IMG/VR virus record: IMGVR_UViG_3300032320_001902
Coordinates: 1-58,902 of that record
Length of the DNA: 58,902 nucleotides
Direction: 5' to 3' (one strand)
Source: a virus
Lineage: Duplodnaviria > Caudoviricetes
Below are positions 1-58,902 of this stretch, piece by piece. The translations under genes and the position numbers were made by a program. The notes under the pieces were generated by a model. The model saw only the letters and a list, made by a program, of their open reading frames with translations. It ran no database searches and had not been told where the DNA came from. How positions within the stretch are numbered: position 1 is the stretch's first letter; each line of letters opens with the position of its first letter.

Positions 1-3000
1 CCACTCAATGGTTTATTGGATAAAGAACCGCTATTTGCTTGTATACATTCAAAAAAAGCAGGCAACTGCTCCCATCCTGCATCTGTATTATTGTCGCCAA
101 ACCAAACTATGTCGCCAACTTGATAAGGTAGTGTTACAAACCATATTGGTTTTGTTGGGTTAATAGCTCTTGCAGTCCAAATAGCAACCTTCCTTTTTTC
201 ATTCCATACCCCTGTAATGCCATACTTCCAAGCGGGAGTATCAACCCCATCCAAAAAGCGTGTATTATTGCGTATAAAGCTGTCTACGTTGTTTTCAATG
301 GAAATGTTCCTTGTTCCATCGCCAGCGTATCTGATGATAGCTTTTGACGTTAAATCGAAAATATAAACAACTTCTTGCCCTCCAACGCTTTTACCTTTTA
401 TGAAAGACCATTTGTTTCTTGAACCATAAGCGGAAAGTTCGATTGGTGGACGAGCAAGAACACTTCCATCTCCAATTGCAATTGAAGTTGAGTTGCCTGT
501 AACTTGAAGTTCACCCCTTGTGTTGAAAAAGTATTTAAGCCACTTCTTAACTTGCTGTATAAACAGTTCGCCATTTACCTTTTCGTGATGGGTTATTTCT
601 CCATCGGTCATAGGAACATCAAGGAAGTCAAGAGGCTGAAAATCCCTGTATCCATCATACGTTCCGTCTTGAGGTTTTAAAGCGGAGTAAACAGTTCGGG
701 ATGGGGCTGTGTAGTCTTTGACTAAAATATTATATCCTACTATACCTTTTACGCCCGTATGATAGCTATATGTTCTGTCATATCTTGGTCTTTGCCTAAA
801 ATAAGAGCCAAGCCATTCGGTATATGTGCCAATAGGATATTGTGGTTGACCATCACTATTAACTTTGTTAATCATGTTGGAGTTGTTTCTGTTTTGGCAG
901 AAATATGATATTGCACCGCCACCGCCAACGAGTGATTCAAATGTAGAACCCCAAGGAAAACTTATATTTGTTTGTGTTGGCGTTTTTATTTTGTGTAAAT
1001 ATCTTTGCGTAAATACGTCACCATACCTTGTTGCAAAAAAAGTTACACCAAACGTTGTAAAACCTGATGTTCCGCTTGAAGGAAAAGGTTGCCCAGCGTA
1101 TTGCCTTGCAAAAGTCATATTGACTGACGCTCCTGCATAATAAGAAATGCCTTGGTCAAACTTGCCATACTTGCCCTCTTCGGGGTTTAATGGGTTGTTG
1201 AATATTTGCCTGTAATATTGGGCATAGCATATTGTGTCAACAAATAAATCTTGTCTGGGCGCAAACGTAACAAGCGGGTCTAATATAGCATTTGGGTCAA
1301 AAACCCAAGAATCGGCCAAGTTGTAATAAGTATCCTCTGTTGGTGGTGTTGTCAACGAGGATTTTTGGTTTTTTGTATAAGTAGCAAAAGAAAAATTAAA
1401 AGACCCACCTGCATTTACATAGCCGCCAGCATTAAAGTTAGATGCAGGCATAACTTGCTTAAAATTTATATTGCCATTTGTAACGCCATTTGCCAACTGA
1501 TACAACTCGGTTAAACTATTGTTATAATAGCAAATCGCATTGGGTAGCAATTGGTTCTGAATGCCTCCGTCAGGATAAAAACCATACATTGCCCCGTAGT
1601 TTAGTATGTAATCCCCGTTTCTGTATCCGTCCAAATTGTTTCCTGCCATATCATGGTCGGGGCTGTAAAAAGCAAACTGCCCAGGATATTGCCTATACGA
1701 AGTTCCTGAAAGAGGAAGTGTGCTGTATCTGTTTGTTGTCTGCGAATTGCTTTGACCCGAAGGCACTCCTCCCGTTGCATCAAACCAATCCGTCAAGTAG
1801 CCATTTGCGGCTTCATACGTTTCGGGTGTCCCGCTTGGGAATGTGTAAGCGTTTGCGACCATTGGAACAAGTATCCCATTAAATAATATTTCAGGAATAC
1901 AATTGTCCATAAAAATATACATTTCGTCAACTATCTCATAAACTGGCTTACCATCAATAAGAAAGCCTACATCAAACCTACTAAATTCAACCCTAAACGT
2001 GTATCCGCCACCATCAGGTTGAGCTATAAACGAACTTGTTATGTTCATGTCCTGAATCCTATAAGGACTTATAAATGGGTCGGTTGAAGGTATTCTTCTG
2101 TTTGGCAACGTTACAGGTTGCCCTAATGGATTATTATTGTCGGAATCTGCGTTAATGCAAATATCGTCAATCCAATAAGCAGGAGAAAGTTGGCCGCTAT
2201 CTTTCATTTTAAACACAACCTTAAATCTGTACGTTTCATTGAGCATTAAACTCATTGAATTGTGTACTGTTTGTGGCTGCTTGTATGCGCCAAATTTAAA
2301 ATCGGTAGCAAACGGAAAGCCGATGCCAGGCGGAGGTGGCGGTGTGCTTCTAAAGTAATTTATATCGCTACTTGTATAAAAAGAACCCCAAGAGCCAGCG
2401 TCACCAACAATTATTTCATGCTGAAATGTTTTTGCAAATTCCCTAAAATCTTTATCTTGAAATAACGTAACATTGGTATTCACCATTCGGTTGTCAATAA
2501 CCTGATTGCTTTTAACTGTTTTGTAAACTTGGGTAAGATAAAGAAGCTCTGTTGGGTCTAACGCATAAGAACCTGTTTCATTCCCTGTATGTTGAACGTC
2601 TATTGAAACGTCGTCTGCTCCAAGCGTATAGGAATTGACAACAGTCGCACTTACAAGCCCAATGCTTGAACTATAAAGTATGTCAATTAGTTCAATCTTT
2701 TGAAATATGCCAGGTTTTATGTCTGTTACGACAAGTCTATTTATTTTAGATGTTGCATCGCCCACATTGTCTCCTAACGCTTGGCTATTAAATCCACTAC
2801 TAAAAACGTTTATAAGCCCTGTCGGGATGGATATTTCAGTTTTGTTGCTTTGTGTGTTGGTGGCTCTAACAACATACCTGTGGTTTCCAGCCTTTACTGC
2901 TCCGCCCGATTCAACTTGGTCAACAAATTCAATCTTAAATAGTCCAACTACTTGAGATTTAATTTCTTCTGCCAAGCTTTGGTAATCGTACTGCCCGTTT

Positions 3001-4052
3001 GGATTAAAATAAGTCAAAAAACCATCTTGAACATATGCACCTTTATAGTACATACACCTTTGCATATTGTAATTGTCAGTCCAATAGAAGTTTGTGCTTC
3101 TTATATTCCTTTCGGTTGGCCGACAATCAATTTGTTTTTTTGAAATAAAATTAAACTTTCTTGACCTTATAAGCCTTGTGTATGCATACGAATCTGTTCC
3201 TTCCGTATATTGAGCAACTCCAAGCTCGCCTATCGCTTCTGTTCCAATAAGTATTGTCCCGCCATTAGAGTTTGCCGTCCATTGGCTTCCAATAAGTAAA
3301 AATGAAAAAGGGCTACCAGCGCTATTTTGAGCAAGCCAAGCCCCATCCATTCCATTGTTAGTTCCTGTTATGTAAACGTTTTGCAATCCAATAAAAGGGT
3401 CAGTATATGGAGCTGTATTTACAGCTACCATTTGCCCTGCTTGTTGACTATTTACAACGTCAACTTTCAAAGGCTCGTCATCAGTTATACAAGACCAAAC
3501 AAATAGGTCGTTGTCAATATACGAACTTCCAATTGGCTTAAATATTCCAGCACGAGCCACAGGCTCTTGTATGATTGTTTGCTGTACGTTTTCTATTGAA
3601 ATATCCCAATCCAATCCAACTTGAGAGAAAAAATAAACATACGTTGCACTACCTGCACTTATCGGTGAAATATTAAAAGGAAACGCAGGTATACCAATGT
3701 TTGTAAGAAATGCTGTTTGGAAATTGGCGGCAGTCAAAGCGGGTGTAGTGTCATTTTGGTATGTAAATTCAAACCATTTTAACCCATTGCTTCTAAACAC
3801 AACAACTGTCTTTGTTTCGGGAATTGTAGTATAAAAATCAAAGGTCGTTACAAACTTCTTTACTTGCGGAACAACGCTTCCTAACTTAAACGAAAACTTA
3901 TTTCCATATTGGTTTTCTGCACTAACACTTGACCCACCTTCATCGGTAATAAAAGCTATATCCAAAGCGTTTGAATAATCGCCTTCCTTAATCCTTGCTA
4001 TATCACCGTCAAGGTTTAAATTTCCAAAGGGTACAACTGATTGTTCAGGCAT
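1..4052 (-). CDS. Large tail protein (crAss-like muzzle / P22 gp10-like tail stabilisation protein); truncated at the window edge, >1350 aa
   Basis: ATG at 4052 gives MPEQSVVPFGKLNLDGDIARIKEGDYSNALDIAFITDEGG. The frame is still open at position 1 (...WEQLPAFFECIQANSGSLSNKPLS). It is absent from the ORF track, consistent with no in-window stop. The N-terminal motif and the position after the ring proteins match tail-stabilisation proteins. Confidence 0.75.
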   Translation of the reverse strand, partial: MPEQSVVPFGNLNLDGDIARIKEGDYSNALDIAFITDEGGSSVSAENQYGNKFSFKLGSVVPQVKKFVTTFDFYTTIPETKTVVVFRSNGLKWFEFTYQNDTTPALTAANFQTAFLTNIGIPAFPFNISPISAGSATYVYFFSQVGLDWDISIENVQQTIIQEPVARAGIFKPIGSSYIDNDLFVWSCITDDEPLKVDVVNSQQAGQMVAVNTAPYTDPFIGLQNVYITGTNNGMDGAWLAQNSAGSPFSFLLIGSQWTANSNGGTILIGTEAIGELGVAQYTEGTDSYAYTRLIRSRKFNFISKKQIDCRPTERNIRSTNFYWTDNYNMQRCMYYKGAYVQDGFLTYFNPNGQYDYQSLAEEIKSQVVGLFKIEFVDQVESGGAVKAGNHRYVVRATNTQSNKTEISIPTGLINVFSSGFNSQALGDNVGDATSKINRLVVTDIKPGIFQKIELIDILYSSSIGLVSATVVNSYTLGADDVSIDVQHTGNETGSYALDPTELLYLTQVYKTVKSNQVIDNRMVNTNVTLFQDKDFREFAKTFQHEIIVGDAGSWGSFYTSSDINYFRSTPPPPPGIGFPFATDFKFGAYKQPQTVHNSMSLMLNETYRFKVVFKMKDSGQLSPAYWIDDICINADSDNNNPLGQPVTLPNRRIPSTDPFISPYRIQDMNITSSFIAQPDGGGYTFRVEFSRFDVGFLIDGKPVYEIVDEMYIFMDNCIPEILFNGILVPMVANAYTFPSGTPETYEAANGYLTDWFDATGGVPSGQSNSQTTNRYSTLPLSGTSYRQYPGQFAFYSPDHDMAGNNLDGYRNGDYILNYGAMYGFYPDGGIQNQLLPNAICYYNNSLTELYQLANGVTNGNINFKQVMPASNFNAGGYVNAGGSFNFSFATYTKNQKSSLTTPPTEDTYYNLADSWVFDPNAILDPLVTFAPRQDLFVDTICYAQYYRQIFNNPLNPEEGKYGKFDQGISYYAGASVNMTFARQYAGQPFPSSGTSGFTTFGVTFFATRYGDVFTQRYLHKIKTPTQTNISFPWGSTFESLVGGGGAISYFCQNRNNSNMINKVNSDGQPQYPIGTYTEWLGSYFRQRPRYDRTYSYHTGVKGIVGYNILVKDYTAPSRTVYSALKPQDGTYDGYRDFQPLDFLDVPMTDGEITHHEKVNGELFIQQVKKWLKYFFNTRGELQVTGNSTSIAIGDGSVLARPPIELSAYGSRNKWSFIKGKSVGGQEVVYIFDLTSKAIIRYAGDGTRNISIENNVDSFIRNNTRFLDGVDTPAWKYGITGVWNEKRKVAIWTARAINPTKPIWFVTLPYQVGDIVWFGDNNTDAGWEQLPAFFECIQANSGSLSNKPLS

Positions 4053-4053
4053 C

Positions 4054-4770
4054 TTAATAAGTCCAAGTTGGTATTGTTGGTGAAACAATTAAAGCGGTCA
4101 TTGCTGCCATAATCTCCCTTCTGTATAAATCAGCATTAAAGGCATTGTCTTCGCCTTTAACAAATCTTTTTTGCGCCTTCCATTCTGCCATAGCATCGTC
4201 AATTTGCATACGAACATAGTTCTGTGGCTTTTTCATCATAAAGCGATACTTCATATACGCCTTAACAGCCCTAACATAGTGTTCGTATATTATAAGGTGT
4301 CCATTCTCGTCCACATTAAAGCCAAGGTAAGCTATTGTCGCTTTGTCAAAATTTTTACCATTAACAAAACTCATCTTTCCGTTTACTATCTGCATTGCGG
4401 TAAACCAATTCTTGGTGAACCAACTTGTTTCTCCCGCAGGGAAGGGCCAATTGTTACAACCCTCTGCATTTAAAAACATCGTGTCTGCATAGATAACCTT
4501 TTGGCAGCTACCCAACCTTTGGTCGTAAAACCTCAGCCCTAAAAACTTATAAAATCCACAAGGTAATGGAGTTTGCCCCTCGCAAATGTCAATGCACTCC
4601 TGTTTCTTGTAAACAAGCGATTGGCAATTAAGATTTCTAACAGCCTCCTCTCCCTCAACTTGCAAAAACAAATCCCATTGGGTTGTGTTCTCAATATCGA
4701 GTTCAGACTTCGCTTGTTGGATTACCTCATCCATACTAACCCTTGCGTATGTTCCGTGAATTTCGCTCAT
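4054..4770 (-). CDS. Putative tail ring / adaptor protein
   Basis: 238 aa; sits in the structural operon just upstream of the muzzle gene; crAss-like synteny. Confidence 0.55.
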   Translation of the reverse strand: MSEIHGTYARVSMDEVIQQAKSELDIENTTQWDLFLQVEGEEAVRNLNCQSLVYKKQECIDICEGQTPLPCGFYKFLGLRFYDQRLGSCQKVIYADTMFLNAEGCNNWPFPAGETSWFTKNWFTAMQIVNGKMSFVNGKNFDKATIAYLGFNVDENGHLIIYEHYVRAVKAYMKYRFMMKKPQNYVRMQIDDAMAEWKAQKRFVKGEDNAFNADLYRREIMAAMTALIVSPTIPTWTY

Positions 4771-5402
4771 TGTTTAGGTAGTGTTGCTGGGGTTTCTTTT
4801 GAATCAGGTAAAACGTCAAGTGGCGTTGCCATAATAACTTTAAGTTTGCTTACCCAAATTTCTTCCATTATTTCAAGAACATCCGTTGTAACAGGATATT
4901 CGTCAATCATTTTGTTGTATGTAGGAAGTTGAAATGGATATTGAAATACGCCACTAACTCTTACTTGTTCAAGCATTATGCCCTTTTGATAAATATCAAG
5001 GTAGGGGTAAACATACAACCCCATCATTCTGTTTGCCGTAACCCTATTGTTTTGATAAATCCCAAGCTCTGCTCTTGTACGAACAACAGGAATTGTGCAA
5101 TTGTTTCTTTGGCTTCCTACAAACATCAACCCTTGGGTGCTTCCATCAAGAGAAAGAAACATCGGGCATTCAAATCTTTGGAAACAATTATCCTCTTGCA
5201 AATCTTCGCTAAATTCTAAATTCAATTCTTGAACCCAATTAGGGTGAATGATTTTAGTCTTTACATAAATGCTTTGTATAGCAGTTGCCCTACAAGTATC
5301 AACAAGGTTTTGAACATAAGGCTCGTCCCAACGGCTTTCGTCCGTTTGAATACCCGCAGATGCAAGCCTTACAAATCTTTCGTATACTTCGTTTCCTGTC
5401 AT
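4767..5402 (-). CDS. Putative tail ring protein
   Basis: 211 aa; ATGA-coupled to neighbours; the C-terminal 'V.G.F..P...DEYP' pattern resembles crAss ring proteins. Confidence 0.55.
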   Translation of the reverse strand: MTGNEVYERFVRLASAGIQTDESRWDEPYVQNLVDTCRATAIQSIYVKTKIIHPNWVQELNLEFSEDLQEDNCFQRFECPMFLSLDGSTQGLMFVGSQRNNCTIPVVRTRAELGIYQNNRVTANRMMGLYVYPYLDIYQKGIMLEQVRVSGVFQYPFQLPTYNKMIDEYPVTTDVLEIMEEIWVSKLKVIMATPLDVLPDSKETPATLPKQ

Positions 5403-6295
5403 TGTTGTACTATTTGAGCAGCCGTAGATTGATAAAGTTCACCATCCCTTATTTGTTGTGCAGCAAGCAAAGAAGCCTGTTCAACAACAAGATAAAGCAT
5501 TGTTTTATCGTACCACCTTTCAAGGTCAATAACATTGTCAGCAACGTCAATAACTTGTGGAGGTTGCGAAATATAATCCACGCTAACTTGGTTGCATTGC
5601 AAGGTTAACGGATGAAACAACATCATAGTTGGCGTTAAAGCCGTTCCATTTTGTTGTTCAAACTTTGGATTGCTTGCGGATGGCGAACCAAACTGCGTGT
5701 TCTTTCTGTCAGAAAAATACCTTTGACAAGCCTCATACCAATACCTCGCTACGCTTGCGCTCAATGTTGTGTACGCTCCGTTTCCTGTAACAGGGGTTTG
5801 AAAGTTCTCGTCCAAGTATAAAGCAAACACATTGTTCTTTACCTTTTTCGGATACCTTAAACCATTAAGGTTGGTATTACCAACAGCACCACTAAAAAAC
5901 AACTTATCTCCTGTCCGTATATTGTTTTGACCACTAAAGGTTACAACTATTGGACTTGCGTTGGTTGCTGAAACAACATTTACATTATAAAGCGGCTCGT
6001 TGAATTGTGCGCTAACGTGCAACAAGTGGTAGTAGTCCTGTATATTTGGTGTGGCAGTAGCGGTTATGTCTGTATACAGAATATTAAATGTCGCTGGAGT
6101 AAAGGTTCTATTAACTTTAATAAAGCCTCTTAACTCATCGTATTCGCCTTGTTCAGACAAATTACGATAAATCTTCTCCATCGCATTAATCAAGGCTCTT
6201 GCAAAGATTCTATTGAGTTTGATGTTATCCCAATAGCCTGTGTAGTCCTTGTCAACTTGAAGGTCAAATATGCGTTTTAGTTCTAAGCCTGTCAT
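5399..6295 (-). CDS. Putative tail ring protein with an inserted FCCH-like beta domain
   Basis: 298 aa; internal 'ATNASPIVVTFSGQNNIRTGDKLFFSGAVGNTNLNG'; C-terminal 'VDYISQP'. Confidence 0.55.
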   Translation of the reverse strand: MTGLELKRIFDLQVDKDYTGYWDNIKLNRIFARALINAMEKIYRNLSEQGEYDELRGFIKVNRTFTPATFNILYTDITATATPNIQDYYHLLHVSAQFNEPLYNVNVVSATNASPIVVTFSGQNNIRTGDKLFFSGAVGNTNLNGLRYPKKVKNNVFALYLDENFQTPVTGNGAYTTLSASVARYWYEACQRYFSDRKNTQFGSPSASNPKFEQQNGTALTPTMMLFHPLTLQCNQVSVDYISQPPQVIDVADNVIDLERWYDKTMLYLVVEQASLLAAQQIRDGELYQSTAAQIVQQ

Positions 6296-6306
6296 GGTTG
6301 TATACG

Positions 6307-6314
6307 CAAAAATA
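6307..6314 (-). promoter_or_regulatory. Bacteroidota -7 promoter element (TATTTTTG) for the tail operon
   Basis: Exact TAnnTTTG 11 nt upstream of ATG 6295 and downstream of a terminator. Confidence 0.6.
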
Positions 6315-6357
6315 TAGCTTATTTTACACTTAAATTCAAGTTGTAGATGTTTTTAGG

Positions 6358-6390
6358 CAAAAAGAAAGCCGCCTTGATTAAAAGCGGCTT
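6358..6390 (-). terminator. Intrinsic terminator
   Basis: AAGCCGC/GCGGCTT stem followed by a U-rich tract on the minus strand, after the 6415 stop. Confidence 0.75.
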
Positions 6391-6414
6391 CTGCATAGGG
6401 GTTGAGGGTTTATA

Positions 6415-7563
6415 TTAAAGTGCTGCGGCGGCTTTTTCAAGCTGATGATTTTTCATTATCTTTTCTAAATTCTCCAACGTATCGCCCTCAACGTGGGGAA
6501 CATTGTAGGTCTTTAAATAAGCAACGGCAGTTTTCATCCTTACTTTTTCGCCAACCTTTTCGTTTTCTTTAGCCATAATCTTAGCTTCTTTTCTTAAGGT
6601 GCTATTCTCGGGAGCATTGTCAAACTCCTGAATCAAAGCCTCTAACTTAGAAGAAGTCCAAGTGTGGTTGTAATGGATTCCTTTTTGAAAACAAACCTTG
6701 CGTAATTCATCTCTTTTCGCTTGCTCTTGTTTTGCCTCCTCGTTTGGATTGGCAACAATTCTTGCAGATTTTTCAGGTGTTTCCAAAAGAACATCCGACT
6801 TTCTCACCATTGGTAAAATATGCTTTTCGTACTTCTCGGTGTTTTCTTTGCAATAGTTAATTACATCAGCAACCGATTTACCAATCAGTTCGCCGCTAAT
6901 ATAATAGTAACCATCTCTTTGTTCAACAATAAGAAGCCTGATTGCTTTGTTTACAATAACCTCGATAGCCCTGTCGCTTCCTTTCTGTTTCCTCATAAAG
7001 TTTTCGGGGTCAATCATTGCAGGGCTTGTATCAAAATCAGCCCATTTCACAAAAAGGTCATCGTATGTTTTTCCAATAGCATTTCCGCCTTCCGCAAATT
7101 CAAGGTCACGCAATTCTTCAAAGGTAAGGTCGCTAATGTAGTTGTATACACTTCCTTTGCCTTTGATGATTCCAACACGCTCATTGATTTTATCAGCCTT
7201 GTTGATTACCTTAAACGATGGAGTAATAAATTTGTAGTTGGAGTTTTCAGGATTGTTGCAATGGCTATGTCTACGCAAAGCTAAAATGAACGATTCTTTT
7301 TTAGAACGCTCATTGTCATCATCCATATCCGTGATGGTAATTTCAAAAGGATTTGCTTCATAACCCCTTTTTAGCTCCAAGTTCCATTTGGTTTTGCCTG
7401 AACCTATTTCGGGCGATTCGTCTGAAATTCCAAAATCAGTAAGAAGATATACGGTTTTTGTTCCATCCCTGTATACGCCTGGGATAACGTGTGTTCCTTC
7501 TGTAAGTTCAGAAGAGTTGGCCTCAACGATGTAAGTGCCTGTTGGTAATACTTTGTTTTTCAT
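6415..7563 (-). CDS. Conserved capsid-module protein (crAss gene 74-like position)
   Basis: 382 aa, two genes downstream of the MCP; 'KAIRLLIVEQRDGYYYISGELIGKSVADVINYCK' motif. Confidence 0.5.
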   Translation of the reverse strand: MKNKVLPTGTYIVEANSSELTEGTHVIPGVYRDGTKTVYLLTDFGISDESPEIGSGKTKWNLELKRGYEANPFEITITDMDDDNERSKKESFILALRRHSHCNNPENSNYKFITPSFKVINKADKINERVGIIKGKGSVYNYISDLTFEELRDLEFAEGGNAIGKTYDDLFVKWADFDTSPAMIDPENFMRKQKGSDRAIEVIVNKAIRLLIVEQRDGYYYISGELIGKSVADVINYCKENTEKYEKHILPMVRKSDVLLETPEKSARIVANPNEEAKQEQAKRDELRKVCFQKGIHYNHTWTSSKLEALIQEFDNAPENSTLRKEAKIMAKENEKVGEKVRMKTAVAYLKTYNVPHVEGDTLENLEKIMKNHQLEKAAAAL

Positions 7564-7586
7564 TTTGCTTTCTTTTTTTGATTAAT

Positions 7587-7613
7587 AAAAAGGGGGCTAA
7601 GTTAATAGCCCCC
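7587..7613 (-). terminator. Terminator / stabilising hairpin
   Basis: GGGGGCTA/TAGCCCCC stem with a U-run on the minus strand. Confidence 0.6.
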
Positions 7614-7640
7614 ATAAGGCTTTCAGTTTGTTAAGACAAA

Positions 7641-8723
7641 TTAAGGAGTTGGAACAGCAAGGTAAGCGCTTCCACCGCCACCTAAGATAGTCTTAATCTG
7701 CGTTTCAAGAAGCAAGTAGTTTGCATTAGGAGCAACCTCTATAGCTTCAGAACCTTGATTAATCCAAAGGATTGCTTGGTTGTAGTCCTCCCTTTGAGTG
7801 TTCAACAAAGAGCTATCGTCTGTATTGTACACAAGGTTAACTTGAGCATATTGCTGACCAACAGTTGGCAAGCTTGTGCTTCCTGCGGCAACAAGACTTT
7901 TCAATACATCAGCATATTGACCCAAAGGCTCTTGACCAGGTTTAACAACCTTAACAGCAGCAAAACCTGTTACAGTTCCTGCGTTTGTACTTCCAACCAA
8001 AATAACTTTTGTTAATGGCGTAGTGGTATCAACTTCTACTTGGAATGCAATTCCGTTTACAGATGAAGGTGCAGTACCGCCTGAGCATCCGCTGATAACG
8101 ATTGTGTCGCCATTGCTTAGTCCGTGATTGCTCGTAAATGTTACAACACGAGGTGTAGCATTTGTGATAGTCGTAATTACAGAAGTTCCACCTGCTGATA
8201 AAATAGCCACAGGAGTGTCGGTAATTGTTACGTTACCTTGTGGAATGATTGAAAAGTTAGCAGTTCCACCATTTGCGACTGCTTGAGCAACAACAGTTAC
8301 AGGCGTTCCTGCTCCTGATGCAGTTACACGCAAGGAAGTTGCAGCATTGATTGCACTTACTAAAGCGGTTGCGATTTCGCCAGCAGTAGCGGTTGAATCA
8401 GAGGTAAATGAAAATGGAACAACTTGCAATCTTTCGTTTACAACTTGCTCAATTGTGAAAGCATAAGTTGTGCTGTTAGCAGCAGTAAAGGCGATGTCGA
8501 AACTTGCCGATTGTTCTTGCAAAGCACGTTTGCATCCTGCGGCAAAAACAACAGAAGTTACTGGTGTATAAACTGTTGATTGGTTAAAAACAGAATCCTT
8601 GATTTTCAAGTAGTCAATCACAGGAAACCCTGTTACGTTTGGAAAAGCAACTTTTCCACCTGTAATTGTGGCATCAGCCGCACCTGTTACGGTGTTAAGA
8701 ATGTTTACTATTGGAGGTGTCAT
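7641..8723 (-). CDS. Auxiliary capsid / decoration protein with an FCCH-like insertion
   Basis: 360 aa, Thr/Ala/Gly/Val-rich, immediately after the MCP; 'TITNATPRVVTFTSNHGLSNGDTIVISG'. Confidence 0.6.
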   Translation of the reverse strand: MTPPIVNILNTVTGAADATITGGKVAFPNVTGFPVIDYLKIKDSVFNQSTVYTPVTSVVFAAGCKRALQEQSASFDIAFTAANSTTYAFTIEQVVNERLQVVPFSFTSDSTATAGEIATALVSAINAATSLRVTASGAGTPVTVVAQAVANGGTANFSIIPQGNVTITDTPVAILSAGGTSVITTITNATPRVVTFTSNHGLSNGDTIVISGCSGGTAPSSVNGIAFQVEVDTTTPLTKVILVGSTNAGTVTGFAAVKVVKPGQEPLGQYADVLKSLVAAGSTSLPTVGQQYAQVNLVYNTDDSSLLNTQREDYNQAILWINQGSEAIEVAPNANYLLLETQIKTILGGGGSAYLAVPTP

Positions 8724-8746
8724 TTTTTATTTGATTTTTTTATTAA

Positions 8747-8764
8747 GGGGGCGTATAAGCCCCC
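8747..8764 (-). other. Intergenic hairpin after the MCP
   Basis: GGGGGC-GTATAA-GCCCCC. Confidence 0.5.
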
Positions 8765-8780
8765 AAATATTTTTACTTAA

Positions 8781-10166
8781 TTATGCGCTAATGTAGAATT
8801 TAATCATTGCCTTAGTGTCACGAGCGTCAATTCCCACGTCAGCACCGATATAGGCAGAGATACCATCTTTATCAGTTGCGCTTAGGTAAGAAGCAAGGTT
8901 CACGTCACCTGCAAGGGCGTTCATTGAACCCATTGAGCCACCCGCTACTCCGTTCCAATCTTTGATTGTTCCTGCAACATAACCATAGAATACAGGTTGT
9001 GCGCCGAAATAGAAGAACTCAAGAGCTGGTAACATTCCACCACCCACACCTGGGATTGGGGCAAGGTTCATCATATAACAAGTCCAAGAAGATTTCAAAC
9101 CACCGTTTACTGATACATCAGGGAACGCTTTAGCGTAGTCAAGAACAGGTAGACGCATAAAGGTTACGTTTACACCCATAATGCTATAAGTCATTACGTT
9201 GTAGTTAACCAATGATTTGCCGTTAAGTTCCGCACGTGGGCCAAGGTTGGTAATGTATTGGGTGTTAGCGGTAGCAAGTTGTTGGAAGTTCAACATAAAC
9301 CGAGTTCCGCAGAAAGCCCAAATATCCAAAGTTGGAGTAGCGTTTGAAATGATGATTTTTTGAATCCAATCGTTGATGTCAGCCAAGGTAGGTGCAGTTG
9401 GCAAAGAGAAAACTGAACCACCACGGTTTGGAATTAACCAATCCAATCCGCCATTGTAATTACGAGTACCATCTGTAAAACGGTCACCAAACAAGAAACG
9501 GAAAGAAAGACCACGGAAGATACGTTGTACCATTTGTTGCTCATAAGCAAAGTACCAACCTTTACCTTTGAATTGAACCATTGTCGAATCAACTCCATTA
9601 CGACGGCTAATTTGCGCTCCTTCACGAACGATGTTAGCGTAGTTGAATTGTTGACTTGGGTCGTTGTAGATTCCATCAGGAGAAGAACTGTAAAGGTTTG
9701 GAGACTGAACACCATCTAAACAAGTTACGTTACGTCCTGCAAGAAACTGTGAGGCCACGTTAATACCCGTTACGTCAGCAGCAGTAATGATAGCCGAACC
9801 TGGAACAAAGCTAACCACACGAGCCGATTTGTTGGCATAGGTATCACGGATGATGTCGTCAACACGGAACAAAGAGTAGTTAGGGTCTGTAAAGGTTATT
9901 TGAAATTGTCCACCACCAAGAGGAATTGCATTTGCAGCCAAGGTAGCAGTACGGATTGTGTCAGGAAGAATTGTAGTTGTACGTTTACCATCAACTGTGG
10001 AAATACTCATTTCTTCCATTGGACGGTCATAGTTGAGCATCCAAATTACTTTCATAAATTCGCAATATTGACCTGAAATGTCTGCGGCGAGTTTCATGCT
10101 ATCCAAGGATGGAAGCGTCAAACCGTTCGCAATCAGGTTTGTGTTGGGGGTTAAAGCTTGTGCCAT
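8781..10166 (-). CDS. Major capsid protein
   Basis: 461 aa; follows the portal and scaffold; codon usage typical of a highly expressed gene (CGT, AAC, TAC); 'FLFG...GGL..I' and 'FCGTRFMLNFQ' are consistent with an HK97 fold. Confidence 0.8.
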   Translation of the reverse strand: MAQALTPNTNLIANGLTLPSLDSMKLAADISGQYCEFMKVIWMLNYDRPMEEMSISTVDGKRTTTILPDTIRTATLAANAIPLGGGQFQITFTDPNYSLFRVDDIIRDTYANKSARVVSFVPGSAIITAADVTGINVASQFLAGRNVTCLDGVQSPNLYSSSPDGIYNDPSQQFNYANIVREGAQISRRNGVDSTMVQFKGKGWYFAYEQQMVQRIFRGLSFRFLFGDRFTDGTRNYNGGLDWLIPNRGGSVFSLPTAPTLADINDWIQKIIISNATPTLDIWAFCGTRFMLNFQQLATANTQYITNLGPRAELNGKSLVNYNVMTYSIMGVNVTFMRLPVLDYAKAFPDVSVNGGLKSSWTCYMMNLAPIPGVGGGMLPALEFFYFGAQPVFYGYVAGTIKDWNGVAGGSMGSMNALAGDVNLASYLSATDKDGISAYIGADVGIDARDTKAMIKFYISA

Positions 10167-10188
10167 TTTTTTTGATTAAAAATTGTTG

Positions 10189-11301
10189 TTAAAATTTGTC
10201 GAGGCCACCACCGAACGCCTCTGCGATTGTGTTTGCTAATGCCGTCTTGCGGTCAGTATTGCCGCTCAACGCTGGTGAACCTGGTCGCCTTGTGGTGTAA
10301 TCGTCAGGGCGTGTCACCTCTCTGTAAACTTCGTCCTTGCCTTCACCTTTTGCTTTTGCCGCTATTGCCTTTGACACATCATTCCGAAGTGCATAAGGCC
10401 CGTACAAAAGGAAGGTTTTTTGCATATTGATAGAGCCGTCAGAGTTTAAAACGGGAGGGTAGTTTGGGTGTTGAATGAATTTTTCAACCATGCCGATACG
10501 TTCTTGGGTTAATTCCAAACCATACATCGACTTACCAACAAGGTCTTTTTTCATTTGCCCCCATTCTGCCTGTGCGTTTTCTATATTTTGCTTTCTTATC
10601 TCACTTAACTTGGCTGCTGCTTGTTTAAACGGATTGTTGCCTGCTTCTTCTAAGCGTTTGGCATTTTCCGCCATCATTTTCTGCTTTATATCGCCAAGCT
10701 TTTGAGCTTGTTCAAGCCTTGTCATATCATTGAACTTGTCCATCTCCCTTTCCATTTCATCGCTCACTTCATCTTCGGTAAGTCCAATTTCTTTTAATGT
10801 TTTTTCCGCTTCTTTAAAGTATTCTTTTTTCAAATCATCAATAGAAAGTTTTTCTACGTTGATTGGTTTTACTTTCTCTAAAGCCTCATAAACATCTTCA
10901 CCTCTCAGTCTTGCTTCGATAACCAATTTGGCAATTGGGTCTGATTCTAAATCTTCAAGGAACTTTATTTTCTTTTCAACCTCAGGGTTTGTTCTGTTTT
11001 CTTTTACTTCTTTCTCCTTACTTGGGTCGGTAATGATTTGAGAAAAAACTTCCGAATCGTCAACATCAAAAATATCATCCTTTGATTCAGCAGTTTTAGT
11101 GCCTTCAACTTGTTGCTCTTGCTCTCCTTGAGGGTTTGCTTGTTCAACAGGTTTTTCGACTTTTGTTTCAGTTTCAATCGTTTCAACCTTTTCTTCCATC
11201 AAATCTCCTTTGGGAGCTTCAGTTTGTGGAATAGTTTTGCTTTCAATTGCTTGCGTCAATGCTGGGTTTTGTGTCCAGTCCATTTCGTTGCTGTTTTCCA
11301 T
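10189..11301 (-). CDS. Scaffold-like acidic coiled-coil protein
   Basis: Glu/Lys-rich, between portal and MCP; start moved to ATG 11301, downstream of the promoter at 11329-11336. Confidence 0.6.
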   Translation of the reverse strand: MENSNEMDWTQNPALTQAIESKTIPQTEAPKGDLMEEKVETIETETKVEKPVEQANPQGEQEQQVEGTKTAESKDDIFDVDDSEVFSQIITDPSKEKEVKENRTNPEVEKKIKFLEDLESDPIAKLVIEARLRGEDVYEALEKVKPINVEKLSIDDLKKEYFKEAEKTLKEIGLTEDEVSDEMEREMDKFNDMTRLEQAQKLGDIKQKMMAENAKRLEEAGNNPFKQAAAKLSEIRKQNIENAQAEWGQMKKDLVGKSMYGLELTQERIGMVEKFIQHPNYPPVLNSDGSINMQKTFLLYGPYALRNDVSKAIAAKAKGEGKDEVYREVTRPDDYTTRRPGSPALSGNTDRKTALANTIAEAFGGGLDKF

Positions 11302-11328
11302 TTTGCTTTCGTTTTTATAAATCAACCA

Positions 11329-11390
11329 CAAAAATACCTTTGCTTATACATTAAGAAAGTTATGTATATTGGTTTAATTGCCTATATTTG
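11329..11390. promoter_or_regulatory. Divergent promoter pair
   Basis: TATTTTTG on minus (11329-11336) and TATATTTG on plus (11383-11390). Confidence 0.65.
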
Positions 11391-11394
11391 CCTA

Positions 11395-11553
11395 ATGGAA
11401 AAAATCGCAACAAGCAGAAAGGGGCAATCCTCTTTGTTGAGAATCACCCCTCGTCCTAATTTATTAAGAAAATTTCGTCAAGAATGTCAGGAAAGAGATA
11501 TAAGCCCAACTGAACTTATAAATCAAATCCTTAGAGAAAGGTATAAAATTTAA
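11395..11553 (+). CDS. Ribbon-helix-helix-like small DNA-binding protein (52 aa)
   Basis: MEKIATSRKGQSSLLRITPRPNLLRKFRQECQERDISPTELINQILRERYKI; beta-helix-helix pattern; ATG 4 nt after TATATTTG. Confidence 0.65.
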   Translation: MEKIATSRKGQSSLLRITPRPNLLRKFRQECQERDISPTELINQILRERYKI

Positions 11554-13772
11554 GCCGAAGGCTGCTGCATCTCCTGTTCTTTTGCATCAAGATTTGCTGC
11601 TTCAACTGCCATTTTAGAGTTGACCTCCATTTCCTTCCTTGCCGTTGCTCCCGACTCTTGCTTGTCAACAGCTTGTTGATAGTTTTGCATTTCTGCAAGT
11701 TTCATTGCTTGTGCTTGTGCATTTGCTTCATCAAGGGCTTTCTTAGCTTTCTCGATATATTCCTCCAAAATATCTTCTGCCTCTTGATAGGTTTCAGCCT
11801 TCATCATTTTAATTGAAGTTAAGAACGCCTCTGCACTATTTGGGTTTCCACTATTTTGCAGGTATGCAAGAAGCTTTCCATCAAGGCTTAGTTTTCTTTC
11901 TTCATCAATAACATCGTCTGTTTTAAGGTATACCAAAACATCTTGCAACGTCCATTCTCCATCAACATCAAGCACATCAATGCCCTCCTTGCCAATAACA
12001 ATGTTTTCTTTCTTGCCTTTTAAAAGTAAAATATACAGGTTTACTGCATACTGCAAAATCTCTTCTTCGTACCTTGTAAAGTTGGTAAATTCAGAAAGTA
12101 GTCCTGTATAAGCAGCTTCCATTGATGCTTTTCTTACCTTCTCCGAAACGTAGGTTGTTTGTTGCCCCATAGCAACACCACTTAATGATGCAATCTTCTC
12201 CATTTGATTAAGGAAGAAGGCATATTGGTTGGTGTATACATTTATTGCTGCACTATCAAGCCTAAAGTCAAGCGGCTTTATTAGTTCTCCATCACCAAAC
12301 TGAACATCCCCATACTCGCCTGACGCACCATTGTATACACTAAATCCAAAAGCACTAAAGTCATTGATAAGCCTTTTCGGATTATCGGTAAGGCTGTTCA
12401 ATTTACTTCCATCCATCAAATATACAACACCCTTATCCCTTGCCATAATGGATTTAATCTTGAAGCGAAGGAAGTCAAGCATATCTTGGATTTGATTCAT
12501 TAGTCCAACCATAGAAGTACCATCGCCCATTATGTTGAATCCATCAAAAATCTTGATTGGCATTTCAGGGTTGCTCTTGTTGTCCCAAGAACGTACAACA
12601 TTGTTTGCAAGACCTTCTTCCAAAATCCATCTATCTCCCGCAAACACACAATAGTATAAATCGTTTGTTACAAGTTCAGACTTTTCATTCTTTCTTGGCT
12701 TAACGTAGTTTACGTTGCCATACTTGTCATTTATTTTCTTTTTGTTTAAATGCCTTGGCCCAACCCAAAAACAAGTAACAACGCTTATCGTTCCCGCTCT
12801 GCTTGTTGTCGCAGGGCCATACCAAGAAAATAAAGGCCAATTATAATAGTTGGCGTTTGGCGTTATGTTCATATACGCATCTTTTATCTCTTGTGCCGTT
12901 TGCTCGTTTACACTCCACCTTGTTAATATTTCTTGGGCAGTTAATTGTTCGATATACCCAGCAGCTTTCATTTTTCTGTTGAAGGGGTCGTTTGTAGCCT
13001 TCTCCCAAAACAAATTGTAAAACGGATGGTGCTGAATTTCAGGCTTTCCATTTTTTGCAAGAATACTAACTCCTGTGAAGTTTGCGGCATACTTGTCTGC
13101 AAAACAAGCCTTCATAGTCATATCCATAAACTGCCCCTCTTGCAAGGAATAAGCAAGTTTGACTGCATTGTCAGCCGCTTTGTCTTTCCACTTCTTCATA
13201 GCCATTTCCGCAGCTTTTTGTGGGGTTTTAGGGTTCTCTTTAGTGCCAAGTGGATTTAAGCTCATTCCATCAATTTGACCAAGAACTTGCATAAACTCTT
13301 CGCTACCTTGAAGCATTGCCGCCTCAATAAACGCTTTTCTTTCCACAACCACATCCCTACTTAAAGTTAATGCCGTTATCTTCTTGTTTCCAAGTTGCTT
13401 TTCAAACAAACCTAAATGATGCCTGTAAATGTTTGAAATTTCCTTGCCTGCCTCCCAACGAACTTGAAGGTTGTTGTTGTCCATATCCGTTGTGAACTGC
13501 TTGTAGAAAAGATTGTTTTGCTTTCCAAACAAGTACCTACTAAACTCTACACCCCTTGAAACAATCCGAAGATTTTCCATTGGGTCGTCAATAGACCAAC
13601 TTCCCGCAGGTCGGTTGTAGTAGTTGTATAAGAAGAATCTTAGGTTTTGACTAAACCAAGTAACCTGTCTTTTGTCATCATCGACTTCAACTATCTGTTT
13701 GTCGATTTCGTTTTTGCTAATCCAAGGGTCTGGACGAAAAACCTGGGGTTCAATCATGTTTAATGAAATCAT
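11550..13772 (-). CDS. Portal protein
   Basis: 740 aa directly after the terminase; 'SMVGLMNQIQDMLD' and 'SGVAMGQ' motifs plus a helical C-terminal barrel. Confidence 0.85.
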   Translation of the reverse strand: MISLNMIEPQVFRPDPWISKNEIDKQIVEVDDDKRQVTWFSQNLRFFLYNYYNRPAGSWSIDDPMENLRIVSRGVEFSRYLFGKQNNLFYKQFTTDMDNNNLQVRWEAGKEISNIYRHHLGLFEKQLGNKKITALTLSRDVVVERKAFIEAAMLQGSEEFMQVLGQIDGMSLNPLGTKENPKTPQKAAEMAMKKWKDKAADNAVKLAYSLQEGQFMDMTMKACFADKYAANFTGVSILAKNGKPEIQHHPFYNLFWEKATNDPFNRKMKAAGYIEQLTAQEILTRWSVNEQTAQEIKDAYMNITPNANYYNWPLFSWYGPATTSRAGTISVVTCFWVGPRHLNKKKINDKYGNVNYVKPRKNEKSELVTNDLYYCVFAGDRWILEEGLANNVVRSWDNKSNPEMPIKIFDGFNIMGDGTSMVGLMNQIQDMLDFLRFKIKSIMARDKGVVYLMDGSKLNSLTDNPKRLINDFSAFGFSVYNGASGEYGDVQFGDGELIKPLDFRLDSAAINVYTNQYAFFLNQMEKIASLSGVAMGQQTTYVSEKVRKASMEAAYTGLLSEFTNFTRYEEEILQYAVNLYILLLKGKKENIVIGKEGIDVLDVDGEWTLQDVLVYLKTDDVIDEERKLSLDGKLLAYLQNSGNPNSAEAFLTSIKMMKAETYQEAEDILEEYIEKAKKALDEANAQAQAMKLAEMQNYQQAVDKQESGATARKEMEVNSKMAVEAANLDAKEQEMQQPSA

Positions 13773-15724
13773 TGTCTTGAGTATGTGTCGGGTAAAAGAT
13801 TATTTGTATGTTCGTGTGGATTTACAAAGTATTGCCTTTTCATACCCCACCCATAACTTCCATCAGGATTCTTTACCATTACAGGGTGTTCTATGAATTG
13901 CTGAATTTGATTTTCTTTTTGAATAGGCTTGTTTATTAAAGGCCAAGCAATGGCAAGGACAGTTAAAAAACTACTCAGCCTATCAAAGTTGTCTGTATGA
14001 TTAGCAAAAGCTATTTCATTCATCAATGAAGGAATAAAAATATCCTTACAATGTTTTCTTAGGTAAATGTTTCCAAGGTCAATCTGCTTGGATAATATTT
14101 GAGATGTCCTATATTGACCGTATATCGCTTTCTTCTTTAATTTATGCGTTCCAACCTCCGCTTGAAGGGCAAATAAATAATCTTCAAGATTTTGGTTTAT
14201 AAAATACGTCACGATTCCTGTTGCTTGCCCTTGGTTGGACTCAATATGCACTTTGGCGTTATACCAAACAGCAATAGCGGTTAAAACCTCATAACACTTT
14301 TCCATTTGTTTTGGAAGTTCTGTATATTGACAGACAGGAGCAAAATTCAACCCTTCGGGGCTTTCGTATATTTTCATCACCGTTGCCGACACCTTAGACC
14401 TGTCCTTGTCGGAACTATTGGTTGTGTTTTCTTGAGAAGCAGCACCATCCACGCCGATAAAATATTTTACCCCAGCTTTGGGCTGTTCTACAACTTCACA
14501 AAAACCTTTTGCAGTTGGCATAAAGGTAGCCTTTCTTTCGTTTCTAAATATGTTTCCTGTTACAAGTGGCATCTTGCCTTCGGGTACGGCAATTAATTCG
14601 TCATAATGCTGCTTTGCTATTGAAGCAACATCGTCCTCCCAATACCCACCTTGAGCAAGTTCAAAAATATCGTTAATGCTTCTTGGGTTGTTTTTCTTGA
14701 AAGAACGAAGGGCTTCATCGTCAGACTTAGAAATCATACTTTCGATTTCCTTCTCATACCATACTTGCCCGTTCTCCCAATCCGTCCATCCTGTATAATC
14801 TGTGTTTGTTTTTTGAAAACCCCAAAGGCAGTCAAGGAATATTATATCGCTTTTCCAAGTGTCAGACTTTTCAACCGTTTTCTTGAACTCCATCAAGTCA
14901 TCGTTTGTTAAAGTGTCCTCCACTGTTCCACCCCAAATCAAAAACCCATCAAGTTCTTTTGTCCTTGGGTTTCTATAACACTCAATAGACGAGTTTAAAA
15001 GCTTGTTCTTTCTTCTATGCAAAGGAAGCTCATCGTATAAGCCCAAGGCAGCACCACTACCCGAAAAGGAAGAAGCACTTTTATCGCTATCAGAAGTTTC
15101 CCTTGCAAAAATTGTACTCACACCTTCTTTTGTTTCGCCAAACTGATTTACATATTCACTCTTTACGGCAAGGTAGGAGGTTTGCTTGGTTTCGTTTCTG
15201 TTCTTTTCTTCGGGTCGTATATCCTTGTGAAGATTCTCGTAGCATACGATTAACTTGTCGGAAAAAATCTTAGCAAGGGTTGGTTGGTCTTTTGAGGTCA
15301 TATTGATGTTACTACCAGGCTTTGTGAGCATAGTATGATTAGCCAATATACCAAACAAGGTTGATAGTCCAACACCCCTACCTTTTAATATTCCCGCACT
15401 ACGTTTTTGTTTCTTTGCAAGTTCAAGCCTTGTGTGAAGATACAAGTCCACATCACGACAAACAGGACGTTCTAATCCACCTGTTATACGATTTTTAAGC
15501 ATCCCTTGGCTTGCCATAAAGTACAAGGTTGCAGGAAGCCCGCCGTGTCCAACATTCCACCTTTCAAATTCTGTTGCCCAATACTTTTCCTTTTCAAGGC
15601 TTGTCCGAAAGGTAGGAATTGGCGTAAATTGAAATATCGGCTTTTTAGGGTTAAACTTTTCCAACACGTCAGCAACGTCCTTTGGTAAAGACTTAAAGTA
15701 TTGGTTGTTTTTAATTAAACCCAT
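13769..15724 (-). CDS. terL: Terminase large subunit
   Basis: Walker A-like 'LKGRGVGLST', Walker B 'GLYDE', coupling motif 'GGT', nuclease 'IGVDG' and 'HIESN'. Confidence 0.9.
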   Translation of the reverse strand: MGLIKNNQYFKSLPKDVADVLEKFNPKKPIFQFTPIPTFRTSLEKEKYWATEFERWNVGHGGLPATLYFMASQGMLKNRITGGLERPVCRDVDLYLHTRLELAKKQKRSAGILKGRGVGLSTLFGILANHTMLTKPGSNINMTSKDQPTLAKIFSDKLIVCYENLHKDIRPEEKNRNETKQTSYLAVKSEYVNQFGETKEGVSTIFARETSDSDKSASSFSGSGAALGLYDELPLHRRKNKLLNSSIECYRNPRTKELDGFLIWGGTVEDTLTNDDLMEFKKTVEKSDTWKSDIIFLDCLWGFQKTNTDYTGWTDWENGQVWYEKEIESMISKSDDEALRSFKKNNPRSINDIFELAQGGYWEDDVASIAKQHYDELIAVPEGKMPLVTGNIFRNERKATFMPTAKGFCEVVEQPKAGVKYFIGVDGAASQENTTNSSDKDRSKVSATVMKIYESPEGLNFAPVCQYTELPKQMEKCYEVLTAIAVWYNAKVHIESNQGQATGIVTYFINQNLEDYLFALQAEVGTHKLKKKAIYGQYRTSQILSKQIDLGNIYLRKHCKDIFIPSLMNEIAFANHTDNFDRLSSFLTVLAIAWPLINKPIQKENQIQQFIEHPVMVKNPDGSYGWGMKRQYFVNPHEHTNNLLPDTYSRQ

Positions 15725-15728
15725 ATCG

Positions 15729-15736
15729 CAAAATTA
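15729..15736 (-). promoter_or_regulatory. -7 promoter element 4 nt before the terL ATG
   Basis: TAATTTTG-CGAT-ATG on the minus strand. Confidence 0.6.
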
Positions 15737-15741
15737 CTAAT

Positions 15742-16128
15742 TTATCCCAACTTAGGTTTAAATTTCGATTCTTTTCCGCCCGCATTTTCTTGATTAGGCT
15801 CTCCTGTTAACTTTTTTGTTTCATTAATTCCTTTCATTATCGAAGCAGACTTTTCTGCAATAAGCAAATTTGCTTTTAAAAGAGGGTTAACATCACCGTC
15901 CTTAACAACACTTAGCCCTCCATCAGAGGTCATCGTATAGATGCTGTCAAGGCTTGAGTTTAGCATTGCCTTTACCTTCAACTCAGGTCTTTCCTTAACG
16001 TGCCTAAGTAACTTTAATAACTTTGCCACATAAGGCTTTCTTATCGAATCTTTTTCGGCCTCTTCCAACTCTTCTTCGCTAAGAAGTTTAGGAATTTCAG
16101 GGATATAGTCAAAATATTCTTCTTCCAT
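15742..16128 (-). CDS. Hypothetical protein, possible terminase small subunit
   Basis: 128 aa, helical, directly upstream of terL. Confidence 0.4.
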   Translation of the reverse strand: MEEEYFDYIPEIPKLLSEEELEEAEKDSIRKPYVAKLLKLLRHVKERPELKVKAMLNSSLDSIYTMTSDGGLSVVKDGDVNPLLKANLLIAEKSASIMKGINETKKLTGEPNQENAGGKESKFKPKLG

Positions 16129-16155
16129 ACTACTTTTGTGTTTTATTTATTTGAA

Positions 16156-16440
16156 ATGTCATCATCAATTACAGGAAAATTTGTAAGCCTATCACATAGG
16201 CACTTAACAACTAAAGAAGGAGAACCTTTTAAAAAAACTTGCTTCAAATTAGAAGTTGTAAACGAAAAAAATGGAAAATCTTTCTTTCCGTTCTTTGAAG
16301 CCAAAGAAGGCATCTTTAATATCCTTGAAAGAATCAAGAAGGGCGACAACGTAAAGGTTTTGTTTCTGCCTGATTCAAAAGGAATCGAAGGAAATGAAAT
16401 TTCCATCAATAGAGCATTTAGGGTAGAGTTACTTCAATAG
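16156..16440 (+). CDS. OB-fold / DUF3127-like ssDNA-binding protein
   Basis: 'ITGKFVSL...GEPFKK..F.LE...IKKGDNVKV.F' pattern; promoter TACTTTTG at 16131-16138. Confidence 0.45.
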   Translation: MSSSITGKFVSLSHRHLTTKEGEPFKKTCFKLEVVNEKNGKSFFPFFEAKEGIFNILERIKKGDNVKVLFLPDSKGIEGNEISINRAFRVELLQ

Positions 16441-16786
16441 GATTATCCTTAGTTGCTCTCCAATCCTTTTCCATTTCCAATATTTCAGGAAAGGGATACT
16501 TTCCTTTTTTGGCTAAAGCCCAAGCCTTGCTTCTTGCTTTCCTATCTTTCAGTACATTATTAAAATACCAAGCTTCGTATATTCCCATTTTTATTGTTTC
16601 ACCACGAAAGGTAACAAGGTCAAACGGCTTTTCGGCAACTTCGCCAATAACATTACGAGCGTTTTCAGACAAATCCCCATCTTCCAAGTTTTCACGTTCT
16701 AACTTACGGCCTTTCCTTAGTTCAAGTGTGGCGTAAATGAAAATTGATATAGCTACTGCTATAAGTATGATTCCAAAATATTGCAT
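16418..16786 (-). CDS. Membrane-anchored hypothetical protein
   Basis: N-terminal TM segment; ATG 3 nt after TATCTTTG (16790-16797). Confidence 0.55.
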   Translation of the reverse strand: MQYFGIILIAVAISIFIYATLELRKGRKLERENLEDGDLSENARNVIGEVAEKPFDLVTFRGETIKMGIYEAWYFNNVLKDRKARSKAWALAKKGKYPFPEILEMEKDWRATKDNPIEVTLP

Positions 16787-16789
16787 AGG

Positions 16790-16817
16790 CAAAGATAATT
16801 ATTTTTTTGTAATTTTG
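16790..16817. promoter_or_regulatory. Back-to-back promoter pair
   Basis: TATCTTTG (minus, 16790-16797) and TAATTTTG (plus, 16810-16817), each 3-4 nt from an ATG. Confidence 0.6.
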
Positions 16818-16821
16818 TCTT

Positions 16822-17079
16822 ATGGCAAACAAACACGACAAACCAATTCCAAAAACTACTAAAGGCAAAGATAAGAACTATTTACCTGTTTCACAAGGCG
16901 CTGGCATGAGCGAAAAAGGGCGAAAAGCCTATAACGCCAAGAATGGTTCTAACCTTAAACCGCCTGCCCCAAACCCAAAAACCGAAAAGGACGCTGCAAG
17001 AAAGAAAAGCTTCTGTGCAAGGTCTAAAGGTTGGACAGGCGAACGAGGTAAGGCTGCAAGGAAAAGGTGGAACTGCTGA
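16822..17079 (+). CDS. Small basic phage protein (DUF6321-like)
   Basis: 'GRKAYNAKNGSNLKPP...RKKSFCARSKG...ARKRWNC' signature. Confidence 0.7.
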   Translation: MANKHDKPIPKTTKGKDKNYLPVSQGAGMSEKGRKAYNAKNGSNLKPPAPNPKTEKDAARKKSFCARSKGWTGERGKAARKRWNC

Positions 17080-17080
17080 T

Positions 17081-17518
17081 TTATTTAACATCTTTCTTGG
17101 TTAGGTAGTACAAGTGAATAGCATCTGCTTCATCGTCAGAATCCCCTGTATATCCATATTGCTTCCTTGCCGCTTCAATCATTTGCTCCTTGTTGGCATT
17201 GCCCTTATCGGTTGCAAACTTTTTAATTTCTGTTGCTGAATAACAGGCAAGTTCAATTCCTTTTTCAATGCAAAGGTCTTTCAGCACCCCAACCATTTCT
17301 GATGCAACCATAATGGAGGCTTTGTGCATTCCCGCAGGGCGTTCGTAACTGACAAGGGTGATGGATTCCATTTCGATAAGTTCCCTTACCTTGGATTTAA
17401 ACCTTACAACCCTCATTCCTTCGCTTTCACCTCTTGCAGGTTTTAAGTTCCACACCCCGCTTGCTGTTTCTGTTTTCCAGCCTGTGTTGGTGGCTATGTC
17501 AAGTGCTAATATTTTCAT
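17081..17518 (-). CDS. RuvC-like Holliday junction resolvase
   Basis: 'ILALDIA..TGW', 'VSYE', 'IKKFATDKGNANKEQM', 'DDEADAI'. Confidence 0.85.
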   Translation of the reverse strand: MKILALDIATNTGWKTETASGVWNLKPARGESEGMRVVRFKSKVRELIEMESITLVSYERPAGMHKASIMVASEMVGVLKDLCIEKGIELACYSATEIKKFATDKGNANKEQMIEAARKQYGYTGDSDDEADAIHLYYLTKKDVK

Positions 17519-17709
17519 TGCTCTTTTTCCTCCTGATTTAAGTTTAATTTCTTTGCCCTCGCTTGAAACTTCAACGTAGCATACCTTTGCTCAACTTGCT
17601 CAAAGGTGCAATAGATTTTCGTGTCAATGGTTTGGTAAAGGTCTAGGCGAACTCGAATGAAGTTATCTTCAACAAAAGTTTCAAAGGTTGGGATTTTTTG
17701 ATTTTTCAT
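17515..17709 (-). CDS. Hypothetical protein
   Basis: 64 aa, ATGA-coupled to the RuvC-like gene. Confidence 0.55.
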   Translation of the reverse strand: MKNQKIPTFETFVEDNFIRVRLDLYQTIDTKIYCTFEQVEQRYATLKFQARAKKLNLNQEEKEQ

Positions 17710-17720
17710 TTTTTAATTTT

Positions 17721-17960
17721 TTACAATTCACAATCTAATACTTTCAACACCTTCTCCCACATTTCCTTGTTGTCATAAATAACAACTTCCTTCCTTCCAT
17801 TGACATCGAGGCTAATGTAGAAAGCTTTGCTATGCCCTTCAATCCAGCTATGGATAATTATGTTCTTGTCCCTTGGAAACCTCAAATGGAGCAATTTATC
17901 AATGTAAATCCTTACGTCCTCGGAATCGGCTTTGGTAGTTATGTTCATAGTTTTAATCAA
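17721..17960 (-). CDS. Hypothetical protein
   Basis: 79 aa ORF within the minus-strand run. Confidence 0.55.
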   Translation of the reverse strand: MIKTMNITTKADSEDVRIYIDKLLHLRFPRDKNIIIHSWIEGHSKAFYISLDVNGRKEVVIYDNKEMWEKVLKVLDCEL

Positions 17961-18260
17961 TTATTTGCAGAGGCGACACCAGCCCATTCTAAAGTTGTGA
18001 ATCATCTTTTGCGTTTGTTCTTGTTCATTGTTATCGGAAAGAAATGTATATCGCTGTTTTACCCATTTATTTTTTACAAGGTCTAAAACCTCGTACTCCG
18101 TTTCGTGTTGCAACTTGCCCATAAACGAAATAGCTTCAGTATGAGAATAAACATACTCTTTATCGAATTGGAAAAAATAAGTGCTACTTACATTGTTTTG
18201 CTGAAAACAAAATTGGCGCAACTTAGACAAACTTAATTTTTCTAACAATTTTCTTATCAT
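17961..18260 (-). CDS. Hypothetical protein
   Basis: ORF with an A-rich leader before ATG 18260. Confidence 0.5.
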   Translation of the reverse strand: MIRKLLEKLSLSKLRQFCFQQNNVSSTYFFQFDKEYVYSHTEAISFMGKLQHETEYEVLDLVKNKWVKQRYTFLSDNNEQEQTQKMIHNFRMGWCRLCK

Positions 18261-18282
18261 AATTGTAAATTTTAAAGTTTTC

Positions 18283-18423
18283 TCAATCAATCAATTCAAC
18301 CTCCCCAATCGGGTACACTTGCATTCTACTTTTCCCTTCAATCCACAAGCCTACAAAGTTTTCGTCCATATCCCCAATCCTTCCAATGATTCCTGTTGCG
18401 ATTACTTTGGCGTAGCTTGGCAT
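18283..18423 (-). CDS. Small hypothetical protein (46 aa, not in ORF track)
   Basis: MPSYAKVIATGIIGRIGDMDENFVGLWIEGKSRMQVYPIGEVELID; TAATG-coupled to the upstream RHH gene. Confidence 0.55.
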   Translation of the reverse strand: MPSYAKVIATGIIGRIGDMDENFVGLWIEGKSRMQVYPIGEVELID

Positions 18424-18569
18424 TATTTCCCCTTTTCAGTTACTTCAATCCCTTTGTTCAACAAAATGTCGCTCATTTGGCTGAACGACCTTTTCTGCTT
18501 GACAGACAAAGCATCAACCTTGTCGGCTGTTTCCTTGTCAATGTTTATCGTTTTGCGGAGTTTGGGCAT
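18423..18569 (-). CDS. Ribbon-helix-helix protein (48 aa, not in ORF track)
   Basis: MPKLRKTINIDKETADKVDALSVKQKRSFSQMSDILLNKGIEVTEKGK; promoter TAACTTTG at 18587-18594 (minus). Confidence 0.7.
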   Translation of the reverse strand: MPKLRKTINIDKETADKVDALSVKQKRSFSQMSDILLNKGIEVTEKGK

Positions 18570-18619
18570 AGGGTTAATCCTTTCAGCAAAGTTATGAAGT
18601 TTTATGAAACAAACAAATT

Positions 18620-19015
18620 TTATTTTGGGGATTTTTTCTTTTTTTTGTTTGCAACCTTTTGGGCCAAGCTAATCGGTTTAGTAACTTTCGGCTTTTTGTT
18701 GCAATTCAATCTGTTTATGTAGGGGAACTGCTTTGCTATTTCTTGAAACCTTGCACTACCCCTTTTTACATACAAAGATTCTTTGTCAATGTTTTTATGT
18801 TCAAACTCGTGGCAAGGCTTGCAAAGCGTTACCAAATACAAATCGGGTGTTTGCCAAGCCAGCAACCCTGAAATATAAAGGGTGTGATGAACTTGCAAAT
18901 TTACCTGACTTCCACAAGCCCTGCAACAATCAAAATCCCTTTTAATTATTTCAGCCCTTTTGTCAAACCATTTTTTGTTTTTCAGTTGGGCAGCATAACT
19001 TGGTTTTTTAGTCAT
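18620..19015 (-). CDS. HNH endonuclease
   Basis: 'RDFDCCRACG...LQVHH..Y...LVTLCKPCHEFEH'. Confidence 0.85.
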   Translation of the reverse strand: MTKKPSYAAQLKNKKWFDKRAEIIKRDFDCCRACGSQVNLQVHHTLYISGLLAWQTPDLYLVTLCKPCHEFEHKNIDKESLYVKRGSARFQEIAKQFPYINRLNCNKKPKVTKPISLAQKVANKKKKKSPK

Positions 19016-19150
19016 TTTTTCAATTTTTTTGCGGGCAAAATCGGGTTTTTAGCTATTCCAAGGGGTCAAACACTCCCTTCTGTTGGTTTAAGGACAAATG
19101 GTCTAAAGGTATTGGGTTTCTTTCAATATGTGCATTTTTTTGCCAAAGTC

Positions 19151-19918
19151 CTATTTTAAAAAAATGAATTGCTTCAATCTTCTCAAAACAACAAGCCCTT
19201 TATCGTTCTTTGAACGGAAACAATGTCCGTCAAGTTCAGGCTGTCCTTTGATGAAAATTGGATAGTTCTCAGTCATGCAAGCAAAAGCATTTCTTTTCTC
19301 CATTTCAATCAATCCCCTTGCCTCAAGGTTCTGATTAATTGTTGAAACGCTTCTTGCTGACTTTAATCCGATATTCATTGCAATCTCTCTAACAGAAGGG
19401 GATAAATTGACTTCATCGCTTGGATTATTAATCAAAGCGAGCTTGGTTTCTCTGATAAGCTCCTTTTTAACAATCCTTTCCTTTCTATTAAGTTCTTGAA
19501 ATCTTCGGTGAACTTTTTGATTTATTGAACTTCTTATGTAAGCATAAGTGGCATTTTGCCTAAACGTCTTTTTGTTGTGGCCTAAAATCATTCTCTGTTT
19601 AAGGTTGAAACCATATTTGGCCGCAACCTTTTTCCAAGAAACTAATTGAAAGCCTGTACGTTTCTTTATTGCCCACTCTTCTTTCACCATTTGGCTTAAT
19701 TTCTTGCGAAGGGTGTCTTTCTTTACCTTTAACCTTTTAGCGTGAATTTCGAGGTCTTTTGTACGAACAAATCCACCATCGAGGTCTGCATAAATTCCGT
19801 TAATTACTTCGCAATGCCTTTTTAATGTATCGAAGTTGCACCAAAGAGAAAGCAAGCCTTCATCGTTAAGCCTTGCTTGAAATCTTACATATTCCCTATC
19901 TCTTTTATGGTTTGGCAT
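19151..19918 (-). CDS. Winged-helix DNA-binding protein (LexA-N-like HTH in the C-terminal half)
   Basis: 'SPSVREIAMNIGLKSARSVSTINQNLEARGLIE'; start moved to ATG 19918, after the structured leader. Confidence 0.55.
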   Translation of the reverse strand: MPNHKRDREYVRFQARLNDEGLLSLWCNFDTLKRHCEVINGIYADLDGGFVRTKDLEIHAKRLKVKKDTLRKKLSQMVKEEWAIKKRTGFQLVSWKKVAAKYGFNLKQRMILGHNKKTFRQNATYAYIRSSINQKVHRRFQELNRKERIVKKELIRETKLALINNPSDEVNLSPSVREIAMNIGLKSARSVSTINQNLEARGLIEMEKRNAFACMTENYPIFIKGQPELDGHCFRSKNDKGLVVLRRLKQFIFLK

Positions 19919-19920
19919 TA

Positions 19921-20054
19921 AAAAGAAAAGCCCACTTGTTTTGTTTTTAGCGGCAGCGTGAACACAAGTGGGACAACTTCTTTGAGGTTTCAACCTCCAA
20001 TAAAAAATATCGTTTTCTGTTCACGCTGCCAAGAGTGAACTTGGAGCAAAGGTA
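19921..20054 (-). promoter_or_regulatory. Promoter plus structured attenuator-like 5' leader
   Basis: TACCTTTG (20047-20054); GTTCAC/GTGAAC hairpin; 13-bp inverted repeat at 19952-19964/20018-20030; CCCACTTGT/ACAAGTGGG terminator stem with a U-tract. Confidence 0.65.
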
Positions 20055-20076
20055 AAAACTTTTTTTGAACTACAAA

Positions 20077-20325
20077 CTATTTTGTGCTATAATATTTAAA
20101 TTTTGCTTTCTCAATATAAATTCTGTTCGTTTTAAGCGTGTCGTCATAGATTTGCTTGGCAATCCTTCCAAAAACAACTTTGACGCAATCCTGACCAACC
20201 ATTGTGTCAATTTCAGGATAACAAGCCTCCATAATATGAACCTCGTCAATCTGTTCAAGCTTGTCAATCTCGTTTGCCTGGACTACACACAACAGAAATA
20301 AAATTGCAATAAGAAAGTTTTTCAT
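20077..20325 (-). CDS. Hypothetical protein with a signal peptide
   Basis: MKNFLIAILFLLCVVQA N-terminus. Confidence 0.55.
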   Translation of the reverse strand: MKNFLIAILFLLCVVQANEIDKLEQIDEVHIMEACYPEIDTMVGQDCVKVVFGRIAKQIYDDTLKTNRIYIEKAKFKYYSTK

Positions 20326-20346
20326 TTCAAAAGTTGTTTATCTTTG

Positions 20347-20439
20347 CCTTGTGAATTTTCCGTGGTTGGTTTTAATTCGCTGATTTAAATTTTTAAAGTT
20401 CATCCAAGGCCGCTGTAATAGGTGGCCTTCGGTGTTTTT
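20347..20439 (+). ncRNA. Candidate small RNA 2
   Basis: TATCTTTG at 20339-20346; no ORF; AAGGCCGC/GTGGCCTT hairpin plus T-run; loop contains TGGTTGGTTT. Confidence 0.4.
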
Positions 20440-20445
20440 AGAGGG

Positions 20446-20703
20446 TTAGTGCAACATAAGCACAGCTATTAGAGCCGCCTCAAAAACGATAAAAACAACT
20501 GCCGATATTAAATAGGTTTTATATTCAATCACTTCCTTATTTATTTTTCGCAAATCTGCCAACCTTTCATCAATCGTCCTTTTCAATCGCTTGTTTTCGG
20601 CGGCAAGTCGGTCTTGTTCGTACACTTGCTTTGCGGAGGTGAGGGATGGGTTTTCAATCTTGCTAACCTTTCCCATTTCAGGCATTCCTTTTGGCGTGTT
20701 CAT
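20446..20703 (-). CDS. Coiled-coil protein with a C-terminal TM segment
   Basis: 85 aa, hydrophobic C-terminus. Confidence 0.55.
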   Translation of the reverse strand: MNTPKGMPEMGKVSKIENPSLTSAKQVYEQDRLAAENKRLKRTIDERLADLRKINKEVIEYKTYLISAVVFIVFEAALIAVLMLH

Positions 20704-20891
20704 TACTTCCTGTTTTTCAGTTCAAAGCAAAATAGTTCGATTTCGTTCGGCTCTTCAACCTCATCTTGGAGGACGGGGCGGGGTTTGTTTCTTGCAGTCA
20801 TTGCCATTGCTCGTTCAACCCATTTGCCGTAATAATCAAGGTGGCGTTGTTCCTTTCTTCTGCGTAGTTCTGATTTGATTAAGTGTTGCAT
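20703..20891 (-). CDS. Hypothetical protein
   Basis: 62 aa, TAATG-coupled. Confidence 0.5.
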   Translation of the reverse strand: MQHLIKSELRRRKEQRHLDYYGKWVERAMAMTARNKPRPVLQDEVEEPNEIELFCFELKNRK

Positions 20892-20894
20892 GGG

Positions 20895-21248
20895 TTAGGG
20901 TATTCTGTTGATTATTTGATTAAATTCAATTCTTGCAATTGGAGTAGATTTTAAACTTTTGGCAATATTAAAATAAAGATGAGGGCTAAGACCAATTGAA
21001 ACAATAAAAGCAGTATCCCGTTTTCCATCAATTTCGTAAATAATCATATCGCCAACTTCGTATCTAGGTTTTGGTTCAATAGGATTTTCTTCTGTCTTTT
21101 TAACCAAAGGACAGCTTACTTGTGCATCCTCTAATTCCAAAGCAAGTTCAAGTATCTTTCTTTTTTCTTCTTTGCTGGCAAATAAATCTATTTCAAGGTT
21201 GATGCTTGATAGACGTTCTTTTTCGTTTATTTCAATGATTAGTTTCAT
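20895..21248 (-). CDS. Hypothetical protein
   Basis: 117 aa. Confidence 0.55.
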   Translation of the reverse strand: MKLIIEINEKERLSSINLEIDLFASKEEKRKILELALELEDAQVSCPLVKKTEENPIEPKPRYEVGDMIIYEIDGKRDTAFIVSIGLSPHLYFNIAKSLKSTPIARIEFNQIINRIP

Positions 21249-21260
21249 TTTGCTGGGTGG

Positions 21261-21497
21261 TTATGGTTTAGTAAATTCTTTTATTAGGATTTCGTTAATT
21301 GTTTCCTGTCTTTTCTCTCTTTCCTTTTCCCATTTCTCAACCTCCTTGACAACCCTTTCAGGAGGCAAGCCTGTCATTGAACTGATAATCCTTGCACCTT
21401 TGCAGGTAGGGCATTTGACGTGGAAGCTTGTTGTTACAGCATAGGGTTCGGGAATCATACCCCTTCCCTCGCAGATTGGACATTTTTGGTAAGTCAT
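21261..21497 (-). CDS. Zn-finger protein (DnaJ-like CxxCxGxG repeats)
   Basis: CPICEGRG and CPTCKGAR. Confidence 0.65.
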   Translation of the reverse strand: MTYQKCPICEGRGMIPEPYAVTTSFHVKCPTCKGARIISSMTGLPPERVVKEVEKWEKEREKRQETINEILIKEFTKP

Positions 21498-21515
21498 GGT
21501 TTATTTAATTTTGTT

Positions 21516-22049
21516 TTAAGTTGCGTCACCAATATTAAATACAATCTTTTTTCCGTAAATCTTTTCCTGCTCTTCATAAAAATCTTTCCTCTTACCTCTA
21601 AAGAAAAACGAAGGATTAATCCAATATGTTCCCTTTGCCCTATGTGCTATAAATCCAGCAGCCCTTAGCGTTCCTATGCTATTAAAAAACGTAGTTCCTG
21701 AATAGCTTCCACAAACATCAGCAAGAGCAGCACACACATATTCCTTATTCAATTCAACGTAATCTTTATTCTCCTTCAAATTATACATAATCCAAATCAA
21801 CAAGTTCTTACTACCAGCGTTCAGCTTCATAAAACTAACCATATACCAATCATTCAAATAATAAGTAGCTTTCTTAGCTGTTTCAACTTCATAATCAGTA
21901 ACCTGTTTTGTTCTTTCAGTCGTGCCAACAATACCTTCTCCTTCTAACTTCTTTTGGTCAAAAGCAAACGAAATCTTCCTTTTCTTTATGACGTTAATCC
22001 TAAACTCTCCCGCAACAAACGGGTTTAACATATTCCTTTCCTTAGCCAT
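21516..22049 (-). CDS. RepL-like winged-helix protein
   Basis: 'L.AAGFI.....GTYWINPSFFFRG' is characteristic of the RepL family; promoter TATATTTG at 22070-22077 (minus). Confidence 0.6.
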   Translation of the reverse strand: MAKERNMLNPFVAGEFRINVIKKRKISFAFDQKKLEGEGIVGTTERTKQVTDYEVETAKKATYYLNDWYMVSFMKLNAGSKNLLIWIMYNLKENKDYVELNKEYVCAALADVCGSYSGTTFFNSIGTLRAAGFIAHRAKGTYWINPSFFFRGKRKDFYEEQEKIYGKKIVFNIGDAT

Positions 22050-22075
22050 TTTCTATTGTTTCCACAACGCAAATA

Positions 22076-22182
22076 TACTACAATATTTTTATACATACTA
22101 CAATAATGGAAAAATATACTTTACTACAACAGAATTGTAGCAAACAGCCATTTTTTACTTCAAAAAAGTGCATTTACTACAA
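22076..22182 (+). repeat. TACTACAA direct repeats (four exact, one variant)
   Basis: Copies at 22076, 22096, 22122 and 22175; TACTTCAA at 22156. Confidence 0.65.
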
Positions 22183-22780
22183 TATCAGCTTTTGTAACTT
22201 TCTGTTAATCAAAACTTTAACTATCATTTTCAGGTTAATATATTATACAATCAAAAGTTGACTAATTTTTTCACCCTTTTCTCACCCTTGACCTCCATCC
22301 ATAACATCCCTAACATTCAATGAAAGCTGTTGTTGAAGTGTTTGCTTACCAATCAATCAATCTAAACTTTCTTACATTCAAATGAAAGGAATGAAAGCTA
22401 AATCTAATCGTGATGAATGAAAGAAGCTGTTGAAGGGAAAGGAATGATTGAAAAGAAAGCTAAAGGTTGACAAAGGAGAAAAGGTGGGTTGAAGAAAAAT
22501 TGGTTTAGCGCAAAGAAAGAGGCTGAAAGAAGAAAGGTTGATTTTAACTGAGGGAGAATGAAAGAAGGTTCAAAGAAGGCATCTTTCAAAGAAAGAGGGG
22601 TTGACGCTTAATTTTTGACAAAACCAAGCCAACAAAAAAAGTACCCCCCTACCATCAGACCCCCCGCCCTACTTTTTTTTTGCAAGTCAAACCCAAACCA
22701 CAACCAGAGGAACCAAGGCAAGGGAGCAAGGGATAAACGATATACGGCTAAGGCCCTGTTGTATATTTCAAAAATTCCTT

Positions 22781-22788
22781 TATCTTTG
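22781..22788 (+). promoter_or_regulatory. -7 promoter element starting the plus-strand arm
   Basis: TATCTTTG upstream of the 22928 ORF. Confidence 0.5.
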
Positions 22789-22927
22789 CGTCCAATTCAA
22801 CGATTAATTAATTTTAAACAAATCCCTTCAATGAACCTTAAATCCACCTTAATTCACTACCTTAAACGAACGTTCAAGGATGTGGAAAAGGTTGAAAGGT
22901 TGAATTGAGAGGAGGGAAAGCGGTAAA

Positions 22928-23410
22928 ATGGCTAAGTACTTTGTAAATCTTAGCGCTGTTGAACTTGCAAGACGCAAGGAAAGAAAGATTAATTACCTCC
23001 TTTCAAGATACACCGAAACGCCCTATTTAAGCCATTTCAACGATTTAAGGACACAATATCAAAGGAATAATTTAGTATCCTTTAACGATACTTTAATGAA
23101 GTTTTACGGCTATTTTCAGCCTAACTTTCAATTTATGATAGAAGTATCTGGATTGAGCCAAGTTGAATTTTGCGCCATTTGTGGAGTATCTCGCAACCTT
23201 GTAAAGAAAAGCGAAAAAGCATACTTAACCAACTTAAAGATTCACACTTTCTTAAAGGTTTATTCCCTCTTCCTGGTCTACCTTCCTTCCCTCGAATTCT
23301 GCGATATGTTCACTTTAGATTTTCGCACAACCTTTCCATTTTTAATTGAACAACAGGAAGAAAACAGGCGTAAACTTGGTAAAAAACCATTGAAAAAAGC
23401 CAAGAAATAA
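22928..23410 (+). CDS. HTH (XRE-like) domain protein
   Basis: 'IEVSGLSQVEFCAICGVSRNLVKKSE'. Confidence 0.55.
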   Translation: MAKYFVNLSAVELARRKERKINYLLSRYTETPYLSHFNDLRTQYQRNNLVSFNDTLMKFYGYFQPNFQFMIEVSGLSQVEFCAICGVSRNLVKKSEKAYLTNLKIHTFLKVYSLFLVYLPSLEFCDMFTLDFRTTFPFLIEQQEENRRKLGKKPLKKAKK

Positions 23411-23534
23411 AGGTTATATGTAAATCTTTTTCATTGATTTTCAAGCAGTTACAAAAATATTTACTTGCTGTTGTATTTTGTATCGTTTTTTGACCTTCCT
23501 TTGCAGAGTCAATAACAATAAAAAAAACAAAGCG

Positions 23535-23723
23535 ATGAAAGTAACAATTAATGTAAAAAGGGGCAGTTCATTTGCCAAGTACAATGGACAATCATTCGAA
23601 GTAAACCCGTGTAATTTTTTAGTTTTAAAGGGAAAGCTTCTAATACCAATAAGGGGCGTTAATCCAGAATACCCTTCTAATTTTACAGACTTTACTCAAG
23701 ATGAATTAATATTTTCCAACTAA
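23535..23723 (+). CDS. Hypothetical early protein
   Basis: ATG 23535 after the GTCAATAACAA leader. Confidence 0.55.
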   Translation: MKVTINVKRGSSFAKYNGQSFEVNPCNFLVLKGKLLIPIRGVNPEYPSNFTDFTQDELIFSN

Positions 23724-23791
23724 CCCAACCAAGGGGTGCAGCATCCTTTCAACTGCATTTTAACCAACCTAAACAATCAAAAACTAATCAC

Positions 23792-23959
23792 ATGAACAAC
23801 CAACCAAACACACCACTACTAATTAGCTTACTTCTTTGTCTATTCCTTGTCGGATTTTCAGCCTTTTCTAAGGAATATCAGTTCTTCGCTTTTTTTGCTT
23901 TAATTAGCATCATTTTAAGCATCGTTCTTTTCCTTGATAATTTGACCTCTAAAAAATAA
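23792..23959 (+). CDS. Small two-TM membrane protein (55 aa, not in ORF track)
   Basis: MNNQPNTPLLISLLLCLFLVGFSAFSKEYQFFAFFALISIILSIVLFLDNLTSKK. Confidence 0.55.
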   Translation: MNNQPNTPLLISLLLCLFLVGFSAFSKEYQFFAFFALISIILSIVLFLDNLTSKK

Positions 23960-24001
23960 ACCAAACCAACCAACCAACCAAAACTTTAAAACTTTAAAAA
24001 C

Positions 24002-24262
24002 ATGAAAATAGAAAACTTCACCTCAAGTAATGGTAATTCAGTACCTAACCAATTCTTGTTAACTGATGGAAACAAAAAAGTATTTCAAAGTTACGAATCA
24101 GTAATTGCAGTAATTGAAAACGGCAAAGTAAGTTTAGACAAAAAGTATTGGGATTATTCCAACACAACAGGCAAGTATAGAAATCAATTTTTGGGAGAAA
24201 CGAAAAAGGAAACGGAAGCTAAGATAAAATCAGGTGAATATACCTTAACCAATCTAAACTGA
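24002..24262 (+). CDS. Conserved phage early protein
   Basis: 'FQSYESVIA...YWDYSNTTGKYRNQFL' motif, recalled from other phage early genes. Confidence 0.65.
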   Translation: MKIENFTSSNGNSVPNQFLLTDGNKKVFQSYESVIAVIENGKVSLDKKYWDYSNTTGKYRNQFLGETKKETEAKIKSGEYTLTNLN

Positions 24263-24267
24263 TACAA

Positions 24268-24325
24268 GGTTAACTGAAGAGAATTTAATATTCGAAACGA
24301 GGTACTTTTTTACCTCGTCTTAACC
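24268..24325 (+). ncRNA. Hammerhead ribozyme, type I
   Basis: Stem I GGTTAA/TTAACC; core CTGAAGA; stem II GAAT/ATTC; GAAA; stem III CGAGGTA/TACCTCG; cleavage triplet GTC at 24317-24319. Confidence 0.9.
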
Positions 24326-24345
24326 AACCAAAAACTTTAAAAAAA

Positions 24346-24723
24346 ATGAACAACCAATCTAAACAAAAACTAATCGACTTTTTGACCTTGCAAAATATTG
24401 ATATTGATTTTCAATATTATTTAGGCAACGCCGATTTTTCAACCTTTGATGAAATTTGCGACATATTGGACGGCGACGGAGCTTTCAACCAAGAGGTAAT
24501 TTATTACTCAAAAGCTATTAAATACCTGCAAGAAAACGACCCAAGTTTACAAGCTTCTTTAGAAATTGCTTCTGATTTAGGTTACGACCCAAAAAATCTT
24601 AATAGTGAAATATTGGCAAGTTTGCACAAAAGCGAACAAGTTAGAACAGAATTTTACGACCTCCAAAGCTCAATCGAAGAACTAATCGAAGAACTTGTAA
24701 GCGAACAAGAAGAAGAGGAATAA
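24346..24723 (+). CDS. Acidic hypothetical early protein
   Basis: 125 aa, Asp/Glu-rich, 'EVIYYSKAIKYL' motif. Confidence 0.65.
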   Translation: MNNQSKQKLIDFLTLQNIDIDFQYYLGNADFSTFDEICDILDGDGAFNQEVIYYSKAIKYLQENDPSLQASLEIASDLGYDPKNLNSEILASLHKSEQVRTEFYDLQSSIEELIEELVSEQEEEE

Positions 24724-24807
24724 GCCAATTTTTAATTCTCCCAACCTCAATTTAGCGGGGTGAACCATTGCCCCGCCTTTCTTAAAATAATTCAACACAG
24801 CGCAAAT

Positions 24808-25014
24808 ATGCAAGCCTACCAAACCAACCAAGCCACAACGCTAATAAACGACGATAACAGCCTATTTTATTTGACTTATAAGCCTCAATTCAAAATTGAA
24901 TATAAAGGGAAAGTTAATGATAAATACAGGGCAGAAGGTAAGGCAATGAAAATAAGTAGGCAGCAGGAAGCAATTTTTAGAAACATTATTAAAATCAATT
25001 TTGGCCTTTTGTAA
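24808..25014 (+). CDS. Hypothetical protein
   Basis: ATG 24808 is in frame with the track ORF. Confidence 0.5.
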   Translation: MQAYQTNQATTLINDDNSLFYLTYKPQFKIEYKGKVNDKYRAEGKAMKISRQQEAIFRNIIKINFGLL

Positions 25015-25067
25015 AAAACAATGTAACAACTAACAACCAACCAACCAACCAATAAAAACTTAGAAAC

Positions 25068-25499
25068 ATGAAAAATTTTAAAGTAACCAAAAACGGCAAA
25101 GAAATTGCCAACGGATTAAACCACCATCAAGCTTTGTTAAAATTAGCCCAAGTTGCAAACGATTATGCAATGCAAACAGGGTACTACCAAACCACCGAAT
25201 TATTGGACATCATTGAACCCGATGGAAATGTAACGATTTTTAGCTTTGGCGAAGATACAGCTTCCATAGGTGGGCAGTATTTTGAAATTGAAGTTGAAAA
25301 GCAAACCTACGATATTTGTTTCCAATCAAATGACAGCTCCATGAACAAAGGCTTTCAATTTACAATAGAACAAGCCAAAAACTATATTTCAACGCACAAC
25401 GGAACAAACGATTCCTACTTTCAAGATTTCAAAGGTGGAATAGCCCAAATCGTTTGCAATGAAACCGAGGAAGTTATTTATGAAACTGAAATATTTTAA
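25068..25499 (+). CDS. Hypothetical protein
   Basis: 143 aa; AACC-repeat leader. Confidence 0.6.
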   Translation: MKNFKVTKNGKEIANGLNHHQALLKLAQVANDYAMQTGYYQTTELLDIIEPDGNVTIFSFGEDTASIGGQYFEIEVEKQTYDICFQSNDSSMNKGFQFTIEQAKNYISTHNGTNDSYFQDFKGGIAQIVCNETEEVIYETEIF

Positions 25500-25524
25500 C
25501 CAACCAAATAAAAAACATAAAGCA

Positions 25525-25914
25525 ATGAAAAAGAATTATTCAATCAGAATTTACGAAACCAAAGAAGGACTTGAACACTTTACCAAATTTGACAAACCTT
25601 TTACATCATTGTCTGAAGCTATATCTGCTTTACTTTCGGAACATGAAAGGTTAATCAAAAGGTATGGCGAAATGGAAACTAAGATTAAAGAAATAATTGA
25701 AGACAGCGAGCAATGGAAAGATACCGATTGGTTTAGAGAAAATTGTGGGGTAAAACTTGAACTTTCTTTGGCTGATGGTAATGAAGATTTTCTACCATTG
25801 GAAAACGAAGATTTTAGTGTAGTTAAACCCTACGACAAAACCAGGTTTTTTAATCTTTTTGAACTTAGCGAAACAGCAACAAGCAAGGATACCTTTTTCT
25901 ACAAACACAAATAA
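25525..25914 (+). CDS. Hypothetical protein
   Basis: Start moved to ATG 25525. Confidence 0.55.
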   Translation: MKKNYSIRIYETKEGLEHFTKFDKPFTSLSEAISALLSEHERLIKRYGEMETKIKEIIEDSEQWKDTDWFRENCGVKLELSLADGNEDFLPLENEDFSVVKPYDKTRFFNLFELSETATSKDTFFYKHK

Positions 25915-25922
25915 ACAAAACA

Positions 25923-26168
25923 ATGCAAGACTATTTTGAAATTTTAGCAGACTTTGACACATTGCCTGAAGCACAACAAAACGAACTTAGGCAAGTAAAC
26001 AACCTAATAAACAACCCCGATGCAAGCTGGGCAGAAGTTATGTTACAAGGAGAAAGCAGTTATATTGCCTGTGCAGACCTCGTGGAAGCCTTGGAGCAAA
26101 TCGGATGGACTTGTGATTATGGCCTTGATGGGCAGCCAATAGACTTACAACCATTAAAATCAATGTAA
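25923..26168 (+). CDS. Acidic hypothetical protein
   Basis: 81 aa; 'LEQIGWTCDYGLDG' motif. Confidence 0.6.
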   Translation: MQDYFEILADFDTLPEAQQNELRQVNNLINNPDASWAEVMLQGESSYIACADLVEALEQIGWTCDYGLDGQPIDLQPLKSM

Positions 26169-26178
26169 CAACAAAAAA

Positions 26179-26490
26179 ATGTTAACACAATCAAAAATTG
26201 AATTAAACGAACAGATTATTTTTTCAAAAGATGCTGGTTTGTTTATTGGTCGAATAACAGAGGTAAGGGAAAAAGCCGTAAAAGTTGATTACTGCATGGA
26301 GTCAATATGGAACAACTGCCAACTAACAATTTTTACTTATTCTACATGGATACCCAAGGCTGCAATAATAACCGATAAAATTGGCGGGCTAACTGTTAAA
26401 AAATGGTTTGCAAATATTGGACTAAAAGCCGAAAACGTACGCCACATTAAAAAGTATTACATTCAAAACAGCGAAAAAGTATTAATATAA
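26179..26490 (+). CDS. Hypothetical protein
   Basis: 103 aa; 'REKAV...WIPKA' motif. Confidence 0.6.
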   Translation: MLTQSKIELNEQIIFSKDAGLFIGRITEVREKAVKVDYCMESIWNNCQLTIFTYSTWIPKAAIITDKIGGLTVKKWFANIGLKAENVRHIKKYYIQNSEKVLI

Positions 26491-26508
26491 TAACAACCGA
26501 ACAACCAA

Positions 26509-26709
26509 ATGATAAAAGTAAAACTAAAAAACCCCCAGTATTTTTTGACCATTGAAAATGGGACGACCTTCAACCGAACCGCCAACCTTTGGCAGGAAGG
26601 TTTTAAATTTCCACTCAAAGAAGAATCATTTTCCCAATCCGTACCATTGCAAGAAATTGTGGATTGGGGCAATAACAATGTAAATGATGCAACAACAAAC
26701 GACAAGTAA
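26509..26709 (+). CDS. Hypothetical protein
   Basis: 66 aa. Confidence 0.5.
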   Translation: MIKVKLKNPQYFLTIENGTTFNRTANLWQEGFKFPLKEESFSQSVPLQEIVDWGNNNVNDATTNDK

Positions 26710-26742
26710 TAGAAAGTATTAACCAAGTAAATTTTAATCAAA

Positions 26743-26955
26743 ATGAAATCAATATTTAAACTTGAAGTAAAAAACAAAAACATAAAAGACTTAGAGCCAA
26801 TGTATTTTTTAACATTCAAAGACGCAATAATAGTATCAAACGCTTTTGATTCATTGGCTAAAGAAGGTATAAAGTTTAAATGGGAATGCACCGAAATAGA
26901 ACTATTGTCAAGTAGTGATGTTATTAACCATCTTTTATCGCTTGACAACGATTAG
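26743..26955 (+). CDS. Hypothetical protein
   Basis: 70 aa. Confidence 0.5.
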   Translation: MKSIFKLEVKNKNIKDLEPMYFLTFKDAIIVSNAFDSLAKEGIKFKWECTEIELLSSSDVINHLLSLDND

Positions 26956-26988
26956 TTAAAGTAGTAATCCTAAACCAACCAACCAACA

Positions 26989-27225
26989 ATGCAATACCAC
27001 ACCGACACCATCAGTAAACTAACTTCCAACGATGAAGCAATTGCCGAACTTTCAGCCCAAAAAAATGAATGTAGAAACTTTATAAATTCAGGCGACTTAT
27101 TCAAGTTGCCGAAAAGGGAACAGGAACAATTTTGGGAGTTCTACAAAGCCGTCAGAAGAATGTATTGGCAGCTACAATTTGCCAAACTTGAAATCTTAAC
27201 CTTGGAATCCTTTACGCTAAATTAA
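26989..27225 (+). CDS. Hypothetical protein
   Basis: 78 aa; AACC-repeat leader. Confidence 0.55.
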   Translation: MQYHTDTISKLTSNDEAIAELSAQKNECRNFINSGDLFKLPKREQEQFWEFYKAVRRMYWQLQFAKLEILTLESFTLN

Positions 27226-27227
27226 CT

Positions 27228-27920
27228 ATGAAAACCTACATTGCATACTACCGAGTAAGTACAAAGCGACAAGGCGAATCAGGTTTAGGTTTGGAAGCAC
27301 AAAAACAAGCTGTTAACCTATACGCCAAAAATAATGGCCGTATATTGCAAGAGTTTACAGAAGTTGAATCAGGTAAGAAGGATAAACGACCTCAACTTGA
27401 ACAGGCGATAAACCAATGTAAACAAAAAGAAGCAACTTTGCTCATAGCTAAGTTAGACAGACTAAGTAGGAATGTATCTTTTTTGTTTACTTTGAAGGAA
27501 TCAGTTAACTTTGTTTGTTTAGATTTACCCGACCTTAACACCTTAACCCTGGGCATCTTCGCAACGATGGCACAGCACGAAAGGGAACTGATAAGCAAAC
27601 GAACAAAGGCTGCATTGCAAGTCAAAAAATCCAATGGAGTAAAACTCGGGAAACCTGAAAACCTAAACTATGAGGCCGCAGTTAATGGTGGGATAGCAAG
27701 GAAAAGAGCCGTATGGGAGGATAACAACAAAGTCCAAATATACGAGTACATCAAAATGTATATTGCCGCCAACCCTGACTACCTTCTGAAAGAGATTAGT
27801 TATAACCTTAATCGCCTTGGCTACAAACGAAGCGGTTACATAACAACCGATGGGAAGGATTTCACACCTCAAAATGTGTGGTATCTAATAAACTATTACA
27901 AACAAGAAAATTTACTTTAA
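27228..27920 (+). CDS. Serine recombinase (resolvase/invertase family)
   Basis: 'YYRVSTKRQ', 'ESG....RPQL', 'AKLDRLSRN', 'ERELISKRTKAAL...K..G.KLG'. Confidence 0.92.
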   Translation: MKTYIAYYRVSTKRQGESGLGLEAQKQAVNLYAKNNGRILQEFTEVESGKKDKRPQLEQAINQCKQKEATLLIAKLDRLSRNVSFLFTLKESVNFVCLDLPDLNTLTLGIFATMAQHERELISKRTKAALQVKKSNGVKLGKPENLNYEAAVNGGIARKRAVWEDNNKVQIYEYIKMYIAANPDYLLKEISYNLNRLGYKRSGYITTDGKDFTPQNVWYLINYYKQENLL

Positions 27921-27939
27921 TCAAATCAATGTAACAACA

Positions 27940-28164
27940 ATGAGAACAGAAACAATGAGTTTGGAGCAGGCTTTCTGCTATACCTTGAACTTCAAATACT
28001 TTTACCGCAGATGCGGAATGTCAAGCCAATGGGGCAACAACATCAGAAATCGTTATGCTTCGGGAATCTTATCCGAAACCAAGATGAGGGAGGTGGTGGT
28101 TAAGGCTGGGTACTTTTACCGCAATCCCGAAAGTTTTATTAGAAAAGATATTGATGATATTTAG
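27940..28164 (+). CDS. Hypothetical protein
   Basis: 74 aa. Confidence 0.5.
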   Translation: MRTETMSLEQAFCYTLNFKYFYRRCGMSSQWGNNIRNRYASGILSETKMREVVVKAGYFYRNPESFIRKDIDDI

Positions 28165-28203
28165 AAATTAATATATTTGCAATGTCAATAACAACTTACC
28201 ACA

Positions 28204-28314
28204 ATGAAACCTAACCTTCTCAAAAGGCTGCTACTTGCTGCCGCAATTGTCCTATCCCTTGGCTTAATCGCCTTGGTTTACATTATTTCAACCACTAATT
28301 TTAAATTCCTGTGA
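28204..28314 (+). CDS. Small hydrophobic peptide (36 aa)
   Basis: MKPNLLKRLLLAAAIVLSLGLIALVYIISTTNFKFL, after promoter TATATTTG at 28172-28179. Confidence 0.45.
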   Translation: MKPNLLKRLLLAAAIVLSLGLIALVYIISTTNFKFL

Positions 28315-28463
28315 AACTATTAATTCACTCCATCATCCGCTTCCTTTACGAAGTGATACTTTCCAAGCTATTTCTTTTTTGCTGCGGCATTGCGATTTAC
28401 TTTGTATTTAGGGCATCTTACCCATCCTTAGTTAAGGTTTGGGAGTATTTTATCAATCATTAA
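28311..28463 (+). CDS. Small membrane peptide (50 aa, GTG start)
   Basis: GTGA-coupled to the previous peptide; hydrophobic. Confidence 0.4.
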   Translation: MKLLIHSIIRFLYEVILSKLFLFCCGIAIYFVFRASYPSLVKVWEYFINH

Positions 28464-28473
28464 ACCCCCAACC

Positions 28474-28959
28474 ATGCTATCTGACACATACCCCGACCGC
28501 CTATTTCTTTACAAACCCGAAGAAGCAAACAGGCTATTAAATAAGAAGCCAACCACAACAAAACGAGTTGAACGGGTTTTCAATTTAGCCAACCGAACAT
28601 TAGGTTTTAAGTTCATTAATCTGTGCATTGCCTTAGATATAGGATTCGAATATATCTTCATTGACTACTTCCATACCTTCATTGTTTCTGAGCGATTGGA
28701 ACGCATTAGGCAGCTTGAATTGCTTTGGAACGGAACTGAGGAAAATCCGTCCACGATGAAGGATAGAGGCTTGGCAGTTAGGCCGTATTTCGAAAGAGAT
28801 TGTAAGCAAGCTATTAAGGATTTAGATAAGGCTTCAAAAATGGTCAATCCTATCAAGGTTGTAATGAAATCGGCCAAATGGCAGAGGTGTAATATTTGGG
28901 AAGAGTCAAACCAGCTATTCACTCTCGATGGGAGGTTGATTTTGGGGGAAACCAACTAA
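28474..28959 (+). CDS. Hypothetical protein
   Basis: 161 aa. Confidence 0.55.
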   Translation: MLSDTYPDRLFLYKPEEANRLLNKKPTTTKRVERVFNLANRTLGFKFINLCIALDIGFEYIFIDYFHTFIVSERLERIRQLELLWNGTEENPSTMKDRGLAVRPYFERDCKQAIKDLDKASKMVNPIKVVMKSAKWQRCNIWEESNQLFTLDGRLILGETN

Positions 28960-29071
28960 CCGCTATCCTGCTGGGCGGATTTAAGAAAGGGGAAATGTTA
29001 ATAACTTTTGTAATTATTTTCTTGTATGTAATATATATGGTATATATTTGCATCATCAAAACAACAGAAAA

Positions 29072-29296
29072 ATGAAAGCAATAATCAACAGAGAACAAAA
29101 CTTCGGAATATTAAACGGAGTAATCACTAAAAATGATGAAATCAGAAAAGTGGTAAACCAACACTTAAAACAAGGAACTGCAAAGCTACTTGTTGACACA
29201 GAAGAAACTTTGATGTATGAGTTGGGCGAACAAAAGCCCAACTCTAATATGCACCCAATTTTTGAACAAGCACTAAAACCATTTGGAATAAGATGA
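29072..29296 (+). CDS. Hypothetical protein
   Basis: ATG 29072 after TATATTTG at 29043-29050. Confidence 0.55.
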   Translation: MKAIINREQNFGILNGVITKNDEIRKVVNQHLKQGTAKLLVDTEETLMYELGEQKPNSNMHPIFEQALKPFGIR

Positions 29297-29616
29297 AAAC
29301 AACTGATGAAATAATAAAAGATTGCTTTAAGAAAGCATCTTTTACTGGCGATAGAGCAGCATATTTATTCAAATTACTTTCTGATGAAATGAATTTGAAT
29401 TTTACCAAACGCAAAGCACAAATTGAAGAAGATACTTTAGCCGATATTGTTATAAACGATGGTTATTCACTTGGGTTTAATGAATACACTATTGATAGCT
29501 GTGATAATTCTTATGAATACAATGGCAACAAACAATTTGTTGTTAGACATCCATATAAAAAAGACAGAGGATTTAATACAATTAAAGGAGCAAGAAAATT
29601 TATAGAAAACCAATGA
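29293..29616 (+). CDS. Hypothetical protein
   Basis: 107 aa, ATGA-coupled. Confidence 0.55.
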   Translation: MKTTDEIIKDCFKKASFTGDRAAYLFKLLSDEMNLNFTKRKAQIEEDTLADIVINDGYSLGFNEYTIDSCDNSYEYNGNKQFVVRHPYKKDRGFNTIKGARKFIENQ

Positions 29617-29753
29617 AAAAGCTAATTGACATACCAAATGAAATAGTCAAAGACTTAAAGAAGATGGCTATTGATGAAGATAAAGATTTGAAAAACTTTA
29701 TTCAAGACCATTTAAAATTACTTGTAAAACAAAAGGAAAATAATCAAAAATAA
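29613..29753 (+). CDS. RHH-like protein (46 aa, not in ORF track)
   Basis: MKKLIDIPNEIVKDLKKMAIDEDKDLKNFIQDHLKLLVKQKENNQK. Confidence 0.65.
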   Translation: MKKLIDIPNEIVKDLKKMAIDEDKDLKNFIQDHLKLLVKQKENNQK

Positions 29754-29819
29754 ATTTCACCAACTTGTACTACAAACAAAATATTTACTATTTTTACAGC
29801 GTCAATAACAATTTAAGCG

Positions 29820-30131
29820 ATGAAATCAGAACAAATCAAGGCTGCAATTGCCGCAGCAAGTCAGGCCACATTTGGCCGAACACCACAAAGAAAGGACGAA
29901 ACCATTACCATTTCGGTAACCATTGACCTCGAAGTAAGCTACAACCATCACGATTCAGAAACCGATGATGTAACAGGAGCAAATTATCCAGCATCCTATG
30001 AAATTATAGGGTTTGAATTATCTAATCCTACACAATTTATGGAAGAACTGCAACAAGGATTCGATGATGAAATTGGTGATGCGGAAAAGGATAGTATTAA
30101 TGTTGTTATGTATGATGGGAGGGAAAAATAA
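29820..30131 (+). CDS. Acidic hypothetical protein
   Basis: 103 aa; GTCAATAACAA leader. Confidence 0.55.
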   Translation: MKSEQIKAAIAAASQATFGRTPQRKDETITISVTIDLEVSYNHHDSETDDVTGANYPASYEIIGFELSNPTQFMEELQQGFDDEIGDAEKDSINVVMYDGREK

Positions 30132-30343
30132 TGGAAAGCCTAAAAACATTAGCCACCTTTAAGGTAGAAATATTCTACGATTTAATCAACCAAGGCGATG
30201 AAGAAACCTTCTATATCAGAAGGGTTGAACCTGTTAACCTTGACGATATTAAAACAGAACTTGAATCCTGTTTAGTATGCGAAAGAGGCAATCCCGAACT
30301 TGACAGAAGCCACGTTAAGTTTAATCAAAACGTAATTGCGTAA
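30131..30343 (+). CDS. Hypothetical protein
   Basis: 70 aa, coupled to neighbours. Confidence 0.55.
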   Translation: MESLKTLATFKVEIFYDLINQGDEETFYIRRVEPVNLDDIKTELESCLVCERGNPELDRSHVKFNQNVIA

Positions 30344-30771
30344 TGAAACTATCCTTCCCCACTAAAGTAATTAATGGTCAAATATCGTCTAATAGGCAGC
30401 CAATTGCCGAAGCGATAAAATCCTTTGAAGGGAAGGAAATAGTTCTTACAATCGAAAGGAAACGCAAGAAAAGAAGCAACGAACAAAACGCCTATCTGTG
30501 GGGAGTAGTTTATCCAATCCTCAAAGATGGATTTTATCAAATAGGGTACAAATTAACAACCGAAGAGGTACACGAACTAATGAAGCAAAGTTTTGTTAAA
30601 GTTGATTTAGTGAACGAATCAACAGGGGAGGTGAAAACTATCACGGGACACACCTCAAACCTAACAACTTCGCAGTTTATGGAGTATCTTGCAGACATCA
30701 AACAATTTGCGGCGGAGGAATTAAACGTGTATATTCCCGACCCGAACGAACAAGTAAATTTTAATTTTTAA
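30343..30771 (+). CDS. NinB/Orf-like recombination protein
   Basis: 'KKRSNEQNAYLWG', 'HE.MK', 'TSNLTTSQFMEYL..I...A'. Confidence 0.7.
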   Translation: MKLSFPTKVINGQISSNRQPIAEAIKSFEGKEIVLTIERKRKKRSNEQNAYLWGVVYPILKDGFYQIGYKLTTEEVHELMKQSFVKVDLVNESTGEVKTITGHTSNLTTSQFMEYLADIKQFAAEELNVYIPDPNEQVNFNF

Positions 30772-30784
30772 AACCAAATAAACA

Positions 30785-31417
30785 ATGGCTATCAACGCAA
30801 CCAACAAAGGGGTTAAAAGAGAATTAATCCCATCAGGCAACTACCTTGCAAGGTGTTACCAAATGATTGAACTTGGAACAATCAAAGAAAGTTTCCAAGG
30901 TGAGGACAAGATGCTTCACAAAGTAAGAATAGGCTGGGAACTGCCAACCGAAAAAAAAGTGTTTAGCGAGGAGAGAGGTGAACAACCTTGTGTGATTTCC
31001 AAGGAGTACACCTTGTCAATGAACGAGAAAGCAACCCTTCGTAAGATGCTTGCTTCTTGGAGAGGCAAAGATTTCACCGAGGCGGAAGCAAAATCCTTCG
31101 ACATCACAAAACTTCTTGGTGTTGCTTGTATGCTTAACATCATTGAAAAACCAAGCGCAAAGGACGCTTCTGTTGTTTACAATGAAATCGCTTCTGTTTC
31201 ACCAATGATTAAAGGAATGGAATGTCCATCACAAGTCAATCCAAGCTTTGTTTTTGAACTTGACAACTTCGACAAAATCAAGTTTGAATCATTGCCCGAT
31301 TTCATCAAGGACAAAATCAAAACTTCGGAGCAGTACGCAAAACTAAAAAGCCCTACCGAAACACACATCTCAAGCAACCACGCTTCATCAGTTGAAGAAG
31401 ACGAAATTCCTTTCTAA
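30785..31417 (+). CDS. Putative ssDNA-binding protein
   Basis: 'IPSGNYLARCYQMIELGT', 'KLLGVACMLNI', acidic C-terminal tail 'EEDEIPF'. Confidence 0.6.
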   Translation: MAINATNKGVKRELIPSGNYLARCYQMIELGTIKESFQGEDKMLHKVRIGWELPTEKKVFSEERGEQPCVISKEYTLSMNEKATLRKMLASWRGKDFTEAEAKSFDITKLLGVACMLNIIEKPSAKDASVVYNEIASVSPMIKGMECPSQVNPSFVFELDNFDKIKFESLPDFIKDKIKTSEQYAKLKSPTETHISSNHASSVEEDEIPF

Positions 31418-32337
31418 TGATGGAAAAATCAAACATTAAAGCACACGGCATTGGAGGTTCTGACATTGCCGCAATCAGGGGGTTTAACGATTACGTTACC
31501 CCCTTCCAAATCTGGCAACAGAAAACAGGCAAAGCCACAAAAGGTGAAATTTCCGAAAAGCAACTTATTGGAATCAAAATCGAACCCTTCATCCTTCAGA
31601 TGGGAGTTGAAAAAATCAACCACGAAGGAGGATTAATTCGCCTAACCCACGAAAGATTGAATAAGGAAATGTTCACCAAGGAAATCGGTATTGTTGCCGT
31701 TCCTGATGCCTTTGCAAGGTTGGACTATGATGAAATTATTATTTCCTTGAAAAACACCCAACAGCGGATTGAATCAATTGAAGATGTTCCCGTATATTGG
31801 ATTGAACAAATCAATTGGGAGTTGGGAATTTGCGGCCTAAAAACAGGCATCATTTTCTACCTTAAAAATGGCAGTTCAATTGGTTCAATGCAATGGACAT
31901 TCCAGGAGGATTTATTTGAGGAACAACTTGAATCTGCAAGGAATTTTTGGCACAACCACGTCTTAGCCGATGTTGCGCCTGAACCTGTCAACGCAGAGGA
32001 CGTTCTTGAAATGTTCCCGAAAAGCAACGCCAAGTCAATTGTTGCCGATGATGGAATCGTTGAATTGCACAAGGCCCTTGGTAATGTTCGCAAGGAGTTG
32101 ACAAGGCTTGAAAAGGAGGAAGAAATTATCATTGAAAGTATCAAGATGAAGATGCTTGACAATGAGGTTCTTATAAGCCCCGAAGGAAAGCCACTTTTCA
32201 CTTGGAAGGGAGGGGAGGAAACGACAAAGTTGGATAGCAAGAAACTGAAAGAAACCTATCCTGAAATCGTGGAGGAATGTTCAACCGCTTCAACAACACC
32301 AAGGAAGTTTTTGTTTAAACCACTTAAAGACAAGTAA
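31417..32337 (+). CDS. YqaJ-like viral recombinase exonuclease
   Basis: 'GIGGSDIAAIRG...TPFQIWQQKTG', 'PDA', 'FWHNHV...PEP'. Confidence 0.8.
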   Translation: MMEKSNIKAHGIGGSDIAAIRGFNDYVTPFQIWQQKTGKATKGEISEKQLIGIKIEPFILQMGVEKINHEGGLIRLTHERLNKEMFTKEIGIVAVPDAFARLDYDEIIISLKNTQQRIESIEDVPVYWIEQINWELGICGLKTGIIFYLKNGSSIGSMQWTFQEDLFEEQLESARNFWHNHVLADVAPEPVNAEDVLEMFPKSNAKSIVADDGIVELHKALGNVRKELTRLEKEEEIIIESIKMKMLDNEVLISPEGKPLFTWKGGEETTKLDSKKLKETYPEIVEECSTASTTPRKFLFKPLKDK

Positions 32338-32341
32338 TTAA

Positions 32342-32692
32342 ATGCAAAACTATCAAACCATATTGGAATACTCCCTTGACCAAATCAATTCCTATCAAAA
32401 GCAAATCGACATACATAGCGCTAAAGCCAGGGAGGCGTTTAAGAAAATTGTAACCTATCAGGCAAATAAGTATGCCAAAGACAAGGGATTGCTTTACGGA
32501 AAACTACACGAAGTCAAATCAATGCCTGAAAGAAAGCTGCGGTTTGTCAGGATGGAAGTAGAACAGTTTTCGGCCAATTGCTTTGACTTGGATAAGGCGA
32601 TTGTTTATGCCGTTTTTGATGAACTTACCGAGGCTGGAAGGAAGCGGCCAAATGGCGAGGTCAGGTTGAATGTTGGCGTTTATACTTTGTAA
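32342..32692 (+). CDS. Hypothetical protein
   Basis: 116 aa. Confidence 0.55.
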   Translation: MQNYQTILEYSLDQINSYQKQIDIHSAKAREAFKKIVTYQANKYAKDKGLLYGKLHEVKSMPERKLRFVRMEVEQFSANCFDLDKAIVYAVFDELTEAGRKRPNGEVRLNVGVYTL

Positions 32693-32717
32693 AAGAAACA
32701 CTTAATTTAATTTAGAA

Positions 32718-32927
32718 ATGAAAATAACCTTAGAGTTCGACACAATCGAAGAAGCACAATTAGCAATTAATGGCAGTAAGTATGCTGCGGCTATATTTGA
32801 ATATGACCAATATCTTAGAAGTAAGTTAAAGTATGAGACTCTGCCTGAAGATATGTATATTGCCTATCAAGATAGCAGAGAAAAATTAAGAGAAAATCTA
32901 TCCGAATATAATTTATTGATTGAATAG
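32718..32927 (+). CDS. Hypothetical protein
   Basis: 69 aa; 'DQYLRSKLKY' motif. Confidence 0.6.
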   Translation: MKITLEFDTIEEAQLAINGSKYAAAIFEYDQYLRSKLKYETLPEDMYIAYQDSREKLRENLSEYNLLIE

Positions 32928-32997
32928 TTTTTTTAACTTTTAAAGAAAGTTTTTGAAGGATTGAATTGAAATAGTGCAACAACCAAAACTTAAAATT

Positions 32998-33420
32998 ATG
33001 GAATTAATAAACTTTTTAATTGAAGCGCAAAAGGAAAGATTTAAAGCCGCAGCGGCCGTAGAAGCTATAACTAAAAAAATAATAGAAAAAGTAGAAAGAG
33101 AAGTGTTTGAAAAATACAAAAACAAAACCCTATTTGATAATGGGATGGAGTTTGAGCTAATTGGCGTAACTGTTTATTTTAGTATTTGGGAAGATTATTT
33201 ACACGTTCCTGATGTAGATTTACATTTAGTATTCTTTTGTAAATCAAAGCTACCTAAAATAAAAAGGGAAAAATTAGAATCCGTAAAAAAAAGATACAAA
33301 GAAACAAGATACCTCGAATGGAGTAATCATAAAAACCCCCTTTGGATGTCACTATCTTATGATGTTGAATTAGAAAAACTTCTTTCAGGTAAATTAAACC
33401 TTGACTTTAATAAAAACTAA
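32998..33420 (+). CDS. Hypothetical protein
   Basis: ATG 32998 is in frame with the track ORF. Confidence 0.55.
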   Translation: MELINFLIEAQKERFKAAAAVEAITKKIIEKVEREVFEKYKNKTLFDNGMEFELIGVTVYFSIWEDYLHVPDVDLHLVFFCKSKLPKIKREKLESVKKRYKETRYLEWSNHKNPLWMSLSYDVELEKLLSGKLNLDFNKN

Positions 33421-33602
33421 TGATTGACCACACCGCCATCTGCCCCGACAAAATCAAAGCCAACGATAAAGCTTTTCAACTCTTCAAGCAAGTGGTTGAT
33501 TCAAGGCTTTTACGGATTGAAGGAAAGCTTTCGTCCGCCCAGGCTGAAAAGGCTGTTGAAAAAGAAAATAGCCTGATGAAAGAAATTTCATTGATGGTTT
33601 AA
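33420..33602 (+). CDS. Hypothetical protein
   Basis: 60 aa, coupled. Confidence 0.5.
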   Translation: MIDHTAICPDKIKANDKAFQLFKQVVDSRLLRIEGKLSSAQAEKAVEKENSLMKEISLMV

Positions 33603-33610
33603 AAAATTAG

Positions 33611-33782
33611 TATCTTTGCTATCGTTAAATGTCAAGGATTGGACACCCTTGAAACAAAAGCATTAACACCAATGGAAAATTACATTATCACCACAAACAA
33701 ATTCTACTCGGAAGTACGGCTTAATGTAAGCCATCCAGTCGTTGTGTCCAGAACGATGTGCTTCCGAGTAGGCTTTTGTTTG
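33611..33782 (+). promoter_or_regulatory. Promoter plus structured attenuator-like leader of the replication operon
   Basis: TATCTTTG at 33611-33618; hairpin with loop TGGACAC; 14-bp stem 33704-33717/33758-33771 plus U-tract enclosing a hairpin with loop GTGTCCA. Confidence 0.65.
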
Positions 33783-33784
33783 AT

Positions 33785-34312
33785 ATGAAAAGAATTGCAA
33801 TAGGAAAAAAAACAAGGTTTGAAGTATTTAAAAGGGATAGCTTTACTTGTTGTTATTGTGGAGCAAAAACTCCAAATGTTGTTTTAGAAATAGACCACAT
33901 TATTCCTGTTTCAAAGGGAGGCAGCAATAGCTTAGATAATTTAGTTACATCATGCTTTGACTGCAATAGAGGAAAATCGAACAACGACCTAAGTTCAGTA
34001 CCATTAACCATTATTCAAAAAACCGAAATTGCAGCCGAAAAAGAGGCGCAATATTTAGAGTTTAAAAAGGTTCAATCTAAAATTGAAAAAAGGATTGACA
34101 AAGAAATTCAAAAGCTATGCGAAGTTTATGAGGATTATTTTCCTGATTACTATTTAACAAACAACTTTAAGCAATCTATAAGAAAGTTTATTGAAAAATT
34201 GGGATACTACTTTGTTTTACAAGCATTACATAAATCATGCTCTAGGCTTAACGCTAATCAAAGTTTAAAATATTTCTGCGGAATTTGCTGGACTAAAATT
34301 AAGGAATCATGA
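33785..34312 (+). CDS. HNH endonuclease domain protein
   Basis: 'RFEVFKRDSFTCCYCG...LEIDHIIPVSKGG.N...NLVTSCFDCNRGKS'. Confidence 0.88.
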   Translation: MKRIAIGKKTRFEVFKRDSFTCCYCGAKTPNVVLEIDHIIPVSKGGSNSLDNLVTSCFDCNRGKSNNDLSSVPLTIIQKTEIAAEKEAQYLEFKKVQSKIEKRIDKEIQKLCEVYEDYFPDYYLTNNFKQSIRKFIEKLGYYFVLQALHKSCSRLNANQSLKYFCGICWTKIKES

Positions 34313-35085
34313 ACGGATACGAATTAACTCGAAACTGGTTTAACTTCTCATTTGAAAATCACGAAGCTAAGGTTCAGCATACAGCCCTTTTTTGTTGGAT
34401 AGTTGAACTTAATAACAGGCTTGGATGGAAAAAGGAATTTGGACTACCAACTATTGATACAATGGAGGGTTTGTCGATTGGAAATAAAAACACCTTTTTA
34501 GCGGCATTATCAGACCTCGAAAAGTGGGGTTTTATCAAAATTGTTAAGCCTTCAAAGAACCAATATCAAGCCTGTATTATATCAATATGCTGTAGCGAAA
34601 GTGCAACGGCACAAGGTACGGCATTGGATACGGCATTGCAACAGCAGAGTAACGGCATTGGGTACGGCACTGCACACGGCAGTGTCCCTATAGATAAACA
34701 AATAAACAAAGAAACTATAAAGAAGAAAAAAAATATTGAAAAAAAAGAACTAAGGTCTGTAGAGGAAAGGCAGAAAGATTTTTACAACGAACTCAAGTCT
34801 TATGTTGAAACTTATGGTGCACCTATGGTAAGGGCTTTTTATGATTATTGGAGTGAACTGACAAATGATGGAAAGTTAATGAATAAAGAAACAAGAAAAA
34901 CTTGGGAAACTAAAAAAAGGCTTGCTACTTGGCAGAGAAACGATAACCAAAAATTTGGCAACAACCAAAAGCCGCTTAAAGACCCCAAAAAGCCCGACCG
35001 AATAGTTTACGACGTTTTCGAACTTGACAAATATTATTACCCTGACGGAACTCAAATCCCAATAGACCAAGTTAAACATGATTGA
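34309..35085 (+). CDS. Phage replication initiator (lambda O-like architecture)
   Basis: N-terminal wHTH, low-complexity linker containing DNA repeats, C-terminal 'FYDYWSE...TWETKKRLATW'; directly upstream of the helicase. Confidence 0.7.
   Translation: MNGYELTRNWFNFSFENHEAKVQHTALFCWIVELNNRLGWKKEFGLPTIDTMEGLSIGNKNTFLAALSDLEKWGFIKIVKPSKNQYQACIISICCSESATAQGTALDTALQQQSNGIGYGTAHGSVPIDKQINKETIKKKKNIEKKELRSVEERQKDFYNELKSYVETYGAPMVRAFYDYWSELTNDGKLMNKETRKTWETKKRLATWQRNDNQKFGNNQKPLKDPKKPDRIVYDVFELDKYYYPDGTQIPIDQVKHD
34606..34750 (+). repeat. Iteron-like ACGGCA array plus A-rich tract (putative origin)
   Basis: ACGGCA at 34606, 34618, 34630, 34652, 34664 and 34676; ACAGCA at 34641. Confidence 0.6.
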
Positions 35086-37072
35086 AGCAGCATTAAAATA
35101 TTGGGAACAAGGCTTTAACGTCGTTCCCTGCAATAGCAAAAAAATTCCAACCTCAAAATCTTGGAAGGATTGGCAAGAAAAGCCTACCCCTCCCGACGTT
35201 ATGAAGTTCCAAGAAAAGAACTGCGAAGGAATAGCCGTGGTTTGCGGAAAAGGAAACGGAGGGCTTGAATGTATCGACATTGATTGCAAGTACGACCTAA
35301 CAGGAACTTTGTTTGAAAGGTACAAAGAACTTATACACAAAAACGACCCAAGCTTACTCAAACAACTTGTGGTTCAAAAAACAGGCAGCGGTGGGTATCA
35401 CTTCTTTTACCTCTGCGACAACTACCAAGGCAATAAAAAGCTTGCCAACAGGTACACCACCGAGGAAGAAAAAAAAGGACAAGACGATAAAGTAAGAGTT
35501 CTGATTGAAACAAGAGGCCAAGGAGGTTACGTTTGTTGCGTTCCAATGAAGGGGTACTCTTGGGTTTATGGCGACTTAACCAAGCTAAAAAAGATTACCA
35601 ACGAGCAAAGGGATATTCTGATATTAACCGCAAGGCTTTTCAACGAGGTTGCCGACAACGTAACCAAGCCGACCAAAGAAGAACAAGTTTACGAAAAGTT
35701 AGACAGCAACCCCTTTGACGATTTTGCCAAACGAGGGGACATTATTCCCTATTTTGAGGAAGCTGGTTGGGCTGTGGTTTTTCAGCAAGCAGACAAGATT
35801 GCACTCAAGCGACCAAATAGTGAACATCCTTATAGTGGATACGTTTTTAAAAATACGCAGATTTTCTTTTGCCATTCGACGTCAACTGCCTTCGACAATG
35901 AAATAGGTTACACGGCTGGCAAAACGCTCGCAAAACTAAAATTTAACGATAATTTGGGGGATACTGCAAGGTATCTTCTATCCCAAGGTTTTGGAGAAGA
36001 GAAAAAAATCGAAAAAAAGGATGAAATTGAATCTACTTTTTCCAGCAAAAGGATAAACTCCGATGATGAAGATTTAAGTTTTCTTGCAAGCGAAGAAGAG
36101 GTAAACGATTATGTTATCAAAAAAAGGACTAACACCTTCAAGGTTGGGCTTTCAACAGGCTTTCCAAAGTTTGACGAATATTGGAGGTATAAAGATGCTC
36201 AATTTGAAATGGTTTTAGGTCACGACAATAGCGGTAAAACTATCGTTACCCTCTACATGGCAACCTTGGATGCAATGATGCACGGAACGAAATATGCGAT
36301 TTATGCTGGCGAAAATAATGTTGGAGGGGTAAAGCTTAGAATTATTGAATACTATCGTTGCCGCAAAGTTGAATCAATGACAGAGCAGGAACTCAAAGAA
36401 ACAAACGAATGGTTTTCAAAGCACTTTTGGCTAATAAGAAACGACGAGGTTTGGTCTTACATGGACATGCTTGTGATGGGCAAAAAACTTGGAGAAAAGT
36501 TTGGCATAAACAAAATTATCATAGAACCTTACAACGTGCTTGAAAAGGAAACAACCAATGAGCATCAGTACGACTACAAGGCAATGAGAGATATGCGAAT
36601 TTTTATCAAAAAAACAGGCATTGGAATAATGTTAAACATTCACGCAGCAACCGAAGCTTTGAGGAAAACCTACCCAAAAGAACACGAATACTTTGGTTAC
36701 ACAATTCCTCCAAACAAAGCCGATGCCGAAGGCGGAAGCAAGTTTCCAAACAAAGCCGACAATCTTCTTGTAGTTCACCGAATGGCCGACCACCCTACTG
36801 AATGGGTTTGGACAGAATTACACGTCCAAAAGGTGAAAGAAATGGAAACGGGGGGTAAAAGAACTTTTAAGAACGAACCCTTTAAAATAAGAATGATACA
36901 CGGAGGAGCTGGCTTTGAAGATACTAATGGGCTTAACCCCGTTTTAGACTATTGGGATAAAAAAGAAAAGCCTGTTCAACAATCCATAAAACCCAACAAT
37001 GATTTCGACGTAAAGTCGATTTCGACCCCACGAGCCAAGCAATCAGAAAGATTTCCCGACCCCGACTTTTAA
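35078..37072 (+). CDS. Bifunctional primase-polymerase fused to an SF4 (DnaB-like) helicase
   Basis: Prim-Pol motifs 'LECIDID', 'TGSGGYHFFY', 'ETRGQGGYV'; Walker A 'GHDNSGKT'; 'NKADN'. Confidence 0.85.
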   Translation: MIEAALKYWEQGFNVVPCNSKKIPTSKSWKDWQEKPTPPDVMKFQEKNCEGIAVVCGKGNGGLECIDIDCKYDLTGTLFERYKELIHKNDPSLLKQLVVQKTGSGGYHFFYLCDNYQGNKKLANRYTTEEEKKGQDDKVRVLIETRGQGGYVCCVPMKGYSWVYGDLTKLKKITNEQRDILILTARLFNEVADNVTKPTKEEQVYEKLDSNPFDDFAKRGDIIPYFEEAGWAVVFQQADKIALKRPNSEHPYSGYVFKNTQIFFCHSTSTAFDNEIGYTAGKTLAKLKFNDNLGDTARYLLSQGFGEEKKIEKKDEIESTFSSKRINSDDEDLSFLASEEEVNDYVIKKRTNTFKVGLSTGFPKFDEYWRYKDAQFEMVLGHDNSGKTIVTLYMATLDAMMHGTKYAIYAGENNVGGVKLRIIEYYRCRKVESMTEQELKETNEWFSKHFWLIRNDEVWSYMDMLVMGKKLGEKFGINKIIIEPYNVLEKETTNEHQYDYKAMRDMRIFIKKTGIGIMLNIHAATEALRKTYPKEHEYFGYTIPPNKADAEGGSKFPNKADNLLVVHRMADHPTEWVWTELHVQKVKEMETGGKRTFKNEPFKIRMIHGGAGFEDTNGLNPVLDYWDKKEKPVQQSIKPNNDFDVKSISTPRAKQSERFPDPDF

Positions 37073-37092
37073 TAATTTAAACAACAAATAAA

Positions 37093-37791
37093 ATGAGCAA
37101 CTTAAATAATTTAATCCAGCAAGAAAACGTAACAATCAAGGACGCACAAATCCCAATTATCCAAGCCTACTTTGATAACTTGGAAAAAAATTTAATTGAC
37201 AAAATAAACCAAAACTCCGATAAGTTGATTTTTGGCTGCGTTGCTTGGTTAACCTCCGAGCCTGTTCTGAAGGCTTTGTCAAAGTGCGATAATGTCCAAA
37301 TTCTTATTCAGAAAGAAGACTTTCTTCGCCCTGACATAAATAGCAGAAATAGTTGGTCTATAAAATTAAGGAAGCTTTATGCCGATTTAAAGTTTAACCA
37401 TTTTAGGTTTGAGTTAAAAGACCCAATCCGAGAACTTTCTATTTGCGACGAACCAGTTATTTATCCCGTAATGTGCGTCGGAAACCATAACAAAGAAAAG
37501 CACCCCGCCTTCCCAAGAAGCCACCACAAGTTTTTGGTTTTTTGCGAAAAACGTGGCAAATTGGACGAATATAAAATTGACTATGCCCCTATTGCCGTAT
37601 GGACAGGTTCTTTCAACTTTACAAAGAACGCAACCCATAGTTTTGAAAACGCACTTTACATTGAAGACAAAAGCGGCAACAATCCTATACTCCAAGCTTA
37701 CCTTAACGAGCATCATCAAATATTTACCTTGTCTGAAATGCTTGATTGGGAAACTACTTGGATTGAGCCAAGATATAGAATTGGGACTTAA
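37093..37791 (+). CDS. Phospholipase D-like nuclease
   Basis: 'HHKFLVF...VWTGSFNFT..A..S.EN'. Confidence 0.75.
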   Translation: MSNLNNLIQQENVTIKDAQIPIIQAYFDNLEKNLIDKINQNSDKLIFGCVAWLTSEPVLKALSKCDNVQILIQKEDFLRPDINSRNSWSIKLRKLYADLKFNHFRFELKDPIRELSICDEPVIYPVMCVGNHNKEKHPAFPRSHHKFLVFCEKRGKLDEYKIDYAPIAVWTGSFNFTKNATHSFENALYIEDKSGNNPILQAYLNEHHQIFTLSEMLDWETTWIEPRYRIGT

Positions 37792-37851
37792 CCCTGACTT
37801 TTAACAGCCTTTCCGAAATCCAACCAAACGCAAACTTTTAATTAAAACAAA

Positions 37852-38070
37852 ATGACCGTCTACAAACTACCAAACTGCCTAGAAATTACCGATGTGATTG
37901 ATGGCAAGACAAGATTATTCAAACGAACTTTCAACCCTCCACTAATGAAGTATTGCGGAGGAATTAATGAGAGATGGAGAAGTAGCGGGAAAGTTGTAAA
38001 TTTGAAACGAAAGGACGAGATTATTTATGGGCATGAGATTGCGAATTTGTTTAGTAAAAAAAATAATTAA
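37852..38070 (+). CDS. Hypothetical protein
   Basis: 72 aa. Confidence 0.5.
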   Translation: MTVYKLPNCLEITDVIDGKTRLFKRTFNPPLMKYCGGINERWRSSGKVVNLKRKDEIIYGHEIANLFSKKNN

Positions 38071-38130
38071 ACATTTTTGTACTACATTCAAAAATTGTAC
38101 TACATTTGTGCGTCAATAACAATTAAAAAT

Positions 38131-38628
38131 ATGAAAAAAATCAACAACGTCGTAATCGAAAACCAATCGCCAGAGTTTGCGATTGAACTGAAAAAGTTTT
38201 GGGATGGGGTGGAGATTAAAAAAACGATAGCCCATTGGTTTGGATATAGCAAATACGACTTTTCTGGAATAGGATTTTTTTATGGCATAATTGATGGAGT
38301 TTTTGGGGCTTACGAAAAAGAAGAAATTCCCGAAGGCGTACGCATCTTTGACCACATCCCAACCGATGCCGAACTTGGCTTGGAGGATATTAATTTCCCT
38401 TGTGATATGGAGGTGTGGGACAATGATGGCGATAAAAAAGTAAAACGCAAAGTTATAATGACATTTGAACACAATGGTGGTACAAGGTTCATAGAGTTTG
38501 ACGAAAATTTAAATTATTATTTTGTTTATAAAAACGCCCAACCAATCCAATCTTTTACCCTATCCGAACTTATTCAAATCGCATCGGAGGTAAAGGGATG
38601 CAAAGTAACTTTGAAGGAGGACAAATAA
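38131..38628 (+). CDS. Hypothetical protein
   Basis: ATG 38131 after TACATTTG (38101-38108) and the GTCAATAACAA leader. Confidence 0.6.
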   Translation: MKKINNVVIENQSPEFAIELKKFWDGVEIKKTIAHWFGYSKYDFSGIGFFYGIIDGVFGAYEKEEIPEGVRIFDHIPTDAELGLEDINFPCDMEVWDNDGDKKVKRKVIMTFEHNGGTRFIEFDENLNYYFVYKNAQPIQSFTLSELIQIASEVKGCKVTLKEDK

Positions 38629-38915
38629 TGAAACAAACAAGAACAAAACGCATCCAAGTACGATGCCAACCTTGCCACTATGACCACATATTGAAGGTTG
38701 CGAAGATGGAAAGGGATAGGTTGGAAGATGAAGACATGAACGAGGAAACAGAAATGCTTACTATTGCATTTAATTCTGTTTCTAAATGTGCAAAGTTCTT
38801 TGACAAAATGCAAGACGTTTTAACAGACACGTTAAGCCTTACCAAAGATAACGGAAATACGAGAAGGGCAATAGTTCAATCAATTGAGCAAACAATCATT
38901 GAAAGGGGAGTGTAG
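38628..38915 (+). CDS. Hypothetical protein
   Basis: TAATG-coupled start. Confidence 0.5.
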   Translation: MKQTRTKRIQVRCQPCHYDHILKVAKMERDRLEDEDMNEETEMLTIAFNSVSKCAKFFDKMQDVLTDTLSLTKDNGNTRRAIVQSIEQTIIERGV

Positions 38916-38916
38916 G

Positions 38917-39096
38917 ATGGCGAAAACAAAAGCAATAATCCAAGAACGGACGTTTACTTTGAACGGAACCGAAACGGCTAGATTTGAGAAAATGAAAGCG
39001 GTTGAATGCAAGTTCACTATTGGAAGTATAGGCATAAAGGTTATGGCTAGAAGGTGCGGGAAATGGATTGATATTACAGATTATTCAGTTTATTAA
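38917..39096 (+). CDS. Hypothetical protein
   Basis: ATG 38917. Confidence 0.5.
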   Translation: MAKTKAIIQERTFTLNGTETARFEKMKAVECKFTIGSIGIKVMARRCGKWIDITDYSVY

Positions 39097-39098
39097 AA

Positions 39099-39302
39099 AT
39101 GGAAACAATGGCAAACAAAGTAACAATATCGAGTTGTCCAAAATGCAAAGGAATAGTTTCTGTTTTGGCTAAAAACTTAGCAGACTCTAAAACGAAAAAG
39201 GATTTTTTTAAAGAAGTGGTAAAGTATAGTTTGGATGTAAAAGAAATGAATACTACCGATTATGCAACCCCAGAATTTAAACCAAATTGGTGTCAATGCT
39301 AA
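39099..39302 (+). CDS. Small Cys-containing protein
   Basis: CPKC...CQC. Confidence 0.5.
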   Translation: METMANKVTISSCPKCKGIVSVLAKNLADSKTKKDFFKEVVKYSLDVKEMNTTDYATPEFKPNWCQC

Positions 39303-39658
39303 ACCTCTCCGACCTTGAAAACAGCTTGGACAAAGCACTGGAAAACGAAACAAAAGAATCATTAACTAAATTTATCATGGATAAAAGAAAAAAGCAGTTT
39401 CCATCATACGAACAATTTGAAGTTGAAAAACAGGCTTTCAAAGGAACTATTGAAGGGTCGTTTATTTACGAATTTATAGTTAACAAGAAGTTAGATAACG
39501 AAGGATATTTTAATGCAATTGAAAACGCTTTGAAAGACCAAGACTACGCTTATTATTTGTACGAAAAAGAGAAATGGAATAGAGAAAACAACCCGACACG
39601 GAAAGAAAAGGTTGTTAAGTGGTGGAATAATTTAATTTGTAAACTTTTAATTAAATGA
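39287..39658 (+). CDS. Hypothetical protein
   Basis: 123 aa. Confidence 0.5.
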   Translation: MVSMLNLSDLENSLDKALENETKESLTKFIMDKRKKQFPSYEQFEVEKQAFKGTIEGSFIYEFIVNKKLDNEGYFNAIENALKDQDYAYYLYEKEKWNRENNPTRKEKVVKWWNNLICKLLIK

Positions 39659-39876
39659 CACTAACTCAAACCCTTAAAAACTACTTCGCCAAAACTTCGC
39701 TTGCCCAAGTGAAAAAAGACTTTGATAAGTCGAAACGATTTGACAAAGTTGGCGTTTCATTGGATGCTTACATGGAGTTTGTTGAGGAAGAAAGAAAGAA
39801 ACGGATTCCACACCACGAAGCTGAAAAAAGGATGGATAACGAAGAAAAAATATTGCAACAATCAAAATCTAAATAA
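39655..39876 (+). CDS. Hypothetical protein
   Basis: 73 aa. Confidence 0.5.
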   Translation: MTLTQTLKNYFAKTSLAQVKKDFDKSKRFDKVGVSLDAYMEFVEEERKKRIPHHEAEKRMDNEEKILQQSKSK

Positions 39877-39877
39877 C

Positions 39878-40063
39878 ATGAAAAATCAAATGGTATTTTT
39901 TGCCACAACATGGCATGAAGCAACAACTAAAGGTTACGATTGGTGTCGTGCCTTTGCTCACGAGAAATTCGATGAAACATTGAAAATAAGCTGCGGCACA
40001 CTTTACGATGATAAGGTTTGCGCCGTATTTACTTGGGAGAAAAAGGAGGCCGCAAATGGATAG
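39878..40063 (+). CDS. Hypothetical protein
   Basis: ATG 39878. Confidence 0.5.
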   Translation: MKNQMVFFATTWHEATTKGYDWCRAFAHEKFDETLKISCGTLYDDKVCAVFTWEKKEAANG

Positions 40064-40334
40064 GATTAAAACCCAATTTGCAAAAGCCCTAGTTGCCGAT
40101 TTCAGCGAAAACACTTGGACGTTTGAAATGGAAGAAGGCTACAAAGTTAGGGCGGGTGAATTTGCAATATCAGATAAGAATGTTTACAACTCAATGGTTA
40201 AGGAACTGGGCGACTATATTCACACCCTTGAAGTTTGCAAAACAATGCCAAACTTTGATGCAATGCAAAAACTGAAAATGCTTGAAAAGGCAGAAGGAAT
40301 TAAACAACTTTTAAACCTTGCTAAAAATGGATAG
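40056..40334 (+). CDS. Hypothetical protein
   Basis: ATG 40056. Confidence 0.5.
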   Translation: MDRIKTQFAKALVADFSENTWTFEMEEGYKVRAGEFAISDKNVYNSMVKELGDYIHTLEVCKTMPNFDAMQKLKMLEKAEGIKQLLNLAKNG

Positions 40335-40701
40335 CAATACAAAAGGAATGGTTTTTATTATTGCTATAATAGCTGTAACGTGGATTTCACTAGCCTACAT
40401 TTTTGTGTACAAACCACAACAACCCCAACCCCTCCAACAATTCGAGCAGTTCAAGTTGGCTACAACCTAGACAAAGTTGGAAAGGATTCAGTCCTGACAA
40501 TTAAGGGGCAGTTTGTTAGGCAAGTTGGGGATAGGGTTTATGTGAAGGTGAATTAATGAAGCGGTGTAAAGGACAGGCAGACCCAAAAAAAACGCTAAGT
40601 ATATTGATACGATTACTTAGTTGATTTTATTTTGCCTACCTGCTGTTAGGTGTCTGTAAAAAATAAATTTAGCGTGGGTAATAACTTAAATACAAAACAA
40701 A

Positions 40702-40887
40702 ATGGGATTTTTAAGCGGAATGTTTAGTGCGGTAGTAAAAACAGCACTAACACCAGTAGCAATCGTAAAAGATGCAGTAAACGTAGTAATAGGCGAAGAA
40801 GCCGATGCCACAAAATCATTACTTGAAAGTGCTGCCGAAGATGTATCAGATGCAGCAGATGATTTAGGTGATGGAGAAATGTTGTAG
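40702..40887 (+). CDS. Cassette gene, small amphipathic/acidic protein
   Basis: 61 aa inside unit 40645-40930. Confidence 0.6.
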   Translation: MGFLSGMFSAVVKTALTPVAIVKDAVNVVIGEEADATKSLLESAAEDVSDAADDLGDGEML

Positions 40888-41103
40888 AATGTTGGGTGCG
40901 GTGGGAAATTTATTTTTTATTGCACCTAACGTTTTGCGTGTATGTGCATTTTATACCCGAAGGGGTATGATATATCATTCATTAACTATAATTATACCCG
41001 ATAAGGTATGATAAGTCATTCAAATAAATTGCACATAACGGTTCTCGGCTTTGTTTAGTGCGGGATTATGGAAACGAAATTATCAACTTAAAAATAAATT
41101 AAA

Positions 41104-41307
41104 ATGGAAAACGAAAATTTGAATGAAGCAGTAAACCCCGCATTGAACAAAACCGATGTTAGCGGTAGTTTATATGGGCTATACTCAATTGATAACGAAT
41201 TGATGTTTGTGCATAAGACAAGAGAAGGTGCAAGAAAACACCAATACGAATTTGAAAAAGCACACGGAATGGGATTTTATGTTGACCCTGTGATAGTGTT
41301 GGAATAA
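41104..41307 (+). CDS. Cassette gene, hypothetical
   Basis: ATG lies in the hairpin loop; the stop overlaps the inverted end. Confidence 0.6.
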   Translation: MENENLNEAVNPALNKTDVSGSLYGLYSIDNELMFVHKTREGARKHQYEFEKAHGMGFYVDPVIVLE

Positions 41308-41373
41308 ATTACCGCTAACGTTTTGCAGATTGCCGAAGGGCGTGATTTTAACCACTAAATTAAATAAGAAGAT

Positions 41374-41634
41374 ATGAACTCAAATTTAACCACCAAAGTT
41401 TCTACGGAGCAGGAAGCCACGCCTTTTGGCAATGTGCTGTTACCTGCTGTGCCATCCAAAAAGCCTAAATGCTACAATTGCAAATTTGCAAGTTCAGCGT
41501 TTAAAATTGCTGGAAAGACACACCATCAATGTAACCATCCGAAGCACGAAGCAGGATTTGAAAGCGGTGAACTTTCTCCTTGGGACACTTTACAGGAATT
41601 TTATAACACTTGCGATACTCACGAATTTCGTTAG
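41374..41634 (+). CDS. Cassette gene, Cys/His-rich protein
   Basis: CYNC...C..H...C..H; ATG lies in the hairpin loop. Confidence 0.6.
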   Translation: MNSNLTTKVSTEQEATPFGNVLLPAVPSKKPKCYNCKFASSAFKIAGKTHHQCNHPKHEAGFESGELSPWDTLQEFYNTCDTHEFR

Positions 41635-41716
41635 GCATTGCAGGTAACGGTTTGCAGATTGCCGAAGGTGGGGCATTAAACCACTAATGTTTAATTGAAA
41701 TACAAAATTTGATAAT

Positions 41717-41953
41717 ATGAAAAATGTTGATTTGAAAAATGAAACCCCCACTTTTGGCAATGTGCTGTTATGTGATGTTTGGGTTCGAGCAGATAAGCCT
41801 GTTAGAGAATATCCTTTGGGAACGAAATTCAAAGCCTTAATGGGTGGACACTGGATTAGAGTTGAAAGAGGTTTTAAATGGTGTACTGGTTCAACGTTCC
41901 CAAATGTCGGAGGTGATTGGACTGGTGAGGTGTGTCTGCCAAATATCACCTAA
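41717..41953 (+). CDS. Cassette gene, hypothetical
   Basis: Shares TPxFGNVLL with the previous gene; the TAA stop lies within TAAC. Confidence 0.6.
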   Translation: MKNVDLKNETPTFGNVLLCDVWVRADKPVREYPLGTKFKALMGGHWIRVERGFKWCTGSTFPNVGGDWTGEVCLPNIT

Positions 41954-42038
41954 CTTACTTATAGGGGATATAAATAACACGAATTGCCTATTATTTCAAT
42001 AGGGGGAAATAACTTTAATAACTAACAACTAAAATAAA

Positions 42039-42299
42039 ATGGAAATAAAACTAACAAAAACAAGTCTAATTGCCGAACTTACAATTAAAAGCGGAAACGC
42101 TACAATTTCAGAAGATTTGGCTAAAATAGGAGAAAATTCTGCCTATATTCCAAATGAGGAAATTAACAAATTCATTGATGTTGCCCGTGATATGAACTTC
42201 TTCAACGGGAAAAGCGATGTAGATTTTTTGAAAATGATTTACGATGGATATTTAACCCAATCCGAACAAGAAGAATTTAGGGACTTAATTAACAACTAA
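42039..42299 (+). CDS. Hypothetical protein
   Basis: 86 aa. Confidence 0.55.
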   Translation: MEIKLTKTSLIAELTIKSGNATISEDLAKIGENSAYIPNEEINKFIDVARDMNFFNGKSDVDFLKMIYDGYLTQSEQEEFRDLINN

Positions 42300-42337
42300 C
42301 AAAACAGCCCTGGGCGGCTTAATGAACCCGAAAAAAA

Positions 42338-42535
42338 ATGAGTACATTTAAAGAACGTCTTATTGACGAAAAACAACAACTCGATGAAAAGATTGAAAAA
42401 CTAAAATCTTTTATCCAAAGTGAAAACTTTCAAAAAATTGAAGCGGTTCAAATGTCGTTACTAAATGCACAAATGTTTGCAATGTCAACGTACAGCCAAA
42501 TATTGGCAGAACGGCTTGCTTGGTTAAAAGAATAA
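42338..42535 (+). CDS. crAss001_48-like small coiled-coil protein
   Basis: 'F.ERL..EK.QL.EKI.KL..FI.S..F......LL..Q..AM..Y..IL.ER' pattern. Confidence 0.7.
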   Translation: MSTFKERLIDEKQQLDEKIEKLKSFIQSENFQKIEAVQMSLLNAQMFAMSTYSQILAERLAWLKE

Positions 42536-42615
42536 CCCCTGCTTTTGCCACAGAAAATTAGGTAAACAGGACAGAGACATTTTAATCGATGGCTTTTGTT
42601 TTTTCCACCCCTTCC

Positions 42616-42654
42616 AAAAAAAAACCCCTAAAGTCATCATAAAAACTTTAGGGG
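42616..42654 (-). terminator. Intrinsic terminator at the end of the minus-strand late arm
   Basis: CCCCTAAAGT/ACTTTAGGGG stem plus 9 U. Confidence 0.85.
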
Positions 42655-42702
42655 CAGCCTGTCTAAGTGGATACGTCAATAACAACCGACAGGGTTATAC
42701 TT
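42616..42702 (-). ncRNA. Candidate small antisense RNA 1
   Basis: Promoter TACCTTTG at 42707-42714; CCTGTC/GACAGG hairpin with loop GGTTGTTATTGACG; followed by a terminator. Confidence 0.6.
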
Positions 42703-42721
42703 TGTGCAAAGGTAAAAAAAC

Positions 42722-43129
42722 TTATTGAATAGTCAACTCAAAACTTTCTTTATTAAAGAACCCTTCCAAACTCTCTGTGGCAACCCTGCTTGATGTTCCA
42801 TCAATAACTCCGTCATTATTAATATCGGCATGATTTAAGCAAGGAGCAATGCACCCTTTTAATTGGTTTGAAAAATTAGCTGGGTGAAACAATATTCCAT
42901 CCCGACCTTTCACATTGACAACTCTATACGTTTTCTTTTTCAATCGTGGCGAAGAAACAAACACCACAGAGTAAGTTCCCTTTGGAATGCAAGAAATGCT
43001 GCTTTTATTTTCTTTCCAAGGCAGTTCAATCGTTTTTAGTGATAATGTTTCACCCTTGGCATTCGATAGGCTCATTTCGCCTAATGTGACGTTTTTTTGA
43101 TACGTCCTTGTTATGGTTGCTTTATTCAT
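42722..43129 (-). CDS. DUF5675-family protein, probable endolysin/peptidase
   Basis: 'TIELPWKEN...SCIPKGTY', 'V.GRDGILFHPAN....LKGCI'; next to holin-like genes; promoter TACCTTTG at 43134-43141. Confidence 0.75.
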   Translation of the reverse strand: MNKATITRTYQKNVTLGEMSLSNAKGETLSLKTIELPWKENKSSISCIPKGTYSVVFVSSPRLKKKTYRVVNVKGRDGILFHPANFSNQLKGCIAPCLNHADINNDGVIDGTSSRVATESLEGFFNKESFELTIQ

Positions 43130-43142
43130 GCAACAAAGGTAA

Positions 43143-43349
43143 TCAATCTCGCTTTTTATTTTCTATCAGCTCCTTTAATTCTGTTATTTGATACTGCTGC
43201 ACCTTTATAATGTTTTCAAGGTCAGAAACACGTTGTTTTAAAGCCCTTCTTCTTGAAAAAAGTTCAACAATGAAAGGTATGGCATGGCTTAACACAACTT
43301 GCCAAGGAAACTCCCTTGAATCTTCGTATTTATCTACCTCTGCCTTCAT
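43143..43349 (-). CDS. Lysis-cluster protein (TM plus coiled coil)
   Basis: 68 aa. Confidence 0.45.
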   Translation of the reverse strand: MKAEVDKYEDSREFPWQVVLSHAIPFIVELFSRRRALKQRVSDLENIIKVQQYQITELKELIENKKRD

Positions 43350-43633
43350 TGGTGAATGTCTTTTAATGGGATGCCAAAGAATTTAGAAAAGGTCTTTACG
43401 CCTCCGCAAATGATGACACCCCACACTCCACAAGTTTTGCCAATAGCAATCGTGGTGGCAACAAAGGGAAGCGAATTGATTGTATCTAAAGGTAACGATT
43501 CAAGGGTTAGGCAAGTCGTGGCAATAGCACTAAAAAAACCTCCAAGCACCAAAGCAAAGTTTCCCAATTGCTCTGCCCATCTTGGCGTATTGTGTTTGCC
43601 AAAGTTTCTAAGGCTAAATGTTGCTTTTACCAT
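43346..43633 (-). CDS. Holin-like two-TM protein
   Basis: 'TPRWAEQLGN' followed by two hydrophobic segments. Confidence 0.5.
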   Translation of the reverse strand: MVKATFSLRNFGKHNTPRWAEQLGNFALVLGGFFSAIATTCLTLESLPLDTINSLPFVATTIAIGKTCGVWGVIICGGVKTFSKFFGIPLKDIHQ

Positions 43634-43859
43634 TTTTGTCTTTTTTATCAAACCAAGACTTTATTGTTTTAAAACCTATAATGATTGAAGTTATTCCTGC
43701 AACCATTTGGATTGACCACAATATCCAATGGCTTACACCTTCAACAAAAGGCATCCATTTGGCTAATGTGCTTATAGCCCATAAAAAGGCAACCACGATG
43801 AAGGTTATTCCATCATTTGCTTGGTTCGGGTGGTGGTGTGTGTTTATCGAGAAGTCCAT
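43614..43859 (-). CDS. Holin-like two-TM protein
   Basis: Two TM segments and a basic C-terminus. Confidence 0.5.
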   Translation of the reverse strand: MDFSINTHHHPNQANDGITFIVVAFLWAISTLAKWMPFVEGVSHWILWSIQMVAGITSIIIGFKTIKSWFDKKDKNGKSNI

Positions 43860-43992
43860 CTAATCTTTTTTTAAATCGTCGAAGCCGTTGATATTCTAAT
43901 AACTTTATTGATATTGAAATTAAGTTTGCCACAATGGAGGTAATCCCTGCTAAGGAGCCGACCACTATAAGCCATACTTCCCACCATTGCAT
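43813..43992 (-). CDS. Small single-TM protein (59 aa, not in ORF track)
   Basis: MQWWEVWLIVVGSLAGITSIVANLISISIKLLEYQRLRRFKKRLD... Confidence 0.45.
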   Translation of the reverse strand: MQWWEVWLIVVGSLAGITSIVANLISISIKLLEYQRLRRFKKRLDGLLDKHTPPPEPSK

Positions 43993-44032
43993 AAGACATT
44001 GTTAATAAAGGTTATTGATTTACTTTTCACTT

Positions 44033-44794
44033 TTAGTTAACTTTATTAACGGTTAATACTATGGATGGAATAGCAGGGTAAGGTATGGTCAAATCTGCTG
44101 GTTCATATAAAATTTCGATGCTATCGCTTTGCGTCCACATAATTTGACAATATTGCCCTGCCGTAGAAATGTCCTGAAAGAAGTTCCAAGAGGCTACAAC
44201 AAAGTGGCCTGCGCCCTGCATCGTTACTTTGGTAGAGCTTTGTGGCACATCAATCCCATCTTTACGAAGCCAAATAACCAACTCCCTTAAAGCACTCCCA
44301 CTTGGCCTATACAACTGCGCTGAAAATTGTATATTATAAACGCCTGGTGTTGCAAAGGTTATCCGTGTTGGGTTGCCTGAACCATCATTAACTATACTTA
44401 CACTAGAAGATTGAACCGTAGTGTTGAACTTCATTGCAGCAATGGCGTTAGTAGCAACAGTTTGCGTTGTGGTATCCAAAAAGTTTCCGAAAGGACTTGA
44501 CTGCGCTTGGCTTAAAACCCAAGATGAACCTATGTAGGTATAAACACCCGCAGGGGTAGCATCGGTGATATACGCAAGCTGCCCATCAGTTACGTTTTTA
44601 AAAGAAGAAATTTGAGCAAGGGTAAACTTTGGAATATTAATACCTTCGGAGAAATTTAGCACAACGCTTCTTCCTTGGGTTGGATTGTTTGCGGTAATTC
44701 CATTTGTAGGTAAAGATGTGTTCGAGGTTGCGTTAACTCCTAAATTAACCCAAGATTCATTTATCCCTTTTAATATTTCTTCTTGCCTTGTCAT
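44033..44794 (-). CDS. Tail fibre / receptor-binding protein with a C1q/BclA-like C-terminal domain
   Basis: 'ITFATPGVYNIQFSAQL...IWLRKDG.DV..S'; N-terminus paralogous to the 45269-46399 protein. Confidence 0.65.
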   Translation of the reverse strand: MTRQEEILKGINESWVNLGVNATSNTSLPTNGITANNPTQGRSVVLNFSEGINIPKFTLAQISSFKNVTDGQLAYITDATPAGVYTYIGSSWVLSQAQSSPFGNFLDTTTQTVATNAIAAMKFNTTVQSSSVSIVNDGSGNPTRITFATPGVYNIQFSAQLYRPSGSALRELVIWLRKDGIDVPQSSTKVTMQGAGHFVVASWNFFQDISTAGQYCQIMWTQSDSIEILYEPADLTIPYPAIPSIVLTVNKVN

Positions 44795-44976
44795 TTTATG
44801 AAAACTATTTTTAGAATTGGAGAAATCCCTGATTCAGAAATAACAAATTCTGATTTTATACGGCAGTTGTATTCCTTTAGAACTTCGTTTATTTTTTCAG
44901 TACACTCTTGCTCTTTCTTTGCCACAAATTCGTTTATATCAAACTCAGGCACGTTGCTTTCTTGATTGTTTTCCAT
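44791..44976 (-). CDS. Small tail-associated protein / chaperone
   Basis: ATG 44976 with a GAAAGCAAATG leader. Confidence 0.45.
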   Translation of the reverse strand: MENNQESNVPEFDINEFVAKKEQECTEKINEVLKEYNCRIKSEFVISESGISPILKIVFIK

Positions 44977-44999
44977 TTGCTTTCGTTTTTTATTTATGA

Positions 45000-45248
45000 T
45001 TAAGGTTGAGGTGTGTTGTAAGTGTCGTCCACCCATTGAGCCGCCTGAACATCAAGTTGAGCCAAAGCTTGTTCGATAGACAAGCTGTTATCAAGGTCAA
45101 ACACTTGATAATCGGTTTGAAGAAACTTGTCAGGGTGCGGGTTTCCAACAAATTGACTAACAATAGTAACCGCCTGTGTTGTTACACCTGTCACAAGGTC
45201 AATTTTGGGCGAACCCTCCACATTTGTTTTAAGAAATTCTACTTGCAT
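45000..45248 (-). CDS. Small tail-fibre-associated protein
   Basis: 82 aa between the two fibre genes. Confidence 0.5.
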   Translation of the reverse strand: MQVEFLKTNVEGSPKIDLVTGVTTQAVTIVSQFVGNPHPDKFLQTDYQVFDLDNSLSIEQALAQLDVQAAQWVDDTYNTPQP

Positions 45249-45268
45249 TTTTATTTATTCTTAATTGT

Positions 45269-46399
45269 TTATACTAAAGTTACTGTTTTTCTTACTCCAC
45301 CAACGGTAAAGTATAGGCTCGTTCCATCGAACTCAAATGCTCCATTTTCGGGAGTTGTAAGATTCGTTCCTGATGTTAGTTTTAGTGGTGCGCCCCCTGT
45401 TGTCGCAACTCCAGCACCGATATGAAGGTGTGCAGTTGGTGCTGCACTTGTCTTGACTGATGTTGGCAGAATCAGCCAATTATTTGTCGGGTAAAAAAAA
45501 GCGTTAATATTTCCGCTATTATCGTCCTGTATTGAATACTCTGTCCGATAAAGAATGGATATTCTCATTGCAGCCGTTCCCGCATCGTTGAAGAAGCCTA
45601 TTGCACCTGAGTTTCTTCCGTTGTTGGAGGTAACTTGAAAGTTAGTTGACCAAGTGGAGTTACGTGCTATCAAAGGAATTGTAGCAGTTGTACCCCCTAA
45701 TGTCAATCTCTTGTTGGCAGATGAATAAGTTATACCATCGTCCTCTCCATAAACACCTGCGTTGTTAAAGGCGACCCTTCCCGAAGTTCCCGAAGTGATA
45801 GTTGTTGTACCTACGGTGATGCCTGAACCCGAAGCTTGCCAAGCAGGTAAGCCTGCGCTAACTCCAAGAACTTGACCCGAAGAGCCAATTCCAAGCCTTG
45901 TTAGTTTTCCGCTTGAATTTCTATAATAAATATCACCCGTTGCATCAGAGCCAAGTGTCATTGTTGATTGACCAATGATTCCTGTCCAAGTCCCTGTGGT
46001 AACTGTTCCAAGGGTTGTGATTGAAGTTTGTCCAACATAAGTTGAGGCAATATCAATCGTGTTTCCGCCTGTTACCGTGATGCGATTAATTGTTCCAATA
46101 ACGGAAGATAAACCACCAAGAGTAGCCCAAGAAGCGCCATCGTAAACATACAGCCCTGTACTTCCATCCGTTTGATATACTATTTGACCAGCTTGCGGAT
46201 TTGACAATGCAGCAATTTGGGCAGCAGTTAATTTTGTTGCATTAACTCCGTCAATAAAATTTAAGGCAACAGCTCTTCCTCCGTTTGGATTGTTTACCGT
46301 AATTCCGTTTATAGGGTTAGAAATATTACTCGACACGTTTATGCCGTACTGACTCCAGCTTTCATTAAAACCCTTAACTATTTCTTCTTGTCTTGTCAT
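45269..46399 (-). CDS. Tail fibre protein
   Basis: Gly/Thr/Ser-rich; 'GDIYYR...LTRLGIGSSGQVL', 'LTTPENGAFEFDGT'. Confidence 0.7.
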   Translation of the reverse strand: MTRQEEIVKGFNESWSQYGINVSSNISNPINGITVNNPNGGRAVALNFIDGVNATKLTAAQIAALSNPQAGQIVYQTDGSTGLYVYDGASWATLGGLSSVIGTINRITVTGGNTIDIASTYVGQTSITTLGTVTTGTWTGIIGQSTMTLGSDATGDIYYRNSSGKLTRLGIGSSGQVLGVSAGLPAWQASGSGITVGTTTITSGTSGRVAFNNAGVYGEDDGITYSSANKRLTLGGTTATIPLIARNSTWSTNFQVTSNNGRNSGAIGFFNDAGTAAMRISILYRTEYSIQDDNSGNINAFFYPTNNWLILPTSVKTSAAPTAHLHIGAGVATTGGAPLKLTSGTNLTTPENGAFEFDGTSLYFTVGGVRKTVTLV

Positions 46400-46402
46400 C
46401 GC

Positions 46403-48136
46403 TTATATTGATTGAAGGTAAAAATTCACTATTGTATATCCGCCACTTCCATCAGAAACAAACACCGTGTAAACAAACAAGCCGCAATCGCACGTTAATT
46501 GAAGGTAACCATTAGAATCATCAGGTGGAGATTCGATATACAACAATCCGCTTGATGGCGTATAAGTATAGTTATATGTGCCTGTTAATACATTGTTGGT
46601 GTAAACCTCAACAGACGATTCGCTGATGAAAACAAACTTTGTTACATCTTCTCCTACGGCAGGCAGCGATATATAAGACCCGCTATCTGGCCCTGTATAA
46701 TTAAACTTGCCAATAGAATCTAAAGTATAACCATTCAATGTTTCTATATTGCAACATTCTCCACTACAATCTTTTGTAAAATCCTCGGACACTTGTAATG
46801 TGAATATCACAGGCAACGGATTTCCTTCTGAATCTTCAATTATTGCATATCCCTTTGCACTTGTTGCGGCACAATTGAAATCTATGGTCAAATAAAATAA
46901 CTCCCTAAGTACAGGGGTTCCCATAACGGCAACATTTGATTCGCAATCAAAACTATAATTGTAGTAGTCGTCTGAGGTTATAGGTGACCAAGTATATTCA
47001 TTGCTTCCATTAAAGGTTATATACGTTCCCATAAATGCGTCATACGGGGCGGGCGGAGGGTTCAGTAAGTTGTAATTATCTCCGTTTATGTTCATTGCCG
47101 AAACAAGAAACTGCCCATTATCAAGGTCGCATATTGTACAACAAGCTTCGGGAGCAGCGCAAGTGTTTAGTGGAATTGATTCCAGTGTGTTTGAAGCCCA
47201 AGAAGATGTTGTTCCGTAGTTGTCGTAAATTGTTATATCGTAAGTGGCGTTTTGAGCCAATGCGGCAATTTCATCGCTTGTAACAGTTGTAACAAAACTT
47301 CCGCTACTTAACCCTGTGTCTGAAAAAGTATACACAATATTTCCGTTTACATAAATTCCAAAAGAATTGGGTAGTGGAGAGCCTGAATATGAAAAGTTTA
47401 TTGTCATATAAACAACTCCATCAATACAATTAAATTCGGCATCGCTTAAATAAAGCGATTCACCTCTCTTGCTTGTTGGTTCGGTGTTAACATAATCCTC
47501 GCAGTTGCAATCACAATTCTTACTCGCCTTGTTCAAAATTGACTGAACTTCGGTTGGCCCAAGACAAGGCTTGTCGGCAAGGATAACAACTTCCGAGCAG
47601 CCATTTAATGTTTTTTCTCCATAAAACCCTAATGTCACAACATTGCCACTCGCATCAGTAAGGTATATGTTTTCAAAAAACTTATCATAAGTTACTTGAA
47701 AAATATCAGCACCACTATCTATATTTAATACACTCGTAATAGAATTATATGTGTATCCAACGGTGTCTGTTGTTCCATTTGCAAACTGTTGTGTTAATTG
47801 CGTTGCATCAAAATACATCCAAGCTCCTACAACATTGGCGTTTGCACTATCATACATCTCGTAAAATGTATTTGTCGCTGCATCAAAATAACTGTTTATT
47901 ATAAACTGATTGCCTTCAAAATTCATTTGGCAACCACTTGAATAGGCCGTTACAACATCGTTTTCAGGAACATAACCCTTTACTGCATTGACATAAAGAA
48001 AGCCGTAGCCAATCTCCCTCATGTTTCCTTCACACTTTTGGCCTTGTTTTTCCATAACCAAGGAGTCGCCCATTCTTTTACCAAGGCAACACCAAGCTAA
48101 GGTGGACTGTCTTTTTATGTCGGCGGCTGTTAACAT
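46403..48136 (-). CDS. Cys-rich acidic virion protein (tail hub / spike-like)
   Basis: 577 aa in the tail module; beta-rich. Confidence 0.5.
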   Translation of the reverse strand: MLTAADIKRQSTLAWCCLGKRMGDSLVMEKQGQKCEGNMREIGYGFLYVNAVKGYVPENDVVTAYSSGCQMNFEGNQFIINSYFDAATNTFYEMYDSANANVVGAWMYFDATQLTQQFANGTTDTVGYTYNSITSVLNIDSGADIFQVTYDKFFENIYLTDASGNVVTLGFYGEKTLNGCSEVVILADKPCLGPTEVQSILNKASKNCDCNCEDYVNTEPTSKRGESLYLSDAEFNCIDGVVYMTINFSYSGSPLPNSFGIYVNGNIVYTFSDTGLSSGSFVTTVTSDEIAALAQNATYDITIYDNYGTTSSWASNTLESIPLNTCAAPEACCTICDLDNGQFLVSAMNINGDNYNLLNPPPAPYDAFMGTYITFNGSNEYTWSPITSDDYYNYSFDCESNVAVMGTPVLRELFYLTIDFNCAATSAKGYAIIEDSEGNPLPVIFTLQVSEDFTKDCSGECCNIETLNGYTLDSIGKFNYTGPDSGSYISLPAVGEDVTKFVFISESSVEVYTNNVLTGTYNYTYTPSSGLLYIESPPDDSNGYLQLTCDCGLFVYTVFVSDGSGGYTIVNFYLQSI

Positions 48137-49059
48137 TATATTGGCAATATACGATAAAGTACGGTTACTGTTATATCACTATCCCCTGCCGTTGGGTTTC
48201 CTGTATCAACCTGAACAAGCAATGGTGTATTTACCCCAATTTGAGTGTCGGTAATTGTAGAAGGAGAAGTAAGGTTAAAAGATACATTTCTTGTTACTGT
48301 TCCAAACAAAAAACCATTTGCAGTTAAACTTGCTTGGCTAATTACAGAACCTAAAGAAAGTATGTTTAATTTTCCATTTGTAGCATAAGCAGTTGTGTTG
48401 TAGGTCATACTTGCAGTTGCAGAAACTACTTGTATAGCCAACCCTGCGCCTGGGGCAGCCACAATTGTCAACGGAGTGGCATTTAGCGTCAAAACACTTG
48501 CCGTTGGAATTGTTATACTTGCATAATAAACAGTAGCATATCCACTATTTACACCAAGAGCCGTTTGCATTTGAGCAACGGTTAAGGCTGATGGATTAGT
48601 AGTTCCACCCGAAACATTCCCCAAAAAGGTTTGGTCAGCAATGGTTTGATATTTAGCATGGGTTACTGCATTGTTGGCAATAGCTGCCGTGTTTACCGAA
48701 CCTGGGCTAAAATCGGTGCTTACAATCCATCCTGTTGAAGAAGCATCGGCATACACTTGAACATCCCAAGAAGCACCATTGTAATTGCAATCAGCAAAAC
48801 AAGGTCTACCCATTTGAACATTGTTAAGAACAGTTCCCAAAATGGTTACAGTTCCACCCGCATTGGTGCAAGTGGCTTCATAACGAATCCTTACGTTCAT
48901 ATTCAAAAGTGGAGTTCCACCAAAGATAACGCTGTTGTTTGCTACAAGGGCAGCAGCACCGCCAATGACATATTCGCTAAATGTGTCAGTATCGTTAACG
49001 GTAAAGGTAGCCCCTGCTGCATTAACCGTAAAGTTTTGTGTGTTTATTACTTGTGGCAT
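48136..49059 (-). CDS. Fibre-like virion protein
   Basis: 'IANNAVTHAKYQ' repeat motif; Thr/Ala/Gly-rich. Confidence 0.55.
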   Translation of the reverse strand: MPQVINTQNFTVNAAGATFTVNDTDTFSEYVIGGAAALVANNSVIFGGTPLLNMNVRIRYEATCTNAGGTVTILGTVLNNVQMGRPCFADCNYNGASWDVQVYADASSTGWIVSTDFSPGSVNTAAIANNAVTHAKYQTIADQTFLGNVSGGTTNPSALTVAQMQTALGVNSGYATVYYASITIPTASVLTLNATPLTIVAAPGAGLAIQVVSATASMTYNTTAYATNGKLNILSLGSVISQASLTANGFLFGTVTRNVSFNLTSPSTITDTQIGVNTPLLVQVDTGNPTAGDSDITVTVLYRILPI

Positions 49060-49061
49060 TG

Positions 49062-49805
49062 TTATGCTTTTTTAAGTCCCCAAACTGAAAAGAAAATTAA
49101 AGAAAAATCATTTGCAGAAGGAGCTTCGGCAAACGGGATTAAGAACGAGTTGCCAGCAAAAGTGGGAACACTTATATCTACAATAGATTCGCAAATTTGT
49201 GAAGAACCCGCATCTATAGGTGAAATATAAAAAGAAGAAAGCGCTTGCCTATTTTGACCCGCCAACATAGTAACGTGCGACCTCACAGTCGTTGCGTCTA
49301 CTCTTGATATTTGTCCTTGTATATGATAATATGAAAGGGCTACACCATCACCATCAGTTGTGCTAAAAGTAAATTGACCAACGATTGAACTTCCACCAAG
49401 ATTTGCCGCACTATTTAAGACAACCCCAAGCTTGCAGCCTTCGGCTTTTAAACTGGCATTATTCAAGGCAACAACCATTTGGAAAAACAATCCATCTTTA
49501 TCGGCAGTCATCCATTTGTCAGAACCGCTACCTGTGGTTATTTGAACATAAGATGGAGACGAGCCAAATAGGGACTGAGCAAGTCCGCCCGTTACGTTAT
49601 TTTGAACATTTGGCTCATAAGTTAAGGTGTCCAAAATAGCAACACCGTCTTGACCATTTGTTCCGTTCGTTCCATTCGTGCCATTTGTCCCGTTTGTTCC
49701 ATTTGTTCCAGCAGTACCTTGTGGCCCTTGAGAGCCAGCAGGGCCTTGTGGGCCTCTTAATATTCCGTTGCAACAAGTGCAATTATTTGATTTGCAGTTA
49801 CACAT
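49062..49805 (-). CDS. Collagen-like fibre protein
   Basis: Gly-X-Y run GPQGPAGSQGPQGTAG(TNG)5QDG after a Cys-rich N-terminus. Confidence 0.7.
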   Translation of the reverse strand: MCNCKSNNCTCCNGILRGPQGPAGSQGPQGTAGTNGTNGTNGTNGTNGTNGQDGVAILDTLTYEPNVQNNVTGGLAQSLFGSSPSYVQITTGSGSDKWMTADKDGLFFQMVVALNNASLKAEGCKLGVVLNSAANLGGSSIVGQFTFSTTDGDGVALSYYHIQGQISRVDATTVRSHVTMLAGQNRQALSSFYISPIDAGSSQICESIVDISVPTFAGNSFLIPFAEAPSANDFSLIFFSVWGLKKA

Positions 49806-49815
49806 TTTGGTAAGT

Positions 49816-50388
49816 TTATTTACAACCGCAGTCGCAGTCAGAACAATATTTCTTTAACTTTTTAATCATATCCAATATGGCAGCAATATTCACCCCGCAA
49901 CAAGTCGTTGCTTCAACTGATTGAAGAAGCGTCCAAATGTTGAAAAGCTCTATTGTTCCACCTTGACAACCACAACTTGCCGCAGCTTTCTTTTCGTAGC
50001 AGCAGTAGTATTCGCAGAGATTAACATAGTAATATTCGGCAGTATATACATCACCCGTGTTGGTTGTATATGTTACAACAAGGTAATAAATATCAGACTT
50101 TCCAATAGTGGCTATGTATGGAATATTGCTAATGTTCGGAAGAACAGAAGAAACATCAATCCCCGAAGTTTCAATGGAGAAAGTTTCCGTAACAGGGTTG
50201 TAAACGCTAATGTCCAATCTTGCAGAAACAATGCTTGTAATTGCCACATTCGGCAAGCCCCATCCGTTTAAATTACTGTTAGAATAAGGGCAGGTAGTGT
50301 CGTATATTTCAACCTTCGCACAATTGTTATTTATGCAAACATTAATCGAAGGTATAAGTACACTTGATGGTGCTGATGGTGTTGGCAT
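49816..50388 (-). CDS. Virion protein with a Cys-rich C-terminus
   Basis: 190 aa ending CSDCDCGCK; ATG 5 nt after TAATTTTG (50394-50401, minus). Confidence 0.55.
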   Translation of the reverse strand: MPTPSAPSSVLIPSINVCINNNCAKVEIYDTTCPYSNSNLNGWGLPNVAITSIVSARLDISVYNPVTETFSIETSGIDVSSVLPNISNIPYIATIGKSDIYYLVVTYTTNTGDVYTAEYYYVNLCEYYCCYEKKAAASCGCQGGTIELFNIWTLLQSVEATTCCGVNIAAILDMIKKLKKYCSDCDCGCK

Positions 50389-50486
50389 GGATACAAAATT
50401 ATGCTATTATAACATAGGCAATAATTGCATTCAATTTCGTGTCGCTTTTATTGACTTAACTTATTGGAAATGTGTATATTTGCATT

Positions 50487-50654
50487 ATGCCAAGAAAAAA
50501 GCTACCACCCGAACTAAAGAAAGTTGCAGTTAGGGTTTATATCAAACAGAAAGATATTGAACTTCTTGGCGGAGTTTACAAAACACAAGACTTTTGCCAA
50601 ACATCTGTTGACGAAAGAATATTGAAGTACAAAAGAAAGGCAGGGTTGATTTAG
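50487..50654 (+). CDS. Small DNA-binding-like protein (55 aa)
   Basis: MPRKKLPPELKKVAVRVYIKQKDIELLGG...; ATG 4 nt after TATATTTG (50475-50482). Confidence 0.6.
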   Translation: MPRKKLPPELKKVAVRVYIKQKDIELLGGVYKTQDFCQTSVDERILKYKRKAGLI

Positions 50655-53600
50655 TATTCAACAGGCAAGCCAAGGACTTTTGGATTTATTCCATAAGTTT
50701 CTTTTAGTTCCAAAGAAAGCCCTTCGGCATTTCCCATAAAGTTTTGTTTGCTCATATCGCCCCTGCCATACAGCATATTTATTGCTGCTATGTCTTTTGC
50801 CAATTCAAACACTCCGTTTGCCTTTACTCTAAAATCTTCCTTACTCATATTCTCCAAATTGTCTTGACCTACTTGTTCAAAGATAAAGCCTGCGTATGAA
50901 GCTTGCAATTTGGCTATCTTATCAATTAAATTATCATCAAGCGCATAGTCGCCTTCGGGGGCTTTGTAAGATGCGGAATTGAAATATTTCAAATTCTTTA
51001 AATATCCCTTCCTTCTTGCTGTATCATAAAATGTGTTGCCTTCTGTTGGCTCGGTGTAAAGACCTGGGAATTTCCATCTTTCATTTATAGGTTTGCCAAA
51101 GTGGTCATATTTTTTTCCTACAAATTGGTCAAAGTATGGAATATCTTTAAACATTCTATCGTAAACCGTTTTAGGTCTTGCGCTTTCTGTCATATCCATA
51201 AAGCCTTTGTATTGCCTATATTGACCTGGAACAAAGTTAGGAACAACTATATTTCTCAAAGCTTTTGTGCCTTGAATCTTCATATTTTCTACAGCCGCTT
51301 TCTCAAGAGTTTCGCCTTCTTTCCTTACCCTTGACCTTTCTCCAATATTAAGCAAATCAACCAACCCTTGAATTGCAGACATATCTTTAATAAATAAAAG
51401 CAAGCCAGCCGTTCCTGTAATTATTTTTTCTCCTATCTCTAATTCTCTTTCAGGAATATCGCCCTCTTCGCCATATCTTTCTTGGTCTGAAATAAACCCT
51501 GTTGGTAAAAACAAAGTTTTAAATGGGCTGTCTAAATAACTAATTCTTGCGCCCATAAAATCTATTGTATATGGCTCGTATTTATTAATTCCTGACAGTC
51601 TTTTTATCTTTTCGTTTTTTCTATAATTCCCTGTTCCGTCAGCATAAACAATTAATACAGGTCTTTCTCCTTCATCATCATCATCGTATTTGATTTTTGT
51701 CAAGGCGTATACAGCCATCATCCCAATTGTAGATGCAGTTGCTTTTGCCATTATGTTCCTTCTTCTTATGGGGTCTATATTAACATCAAGTCCTTGTGTT
51801 TTTGCCCAATCTTCGGGCGCAAAAGACTCTTTTCCTGTAAAGGCATTATAGAATCCTAATGGAGATGCTTCTATTGCCTGATTTACAAGGTTTAAAGGAA
51901 CTTTAACGAAAGGAGATTCGACAAGTTTAACAAGTCCAAAAAACTTTCCAAACCACATTGCAAACTTGTAAAAAAGAAAAGCATTACCTGTTGGTATACC
52001 TGTTAATAGTGAAACACTTGCAAGGTTTTCAGCTTGTTCTTTTGAAGAAATAAAATCTAAGTTTCTTTGTTTAAGTAAATAAAAGTTTCTTCTAAAATTT
52101 CTGTAAACCTCATTGCTATTTTTGCCCTTGTAAACGGGCTTATTGTTTGAATCAAACAAGGGTTGAGATTCAGGTATTCCATAAAACTCTTTCGTTTGCT
52201 TTTCTGAAAGACTTCTTAACTCTTCAAACTTTGAGCCATAAGCTCCATTTCCGTCCAAGGCGTTTTCTATTTGACGTATCACCTCGGCTTTGCTGATTCT
52301 TTGCCCAGGGTTTTGTTTTTCAAAATCAGCTTTTAATTCTTTCGCCATATAGACAACTGAATTGGCTCTTTTTAAAGGGAACATTAAAGCAGAATCGAGC
52401 GCAGCTAAAAATCTTGTAGGTATAGAGGCGTAAACACCCCAACCTTTCATTGCCTTGTTGGCATTAGTCTCTGCTGCCTTTCTTTCAGAATACGACCTTT
52501 GCGATGGTTGCTCTGTTGATTTTGGATAACCTGTTCTTATAATACTCAAAGCCTCGTCTATACCCTCTGGCAATCCCTTTACAAATTGTTTTGCCATCAA
52601 TGTAGCATACCTTGGGTTTGTTAGACCTGTCAGTCCTAATGCACCTAATGATTGAGGTATATTGAATACTGTGTTTTTTAAATGTGTGCTAATATCATAA
52701 AGCATATTGGCATAGGTTTGCCCCTTAAATATTTCCCAAATAGCACTTTCTTTTTGATGATTTGCAAGCCAATCCTCCAAGTTAATCATTGCAATTTGCC
52801 TATACAACGGAGCACCCTTACTTGCAAATATTTGTTTGGCAAAACTATCAAGAGCGGCTTTTACATCAACACTTTCAATATTTATTAAGCCCAATTTTTC
52901 TGTGATAACTTTTTCAAAATCAAAGTTAGGGTCAAATTGGCTTTGCCTAAGAGCTACGTTTATAGCCTCTATGGTCATTTTAACTTTTCTTCCTTCAAAT
53001 AGTCTATTTACTAAAGATTGTTCTTTTACTTTAAAAATCCTTTCTGTTGCGTTTTCAACATAATTTTTTATTATTCTATCATAGGCTGCTTGCATTTCTT
53101 TTGCAATAGGCTCAAGATAGTTTCTATCAAGCCCTGTTTTCTGTTCAAGGTAGTCAACCAAATCGCCCCTTACTTTAATATCTGCATCGTAATAATCCTT
53201 TGCGATATTCATAAGCTCTGCCGTATAATCTTCTCCTATTGTAGAACGAAGGGCTTGTCTTGTGGCAAGGTCTGCTGTCTTTTGATTGAATGGATTGCTC
53301 GATATTCCATACAAGGCTTGTTCAAACAGATTTAGCATATACGGGTCGTCCTTGTATTCGTTTCGTATATCCTTCGCTGTTTGTTCTAAAACCTCATCAT
53401 ACTTATCTCTATTGTTTAAAATTTCAACAAGAGCATCCACATTGTCTTTGGCGGCAATAGTTCTTGCTTGCTTGCTTATAGCCTCATCAATGCTTGAACT
53501 TATATTCTGTTTAAGCCTATTAGCAAATTCCTCTAAAGCCATTTTTTGCTGAGGAATTTTATCCATAACCCTTGACTTTAATTTTTCCTTTAAAGCCTCA

Positions 53601-56600
53601 ACAGCACTATCTCTTCTTTGTTTCCAAACAGGGAGATTTGCTTTCTTTTTTTCTTTTGAAAAGACCGCAGCTTCTCTTACTTTTTCCCTTGCAGATTCAA
53701 CCTCCATATCCCACTTGTCTTGACCTTTCTTGACTTTTTGGTCAATATCATTACTGATAGAGTCTACAAGCCTTTCTGCCTCCTCCCTTATTAGCCCTGT
53801 TTGAAAAATTATCTTTTCAATAACATCTTCCTTTAATTGCTCAATTCCTTTAAAGCCCTTTGCCTTTAGATATATGAATGTTTTTATTGACTTACCTACT
53901 ATGTCGCTTACTACATTGGATACAAGAGCGTCTGAAAAAGGTTGTTCGTAAACCCTTCCAATTAGTTCATCAAGTTTAGTAAGAGATTCAATTCTTTCTT
54001 GTCTTTTGTCAATAGAAATACCTTCCTCATCTGGGTTGTATTTTTCTAAAAACTCCGCCCTTGCTTGTAAAAGAACTTGTTCATATTTCTCTGTGTTTTG
54101 AAAAACATCTCTCAGTATGTCAATGTCAGCTCTTTTTTCTGCCGCCGCTTTTTCTTCTTTTGTTTTTAGTTCTCCTTTGAAGTTTTTAACAAGACCTTTT
54201 ATGAATAAATCAAGTGCGGCATCTTCGCTTCTTTTACCCTGAATTTCAATCAAGCTGTTTGCGATATTCTCTGCTGCTTGCTTTTTGTATTTACCCCATA
54301 GACCTTTATTTGCCTCAGTAAGCGATTTTACAATCTTTTCTGTAACATTGGCAGGCATAGACTTGCCAAGAGCTTCTTTTATTTTATCTTTTAGTGCGTT
54401 CTCTTTTTCATACTCGATATTACTATCCTTCCCTCCTGCATCACGATAAATTTGAAATATAAGAGGCTTTAATGCTTTTTTATAAGAAGCGTTTACGTTG
54501 TTTAATATTTGTTTTGCAAATTTCTTGAAGTCGTAATTAACTTCCTTAATAACAAGCTTGGCATATTCCCTAAACCTTTCATCGCTTACAAGTTTTAATG
54601 CTTGAGGAATAACAGAAGTCACATCTAAGAAGATTCCGCCAAAGTTTTTCTTTAACTCATCGCTTAACTCTTTTTTCTTTTTCCTTTCGTTTTCACTAAG
54701 CTCGGACTTGGGAGCGGTTACATTTCTTTTCTTGTTGATTGCTTTTTCAAGGTCAACATCAGTTGAAAGTTTTCTTGAGGCAAATTCTTTTACCTTTTTT
54801 AATTCTTCTTGAAGTTCTGCAATTTTACTTTCAAGGCCAGCAAGGGCTAATTCGTTTATTGCTCTTACTTTTTTTGCCGCATAATAAGCAAAGGCTTCCT
54901 CTGAAAGTTCATAGACAACCTTCAAGGCATTCAACTGCCTACCAAGCTCCCTTGCAAGATTATCGTACAAATCAATATATTCAGCTTGCTTTTGTGCAAT
55001 AACTTTTGCTTCTTCATCAAGCCCTTCAGCCTTTAAAGATTTGTAATCATTCCCAAGCATTTTTACACTTACGCCCCATATAAGAGTAGCGGCAGAGCCA
55101 TTTATTTCGCCTTTAGCAATTTTTTCTATGAGGTTTTCCATGCCGTGCTTGTTAATAAGCTCGGTTGCCCTTTTTTCTTGTTCAGCAGGGTTTAAAGATT
55201 CAACAATATAAGTTATATCGCCCTTTAAAAGGTTAGACTTGGTGTCTTCATTAGTCTCTCCATCTAAAGCCCTTGATACTATTTTTCTAAATCTTGTTAA
55301 AGCTCCTGCTACACCTTGAGGGGTTGGCGTTGATTCTTGTTGTGGAGTAGGAACTGCCTTTTTTGCCGCTTCAATTCCTTGGTTAAACTCATCTATTGAT
55401 TGCTCAATAACAGAATTTTGATTTTCTTTTGAAAGGGCTTTAAACCAATCTTGGCTTTTTAAATATTCTTTTACAGCTTCGGCGACTTCATATCCTTTAT
55501 CTATAAGGTCGGCAACGCCATTGACCATATCGTTCCAATCAAATCCAGACTTTGTTATATTTATTTTATTGCCGTTTTTGTCAATAAATTGCTTTGGCTT
55601 TACAGTAAGATTGTTTCTAAGAAATTCGCTTATTAGTGTCGTTTTCTTTTCAAGCTCTTTTACCTTTTCTTTTATCTCCCTCTTTGCTTGTTTAGCCTTT
55701 TCCTTTTCAGCCTTTTCTTTCTCTATTTCCTTTCTTTTAGCTTCGCTTTCCTCAAACTTAGCAGCACTTGTATATCCTTTTCTTGGCGTATATTCAACAC
55801 CAAATGCTTCCTTTACCGCATCTTGCCTTGACATACCCTCTTGGGCTTCTTCAAACAACCCGCCTTCCGTTCCTTGCGTTAATTGGCTATACTTAGCAAA
55901 ACTACTCACTTCTCCACCCTTTTGCGGAATACCTGCAATTTCGTTTTGACTTGTTGCTTTATTGAAATTTTCGGCAAGTTTTAATGCCAGAGGTGTAAAA
56001 GAATCCTTTTTTGCTTTTCCTGTTTCATCAATTTGATTAGCCCAAGCCTGAAAGCCATCTACTCCGCTTGCCCTAAAATAATGTAAAGCAATTATCGCCT
56101 CTTGAACATCGGCTATGATACTTCTGCCTGCTCCTGCACTTAGTAAATATGGTAAAGACTTTTTAATACCCTCACGTTGTGTGTTGGAAAGCCCTTCAAA
56201 CATTTGAGGAAGATTAGGGTCGCCATTCTGAAACAAGAACTGTGTAAACAAGCTCTCAACGTCCTCAATACCAACAGAATTTAGTTTACCATTTGTGATT
56301 ATAGTGTTGGCAATACTTGTATTGATATACGGACGTATAAGTTGATATATCTCGTCTGCATTATCTCTAATAGATTCTTTAATTGTTTCACCCGCTGAAA
56401 TCATTTTGGCAAGGCTCGCTTTAACTTTTGAAGGAAGCCTACGAACAAGGGCAGAAGGGTCAATTCTTCTTTTCCCTGCGGTTTCAAGGTCTTTTACATC
56501 GTAGTTTCCAAGTTCAATAGCTTTTTCATCAGTTGCAATAACCTCACGAACAAGCACGGGGTTTTCCATACCTTCAACTTGTTCTTTGGTAAATCCAAAT

Positions 56601-57391
56601 TTCTCTGCATTTGCAGCTAAGTCTTGCTTGTACTTTTTATTGCCAATAGCATATCCTTTTTTAAGTCCAGCAGCCCTGTTGTTTCCTTGAATAACTTCAC
56701 CCCTTTCATTTACAACAGGCGCACCTTTATACGCCCCTGTATCTTGCCCAAGTTCGCCAAACCTTGGGTTGTTAGCAAAATCATCTTCTGCCAATAAGCT
56801 TGCTTGGTCGTTCCTATTTTTTGGCTGTGCTTCGGGTATAAAGAAGTTTGGATTTCTCAAACCTCCTTCGTGTGAAGGCTGAACTGTGTTTGCTTCAACA
56901 AGTTTGTATCTGAAAGGAACGACAACGCCACCACCCCCAGGTTCATTTGTAAACCTAACATCCCCACCTTCCTCCGAAACAACGCCTTGTCCTTTTTCGT
57001 TTCTTGTATACGTTATTCCGTCAATGGTGAATTTGCCTGCCCTTCTTCTTTCTGCGGCAAGCCCTTCAAGCAATAGTTCGGTTTCTTCATCAAGAGCAAC
57101 CGTTGCTTCTGCGGAAGTTATTTCTTCTTTGCTCGGCTTGGCAGCTTCTTTCCCTTGCTTGCCTTGTCCCATTCCTTGACCTTCACCCCCTGCTTCTCTA
57201 ACTTTTCCTTGTTGGCGTGGAAGAACGCCCTCTGCGCTTTGCTTTTGTACGGCATCTTGAATTGATTTTATGGTTGGTATATTCTTAACAACACCTTGGG
57301 CAATAAATTCGTCCAAAAGTCCATTGTGCAACTTTTCGGCAAACTCTTCAAAAGAAAGTGTCTGCCCTTGGTATTTGACCTCGCAAGCCAT
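50651..57391 (-). CDS. Giant polyvalent (probably ejected/internal virion) protein with a ddrB-like ParB domain
   Basis: 2246 aa; 'YKLVEA..VQPSH...AQPKNR...GAPVVNERGEVIQGNNR' resembles ddrB-ParB; the rest is largely helical. Confidence 0.7.
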   Translation of the reverse strand: MACEVKYQGQTLSFEEFAEKLHNGLLDEFIAQGVVKNIPTIKSIQDAVQKQSAEGVLPRQQGKVREAGGEGQGMGQGKQGKEAAKPSKEEITSAEATVALDEETELLLEGLAAERRRAGKFTIDGITYTRNEKGQGVVSEEGGDVRFTNEPGGGGVVVPFRYKLVEANTVQPSHEGGLRNPNFFIPEAQPKNRNDQASLLAEDDFANNPRFGELGQDTGAYKGAPVVNERGEVIQGNNRAAGLKKGYAIGNKKYKQDLAANAEKFGFTKEQVEGMENPVLVREVIATDEKAIELGNYDVKDLETAGKRRIDPSALVRRLPSKVKASLAKMISAGETIKESIRDNADEIYQLIRPYINTSIANTIITNGKLNSVGIEDVESLFTQFLFQNGDPNLPQMFEGLSNTQREGIKKSLPYLLSAGAGRSIIADVQEAIIALHYFRASGVDGFQAWANQIDETGKAKKDSFTPLALKLAENFNKATSQNEIAGIPQKGGEVSSFAKYSQLTQGTEGGLFEEAQEGMSRQDAVKEAFGVEYTPRKGYTSAAKFEESEAKRKEIEKEKAEKEKAKQAKREIKEKVKELEKKTTLISEFLRNNLTVKPKQFIDKNGNKINITKSGFDWNDMVNGVADLIDKGYEVAEAVKEYLKSQDWFKALSKENQNSVIEQSIDEFNQGIEAAKKAVPTPQQESTPTPQGVAGALTRFRKIVSRALDGETNEDTKSNLLKGDITYIVESLNPAEQEKRATELINKHGMENLIEKIAKGEINGSAATLIWGVSVKMLGNDYKSLKAEGLDEEAKVIAQKQAEYIDLYDNLARELGRQLNALKVVYELSEEAFAYYAAKKVRAINELALAGLESKIAELQEELKKVKEFASRKLSTDVDLEKAINKKRNVTAPKSELSENERKKKKELSDELKKNFGGIFLDVTSVIPQALKLVSDERFREYAKLVIKEVNYDFKKFAKQILNNVNASYKKALKPLIFQIYRDAGGKDSNIEYEKENALKDKIKEALGKSMPANVTEKIVKSLTEANKGLWGKYKKQAAENIANSLIEIQGKRSEDAALDLFIKGLVKNFKGELKTKEEKAAAEKRADIDILRDVFQNTEKYEQVLLQARAEFLEKYNPDEEGISIDKRQERIESLTKLDELIGRVYEQPFSDALVSNVVSDIVGKSIKTFIYLKAKGFKGIEQLKEDVIEKIIFQTGLIREEAERLVDSISNDIDQKVKKGQDKWDMEVESAREKVREAAVFSKEKKKANLPVWKQRRDSAVEALKEKLKSRVMDKIPQQKMALEEFANRLKQNISSSIDEAISKQARTIAAKDNVDALVEILNNRDKYDEVLEQTAKDIRNEYKDDPYMLNLFEQALYGISSNPFNQKTADLATRQALRSTIGEDYTAELMNIAKDYYDADIKVRGDLVDYLEQKTGLDRNYLEPIAKEMQAAYDRIIKNYVENATERIFKVKEQSLVNRLFEGRKVKMTIEAINVALRQSQFDPNFDFEKVITEKLGLINIESVDVKAALDSFAKQIFASKGAPLYRQIAMINLEDWLANHQKESAIWEIFKGQTYANMLYDISTHLKNTVFNIPQSLGALGLTGLTNPRYATLMAKQFVKGLPEGIDEALSIIRTGYPKSTEQPSQRSYSERKAAETNANKAMKGWGVYASIPTRFLAALDSALMFPLKRANSVVYMAKELKADFEKQNPGQRISKAEVIRQIENALDGNGAYGSKFEELRSLSEKQTKEFYGIPESQPLFDSNNKPVYKGKNSNEVYRNFRRNFYLLKQRNLDFISSKEQAENLASVSLLTGIPTGNAFLFYKFAMWFGKFFGLVKLVESPFVKVPLNLVNQAIEASPLGFYNAFTGKESFAPEDWAKTQGLDVNIDPIRRRNIMAKATASTIGMMAVYALTKIKYDDDDEGERPVLIVYADGTGNYRKNEKIKRLSGINKYEPYTIDFMGARISYLDSPFKTLFLPTGFISDQERYGEEGDIPERELEIGEKIITGTAGLLLFIKDMSAIQGLVDLLNIGERSRVRKEGETLEKAAVENMKIQGTKALRNIVVPNFVPGQYRQYKGFMDMTESARPKTVYDRMFKDIPYFDQFVGKKYDHFGKPINERWKFPGLYTEPTEGNTFYDTARRKGYLKNLKYFNSASYKAPEGDYALDDNLIDKIAKLQASYAGFIFEQVGQDNLENMSKEDFRVKANGVFELAKDIAAINMLYGRGDMSKQNFMGNAEGLSLELKETYGINPKVLGLPVEY
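57118..57255 (-). CDS. Nested out-of-frame basic microprotein (45 aa)
   Basis: MPYKSKAQRAFFHANKEKLEKQGVKVKEWDKASKGKKLPSRAKKK, inside the 2246-aa gene. Confidence 0.6.
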   Translation of the reverse strand: MPYKSKAQRAFFHANKEKLEKQGVKVKEWDKASKGKKLPSRAKKK

Positions 57392-57392
57392 A

Positions 57393-57923
57393 TTAGAATA
57401 ATTTTTTCTCTAAAGTAAGAAGTTCAAACTTGCTCATTACATTAACCCCTTCAAGCATATTGAGCTTGTCGCTATATTCAGCAACAGACTTGGTTTGTAT
57501 ATCCGTATATGTTCTAAGGAAGTTAAACGTGGCAATATCGCCTTTGCCAAAAATCTCATCAGAAGTGTCGTTGTATTCTTTCCAAAGGTTGTACTCAAGT
57601 TCATAAGCCTTTACAAGAACCTCAAATAGTCCACTAAAAACAATTTGTGGCGTTTCAACGATAGGCAAATTAACGTCAATGTTCCAATCGACAAGGTACG
57701 TTTCAATACCCTTTGCGTGGGAAAGTTCATCAAGAGATTCGGCTGCAAAGAACTCTGCGGCTTTATCATAACCTACACCTTTGCAGTAATTAGAAGCGGC
57801 TCGGTAGAAGTAGAAAGCCTTGTACTCGTCATTTAAACGTGGCATTAAAAGGCTAACAATCTTTGCGTCAAGTTTTTTTGGAAACTCAGGCATAACCATC
57901 ATTGGAGAATCGAGTATCATCAT
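57393..57923 (-). CDS. Ferritin-like protein
   Basis: 'LNDEYKAFYFY', 'AEFF...S.DELSHA', 'AYELE', 'D.ATFNFL..Y..IQ' four-helix ferroxidase pattern. Confidence 0.85.
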   Translation of the reverse strand: MMILDSPMMVMPEFPKKLDAKIVSLLMPRLNDEYKAFYFYRAASNYCKGVGYDKAAEFFAAESLDELSHAKGIETYLVDWNIDVNLPIVETPQIVFSGLFEVLVKAYELEYNLWKEYNDTSDEIFGKGDIATFNFLRTYTDIQTKSVAEYSDKLNMLEGVNVMSKFELLTLEKKLF

Positions 57924-58902
57924 GGGCATTCTTTAGATTTTGTTATAATTCCTTCTCTTTCAAGTTGTGCAAATATAGGCTTTATATTGTCAAAAATGTT
58001 TTTTACCGTTGGCATTTTTTCTAAAGTTTGCCTATACGCTTTTGCTGCCTCACGCTTTTGAGAACCTTTGCCTTCAATAGCATAAAACTTTGCTACGGCA
58101 TCTGCAATGGTTGCTTTTACTTCTTCTTGGACTTGGGTTTCGGCACGCAGTTCGGTACTTTCTTGCCCGCCTTGGGTTTCATTCCCACCATTTCGTACCC
58201 CTTCCAGCAGGGGCTTTTCTTGTTCTGTTTTTGTTTCATTTTGTTGTGTTTTAGCAATTTCTTCTTTTGTAGTTACAGAGCGTTCCTTATTTATTGACGA
58301 TTGTTCCTTATTTTTGAATTTATATTTTAAAGTTTGTTCTGTAACACCATATTTAGACATTAATGATTTGCCTAAATCTTTAATATTTTGAGGAATTAAT
58401 TTATTTAATTCTGCGTAAACATTAGGGGATAAATCTTTTAATGTTTTAGGAGATAAGAAATATAAATAAAAATTATCAGCAAATGCGTCATTGCCTCTTG
58501 ATGCGCCATAGGTAGTAACTGCTTCAAAAATATTATTAGCGTGTTCTATTTTTTGTTTAGCCTTATCTAAATCGCTAATAACTTTTTCTCCTATTTCGTG
58601 CAATAAAACTTGAAGTGGTATATTTTCATCAGTTACCTTTATTTTATCTCCATCAAATGAAGCATAATTGCCATCTGACATTGAAGATTGTGACACTTTT
58701 TCAACTTGTATACCTGCTTTTTCAAGGTCTGATTTTATTTCATTTATATTTTTAGCATCTCCGTAATTAGCTTCACTTTCATCGATACCTATATCAGCTG
58801 TTCTTTTTACATTATAAGCAACTGCGTCCTTAAAGGTATCAAAATCATCCATCGTTTTAACCGAACCCTCTACGCCTTTTGTTTCATTTTGTTGTGTTTT
58901 AG
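57920..58902 (-). CDS. C-terminal part of a large polyvalent protein with a zincin-like domain (5' end outside the window)
   Basis: Frame is open to the window end; 'LLHEIGE', 'DAFADNFYLYF..P..LK..SP..Y'. Confidence 0.6.
   Translation of the reverse strand, partial: KTQQNETKGVEGSVKTMDDFDTFKDAVAYNVKRTADIGIDESEANYGDAKNINEIKSDLEKAGIQVEKVSQSSMSDGNYASFDGDKIKVTDENIPLQVLLHEIGEKVISDLDKAKQKIEHANNIFEAVTTYGASRGNDAFADNFYLYFLSPKTLKDLSPNVYAELNKLIPQNIKDLGKSLMSKYGVTEQTLKYKFKNKEQSSINKERSVTTKEEIAKTQQNETKTEQEKPLLEGVRNGGNETQGGQESTELRAETQVQEEVKATIADAVAKFYAIEGKGSQKREAAKAYRQTLEKMPTVKNIFDNIKPIFAQLEREGIITKSKECP
58117..58239 (-). CDS. Nested out-of-frame basic microprotein (40 aa)
   Basis: MKQKQNKKSPCWKGYEMVGMKPKAGKKVPNCVPKPKSKKK. 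Confidence 0.6.
   Translation of the reverse strand: MKQKQNKKSPCWKGYEMVGMKPKAGKKVPNCVPKPKSKKK
58229..58902. repeat. 26-nt exact direct repeat at 58229-58254 and 58877-58902
   Basis: TTTTGTTTCATTTTGTTGTGTTTTAG occurs twice. Confidence 0.85.

Follow-up and report, generated by a model that had tools for sequence, protein, structure and literature searches.

The region between positions 40630 and 41954 of the window (the whole stretch of viral DNA that was analyzed, 58,902 nucleotides in length) is best explained as a small array of mobile gene cassettes, subject to a phage-borne, integron-like exchange on folded DNA, the catalyst of which is unknown. We put the probability of this reading at about 0.6. 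The anatomy of the units, the pairing of each cassette's own ends, the covariation of the hairpins and the position of the breakpoints were all directly observed.

The array is composed of five units. The original prediction had described them as having inverted ends and the second as degenerate, and all of the features that it listed were found at the positions it gave. An intact unit starts with a hairpin of approx. 120 nt, which is enclosed by TAAC and GTTA; a gene then follows, and its two ends (GTTA...TAAC) pair with each other over 15 bp. The components of the array are as follows:

40630..40652, + strand: upstream edge of the array, with a hairpin 3' arm surviving as a remnant (TTTTGCC...CTGTTAGGTG; direct-repeat family)
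40645..40930, + strand: cassette 1, whose own ends GTTAGGTG and CACCTAAC pair
40702-40887, + strand: gene of cassette 1 (61 aa, unknown function)
40931..41039, + strand: unit 2, degenerate and without an ORF; ends GT-ATGTGCA and TGCACATAAC, terminal sequence CACATAAC
41040..41157, + strand: hairpin of unit 3, family 'GGTTCTCGGCTTTGT'; arms 41045-41067 and 41134-41156 (23 nt, 83% complementary)
41158..41319, + strand: body of cassette 3; own ends GTTAGCGGTAGTTTAT and ATAAATTACCGCTAAC, G.T pair at position 11, score 13.5 of 14
41104-41307, + strand: gene of cassette 3 (67 aa), starting inside the upstream hairpin
41320..41438, + strand: hairpin of unit 4, family 'GCAGATTGCCGAAGG'; arms 41325-41344 and 41418-41437 (20 nt, 85%), ATG 41374 in the loop
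41439..41648, + strand: body of cassette 4; own ends GTTACCTGCTGTGCC and GGCATTGCAGGTAAC (41439-41453 and 41634-41648, 15 nt, 87%)
41374-41634, + strand: gene of cassette 4 (86-aa Cys/His-rich protein)
41649..41766, + strand: hairpin of unit 5, of the same family as that of unit 4; arms 41654-41673 and 41746-41765 (20 nt, 85%), ATG 41717 in the loop
41767..41954, + strand: body of cassette 5 and end of the array; own ends GTTATGTGATGTTTGG and CCAAATATCACCTAAC, score 12.5 of 14, junction TAAC/T (here and below, a slash within a site marks the joint)
41717-41953, + strand: gene of cassette 5 (78 aa), whose stop codon is the TAA of TAAC

The remnant at the upstream edge is similar to the 3' arms at 41424 and 41752, the matching 5' arm is absent, and contigs of runs X3 and X5 differ from the window upstream of 40629. 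Cassette 1 also contains a perfect 14-bp helix (40657-40670 with 40906-40919; 14 nt, 100%), and pieces of X3 break off at 40930, from where they continue unlike the window. In unit 2 only the start of the hairpin 5' arm is left (GTTTTGCGT); this unit contains a directly repeated 41-nt sequence (two copies, 40951-41022), and in each copy ATACCC and GGGTAT form a small stem. The inverted ends of cassette 3 extend over 16 nt (41158-41173 with 41304-41319, 94%).

The predicted imperfect arms of the approx. 120-nt elements lying between TAAC and GTTA proved to be 20-23 nt long and 83-85% complementary. The start codons at 41104 (preceded in the loop of the unit 3 hairpin by an A-rich leader), 41374 and 41717 are indeed placed inside the hairpin loops, and translation of the right arms likewise agrees with what had been proposed. 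The hairpins of units 4 and 5 differ, as read from the sequence, by three pair changes with the pairing kept. None of the four cassette proteins had a Pfam match above the cut-off or a PHROG match. When the whole window was scanned for GTTA...TAAC pairs, only the three intact units reached a score of at least 12.5 of 14 on the + strand; shuffled sequences gave 1.45 such pairs per window.

Arrays of this type occur commonly among Bacteroidota phages, those of Flavobacteriia included. A simple detector, applied to phage sequences, yielded 395 elements distributed over 89 of them, compared with 26 elements in shuffled ones; 54 of the 89 carried at least three elements on one strand, and runs of 9 to 15 consecutive units were present in Flavobacterium phages. 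A strict GTTA/TAAC scan detected no elements in phage P12002L, the architecture of which, read from its sequence, matches that of the window; its cores include GTTG and CAAC, and the detector was therefore broadened to GTTR/YAAC. An exact 24-nt hairpin arm recurs in 35 IMG/VR stretches and the exact 19-nt 5' arm of the unit 3 hairpin in 46, and a homologue of the latter hairpin sits before a DNA methyltransferase in Flavobacterium phage mumin9-1. The tested hairpin family is nearly missing from bacteria (six short MAG contigs among 185,579 species genomes). A search for close relatives of the window phage, with its primase-polymerase as a query, yielded only two loci at 24% identity, and synteny was therefore compared by means of Flavobacterium phages and contigs from other samples. 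No protein of the window has a counterpart in mumin9-1 or snork9-1, and P12002L gave only a weak HNH match.

Our literature searches, which did not cover supplements, revealed no prior description of this architecture beyond that of Qi et al. 2023 (PMC9892861). As far as the accessible part of that paper goes, this closest prior report describes attC clusters without an integrase (CALINs) in virulent phages, 17 in number, P12002L being called as one of them. It also reports that one predicted attC of this Flavobacteriia (Polaribacter) phage recombined with attI1 under IntI1 in E. coli. The same part of the paper gives two predicted sites in P12002L, and it is not established that these are the same as the elements described here.

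Analysis of 228 distinct cassettes revealed that the pairing joins the two ends of a cassette itself, and does not extend across the hairpin to the preceding cassette. Watson-Crick pairs between own ends occurred at frequencies of 82-100% at positions 1-9, 65% at position 10 (plus 10% wobble) and 63-80% at positions 12-15, falling to background from position 16, compared with a maximum of 27-55% (positions 5-10) when each cassette was paired with the 3' end of the previous one. Position 11 of the 3' arm is a T in 227 of the 228 cassettes and is nearly never Watson-Crick paired, its partner being G (185 cases), C (23), T (14) or A (5). One cassette of mumin9-1, whose 5' arm mismatches its own 3' arm at three bases, is unaccounted for by this simple model. 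The junction that a circularized cassette would contain was predicted (DNA parameters) to fold with a median of −23.9 kcal/mol, compared with −17.0 kcal/mol in the array context, and was more stable than the array form in 205 of 226 cassettes; the values for window units were −24.7 vs −13.6 and −31.3 vs −18.1 kcal/mol.

The hairpins follow a general plan: a 5-bp box (TAACG with TGTTA), a one-sided 4-nt bulge, a stem of approx. 20 bp, and a fixed G.T pair at the foot. Covariation of the arms, the absence of which would have counted against the original prediction, was present: both sides had changed in 3 of 24 predicted pairs of the unit 4/5 family (28 distinct members aligned) and in 7 of 21 pairs of the unit 3 family. 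In one family (37 members), the frame of the 3' arm is 0 in 23 members and 1 in 5, and the arm is not read through in the other 9; in the second family (28 members), the corresponding numbers are 14, 1 and 13. The both-side pair changes, together with these mixed or absent reading frames, indicate that the hairpins are nucleic-acid elements and not protein motifs. Conservation of the arms as a peptide motif was rejected because the frames differ or the arms are unread, and because a homologue of the cassette 5 protein in Tenacibaculum phage Gundel_1 lacks the 21-aa leader encoded by the hairpin.

Both the hairpins and the end helices have a preferred strand, which raises the question of whether they act in mRNA. 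The hairpin could keep the A-rich leader and start codon open in its loop (translation start in Bacteroidota does not depend on a Shine-Dalgarno site), and the end helix with its G.U pair could be a processing site at UAAC/G or protect the end of the cistron, the exchange of DNA being a by-product of microhomology and of selection for intact units. The end helices contain 93 G.T but only 42 A.C pairs, a bias of wobble pairs to the sense strand that an RNA structure would equally produce. On the + strand the hairpins of units 3, 4 and 5 have fold energies of −28.7, −37.4 and −37.6 kcal/mol (z of −2.7, −4.5 and −4.7 against shuffles), and two of the three fold worse on the − strand (−31.5 and −25.8 kcal/mol). 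A function in mRNA would also be in line with the placement of the genes: gene and cassette have the same orientation in 224 of 228 cases, and in these 224 the ATG lies inside the hairpin in 85 and at most 80 nt after GTTA in 99; ORFs never extend beyond TAAC, their stop being the TAA of TAAC in 50 cassettes and located in the 3' arm in 114. It would, moreover, need no linked recombinase. We nevertheless consider such a role improbable as the explanation of the arrays: the Rfam search yielded no family match (only microRNA-like hairpin matches far below threshold), and exact DNA junctions, described below, are left unexplained by it.

The breakpoints are concentrated at one point. From 336 unique internal homology ends, 78 were located within 6 nt of TAAC/G, where 2.3 were expected; 12 were at /GTTA (2.4 expected), 35 within hairpins (19.6) and 159 elsewhere (297). 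Breakpoints at core sites had thus been correctly anticipated. These counts are of alignment ends and not of independent events, many of them coming from closely related isolates.

The gene order is not fixed in related phages, which is a further point on which the original prediction could have failed. Among Muminvirus and Lillamyvirus isolates with flanks that are 99.5-100% identical, whole units have been inserted, replaced or transposed. For instance, the insertion that distinguishes mumin9-1 from mumin6-3 begins just after one TAAC and finishes with the next, and in four phages three different last cassettes all meet the same flank as TAAC/TACAAT. A change of this kind was also found within the study from which the window derives: a contig of run X2, obtained from another sample (289 nt, 0 mismatches), joins 40926 to 41645, with 718 nt missing and five letters (TAACG) that match either side of the joint. 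In runs X2, X5 and X6 the unit 41645-41954 stands as a separate piece between different flanks, and gene bodies are found again in different surroundings with their ends unchanged. Among 21 cassette bodies that recur, two were linked to more than one upstream hairpin type and seven to more than one downstream type; this count, the mumin9-1 indel and the X2 variant agree with the proposal that the mobile unit is a hairpin plus its downstream gene. We conclude that units are gained, lost and moved through exchange at TAAC/G. Several unit-precise changes between isolates this similar, and array ends with only 4 nt in common, are not what a role confined to mRNA would lead one to expect.

The exchange itself might not require a dedicated enzyme. 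The sense strand, when single-stranded during replication or Red-like recombination, could fold so that two short direct repeats (TAACG) are made to meet by the hairpin and the end helix, and slippage or template switching of the polymerase, within one genome or between co-infecting ones, would then yield unit-precise deletions and, through copy choice, insertions. Stimulation of precise excision by inverted repeats is a known recombinase-free process. The joints share 5-7 nt (TAACG, TAACGTT), the carriers have no recombinase in common, and genes for exonucleases and annealing proteins are frequent near the arrays (17 loci of an exonuclease-like family, 9 of an ERF-like family and 9 NinG/Rap-like genes, named by sequence reading); the window itself encodes YqaJ and NinB. 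Slippage, however, gives no reason for a T that is conserved at −11 and almost never Watson-Crick paired; it also fails to account for the G.T pair and the 4-nt bulge fixed at the foot of the hairpin, or for the invariant TAAC, which is the only sequence shared at the array ends. We therefore regard this alternative as weaker still than a function in mRNA.

The genes could likewise be shuffled by ordinary homologous recombination acting on the conserved stem-loops that lie between them, a process proposed for the PeSLs of T4-like phages. The high conservation of the hairpin families (the exact arms noted above) would permit it, the overlaps in a rearrangement of snork9-1 cover about 30 nt of similar hairpin arms, and indels at such motifs are reported in the PeSL papers, as far as their available parts go (PMC4122927, PMC2839356). 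The 35 breakpoints inside hairpins and the 12 at GTTA indicate that homologous exchange in conserved hairpins does also occur. Nonetheless, the peak of the breakpoints is at the foot of the hairpin instead of being spread over more than 100 nt of homology, and the complementarity of the cassette's own ends would have no role. Neither promoter nor terminator signals were enriched: the motif TAnnTTTG was found in 12 of 327 distinct hairpins (12.3 expected from shuffles), and the array region of the window has 8 sigma-70-like sites (5.8 +/- 2.2 in shuffles) and 1 terminator-like site (1.0). The cassettes were therefore rejected as promoter-terminator elements, and as a general explanation of the arrays homologous recombination appears very unlikely.

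The window lacks a tyrosine recombinase, as the original prediction had claimed (no PF00589 match at E <= 0.1 in a record that is 81% complete), but a small serine recombinase, which had been overlooked, is encoded at 27228-27920. It is unlikely to be the catalyst, since its family was found in none of 35 other array-bearing records. Among the 35 array-bearing records, 8 encode a tyrosine recombinase; of the 18 with a completeness of at least 90%, 6 do so. The Y1 transposase (PF01797) was absent from all 35, with the control detected in 6 of 14 known genomes. An integron integrase (TIGR02249) above the cut-off was not found in any of 151 genomes of a likely host family (that of a Flavobacterium MAG), a search in which no positive control gave a signal. 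Hence, no recombinase is linked to the arrays, and the cognate enzyme was not found in the array-bearing records or in the one likely host family.

The interpretation as an exchange of cassettes is thus supported, all of the refuting conditions named in the original prediction having turned out in its favour, without a folded single-stranded substrate or a recombinase having been demonstrated; these, and a circular intermediate, are inferred, and circles cannot be observed in contigs, which alone were available. A unit extends from the base after one TAAC through the next TAAC, i.e. hairpin plus gene body, and the first 15 nt of the gene body (GTTA-N6-G-T...) pair with its last 15 nt (...A-T-N6-TAAC). 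In the most likely mechanism, the sense strand, once single-stranded, would fold. Stacking of the hairpin on the end-to-end helix could bring together the two TAAC/G cut sites that a unit has; TAAC and the mispaired T eleven bases off may then be recognised in trans by a structure-specific enzyme, with strand exchange to follow. Excision would release a circle, with the unit's own 3' end, its hairpin and its 5' end forming one long hairpin; this, by analogy, is the logic of an integron attC site. The enzyme is inferred not to be an integron integrase in most carriers, and may originate from the host.

A more far-reaching version, to which we give slightly less than an even chance, is that phages of Bacteroidota possess a cassette-exchange system of their own, separate in origin from integrons. 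Its site would be of a new type, in which a 15-bp end helix, whose invariant T stays mispaired one helical turn away from the TAAC cut, is stacked on a hairpin that doubles as the translation start of the gene. The catalyst might be a host housekeeping enzyme, or one whose recombinase activity has so far gone unrecognised, and lytic phages would use the system to exchange accessory genes, anti-restriction genes among them, in units of one gene each.

How lytic phages so quickly gain and reshuffle small accessory genes is an open question, for which illegitimate or short-homology recombination has mostly been proposed. Units, borders and constant site features are now defined well enough for direct testing, and cultivable phages and hosts exist (Muminvirus isolates with Flavobacterium sp. 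LMO6 and LMO9). The methyltransferase content of Muminvirus differs among isolates, which the authors, in the part of their paper available, link to plating efficiency (Nilsson et al. 2020, PMC7077304). A cassette system without an integron integrase would broaden the known range of recombination on folded DNA, and cassette flanks alone would make it possible to find accessory and counter-defence genes of phages.

The closest of the known systems is the integron. The phage arrays share with it (i) tandem units, mostly of one gene each, (ii) an imperfect hairpin with AAC...GTT cores, exchange at the core and a mispaired base as a fixed feature, (iii) first bases that pair with the cassette's own distal core, as expected of a former circle, and (iv) DNA methyltransferases as cargo. 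The 3' end of the array, a fixed TAAC/flank junction with varying last cassettes, resembles an insertion point; no attI or common promoter was identified, nor any conserved attI-like sequence common to the window and Muminvirus. The 7-nt attC consensus (RYYYAAC and GTTRRRY) is, by eye, complete at some ends only (e.g. ACCTAAC), the AAC and GTT cores and the hairpin being present.

The differences from integrons are equally clear. On the sense strand, the exchange point of the phage arrays lies 5' of the hairpin, which consequently moves with the downstream gene; relative to the site, the gene is on the opposite strand compared with integrons, and the hairpin therefore precedes its own gene. 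The gene-then-attC order with G/TT exchange does not apply to them, as the 78 ends at TAAC/G and 12 at /GTTA illustrate. The own-end pairing of integron cassettes is about 7 bp long, in contrast to 15 bp with a fixed T.G at position 11 in the phage cassettes, whose hairpin often contains the start codon. Furthermore, most array carriers lack an integrase, and none was detected in the likely host family (again without a positive control). Membership of the integrons in the strict sense is not supported, and because no integron integrase was found, "integron-like" is the right word.

Elements of the IS200/IS605 family also use folded single-stranded DNA, subterminal hairpins and cleavage beside a fixed tetranucleotide. 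The phage units resemble them in the hairpins, the fixed tetranucleotide and, by inference, the folded DNA, but they carry no transposase (in the 35 records, none of the Y1 type), and their end sequences are cassette-specific.

Finally, the PeSLs (promoter-early stem-loops) of T4-like phages (Arbiol et al. 2010, PMC2839356; Comeau et al. 2014, PMC4122927) are, according to the available parts of these papers, conserved intergenic stem-loops that border the small accessory genes of variable regions in lytic phages, with indels between close relatives located at the stem-loops. They consist of promoter and terminator motifs and are said to act via homologous recombination (PMC4122927, in the part available). 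The phage cassettes differ from them in having no enriched promoter or terminator signal, in providing each gene with complementary ends of its own, and in breaking at a single tetranucleotide.

The array (40630-41954) comprises five consecutive units, within which the following components were localized:

40702-40887, 41104-41307, 41374-41634 and 41717-41953, + strand: small genes of the array (four ORFs)
40931-41039: unit 2, a degenerate remnant without an ORF
arms 41045-67/41134-56, + strand: hairpin element of unit 3, between TAAC and the next GTTA
arms 41325-44/41418-37, + strand: hairpin element of unit 4, between TAAC and the next GTTA
arms 41654-73/41746-65, + strand: hairpin element of unit 5, between TAAC and the next GTTA

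The four genes are placed exactly as in the cassette layout claimed by the original prediction. Each gene body is enclosed by inverted ends (GTTA at the start, TAAC at the finish), and the three hairpins (~120 nt each, with imperfect arms of 20-23 nt) carry the next gene's A-rich leader and ATG in their loops. The + strand hairpins have fold energies of −28.7, −37.4 and −37.6 kcal/mol (z-scores of −2.7 to −4.7 versus shuffles); − strand folding is clearly poorer for two of the three, because several of the + strand pairs are G.T. When the entire window was scanned, the three units had GTTA...TAAC scores of 12.5-13.5 of 14 and no further strong pair was revealed (the shuffled window yielded 1.45 pairs scoring 12.5 or more), and a separate detector found no other hairpins in the window.

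The ORF-less unit 2 contains two 41-nt direct repeats (40951-41022; 84% alike), each with a short stem ATACCC-N4-GGGTAT, which may constitute a small RNA or protein-binding module carried as a cassette. A loose end is a contig of the public sequencing run X6, which ends at 41022 in the window and continues with another similar copy of this repeat. Just 3′ of the array are encoded a crAss001_48-family protein (42338-42535, + strand) and a DUF5675 protein (42722-43129, − strand), neighbours consistent with a phage of Bacteroidota.

Blastn searches of annotated phages matched the unit 3 hairpin to 17 Flavobacterium phage records, and the body of cassette 5 to two Tenacibaculum records and one Bacteroides phage record. 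In the Flavobacterium phage mumin9-1 a homologous hairpin lies 5′ of a DNA methyltransferase gene, with the start codon again in the loop, and the early leftward region is entirely a run of hairpin-plus-gene units; a helix scan revealed uninterrupted runs of 9 to 15 units in six isolates of Muminvirus and Lillamyvirus. The 5′ arms of two window hairpins had exact matches in 35 and 46 IMG/VR stretches (contigs of 4 to 172 kb). The exact arm scan of 185,579 bacterial and archaeal species (one genome each) returned only six stretches, each of which lies on a MAG contig (1.6 to 31.5 kb); the scanned hairpin family is therefore all but restricted to phage sequence.

Homologues of the cassette 5 protein are located in tightly packed early-gene runs of Tenacibaculum phage Gundel_1 (locus L004, 1478-1672) and Bacteroides phage SJC03 (locus L005). 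Hairpins and GTTA/TAAC flanks are absent around both, and therefore this gene occurs inside as well as outside the cassette system.

A simple detector was applied to 89 sequences (IMG/VR loci, six Flavobacterium phage records, Polaribacter phage P12002L and the window). It identified 395 elements, versus 26 after shuffling, with at least three on one strand in 54 of the 89 sequences (maximum 18). Defining a cassette as the stretch between consecutive elements, we compared the first and last 20 nt of 228 distinct cassettes. Watson-Crick pairing between a cassette's own ends is 82-100% at positions 1-9, 65% (plus 10% wobble) at position 10 and 63-80% at positions 12-15, and is at background level from position 16 on. 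Between the 5′ end and the preceding cassette's 3′ end, across the hairpin, pairing is merely 27-55% at positions 5-10; the complementarity is therefore a property of each cassette.

Position 11 is almost never Watson-Crick paired, because the T found there in the 3′ arm of 227 of the 228 cassettes is mostly opposed by G (185), C (23) or T (14), and by A in only 5; window units 3, 4 and 5 all have the G.T pair. Elsewhere in the own-end helices G.T wobbles outnumber A.C (93 vs 42), an excess which points to the sense strand as the one that would be folded. The foot of the hairpin is also fixed, consisting of a TAACG/TGTTA box with a closing G.T, a 4-nt bulge on the 5′ side only, and then the stem.

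A fixed gene order in related phages would have refuted the original prediction. We found that the order varies, and that whole units distinguish Muminvirus isolates whose surrounding array segments are 99.5-100% identical. Compared with mumin6-3, mumin9-1 has ~500 extra bases, running from directly after one TAAC to the end of the next TAAC and composed of a hairpin (with ATG in the loop) followed by GTTATGCAA...gene...TTGCATAAC; the only sequence that the two ends of this insertion have in common is TAACGTT. One slot is occupied by a different cassette in each of tooticki6-1 and mymlan6-1, filifjonk9-1 has three additional cassettes at one junction and one at another, and snork9-1 carries, in another slot, a cassette of four genes. 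Where the array ends downstream, three different last cassettes are joined to the same flank in four phages (joint TAAC|TACAAT).

Over 3.6 kb of otherwise identical sequence, mumin9-1 (locus L006, ~5358-5352) and mumin6-3 (locus L008) show only three differences, all located where the 5′ arm of one cassette is variable (GTTATAGGCTG vs GTTAACCGCTG). The mumin9-1 arm mismatches its own 3′ arm at three bases and the mumin6-3 version matches, which is unexplained by the model proposed below. The extra unit of mumin9-1 is inserted after the cassette with the mismatched arm.

Megablast comparison of the 89 sequences (at least 90% identity over at least 150 nt) gave 336 unique internal alignment ends; these are not independent events, and many come from related isolates. 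As had been predicted, homology breaks cluster at the core: 78 of the 336 ends lie within 6 nt of the TAAC|G exchange point of a detected element, versus 2.3 expected for random positions. The remainder fall at |GTTA (12; 2.4 expected), inside hairpins (35; 19.6 expected), in the 40 nt on either side (31 and 21) or elsewhere (159; 297 expected). Homologous exchange within conserved hairpins clearly also occurs, given the 35 ends inside them, but the breakpoint peak is not located there. Among 21 cassette bodies seen more than once, two have multiple upstream hairpin types and seven multiple downstream types, which fits the proposed mobile unit of a hairpin plus its downstream gene.

Public runs, which were seen only as assembled contigs, contain variants from the window's own population. 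In run X2, which stems from the study of the probable source but from another sample, a contig of 289 nt consists of 40895-40926 followed by 41645-41872, with 0 mismatches; it skips 718 nt, and five letters (TAACG) fit both sides of the joint. This contig is a variant without units 2 to 4, joined inside the core. The segment 41645-41954 (hairpin and cassette 5) recurs as a discrete piece in runs X2, X5 and X6, where the sequence on either side differs from the window; the X2 copy is followed by the beginning of a further hairpin. The pieces of run X3 covering cassette 1 end at 40930.

The hairpin arms covary, a property whose absence would have counted against the original prediction. In the inner stems, both sides have changed in 3 of 24 predicted pairs of one family (28 distinct members) and in 7 of 21 of the other (36 members), where column pair 20/117 is GC in 15, UA in 13 and CG in 8. 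Constancy of the outer arms is uninformative, as these were fixed in the search patterns. Some hairpins (loci L057, L061-L063, L065 and others) have the outer arm TCGGCTTTG/CAAAACCGA of one family together with an inner stem (GGTGGGG/CCCCCAC) and a loop motif (CCACTAAACTT) that are characteristic of the other, which suggests that hairpins are themselves mosaics.

That the arms encode a conserved peptide motif was excluded: the 3′ arm is read in frame 0, in frame 1 or not read through in 23, 5 and 9 members of one family (n=37), and in 14, 1 and 13 of the other (n=28). The cassette 5 protein is 74% identical to its Gundel_1 homologue, which starts just ahead of the conserved part and is without the 21 residues that the hairpin encodes in the window.

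The longest ORF is sense-oriented in 224 of 228 cassettes. In these 224 the ATG is inside the hairpin (85), up to 80 nt after GTTA (99) or further in (40), the stop codon is the TAA of TAAC (50), in the 3′ arm (114) or upstream (60), and no ORF extends past TAAC. The co-orientation of cassettes with genes, the start codons in loops and the sense-strand bias are fitted equally well by an RNA role, either start-site display or the processing or protection of each cistron. Such a role may well coexist with one in DNA, but it leaves unexplained the exact DNA junctions with 4-7 shared bases.

Viewed on the folding strand, the observed anatomy is that of an integron cassette array, in which the AAC core lies 5′ and the GTT core 3′ of the hairpin. 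The observed pairing of a unit's first bases with its own distal core would be expected if the unit passed through a circle, where its ends adjoin. Folding computed with DNA energy parameters for 226 cassettes gave a median of −23.9 kcal/mol for the circle junction, in which the upstream hairpin is set between the unit's own 3′ and 5′ ends, versus −17.0 for that hairpin in the array context; the junction was the more stable form in 205 (window unit 3, −24.7 vs −13.6; unit 4, −31.3 vs −18.1). Within a folded array, a unit's hairpin and end helix may stack, bringing its two TAAC|G sites close to each other, and a protein could read the mispaired T that is fixed about one helical turn (eleven bases) away from TAAC, together with the G.T pair and the bulge.

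Since these three fixed features look like marks read by a protein, we favour, with a probability of roughly 0.6, structure-guided, site-specific exchange at the observed breakpoints; the single-stranded DNA substrate, the circle and the trans-acting enzyme are inferred. Recombinase-free slippage or copy choice, at places where structures juxtapose TAACG repeats, would explain why an enzyme is missing, but not the invariant mispaired T.

No linked enzyme was found associated with the arrays. Of 35 array-bearing records, 8 contain a tyrosine recombinase (among the 18 with at least 90% completeness, 6 do) and none a Y1 transposase. The window (58,902 bases, rated 81% complete by IMG/VR) lacks a tyrosine recombinase, as originally stated; it does encode a serine recombinase, which had gone unmentioned and has no counterpart in the 35 other array-bearing records:

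27228-27920, + strand: small serine recombinase (Resolvase N-terminal domain, E 9e-30)
30343-32337 and 33758-37791, + strand: recombination/replication module

In this module NinB and a YqaJ-type exonuclease flank a 210-aa protein of PHROG 862 (unknown function); an HNH endonuclease, a primase-polymerase and a PLD-like protein follow. The window has no proteins in common with mumin9-1 or snork9-1; its single match to P12002L is a weak one, to an HNH protein. No integron integrase (TIGR02249) above the cut-off was detected in 151 genomes from the family of a Flavobacterium MAG, a search that included no positive-control genome.

As far as the available passages go, the report closest to the window architecture is that of Qi et al. 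2023 (PMC9892861), who screened 10,705 phage genomes with IntegronFinder and HattCI+Infernal and described 17 attC clusters without an integrase, presented as integron components carried by phages. One cluster, with methyltransferase cargo, is in the virulent Polaribacter phage P12002L; of the two sites predicted there, one underwent IntI1-dependent recombination with attI1 in E. coli (PMC9892861). We observed the same architecture as in the window in the P12002L sequence, with GTTG/CAAC cores besides GTTA/TAAC; correspondence to the sites of Qi et al. is not established. The passages of PMC9892861 are silent on the 15-bp helix between a cassette's own ends and its fixed T, on the reversal of the unit order, on start codons placed in loops, on the tested hairpin family being nearly absent from bacterial genomes, and on near-identical phages that differ by exact units.

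Nilsson et al. 2020 (PMC7077304) describe Flavobacterium phages with variable methyltransferase content, and in the portion of that text available the words hairpin, cassette, inverted repeat, palindrome and stem-loop are absent. The nearest phage concept, from partial texts, is that of the PeSL stem-loops of T4-like phages (PMC4122927, PMC2839356), promoter-terminator motifs said to work through homologous recombination (PMC4122927); unlike these, window-type hairpins showed no enrichment of promoter or terminator signals. Literature searches found no other description of the architecture.

What the original prediction had observed is confirmed, and the evidence supports its interpretation under the term 'integron-like'. 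With no integrase and a reversed unit order, the array falls outside integrons in the strict sense. It belongs best with cassette-and-folded-site systems, as a variant new to that kind, and may represent a phage-specific system whose site type is its own and whose catalyst is unknown.

Follow-up and report, generated by a model that had tools for sequence, protein, structure and literature searches.

A phage locus with a candidate small RNA complementary to an 11-nt tag at the predicted 5′ ends of four operon mRNAs

Results

Gene layout of the window

The stretch of DNA analysed here (the window) is the entire IMG/VR record IMGVR_UViG_3300032320_001902, a phage record of 58,902 nt with an estimated completeness of 81%. 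Its genes form three blocks: a minus-strand block at positions 1 to ~22,050, a plus-strand block between ~22,600 and 42,535, and a second minus-strand block that starts at 42,722 and occupies the rest of the record. The plus block includes NinB-like, RecE/YqaJ-like recombination, primase-helicase, HNH nuclease and small serine recombinase genes, and the content of recombination, primase-helicase and HNH nuclease functions identifies it as an early/middle replication block. Domain scans of 30 plus-block proteins detected no integrase-type or repressor domain, and in none of the 30 did a Pfam regulator or HTH domain exceed the cut-off; one TetR_C-like match stayed below threshold (E = 0.009, 16.6 bits versus a cut-off of 27).

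A pattern scan of the window found TTG...TAnnTTTG elements in its intergenic regions. This is the −33/−7 promoter type of Bacteroidota, according to the consensus given in a section of Baez et al. (2019; PMC6847099), where the G of TTTG in the −7 box is numbered −5.

The last gene of the plus block, which is related to crAss001_48 and ends at 42535, converges on a minus-strand gene for a DUF5675 protein, and the gap between them holds the small unit described below (Table 1). We considered a 'lysis gene' label for the DUF5675 gene and dropped it, because neither its product nor those of its neighbours gave an informative Pfam, PHROG or PDB match (for the DUF5675 protein, no PDB relative at E ≤ 1). 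The spacer of ~80 nt between the last plus gene and the terminator of the small unit (42536–42614) is non-coding according to the open reading frame (ORF) list; it is nearly as well conserved among relatives as the small unit and holds CTGTCCTGT, which is similar to a hairpin arm.

Table 1. Coordinates of genes, promoters and RNA features discussed in the text (positions in the window)
Feature	Position	Strand	Details
Tagged promoter P1	23496–23518	+	−7 box TTCCTTTG, caga, tag 23508–23518; ATG 23535 (62-aa ORF)
Small serine recombinase gene (230 aa)	27228–27917	+	Resolvase N-terminal domain, E = 9e-30; early block
Tagged promoter P2	28172–28194	+	−7 box TATATTTG, caat, tag 28184–28194; ATG 28204
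Tagged promoter P3	29789–29811	+	−7 box TATTTTTA, cagc, tag 29801–29811; ATG 29820; NinB-like and RecE/YqaJ-like operon
Tagged promoter P4	38101–38122	+	−7 box TACATTTG, tgc, tag 38112–38122; ATG 38131
Intrinsic terminator	42615–42655	−	12-pair stem 42655–42624, T9 run 42623–42615
Predicted small RNA, about 85–88 nt	42615–42702	−	+1 at 42702 from the G(−5) numbering; 3′ end in the T-run
Hairpin 1	42658–42693	−	CCTGTC arm 42693–42688, 24-nt loop 42687–42664, GACAGG arm 42663–42658
Seed TTGTTATTGAC in the loop	42675–42685	−	Exact complement of the 11-nt tag
Promoter-like element	42707–42736	−	TTG 42736–42734, 19-nt spacer, −7 box TACCTTTG 42714–42707
DUF5675 gene	42722–43129	−	Directly upstream of the small unit; Pfam domain of unknown function

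An 11-nt tag downstream of four promoters

Four promoters of the plus block are followed by the same 11-nt sequence, GTCAATAACAA, hereafter the tag. Exact copies start at 23508, 28184, 29801, 38112 and 42675, all on the plus strand; a search of both strands of the record returned 5 forward and 0 reverse copies, versus 0 and 0 for the reversed pattern as a control. When one mismatch was allowed, nine matches were found, and none of 100 shuffled records reached this number (mean 2.26, SD 1.34, maximum 6). Scaled from the shuffle mean, ~0.07 additional exact copies would be expected by chance in the 59-kb record. The copy at 42675 is the only one outside a promoter, and read on the minus strand it forms part of the loop of a CCTGTC/GACAGG hairpin. 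The repetition of the tag and the presence of its complement in the loop are therefore real and beyond chance.

At the four promoters, the tag starts 4, 4, 4 and 3 nt after the −7 box (P1–P4, respectively) and lies 16, 9, 8 and 8 nt before the ATG, so that the distance to the start codon varies, unlike the 3–4-nt promoter spacing, which also holds in the homologues of the four promoters. A preliminary description of this DNA had noted exact complements of the loop sequence at these four sites, with just such spacers and ATG distances, and every position proved correct. With the G of the box at −5 (as numbered in a section of Baez et al., 2019; PMC6847099), the first G of the tag coincides with the predicted +1 in three of the four promoters and with −1 in the fourth. 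Four mRNAs, with leaders of 19–27 nt, are accordingly predicted to open with the tag as their first 11 nt.

Three further intergenic sites of the plus block match TAnnTTTG exactly and lack the tag (22781, 29043 and 33611), so that about four of seven plus-block promoters are tagged. The operon of P4 is the final one on the plus strand and extends to 42535, towards the small unit. P2 drives only a hydrophobic peptide of 36 aa (28204–28314, plus strand; MKPNLLKRLLLAAAIVL...), which is separated from the next gene by a gap of 160 nt.

The minus-strand unit in the convergent gap

The promoter-like element of the small unit overlaps the final codons and the stop codon of the DUF5675 gene and is followed by a hairpin and a terminator (Table 1). 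The 24-nt loop of hairpin 1 reads GGTTGTTATTGACGTATCCACTTA and contains the seed. A 97-nt stretch of the unit has a predicted folding energy of −27.6 kcal/mol (z = −2.61), and 2 of 200 shuffled sequences were equally stable. In the predicted ensemble the seed is partly exposed, with a mean unpaired probability of 0.58, and the seed duplex amounts to −11.6 kcal/mol. Searched against Rfam 15, the unit reaches the gathering threshold of no family; the best match is bglG-cis-reg, at 20.9 bits versus a threshold of 80 (E = 0.95). The part of the loop beside the seed (42664–42674, minus strand) reads GTATCCACT and is invariant in all relatives; it contains TATCCAC, which we take to be the core of the DnaA-box consensus.

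Only one ORF covers the unit, a mechanical reading frame of 53 aa that starts with TTG (42524–42685), begins inside the seed and crosses the terminator. In relatives, its frame and end are altered by a 1-nt indel and a 14-nt deletion. Judged from these alignments, the small unit has no protein-coding capacity, its sole ORF being mechanical and not maintained in frame or end.

No terminator was found between the DUF5675 stop codon and the unit, which could therefore also be the 3′ UTR or 3′ end of the DUF5675 mRNA. Likewise, no plus-strand terminator-like site was found between 42535 and 42722; read-through from the P4 operon would thus be antisense to the entire small RNA gene, and mutual interference between the two is possible.

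The preliminary description had proposed a late-expressed RNA at this locus, with its own promoter or as the 3′ end of the lysis transcript, and had noted the CCTGTC/GACAGG hairpin and a strong terminator in ~87 nt without an ORF. Hairpin and terminator are present, the latter with a 12-bp stem and a T9 run, and the anatomy of a promoter, a hairpin exposing the complement and a terminator is real and conserved. The unit holds no credible ORF, with the overlapping TTG frame as a qualification. The 'late' timing finds no support; the promoter of the unit is of the same ordinary host type as the others.

Pairing between the loop and the leaders

We scanned 121 start regions for pairing with the loop. 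The tagged leaders ranked 1, 2, 3 and 6, with loop-to-leader duplexes of −15.4 to −21.4 kcal/mol compared with a mean of −10.0 kcal/mol (SD 3.0) over all regions; some bases that precede the predicted +1 are part of the duplex windows. In the predicted fold, the loop of 24 nt offers an exact 11-nt complement to targets that lie 8–16 nt before an ATG. At position 12 of the leader, directly after the tag, 11 of 12 promoter copies have a pyrimidine, which could pair with a G of the loop. The conserved block of the leader also ends where such pairing would have to end, its 5′ edge being the predicted first nucleotide of the mRNA and its 3′ edge being 2 nt away from the loop base.

Conservation in close relatives

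Five close relatives were available for comparison: two viral contigs (G001 and G002, with 90% identity in DUF5675) and three metagenome contigs (97%, 97% and 89%). Beyond these three near-identical sequences, identity in the metagenome scan falls to 50%. The two viral contigs carry four (G001) and five (G002) exact copies of the tag, on a single strand and in homologous places, and the P4 promoter is also present in L265, a mosaic contig of 7.9 kb. Among these few and related lineages, none of the 44 tag columns at the promoters varies, compared with 34 of 80 columns in the flanks (12 nt before and 8 nt after; Fisher P = 2e-8). The four proposed leader targets are thus real promoter-proximal sites at which the tag is under strong selection. 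At promoter P1, the window and the two viral contigs (loci L074 and L077) have the tag in common and differ in −7 box, spacer, leader and downstream gene. Three different genes follow P1 in the three lineages; judged by these alignments, this tagged promoter marks a mosaic boundary.

Hairpin 1 is identical at all 36 nt in five aligned sequences, four of them distinct, while the sequences on either side of it, namely the final 60 nt of the DUF5675 gene and the terminator loop, do vary. The −7 box of the unit reads TAACTTTG or TACCTTTG in the relatives, which keeps TA..TTTG and varies at the two free positions. Three pairs of the terminator stem are changed on one side; read on the minus strand they still pair, as G·U or C-G, whereas the plus strand would have A·C mismatches there. 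This minus-only pairing and the T-run indicate that the element is built for a minus-strand RNA. No pair of the terminator or the hairpin is changed on both sides. Since none of the five close relatives shows a change in hairpin 1, the seed or the tags, there is no covariation either within the hairpin or between seed and tag, and the invariance of hairpin and tag fits a DNA site equally well.

For more distant comparisons, an alignment-based search with the primase-helicase gave 80 loci; a search with the single protein had returned only two distant ones. Two primase homologues with 65–66% identity lie on short contigs only. We found no comparable tag in distant relatives with 36–49% primase identity, among the 25 loci checked for repeated 10-mers and the 19 checked for promoter-proximal motifs. 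Viral loci anchored on DUF5675 (6-kb flanks) were uninformative, as even close relatives scored 0. A repeated TTGTCGGCG motif in one distant primase relative, L100 (IMGVR 3300020016_000004), was considered as a comparable tag and judged to belong to a different system. The same contig has 6–7 copies of TTATTGTCGGCGGAT, an unrelated regulatory motif that occurs on both strands and mostly between genes.

Across all the loci compared, the antisense 11-mer occurs in 182 distinct contexts, and, when these were read by eye, a hairpin loop followed by a terminator was seen only in the clade of the window and its close relatives. The 17-mer TTGTTATTGACGTATCC gave nine matches, seven of which (three distinct sequences) lie outside the clade; none of the seven has the hairpin and terminator, and we took them to be chance or coding matches.

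Tagged promoters in unrelated phages and in bacteria

A search of IMG/VR for the tag behind a −7 box (TAnnTTTG-N4-tag) returned 61 stretches, of which 33 were distinct. Eleven of these are intergenic with an ORF start within 40 nt; three come from the clade itself. The other eight promoter-like contexts, from about five families, lie on contigs without proteins in common with the window: when protein sharing was tested on 22 loci, only L265 scored, plus one weak match. The foreign tagged lineages comprise the IMG/VR contigs L268, L291, L298 and L311; L289, L295, L300 and L301; L288; L290; and L293. Control 11-mers gave no promoter-like context, neither the reversed tag (0 of 31 distinct sequences) nor a permutation of the same composition (0 of 10 stretches). 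The two copies in contig G006 were rejected as independent tagged promoters, since they are paralogous leaders with extended similarity.

The genes downstream of the foreign tags are small early-type ORFs and, as judged from its N-terminus, one P-loop ATPase-like gene. In one foreign family, the promoter and the tag are kept and the small downstream gene differs. An antisense copy of the tag was found in none of 10 whole foreign records, eight of which have promoter-like contexts (completeness 20–82%). Tagged promoters without an antisense copy in unrelated phages suggest that the tag can function without this RNA, and the tag may predate the small RNA of the clade. More broadly, TAnnTTTG-N4-GTCAATAACAA may be an early promoter/leader module that Bacteroidota phages have in common. 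A role of the tag that is independent of the RNA would be in line with a host factor, with a common DNA-binding protein or with a function that the leader has by itself; it also fits an RNA that evolved in this clade to mask a pre-existing leader module.

Outside phages, at least 120 stretches of bacterial genomes from many phyla match the tag pattern. No host regulon emerged among the matches listed, in which the 25 intergenic matches with an ORF precede unrelated genes.

Discussion

A small RNA that would mask a shared 5′ tag

The best single reading of this locus, to which we assign about even odds (a probability of roughly 0.5), is that it encodes a small RNA of the phage which base-pairs with four operon mRNAs at their 5′ ends and controls them jointly. 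In this Bacteroidota-type phage, the minus-strand stretch from 42702 to ~42615 would encode a small non-coding RNA with a host-type promoter of its own (TTG-N19-TACCTTTG); the RNA could also arise as the 3′ end of the DUF5675 mRNA. The predicted fold of the RNA consists of a 6-bp stem that closes the 24-nt loop and, after it, the intrinsic terminator. The loop would present UUGUUAUUGAC for pairing with GUCAAUAACAA, the 11 nt with which the four plus-strand operon mRNAs are predicted to begin. Production of the RNA, its pairing and the resulting repression are what we infer from sequence.

How such pairing would act is suggested by the leaders. According to part of the work of Baez et al. (PMC6847099), initiation in Bacteroidota proceeds without Shine-Dalgarno pairing and is tuned by the secondary structure of the leader. 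Because this makes initiation dependent on unstructured leaders, a duplex should hinder 30S binding, and one that covers leader positions +1 to +11 or +13 would most likely block 30S loading on all four operons together. Another possible effect is an altered decay that depends on the 5′ end, in either direction.

Alternative readings of the tag and of its fifth copy

Several observations could also be accommodated if the 11-mer were a double-stranded DNA operator, at which a phage or host regulator bound over +1 to +11 represses the four promoters. We regard this as the main rival and a serious one, although less probable than the RNA. It would account for the fixed spacing of 3–4 nt to the −7 box alongside a distance of 8–16 nt to the ATG, for the sharp edges of tag conservation and for a weak dyad symmetry (GTnAnTnAC), and a shared DNA-binding factor predicts that the site should also stand behind promoters on unrelated phage contigs without an antisense copy, as it does. 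The fifth site would then be a further operator, at about +18 to +28 of the minus-strand unit, or a roadblock that ends the plus block, the latter in line with the absence of a plus-strand terminator-like site from 42535 to 42722. However, 11 barely symmetric base pairs are short for an operator. The 30 plus-block proteins scanned also offer no Pfam regulator domain above the cut-off, which is a weak point to raise against it, as many of them are ORFans. The operator leaves unexplained why the fifth copy sits in the hairpin loop of a promoter-to-terminator unit devoid of a credible ORF, why one edge of the tag falls on +1 and the other at the loop base, and why pyrimidines occupy leader position 12 in 11 of 12 copies.

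The recurrence of the tag in about five unrelated phage families, before small early-type genes and a P-loop ATPase-like gene and with both controls at zero, lends itself to yet another explanation, namely that the tag is intrinsic to the promoter or leader. Either the tag would raise expression, as an initial transcribed sequence or 5′ leader, or a host RNA-binding factor would recognise it, and mosaic recombination would have spread it; P1 and one foreign family do retain the promoter and tag while the gene behind them is replaced. No RNA–RNA pairing would then occur, and the hairpin would serve as a stabiliser or processing element at the 3′ end of the DUF5675 mRNA, or as a sense decoy, given that a plus-strand read-through transcript would carry the sense tag in the corresponding hairpin loop. 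We consider this unlikely. The exact 11-nt complement in the loop is hard to attribute to chance when ~0.07 extra copies are expected record-wide, the G·U pairs and the T-run of the terminator indicate a minus-strand design, and the bacterial matches listed precede unrelated genes and define no host regulon. Chance itself, with the hairpin and terminator forming merely the 3′ end of a convergent late transcript, appears very improbable. The 11-mer is A/T-rich, the record is long enough (59 kb) for an expectation near 0.07, and small hairpins near terminators are common; but the copy is exact, lies in a loop and falls within one of the few intergenic stretches, the 36-nt hairpin is invariant next to variable coding sequence, and a conserved promoter-like site stands immediately upstream.

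Relation to known regulatory RNAs and operators

Like c4 of the immunity region of phages P1 and P7, the proposed regulator is a small phage RNA whose loop is complementary to short repeated sites on phage mRNA, the pairing being a proposal in our case. c4 reportedly blocks the expression of downstream genes by pairing with its repeated mRNA sites. It acts within one operon, on its own transcript upstream of ant, from which it is processed. Here, by contrast, the sites would lie at the extreme 5′ ends of four separate operons up to 19 kb away, and the RNA would have its own promoter and terminator in a different host phylum; we found no sequence or Rfam relation to c4. The recognition sequences of the P1/P7 c4 antisense RNA are placed within RNA loops in the relevant part of one review (PMC12197685).

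The CI RNA of satellite phage P4 offers a second parallel, in that one small RNA addresses several identical short sites on phage transcripts (predicted ones here). Its seqB pairs with seqA and seqC, which provides joint control of early functions; CI causes premature termination of transcription and is cut from the transcript under its control. Unlike the sites of CI, those considered here occupy +1 to +11 of short leaders beside start codons, which suggests an effect on translation or stability. Compared with both c4 and CI, what would be new, on condition that the RNA is expressed, is the targeting of four dispersed operons through an exact 5′-terminal tag by an RNA with an independent promoter and terminator in a Bacteroidota host.

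In its predicted size of ~85 nt, exposed seed, intrinsic terminator, several targets close to start codons and possible origin in a 3′ UTR, the candidate also resembles trans-acting sRNAs such as prophage-encoded DicF, as these are presented in part of the same review (PMC12197685). Unlike such sRNAs, its predicted targets are the operons of the phage itself, which share an exact 11-nt tag at their 5′ ends. Known trans-acting sRNAs mostly act on host mRNAs by imperfect pairing, often with the help of Hfq or ProQ; to our knowledge, Bacteroidota lack both proteins. Phage-repressor operators that cover the start of transcription have in common with the tag that they are short and conserved and hold a fixed position at the +1 of several promoters. 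The tag differs from them in its length of 11 bp, its weak symmetry and its fifth copy inside a unit that resembles an RNA gene.

Nearly all known phage regulatory RNAs come from enterobacterial phages and a few other model phages. Our search of open-access full text found no phage-encoded regulatory RNA of a Bacteroidota phage, and no published description of this element in open-access text, exclusive of supplements. If the proposed pairing is true, a single RNA controls four operons via one 11-nt 5′-terminal tag, and does so in a phylum that initiates translation without Shine-Dalgarno pairing. The locus would then be a compact model of RNA-based temporal control, and tag and anti-tag would make a portable pair for gene control in Bacteroidota. 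A bolder version, which we think improbable, holds that GUCAAUAACAA is a 5′-terminal leader module common to the early/middle genes of several unrelated Bacteroidota phages, that the dedicated anti-tag RNA of this clade masks all tagged operons together, and that early transcription, through read-through from the P4 operon across the small RNA gene, and the RNA oppose each other in a self-timing early-to-late switch without a protein repressor.

Independently of the RNA, the tagged promoters of unrelated phages offer a lead of their own on the construction of early promoters and leaders in these phages. The −33 regions of P3 and P4 (29760–29790 and 38070–38100) have TTGTACTAC in common, and a distant relative, L099, carries repeated CTGTACTACA units around TTGTAATACAA (positions 3100–3300 of that locus); TTGTACTAC and the L099 repeats may represent a second regulatory motif.
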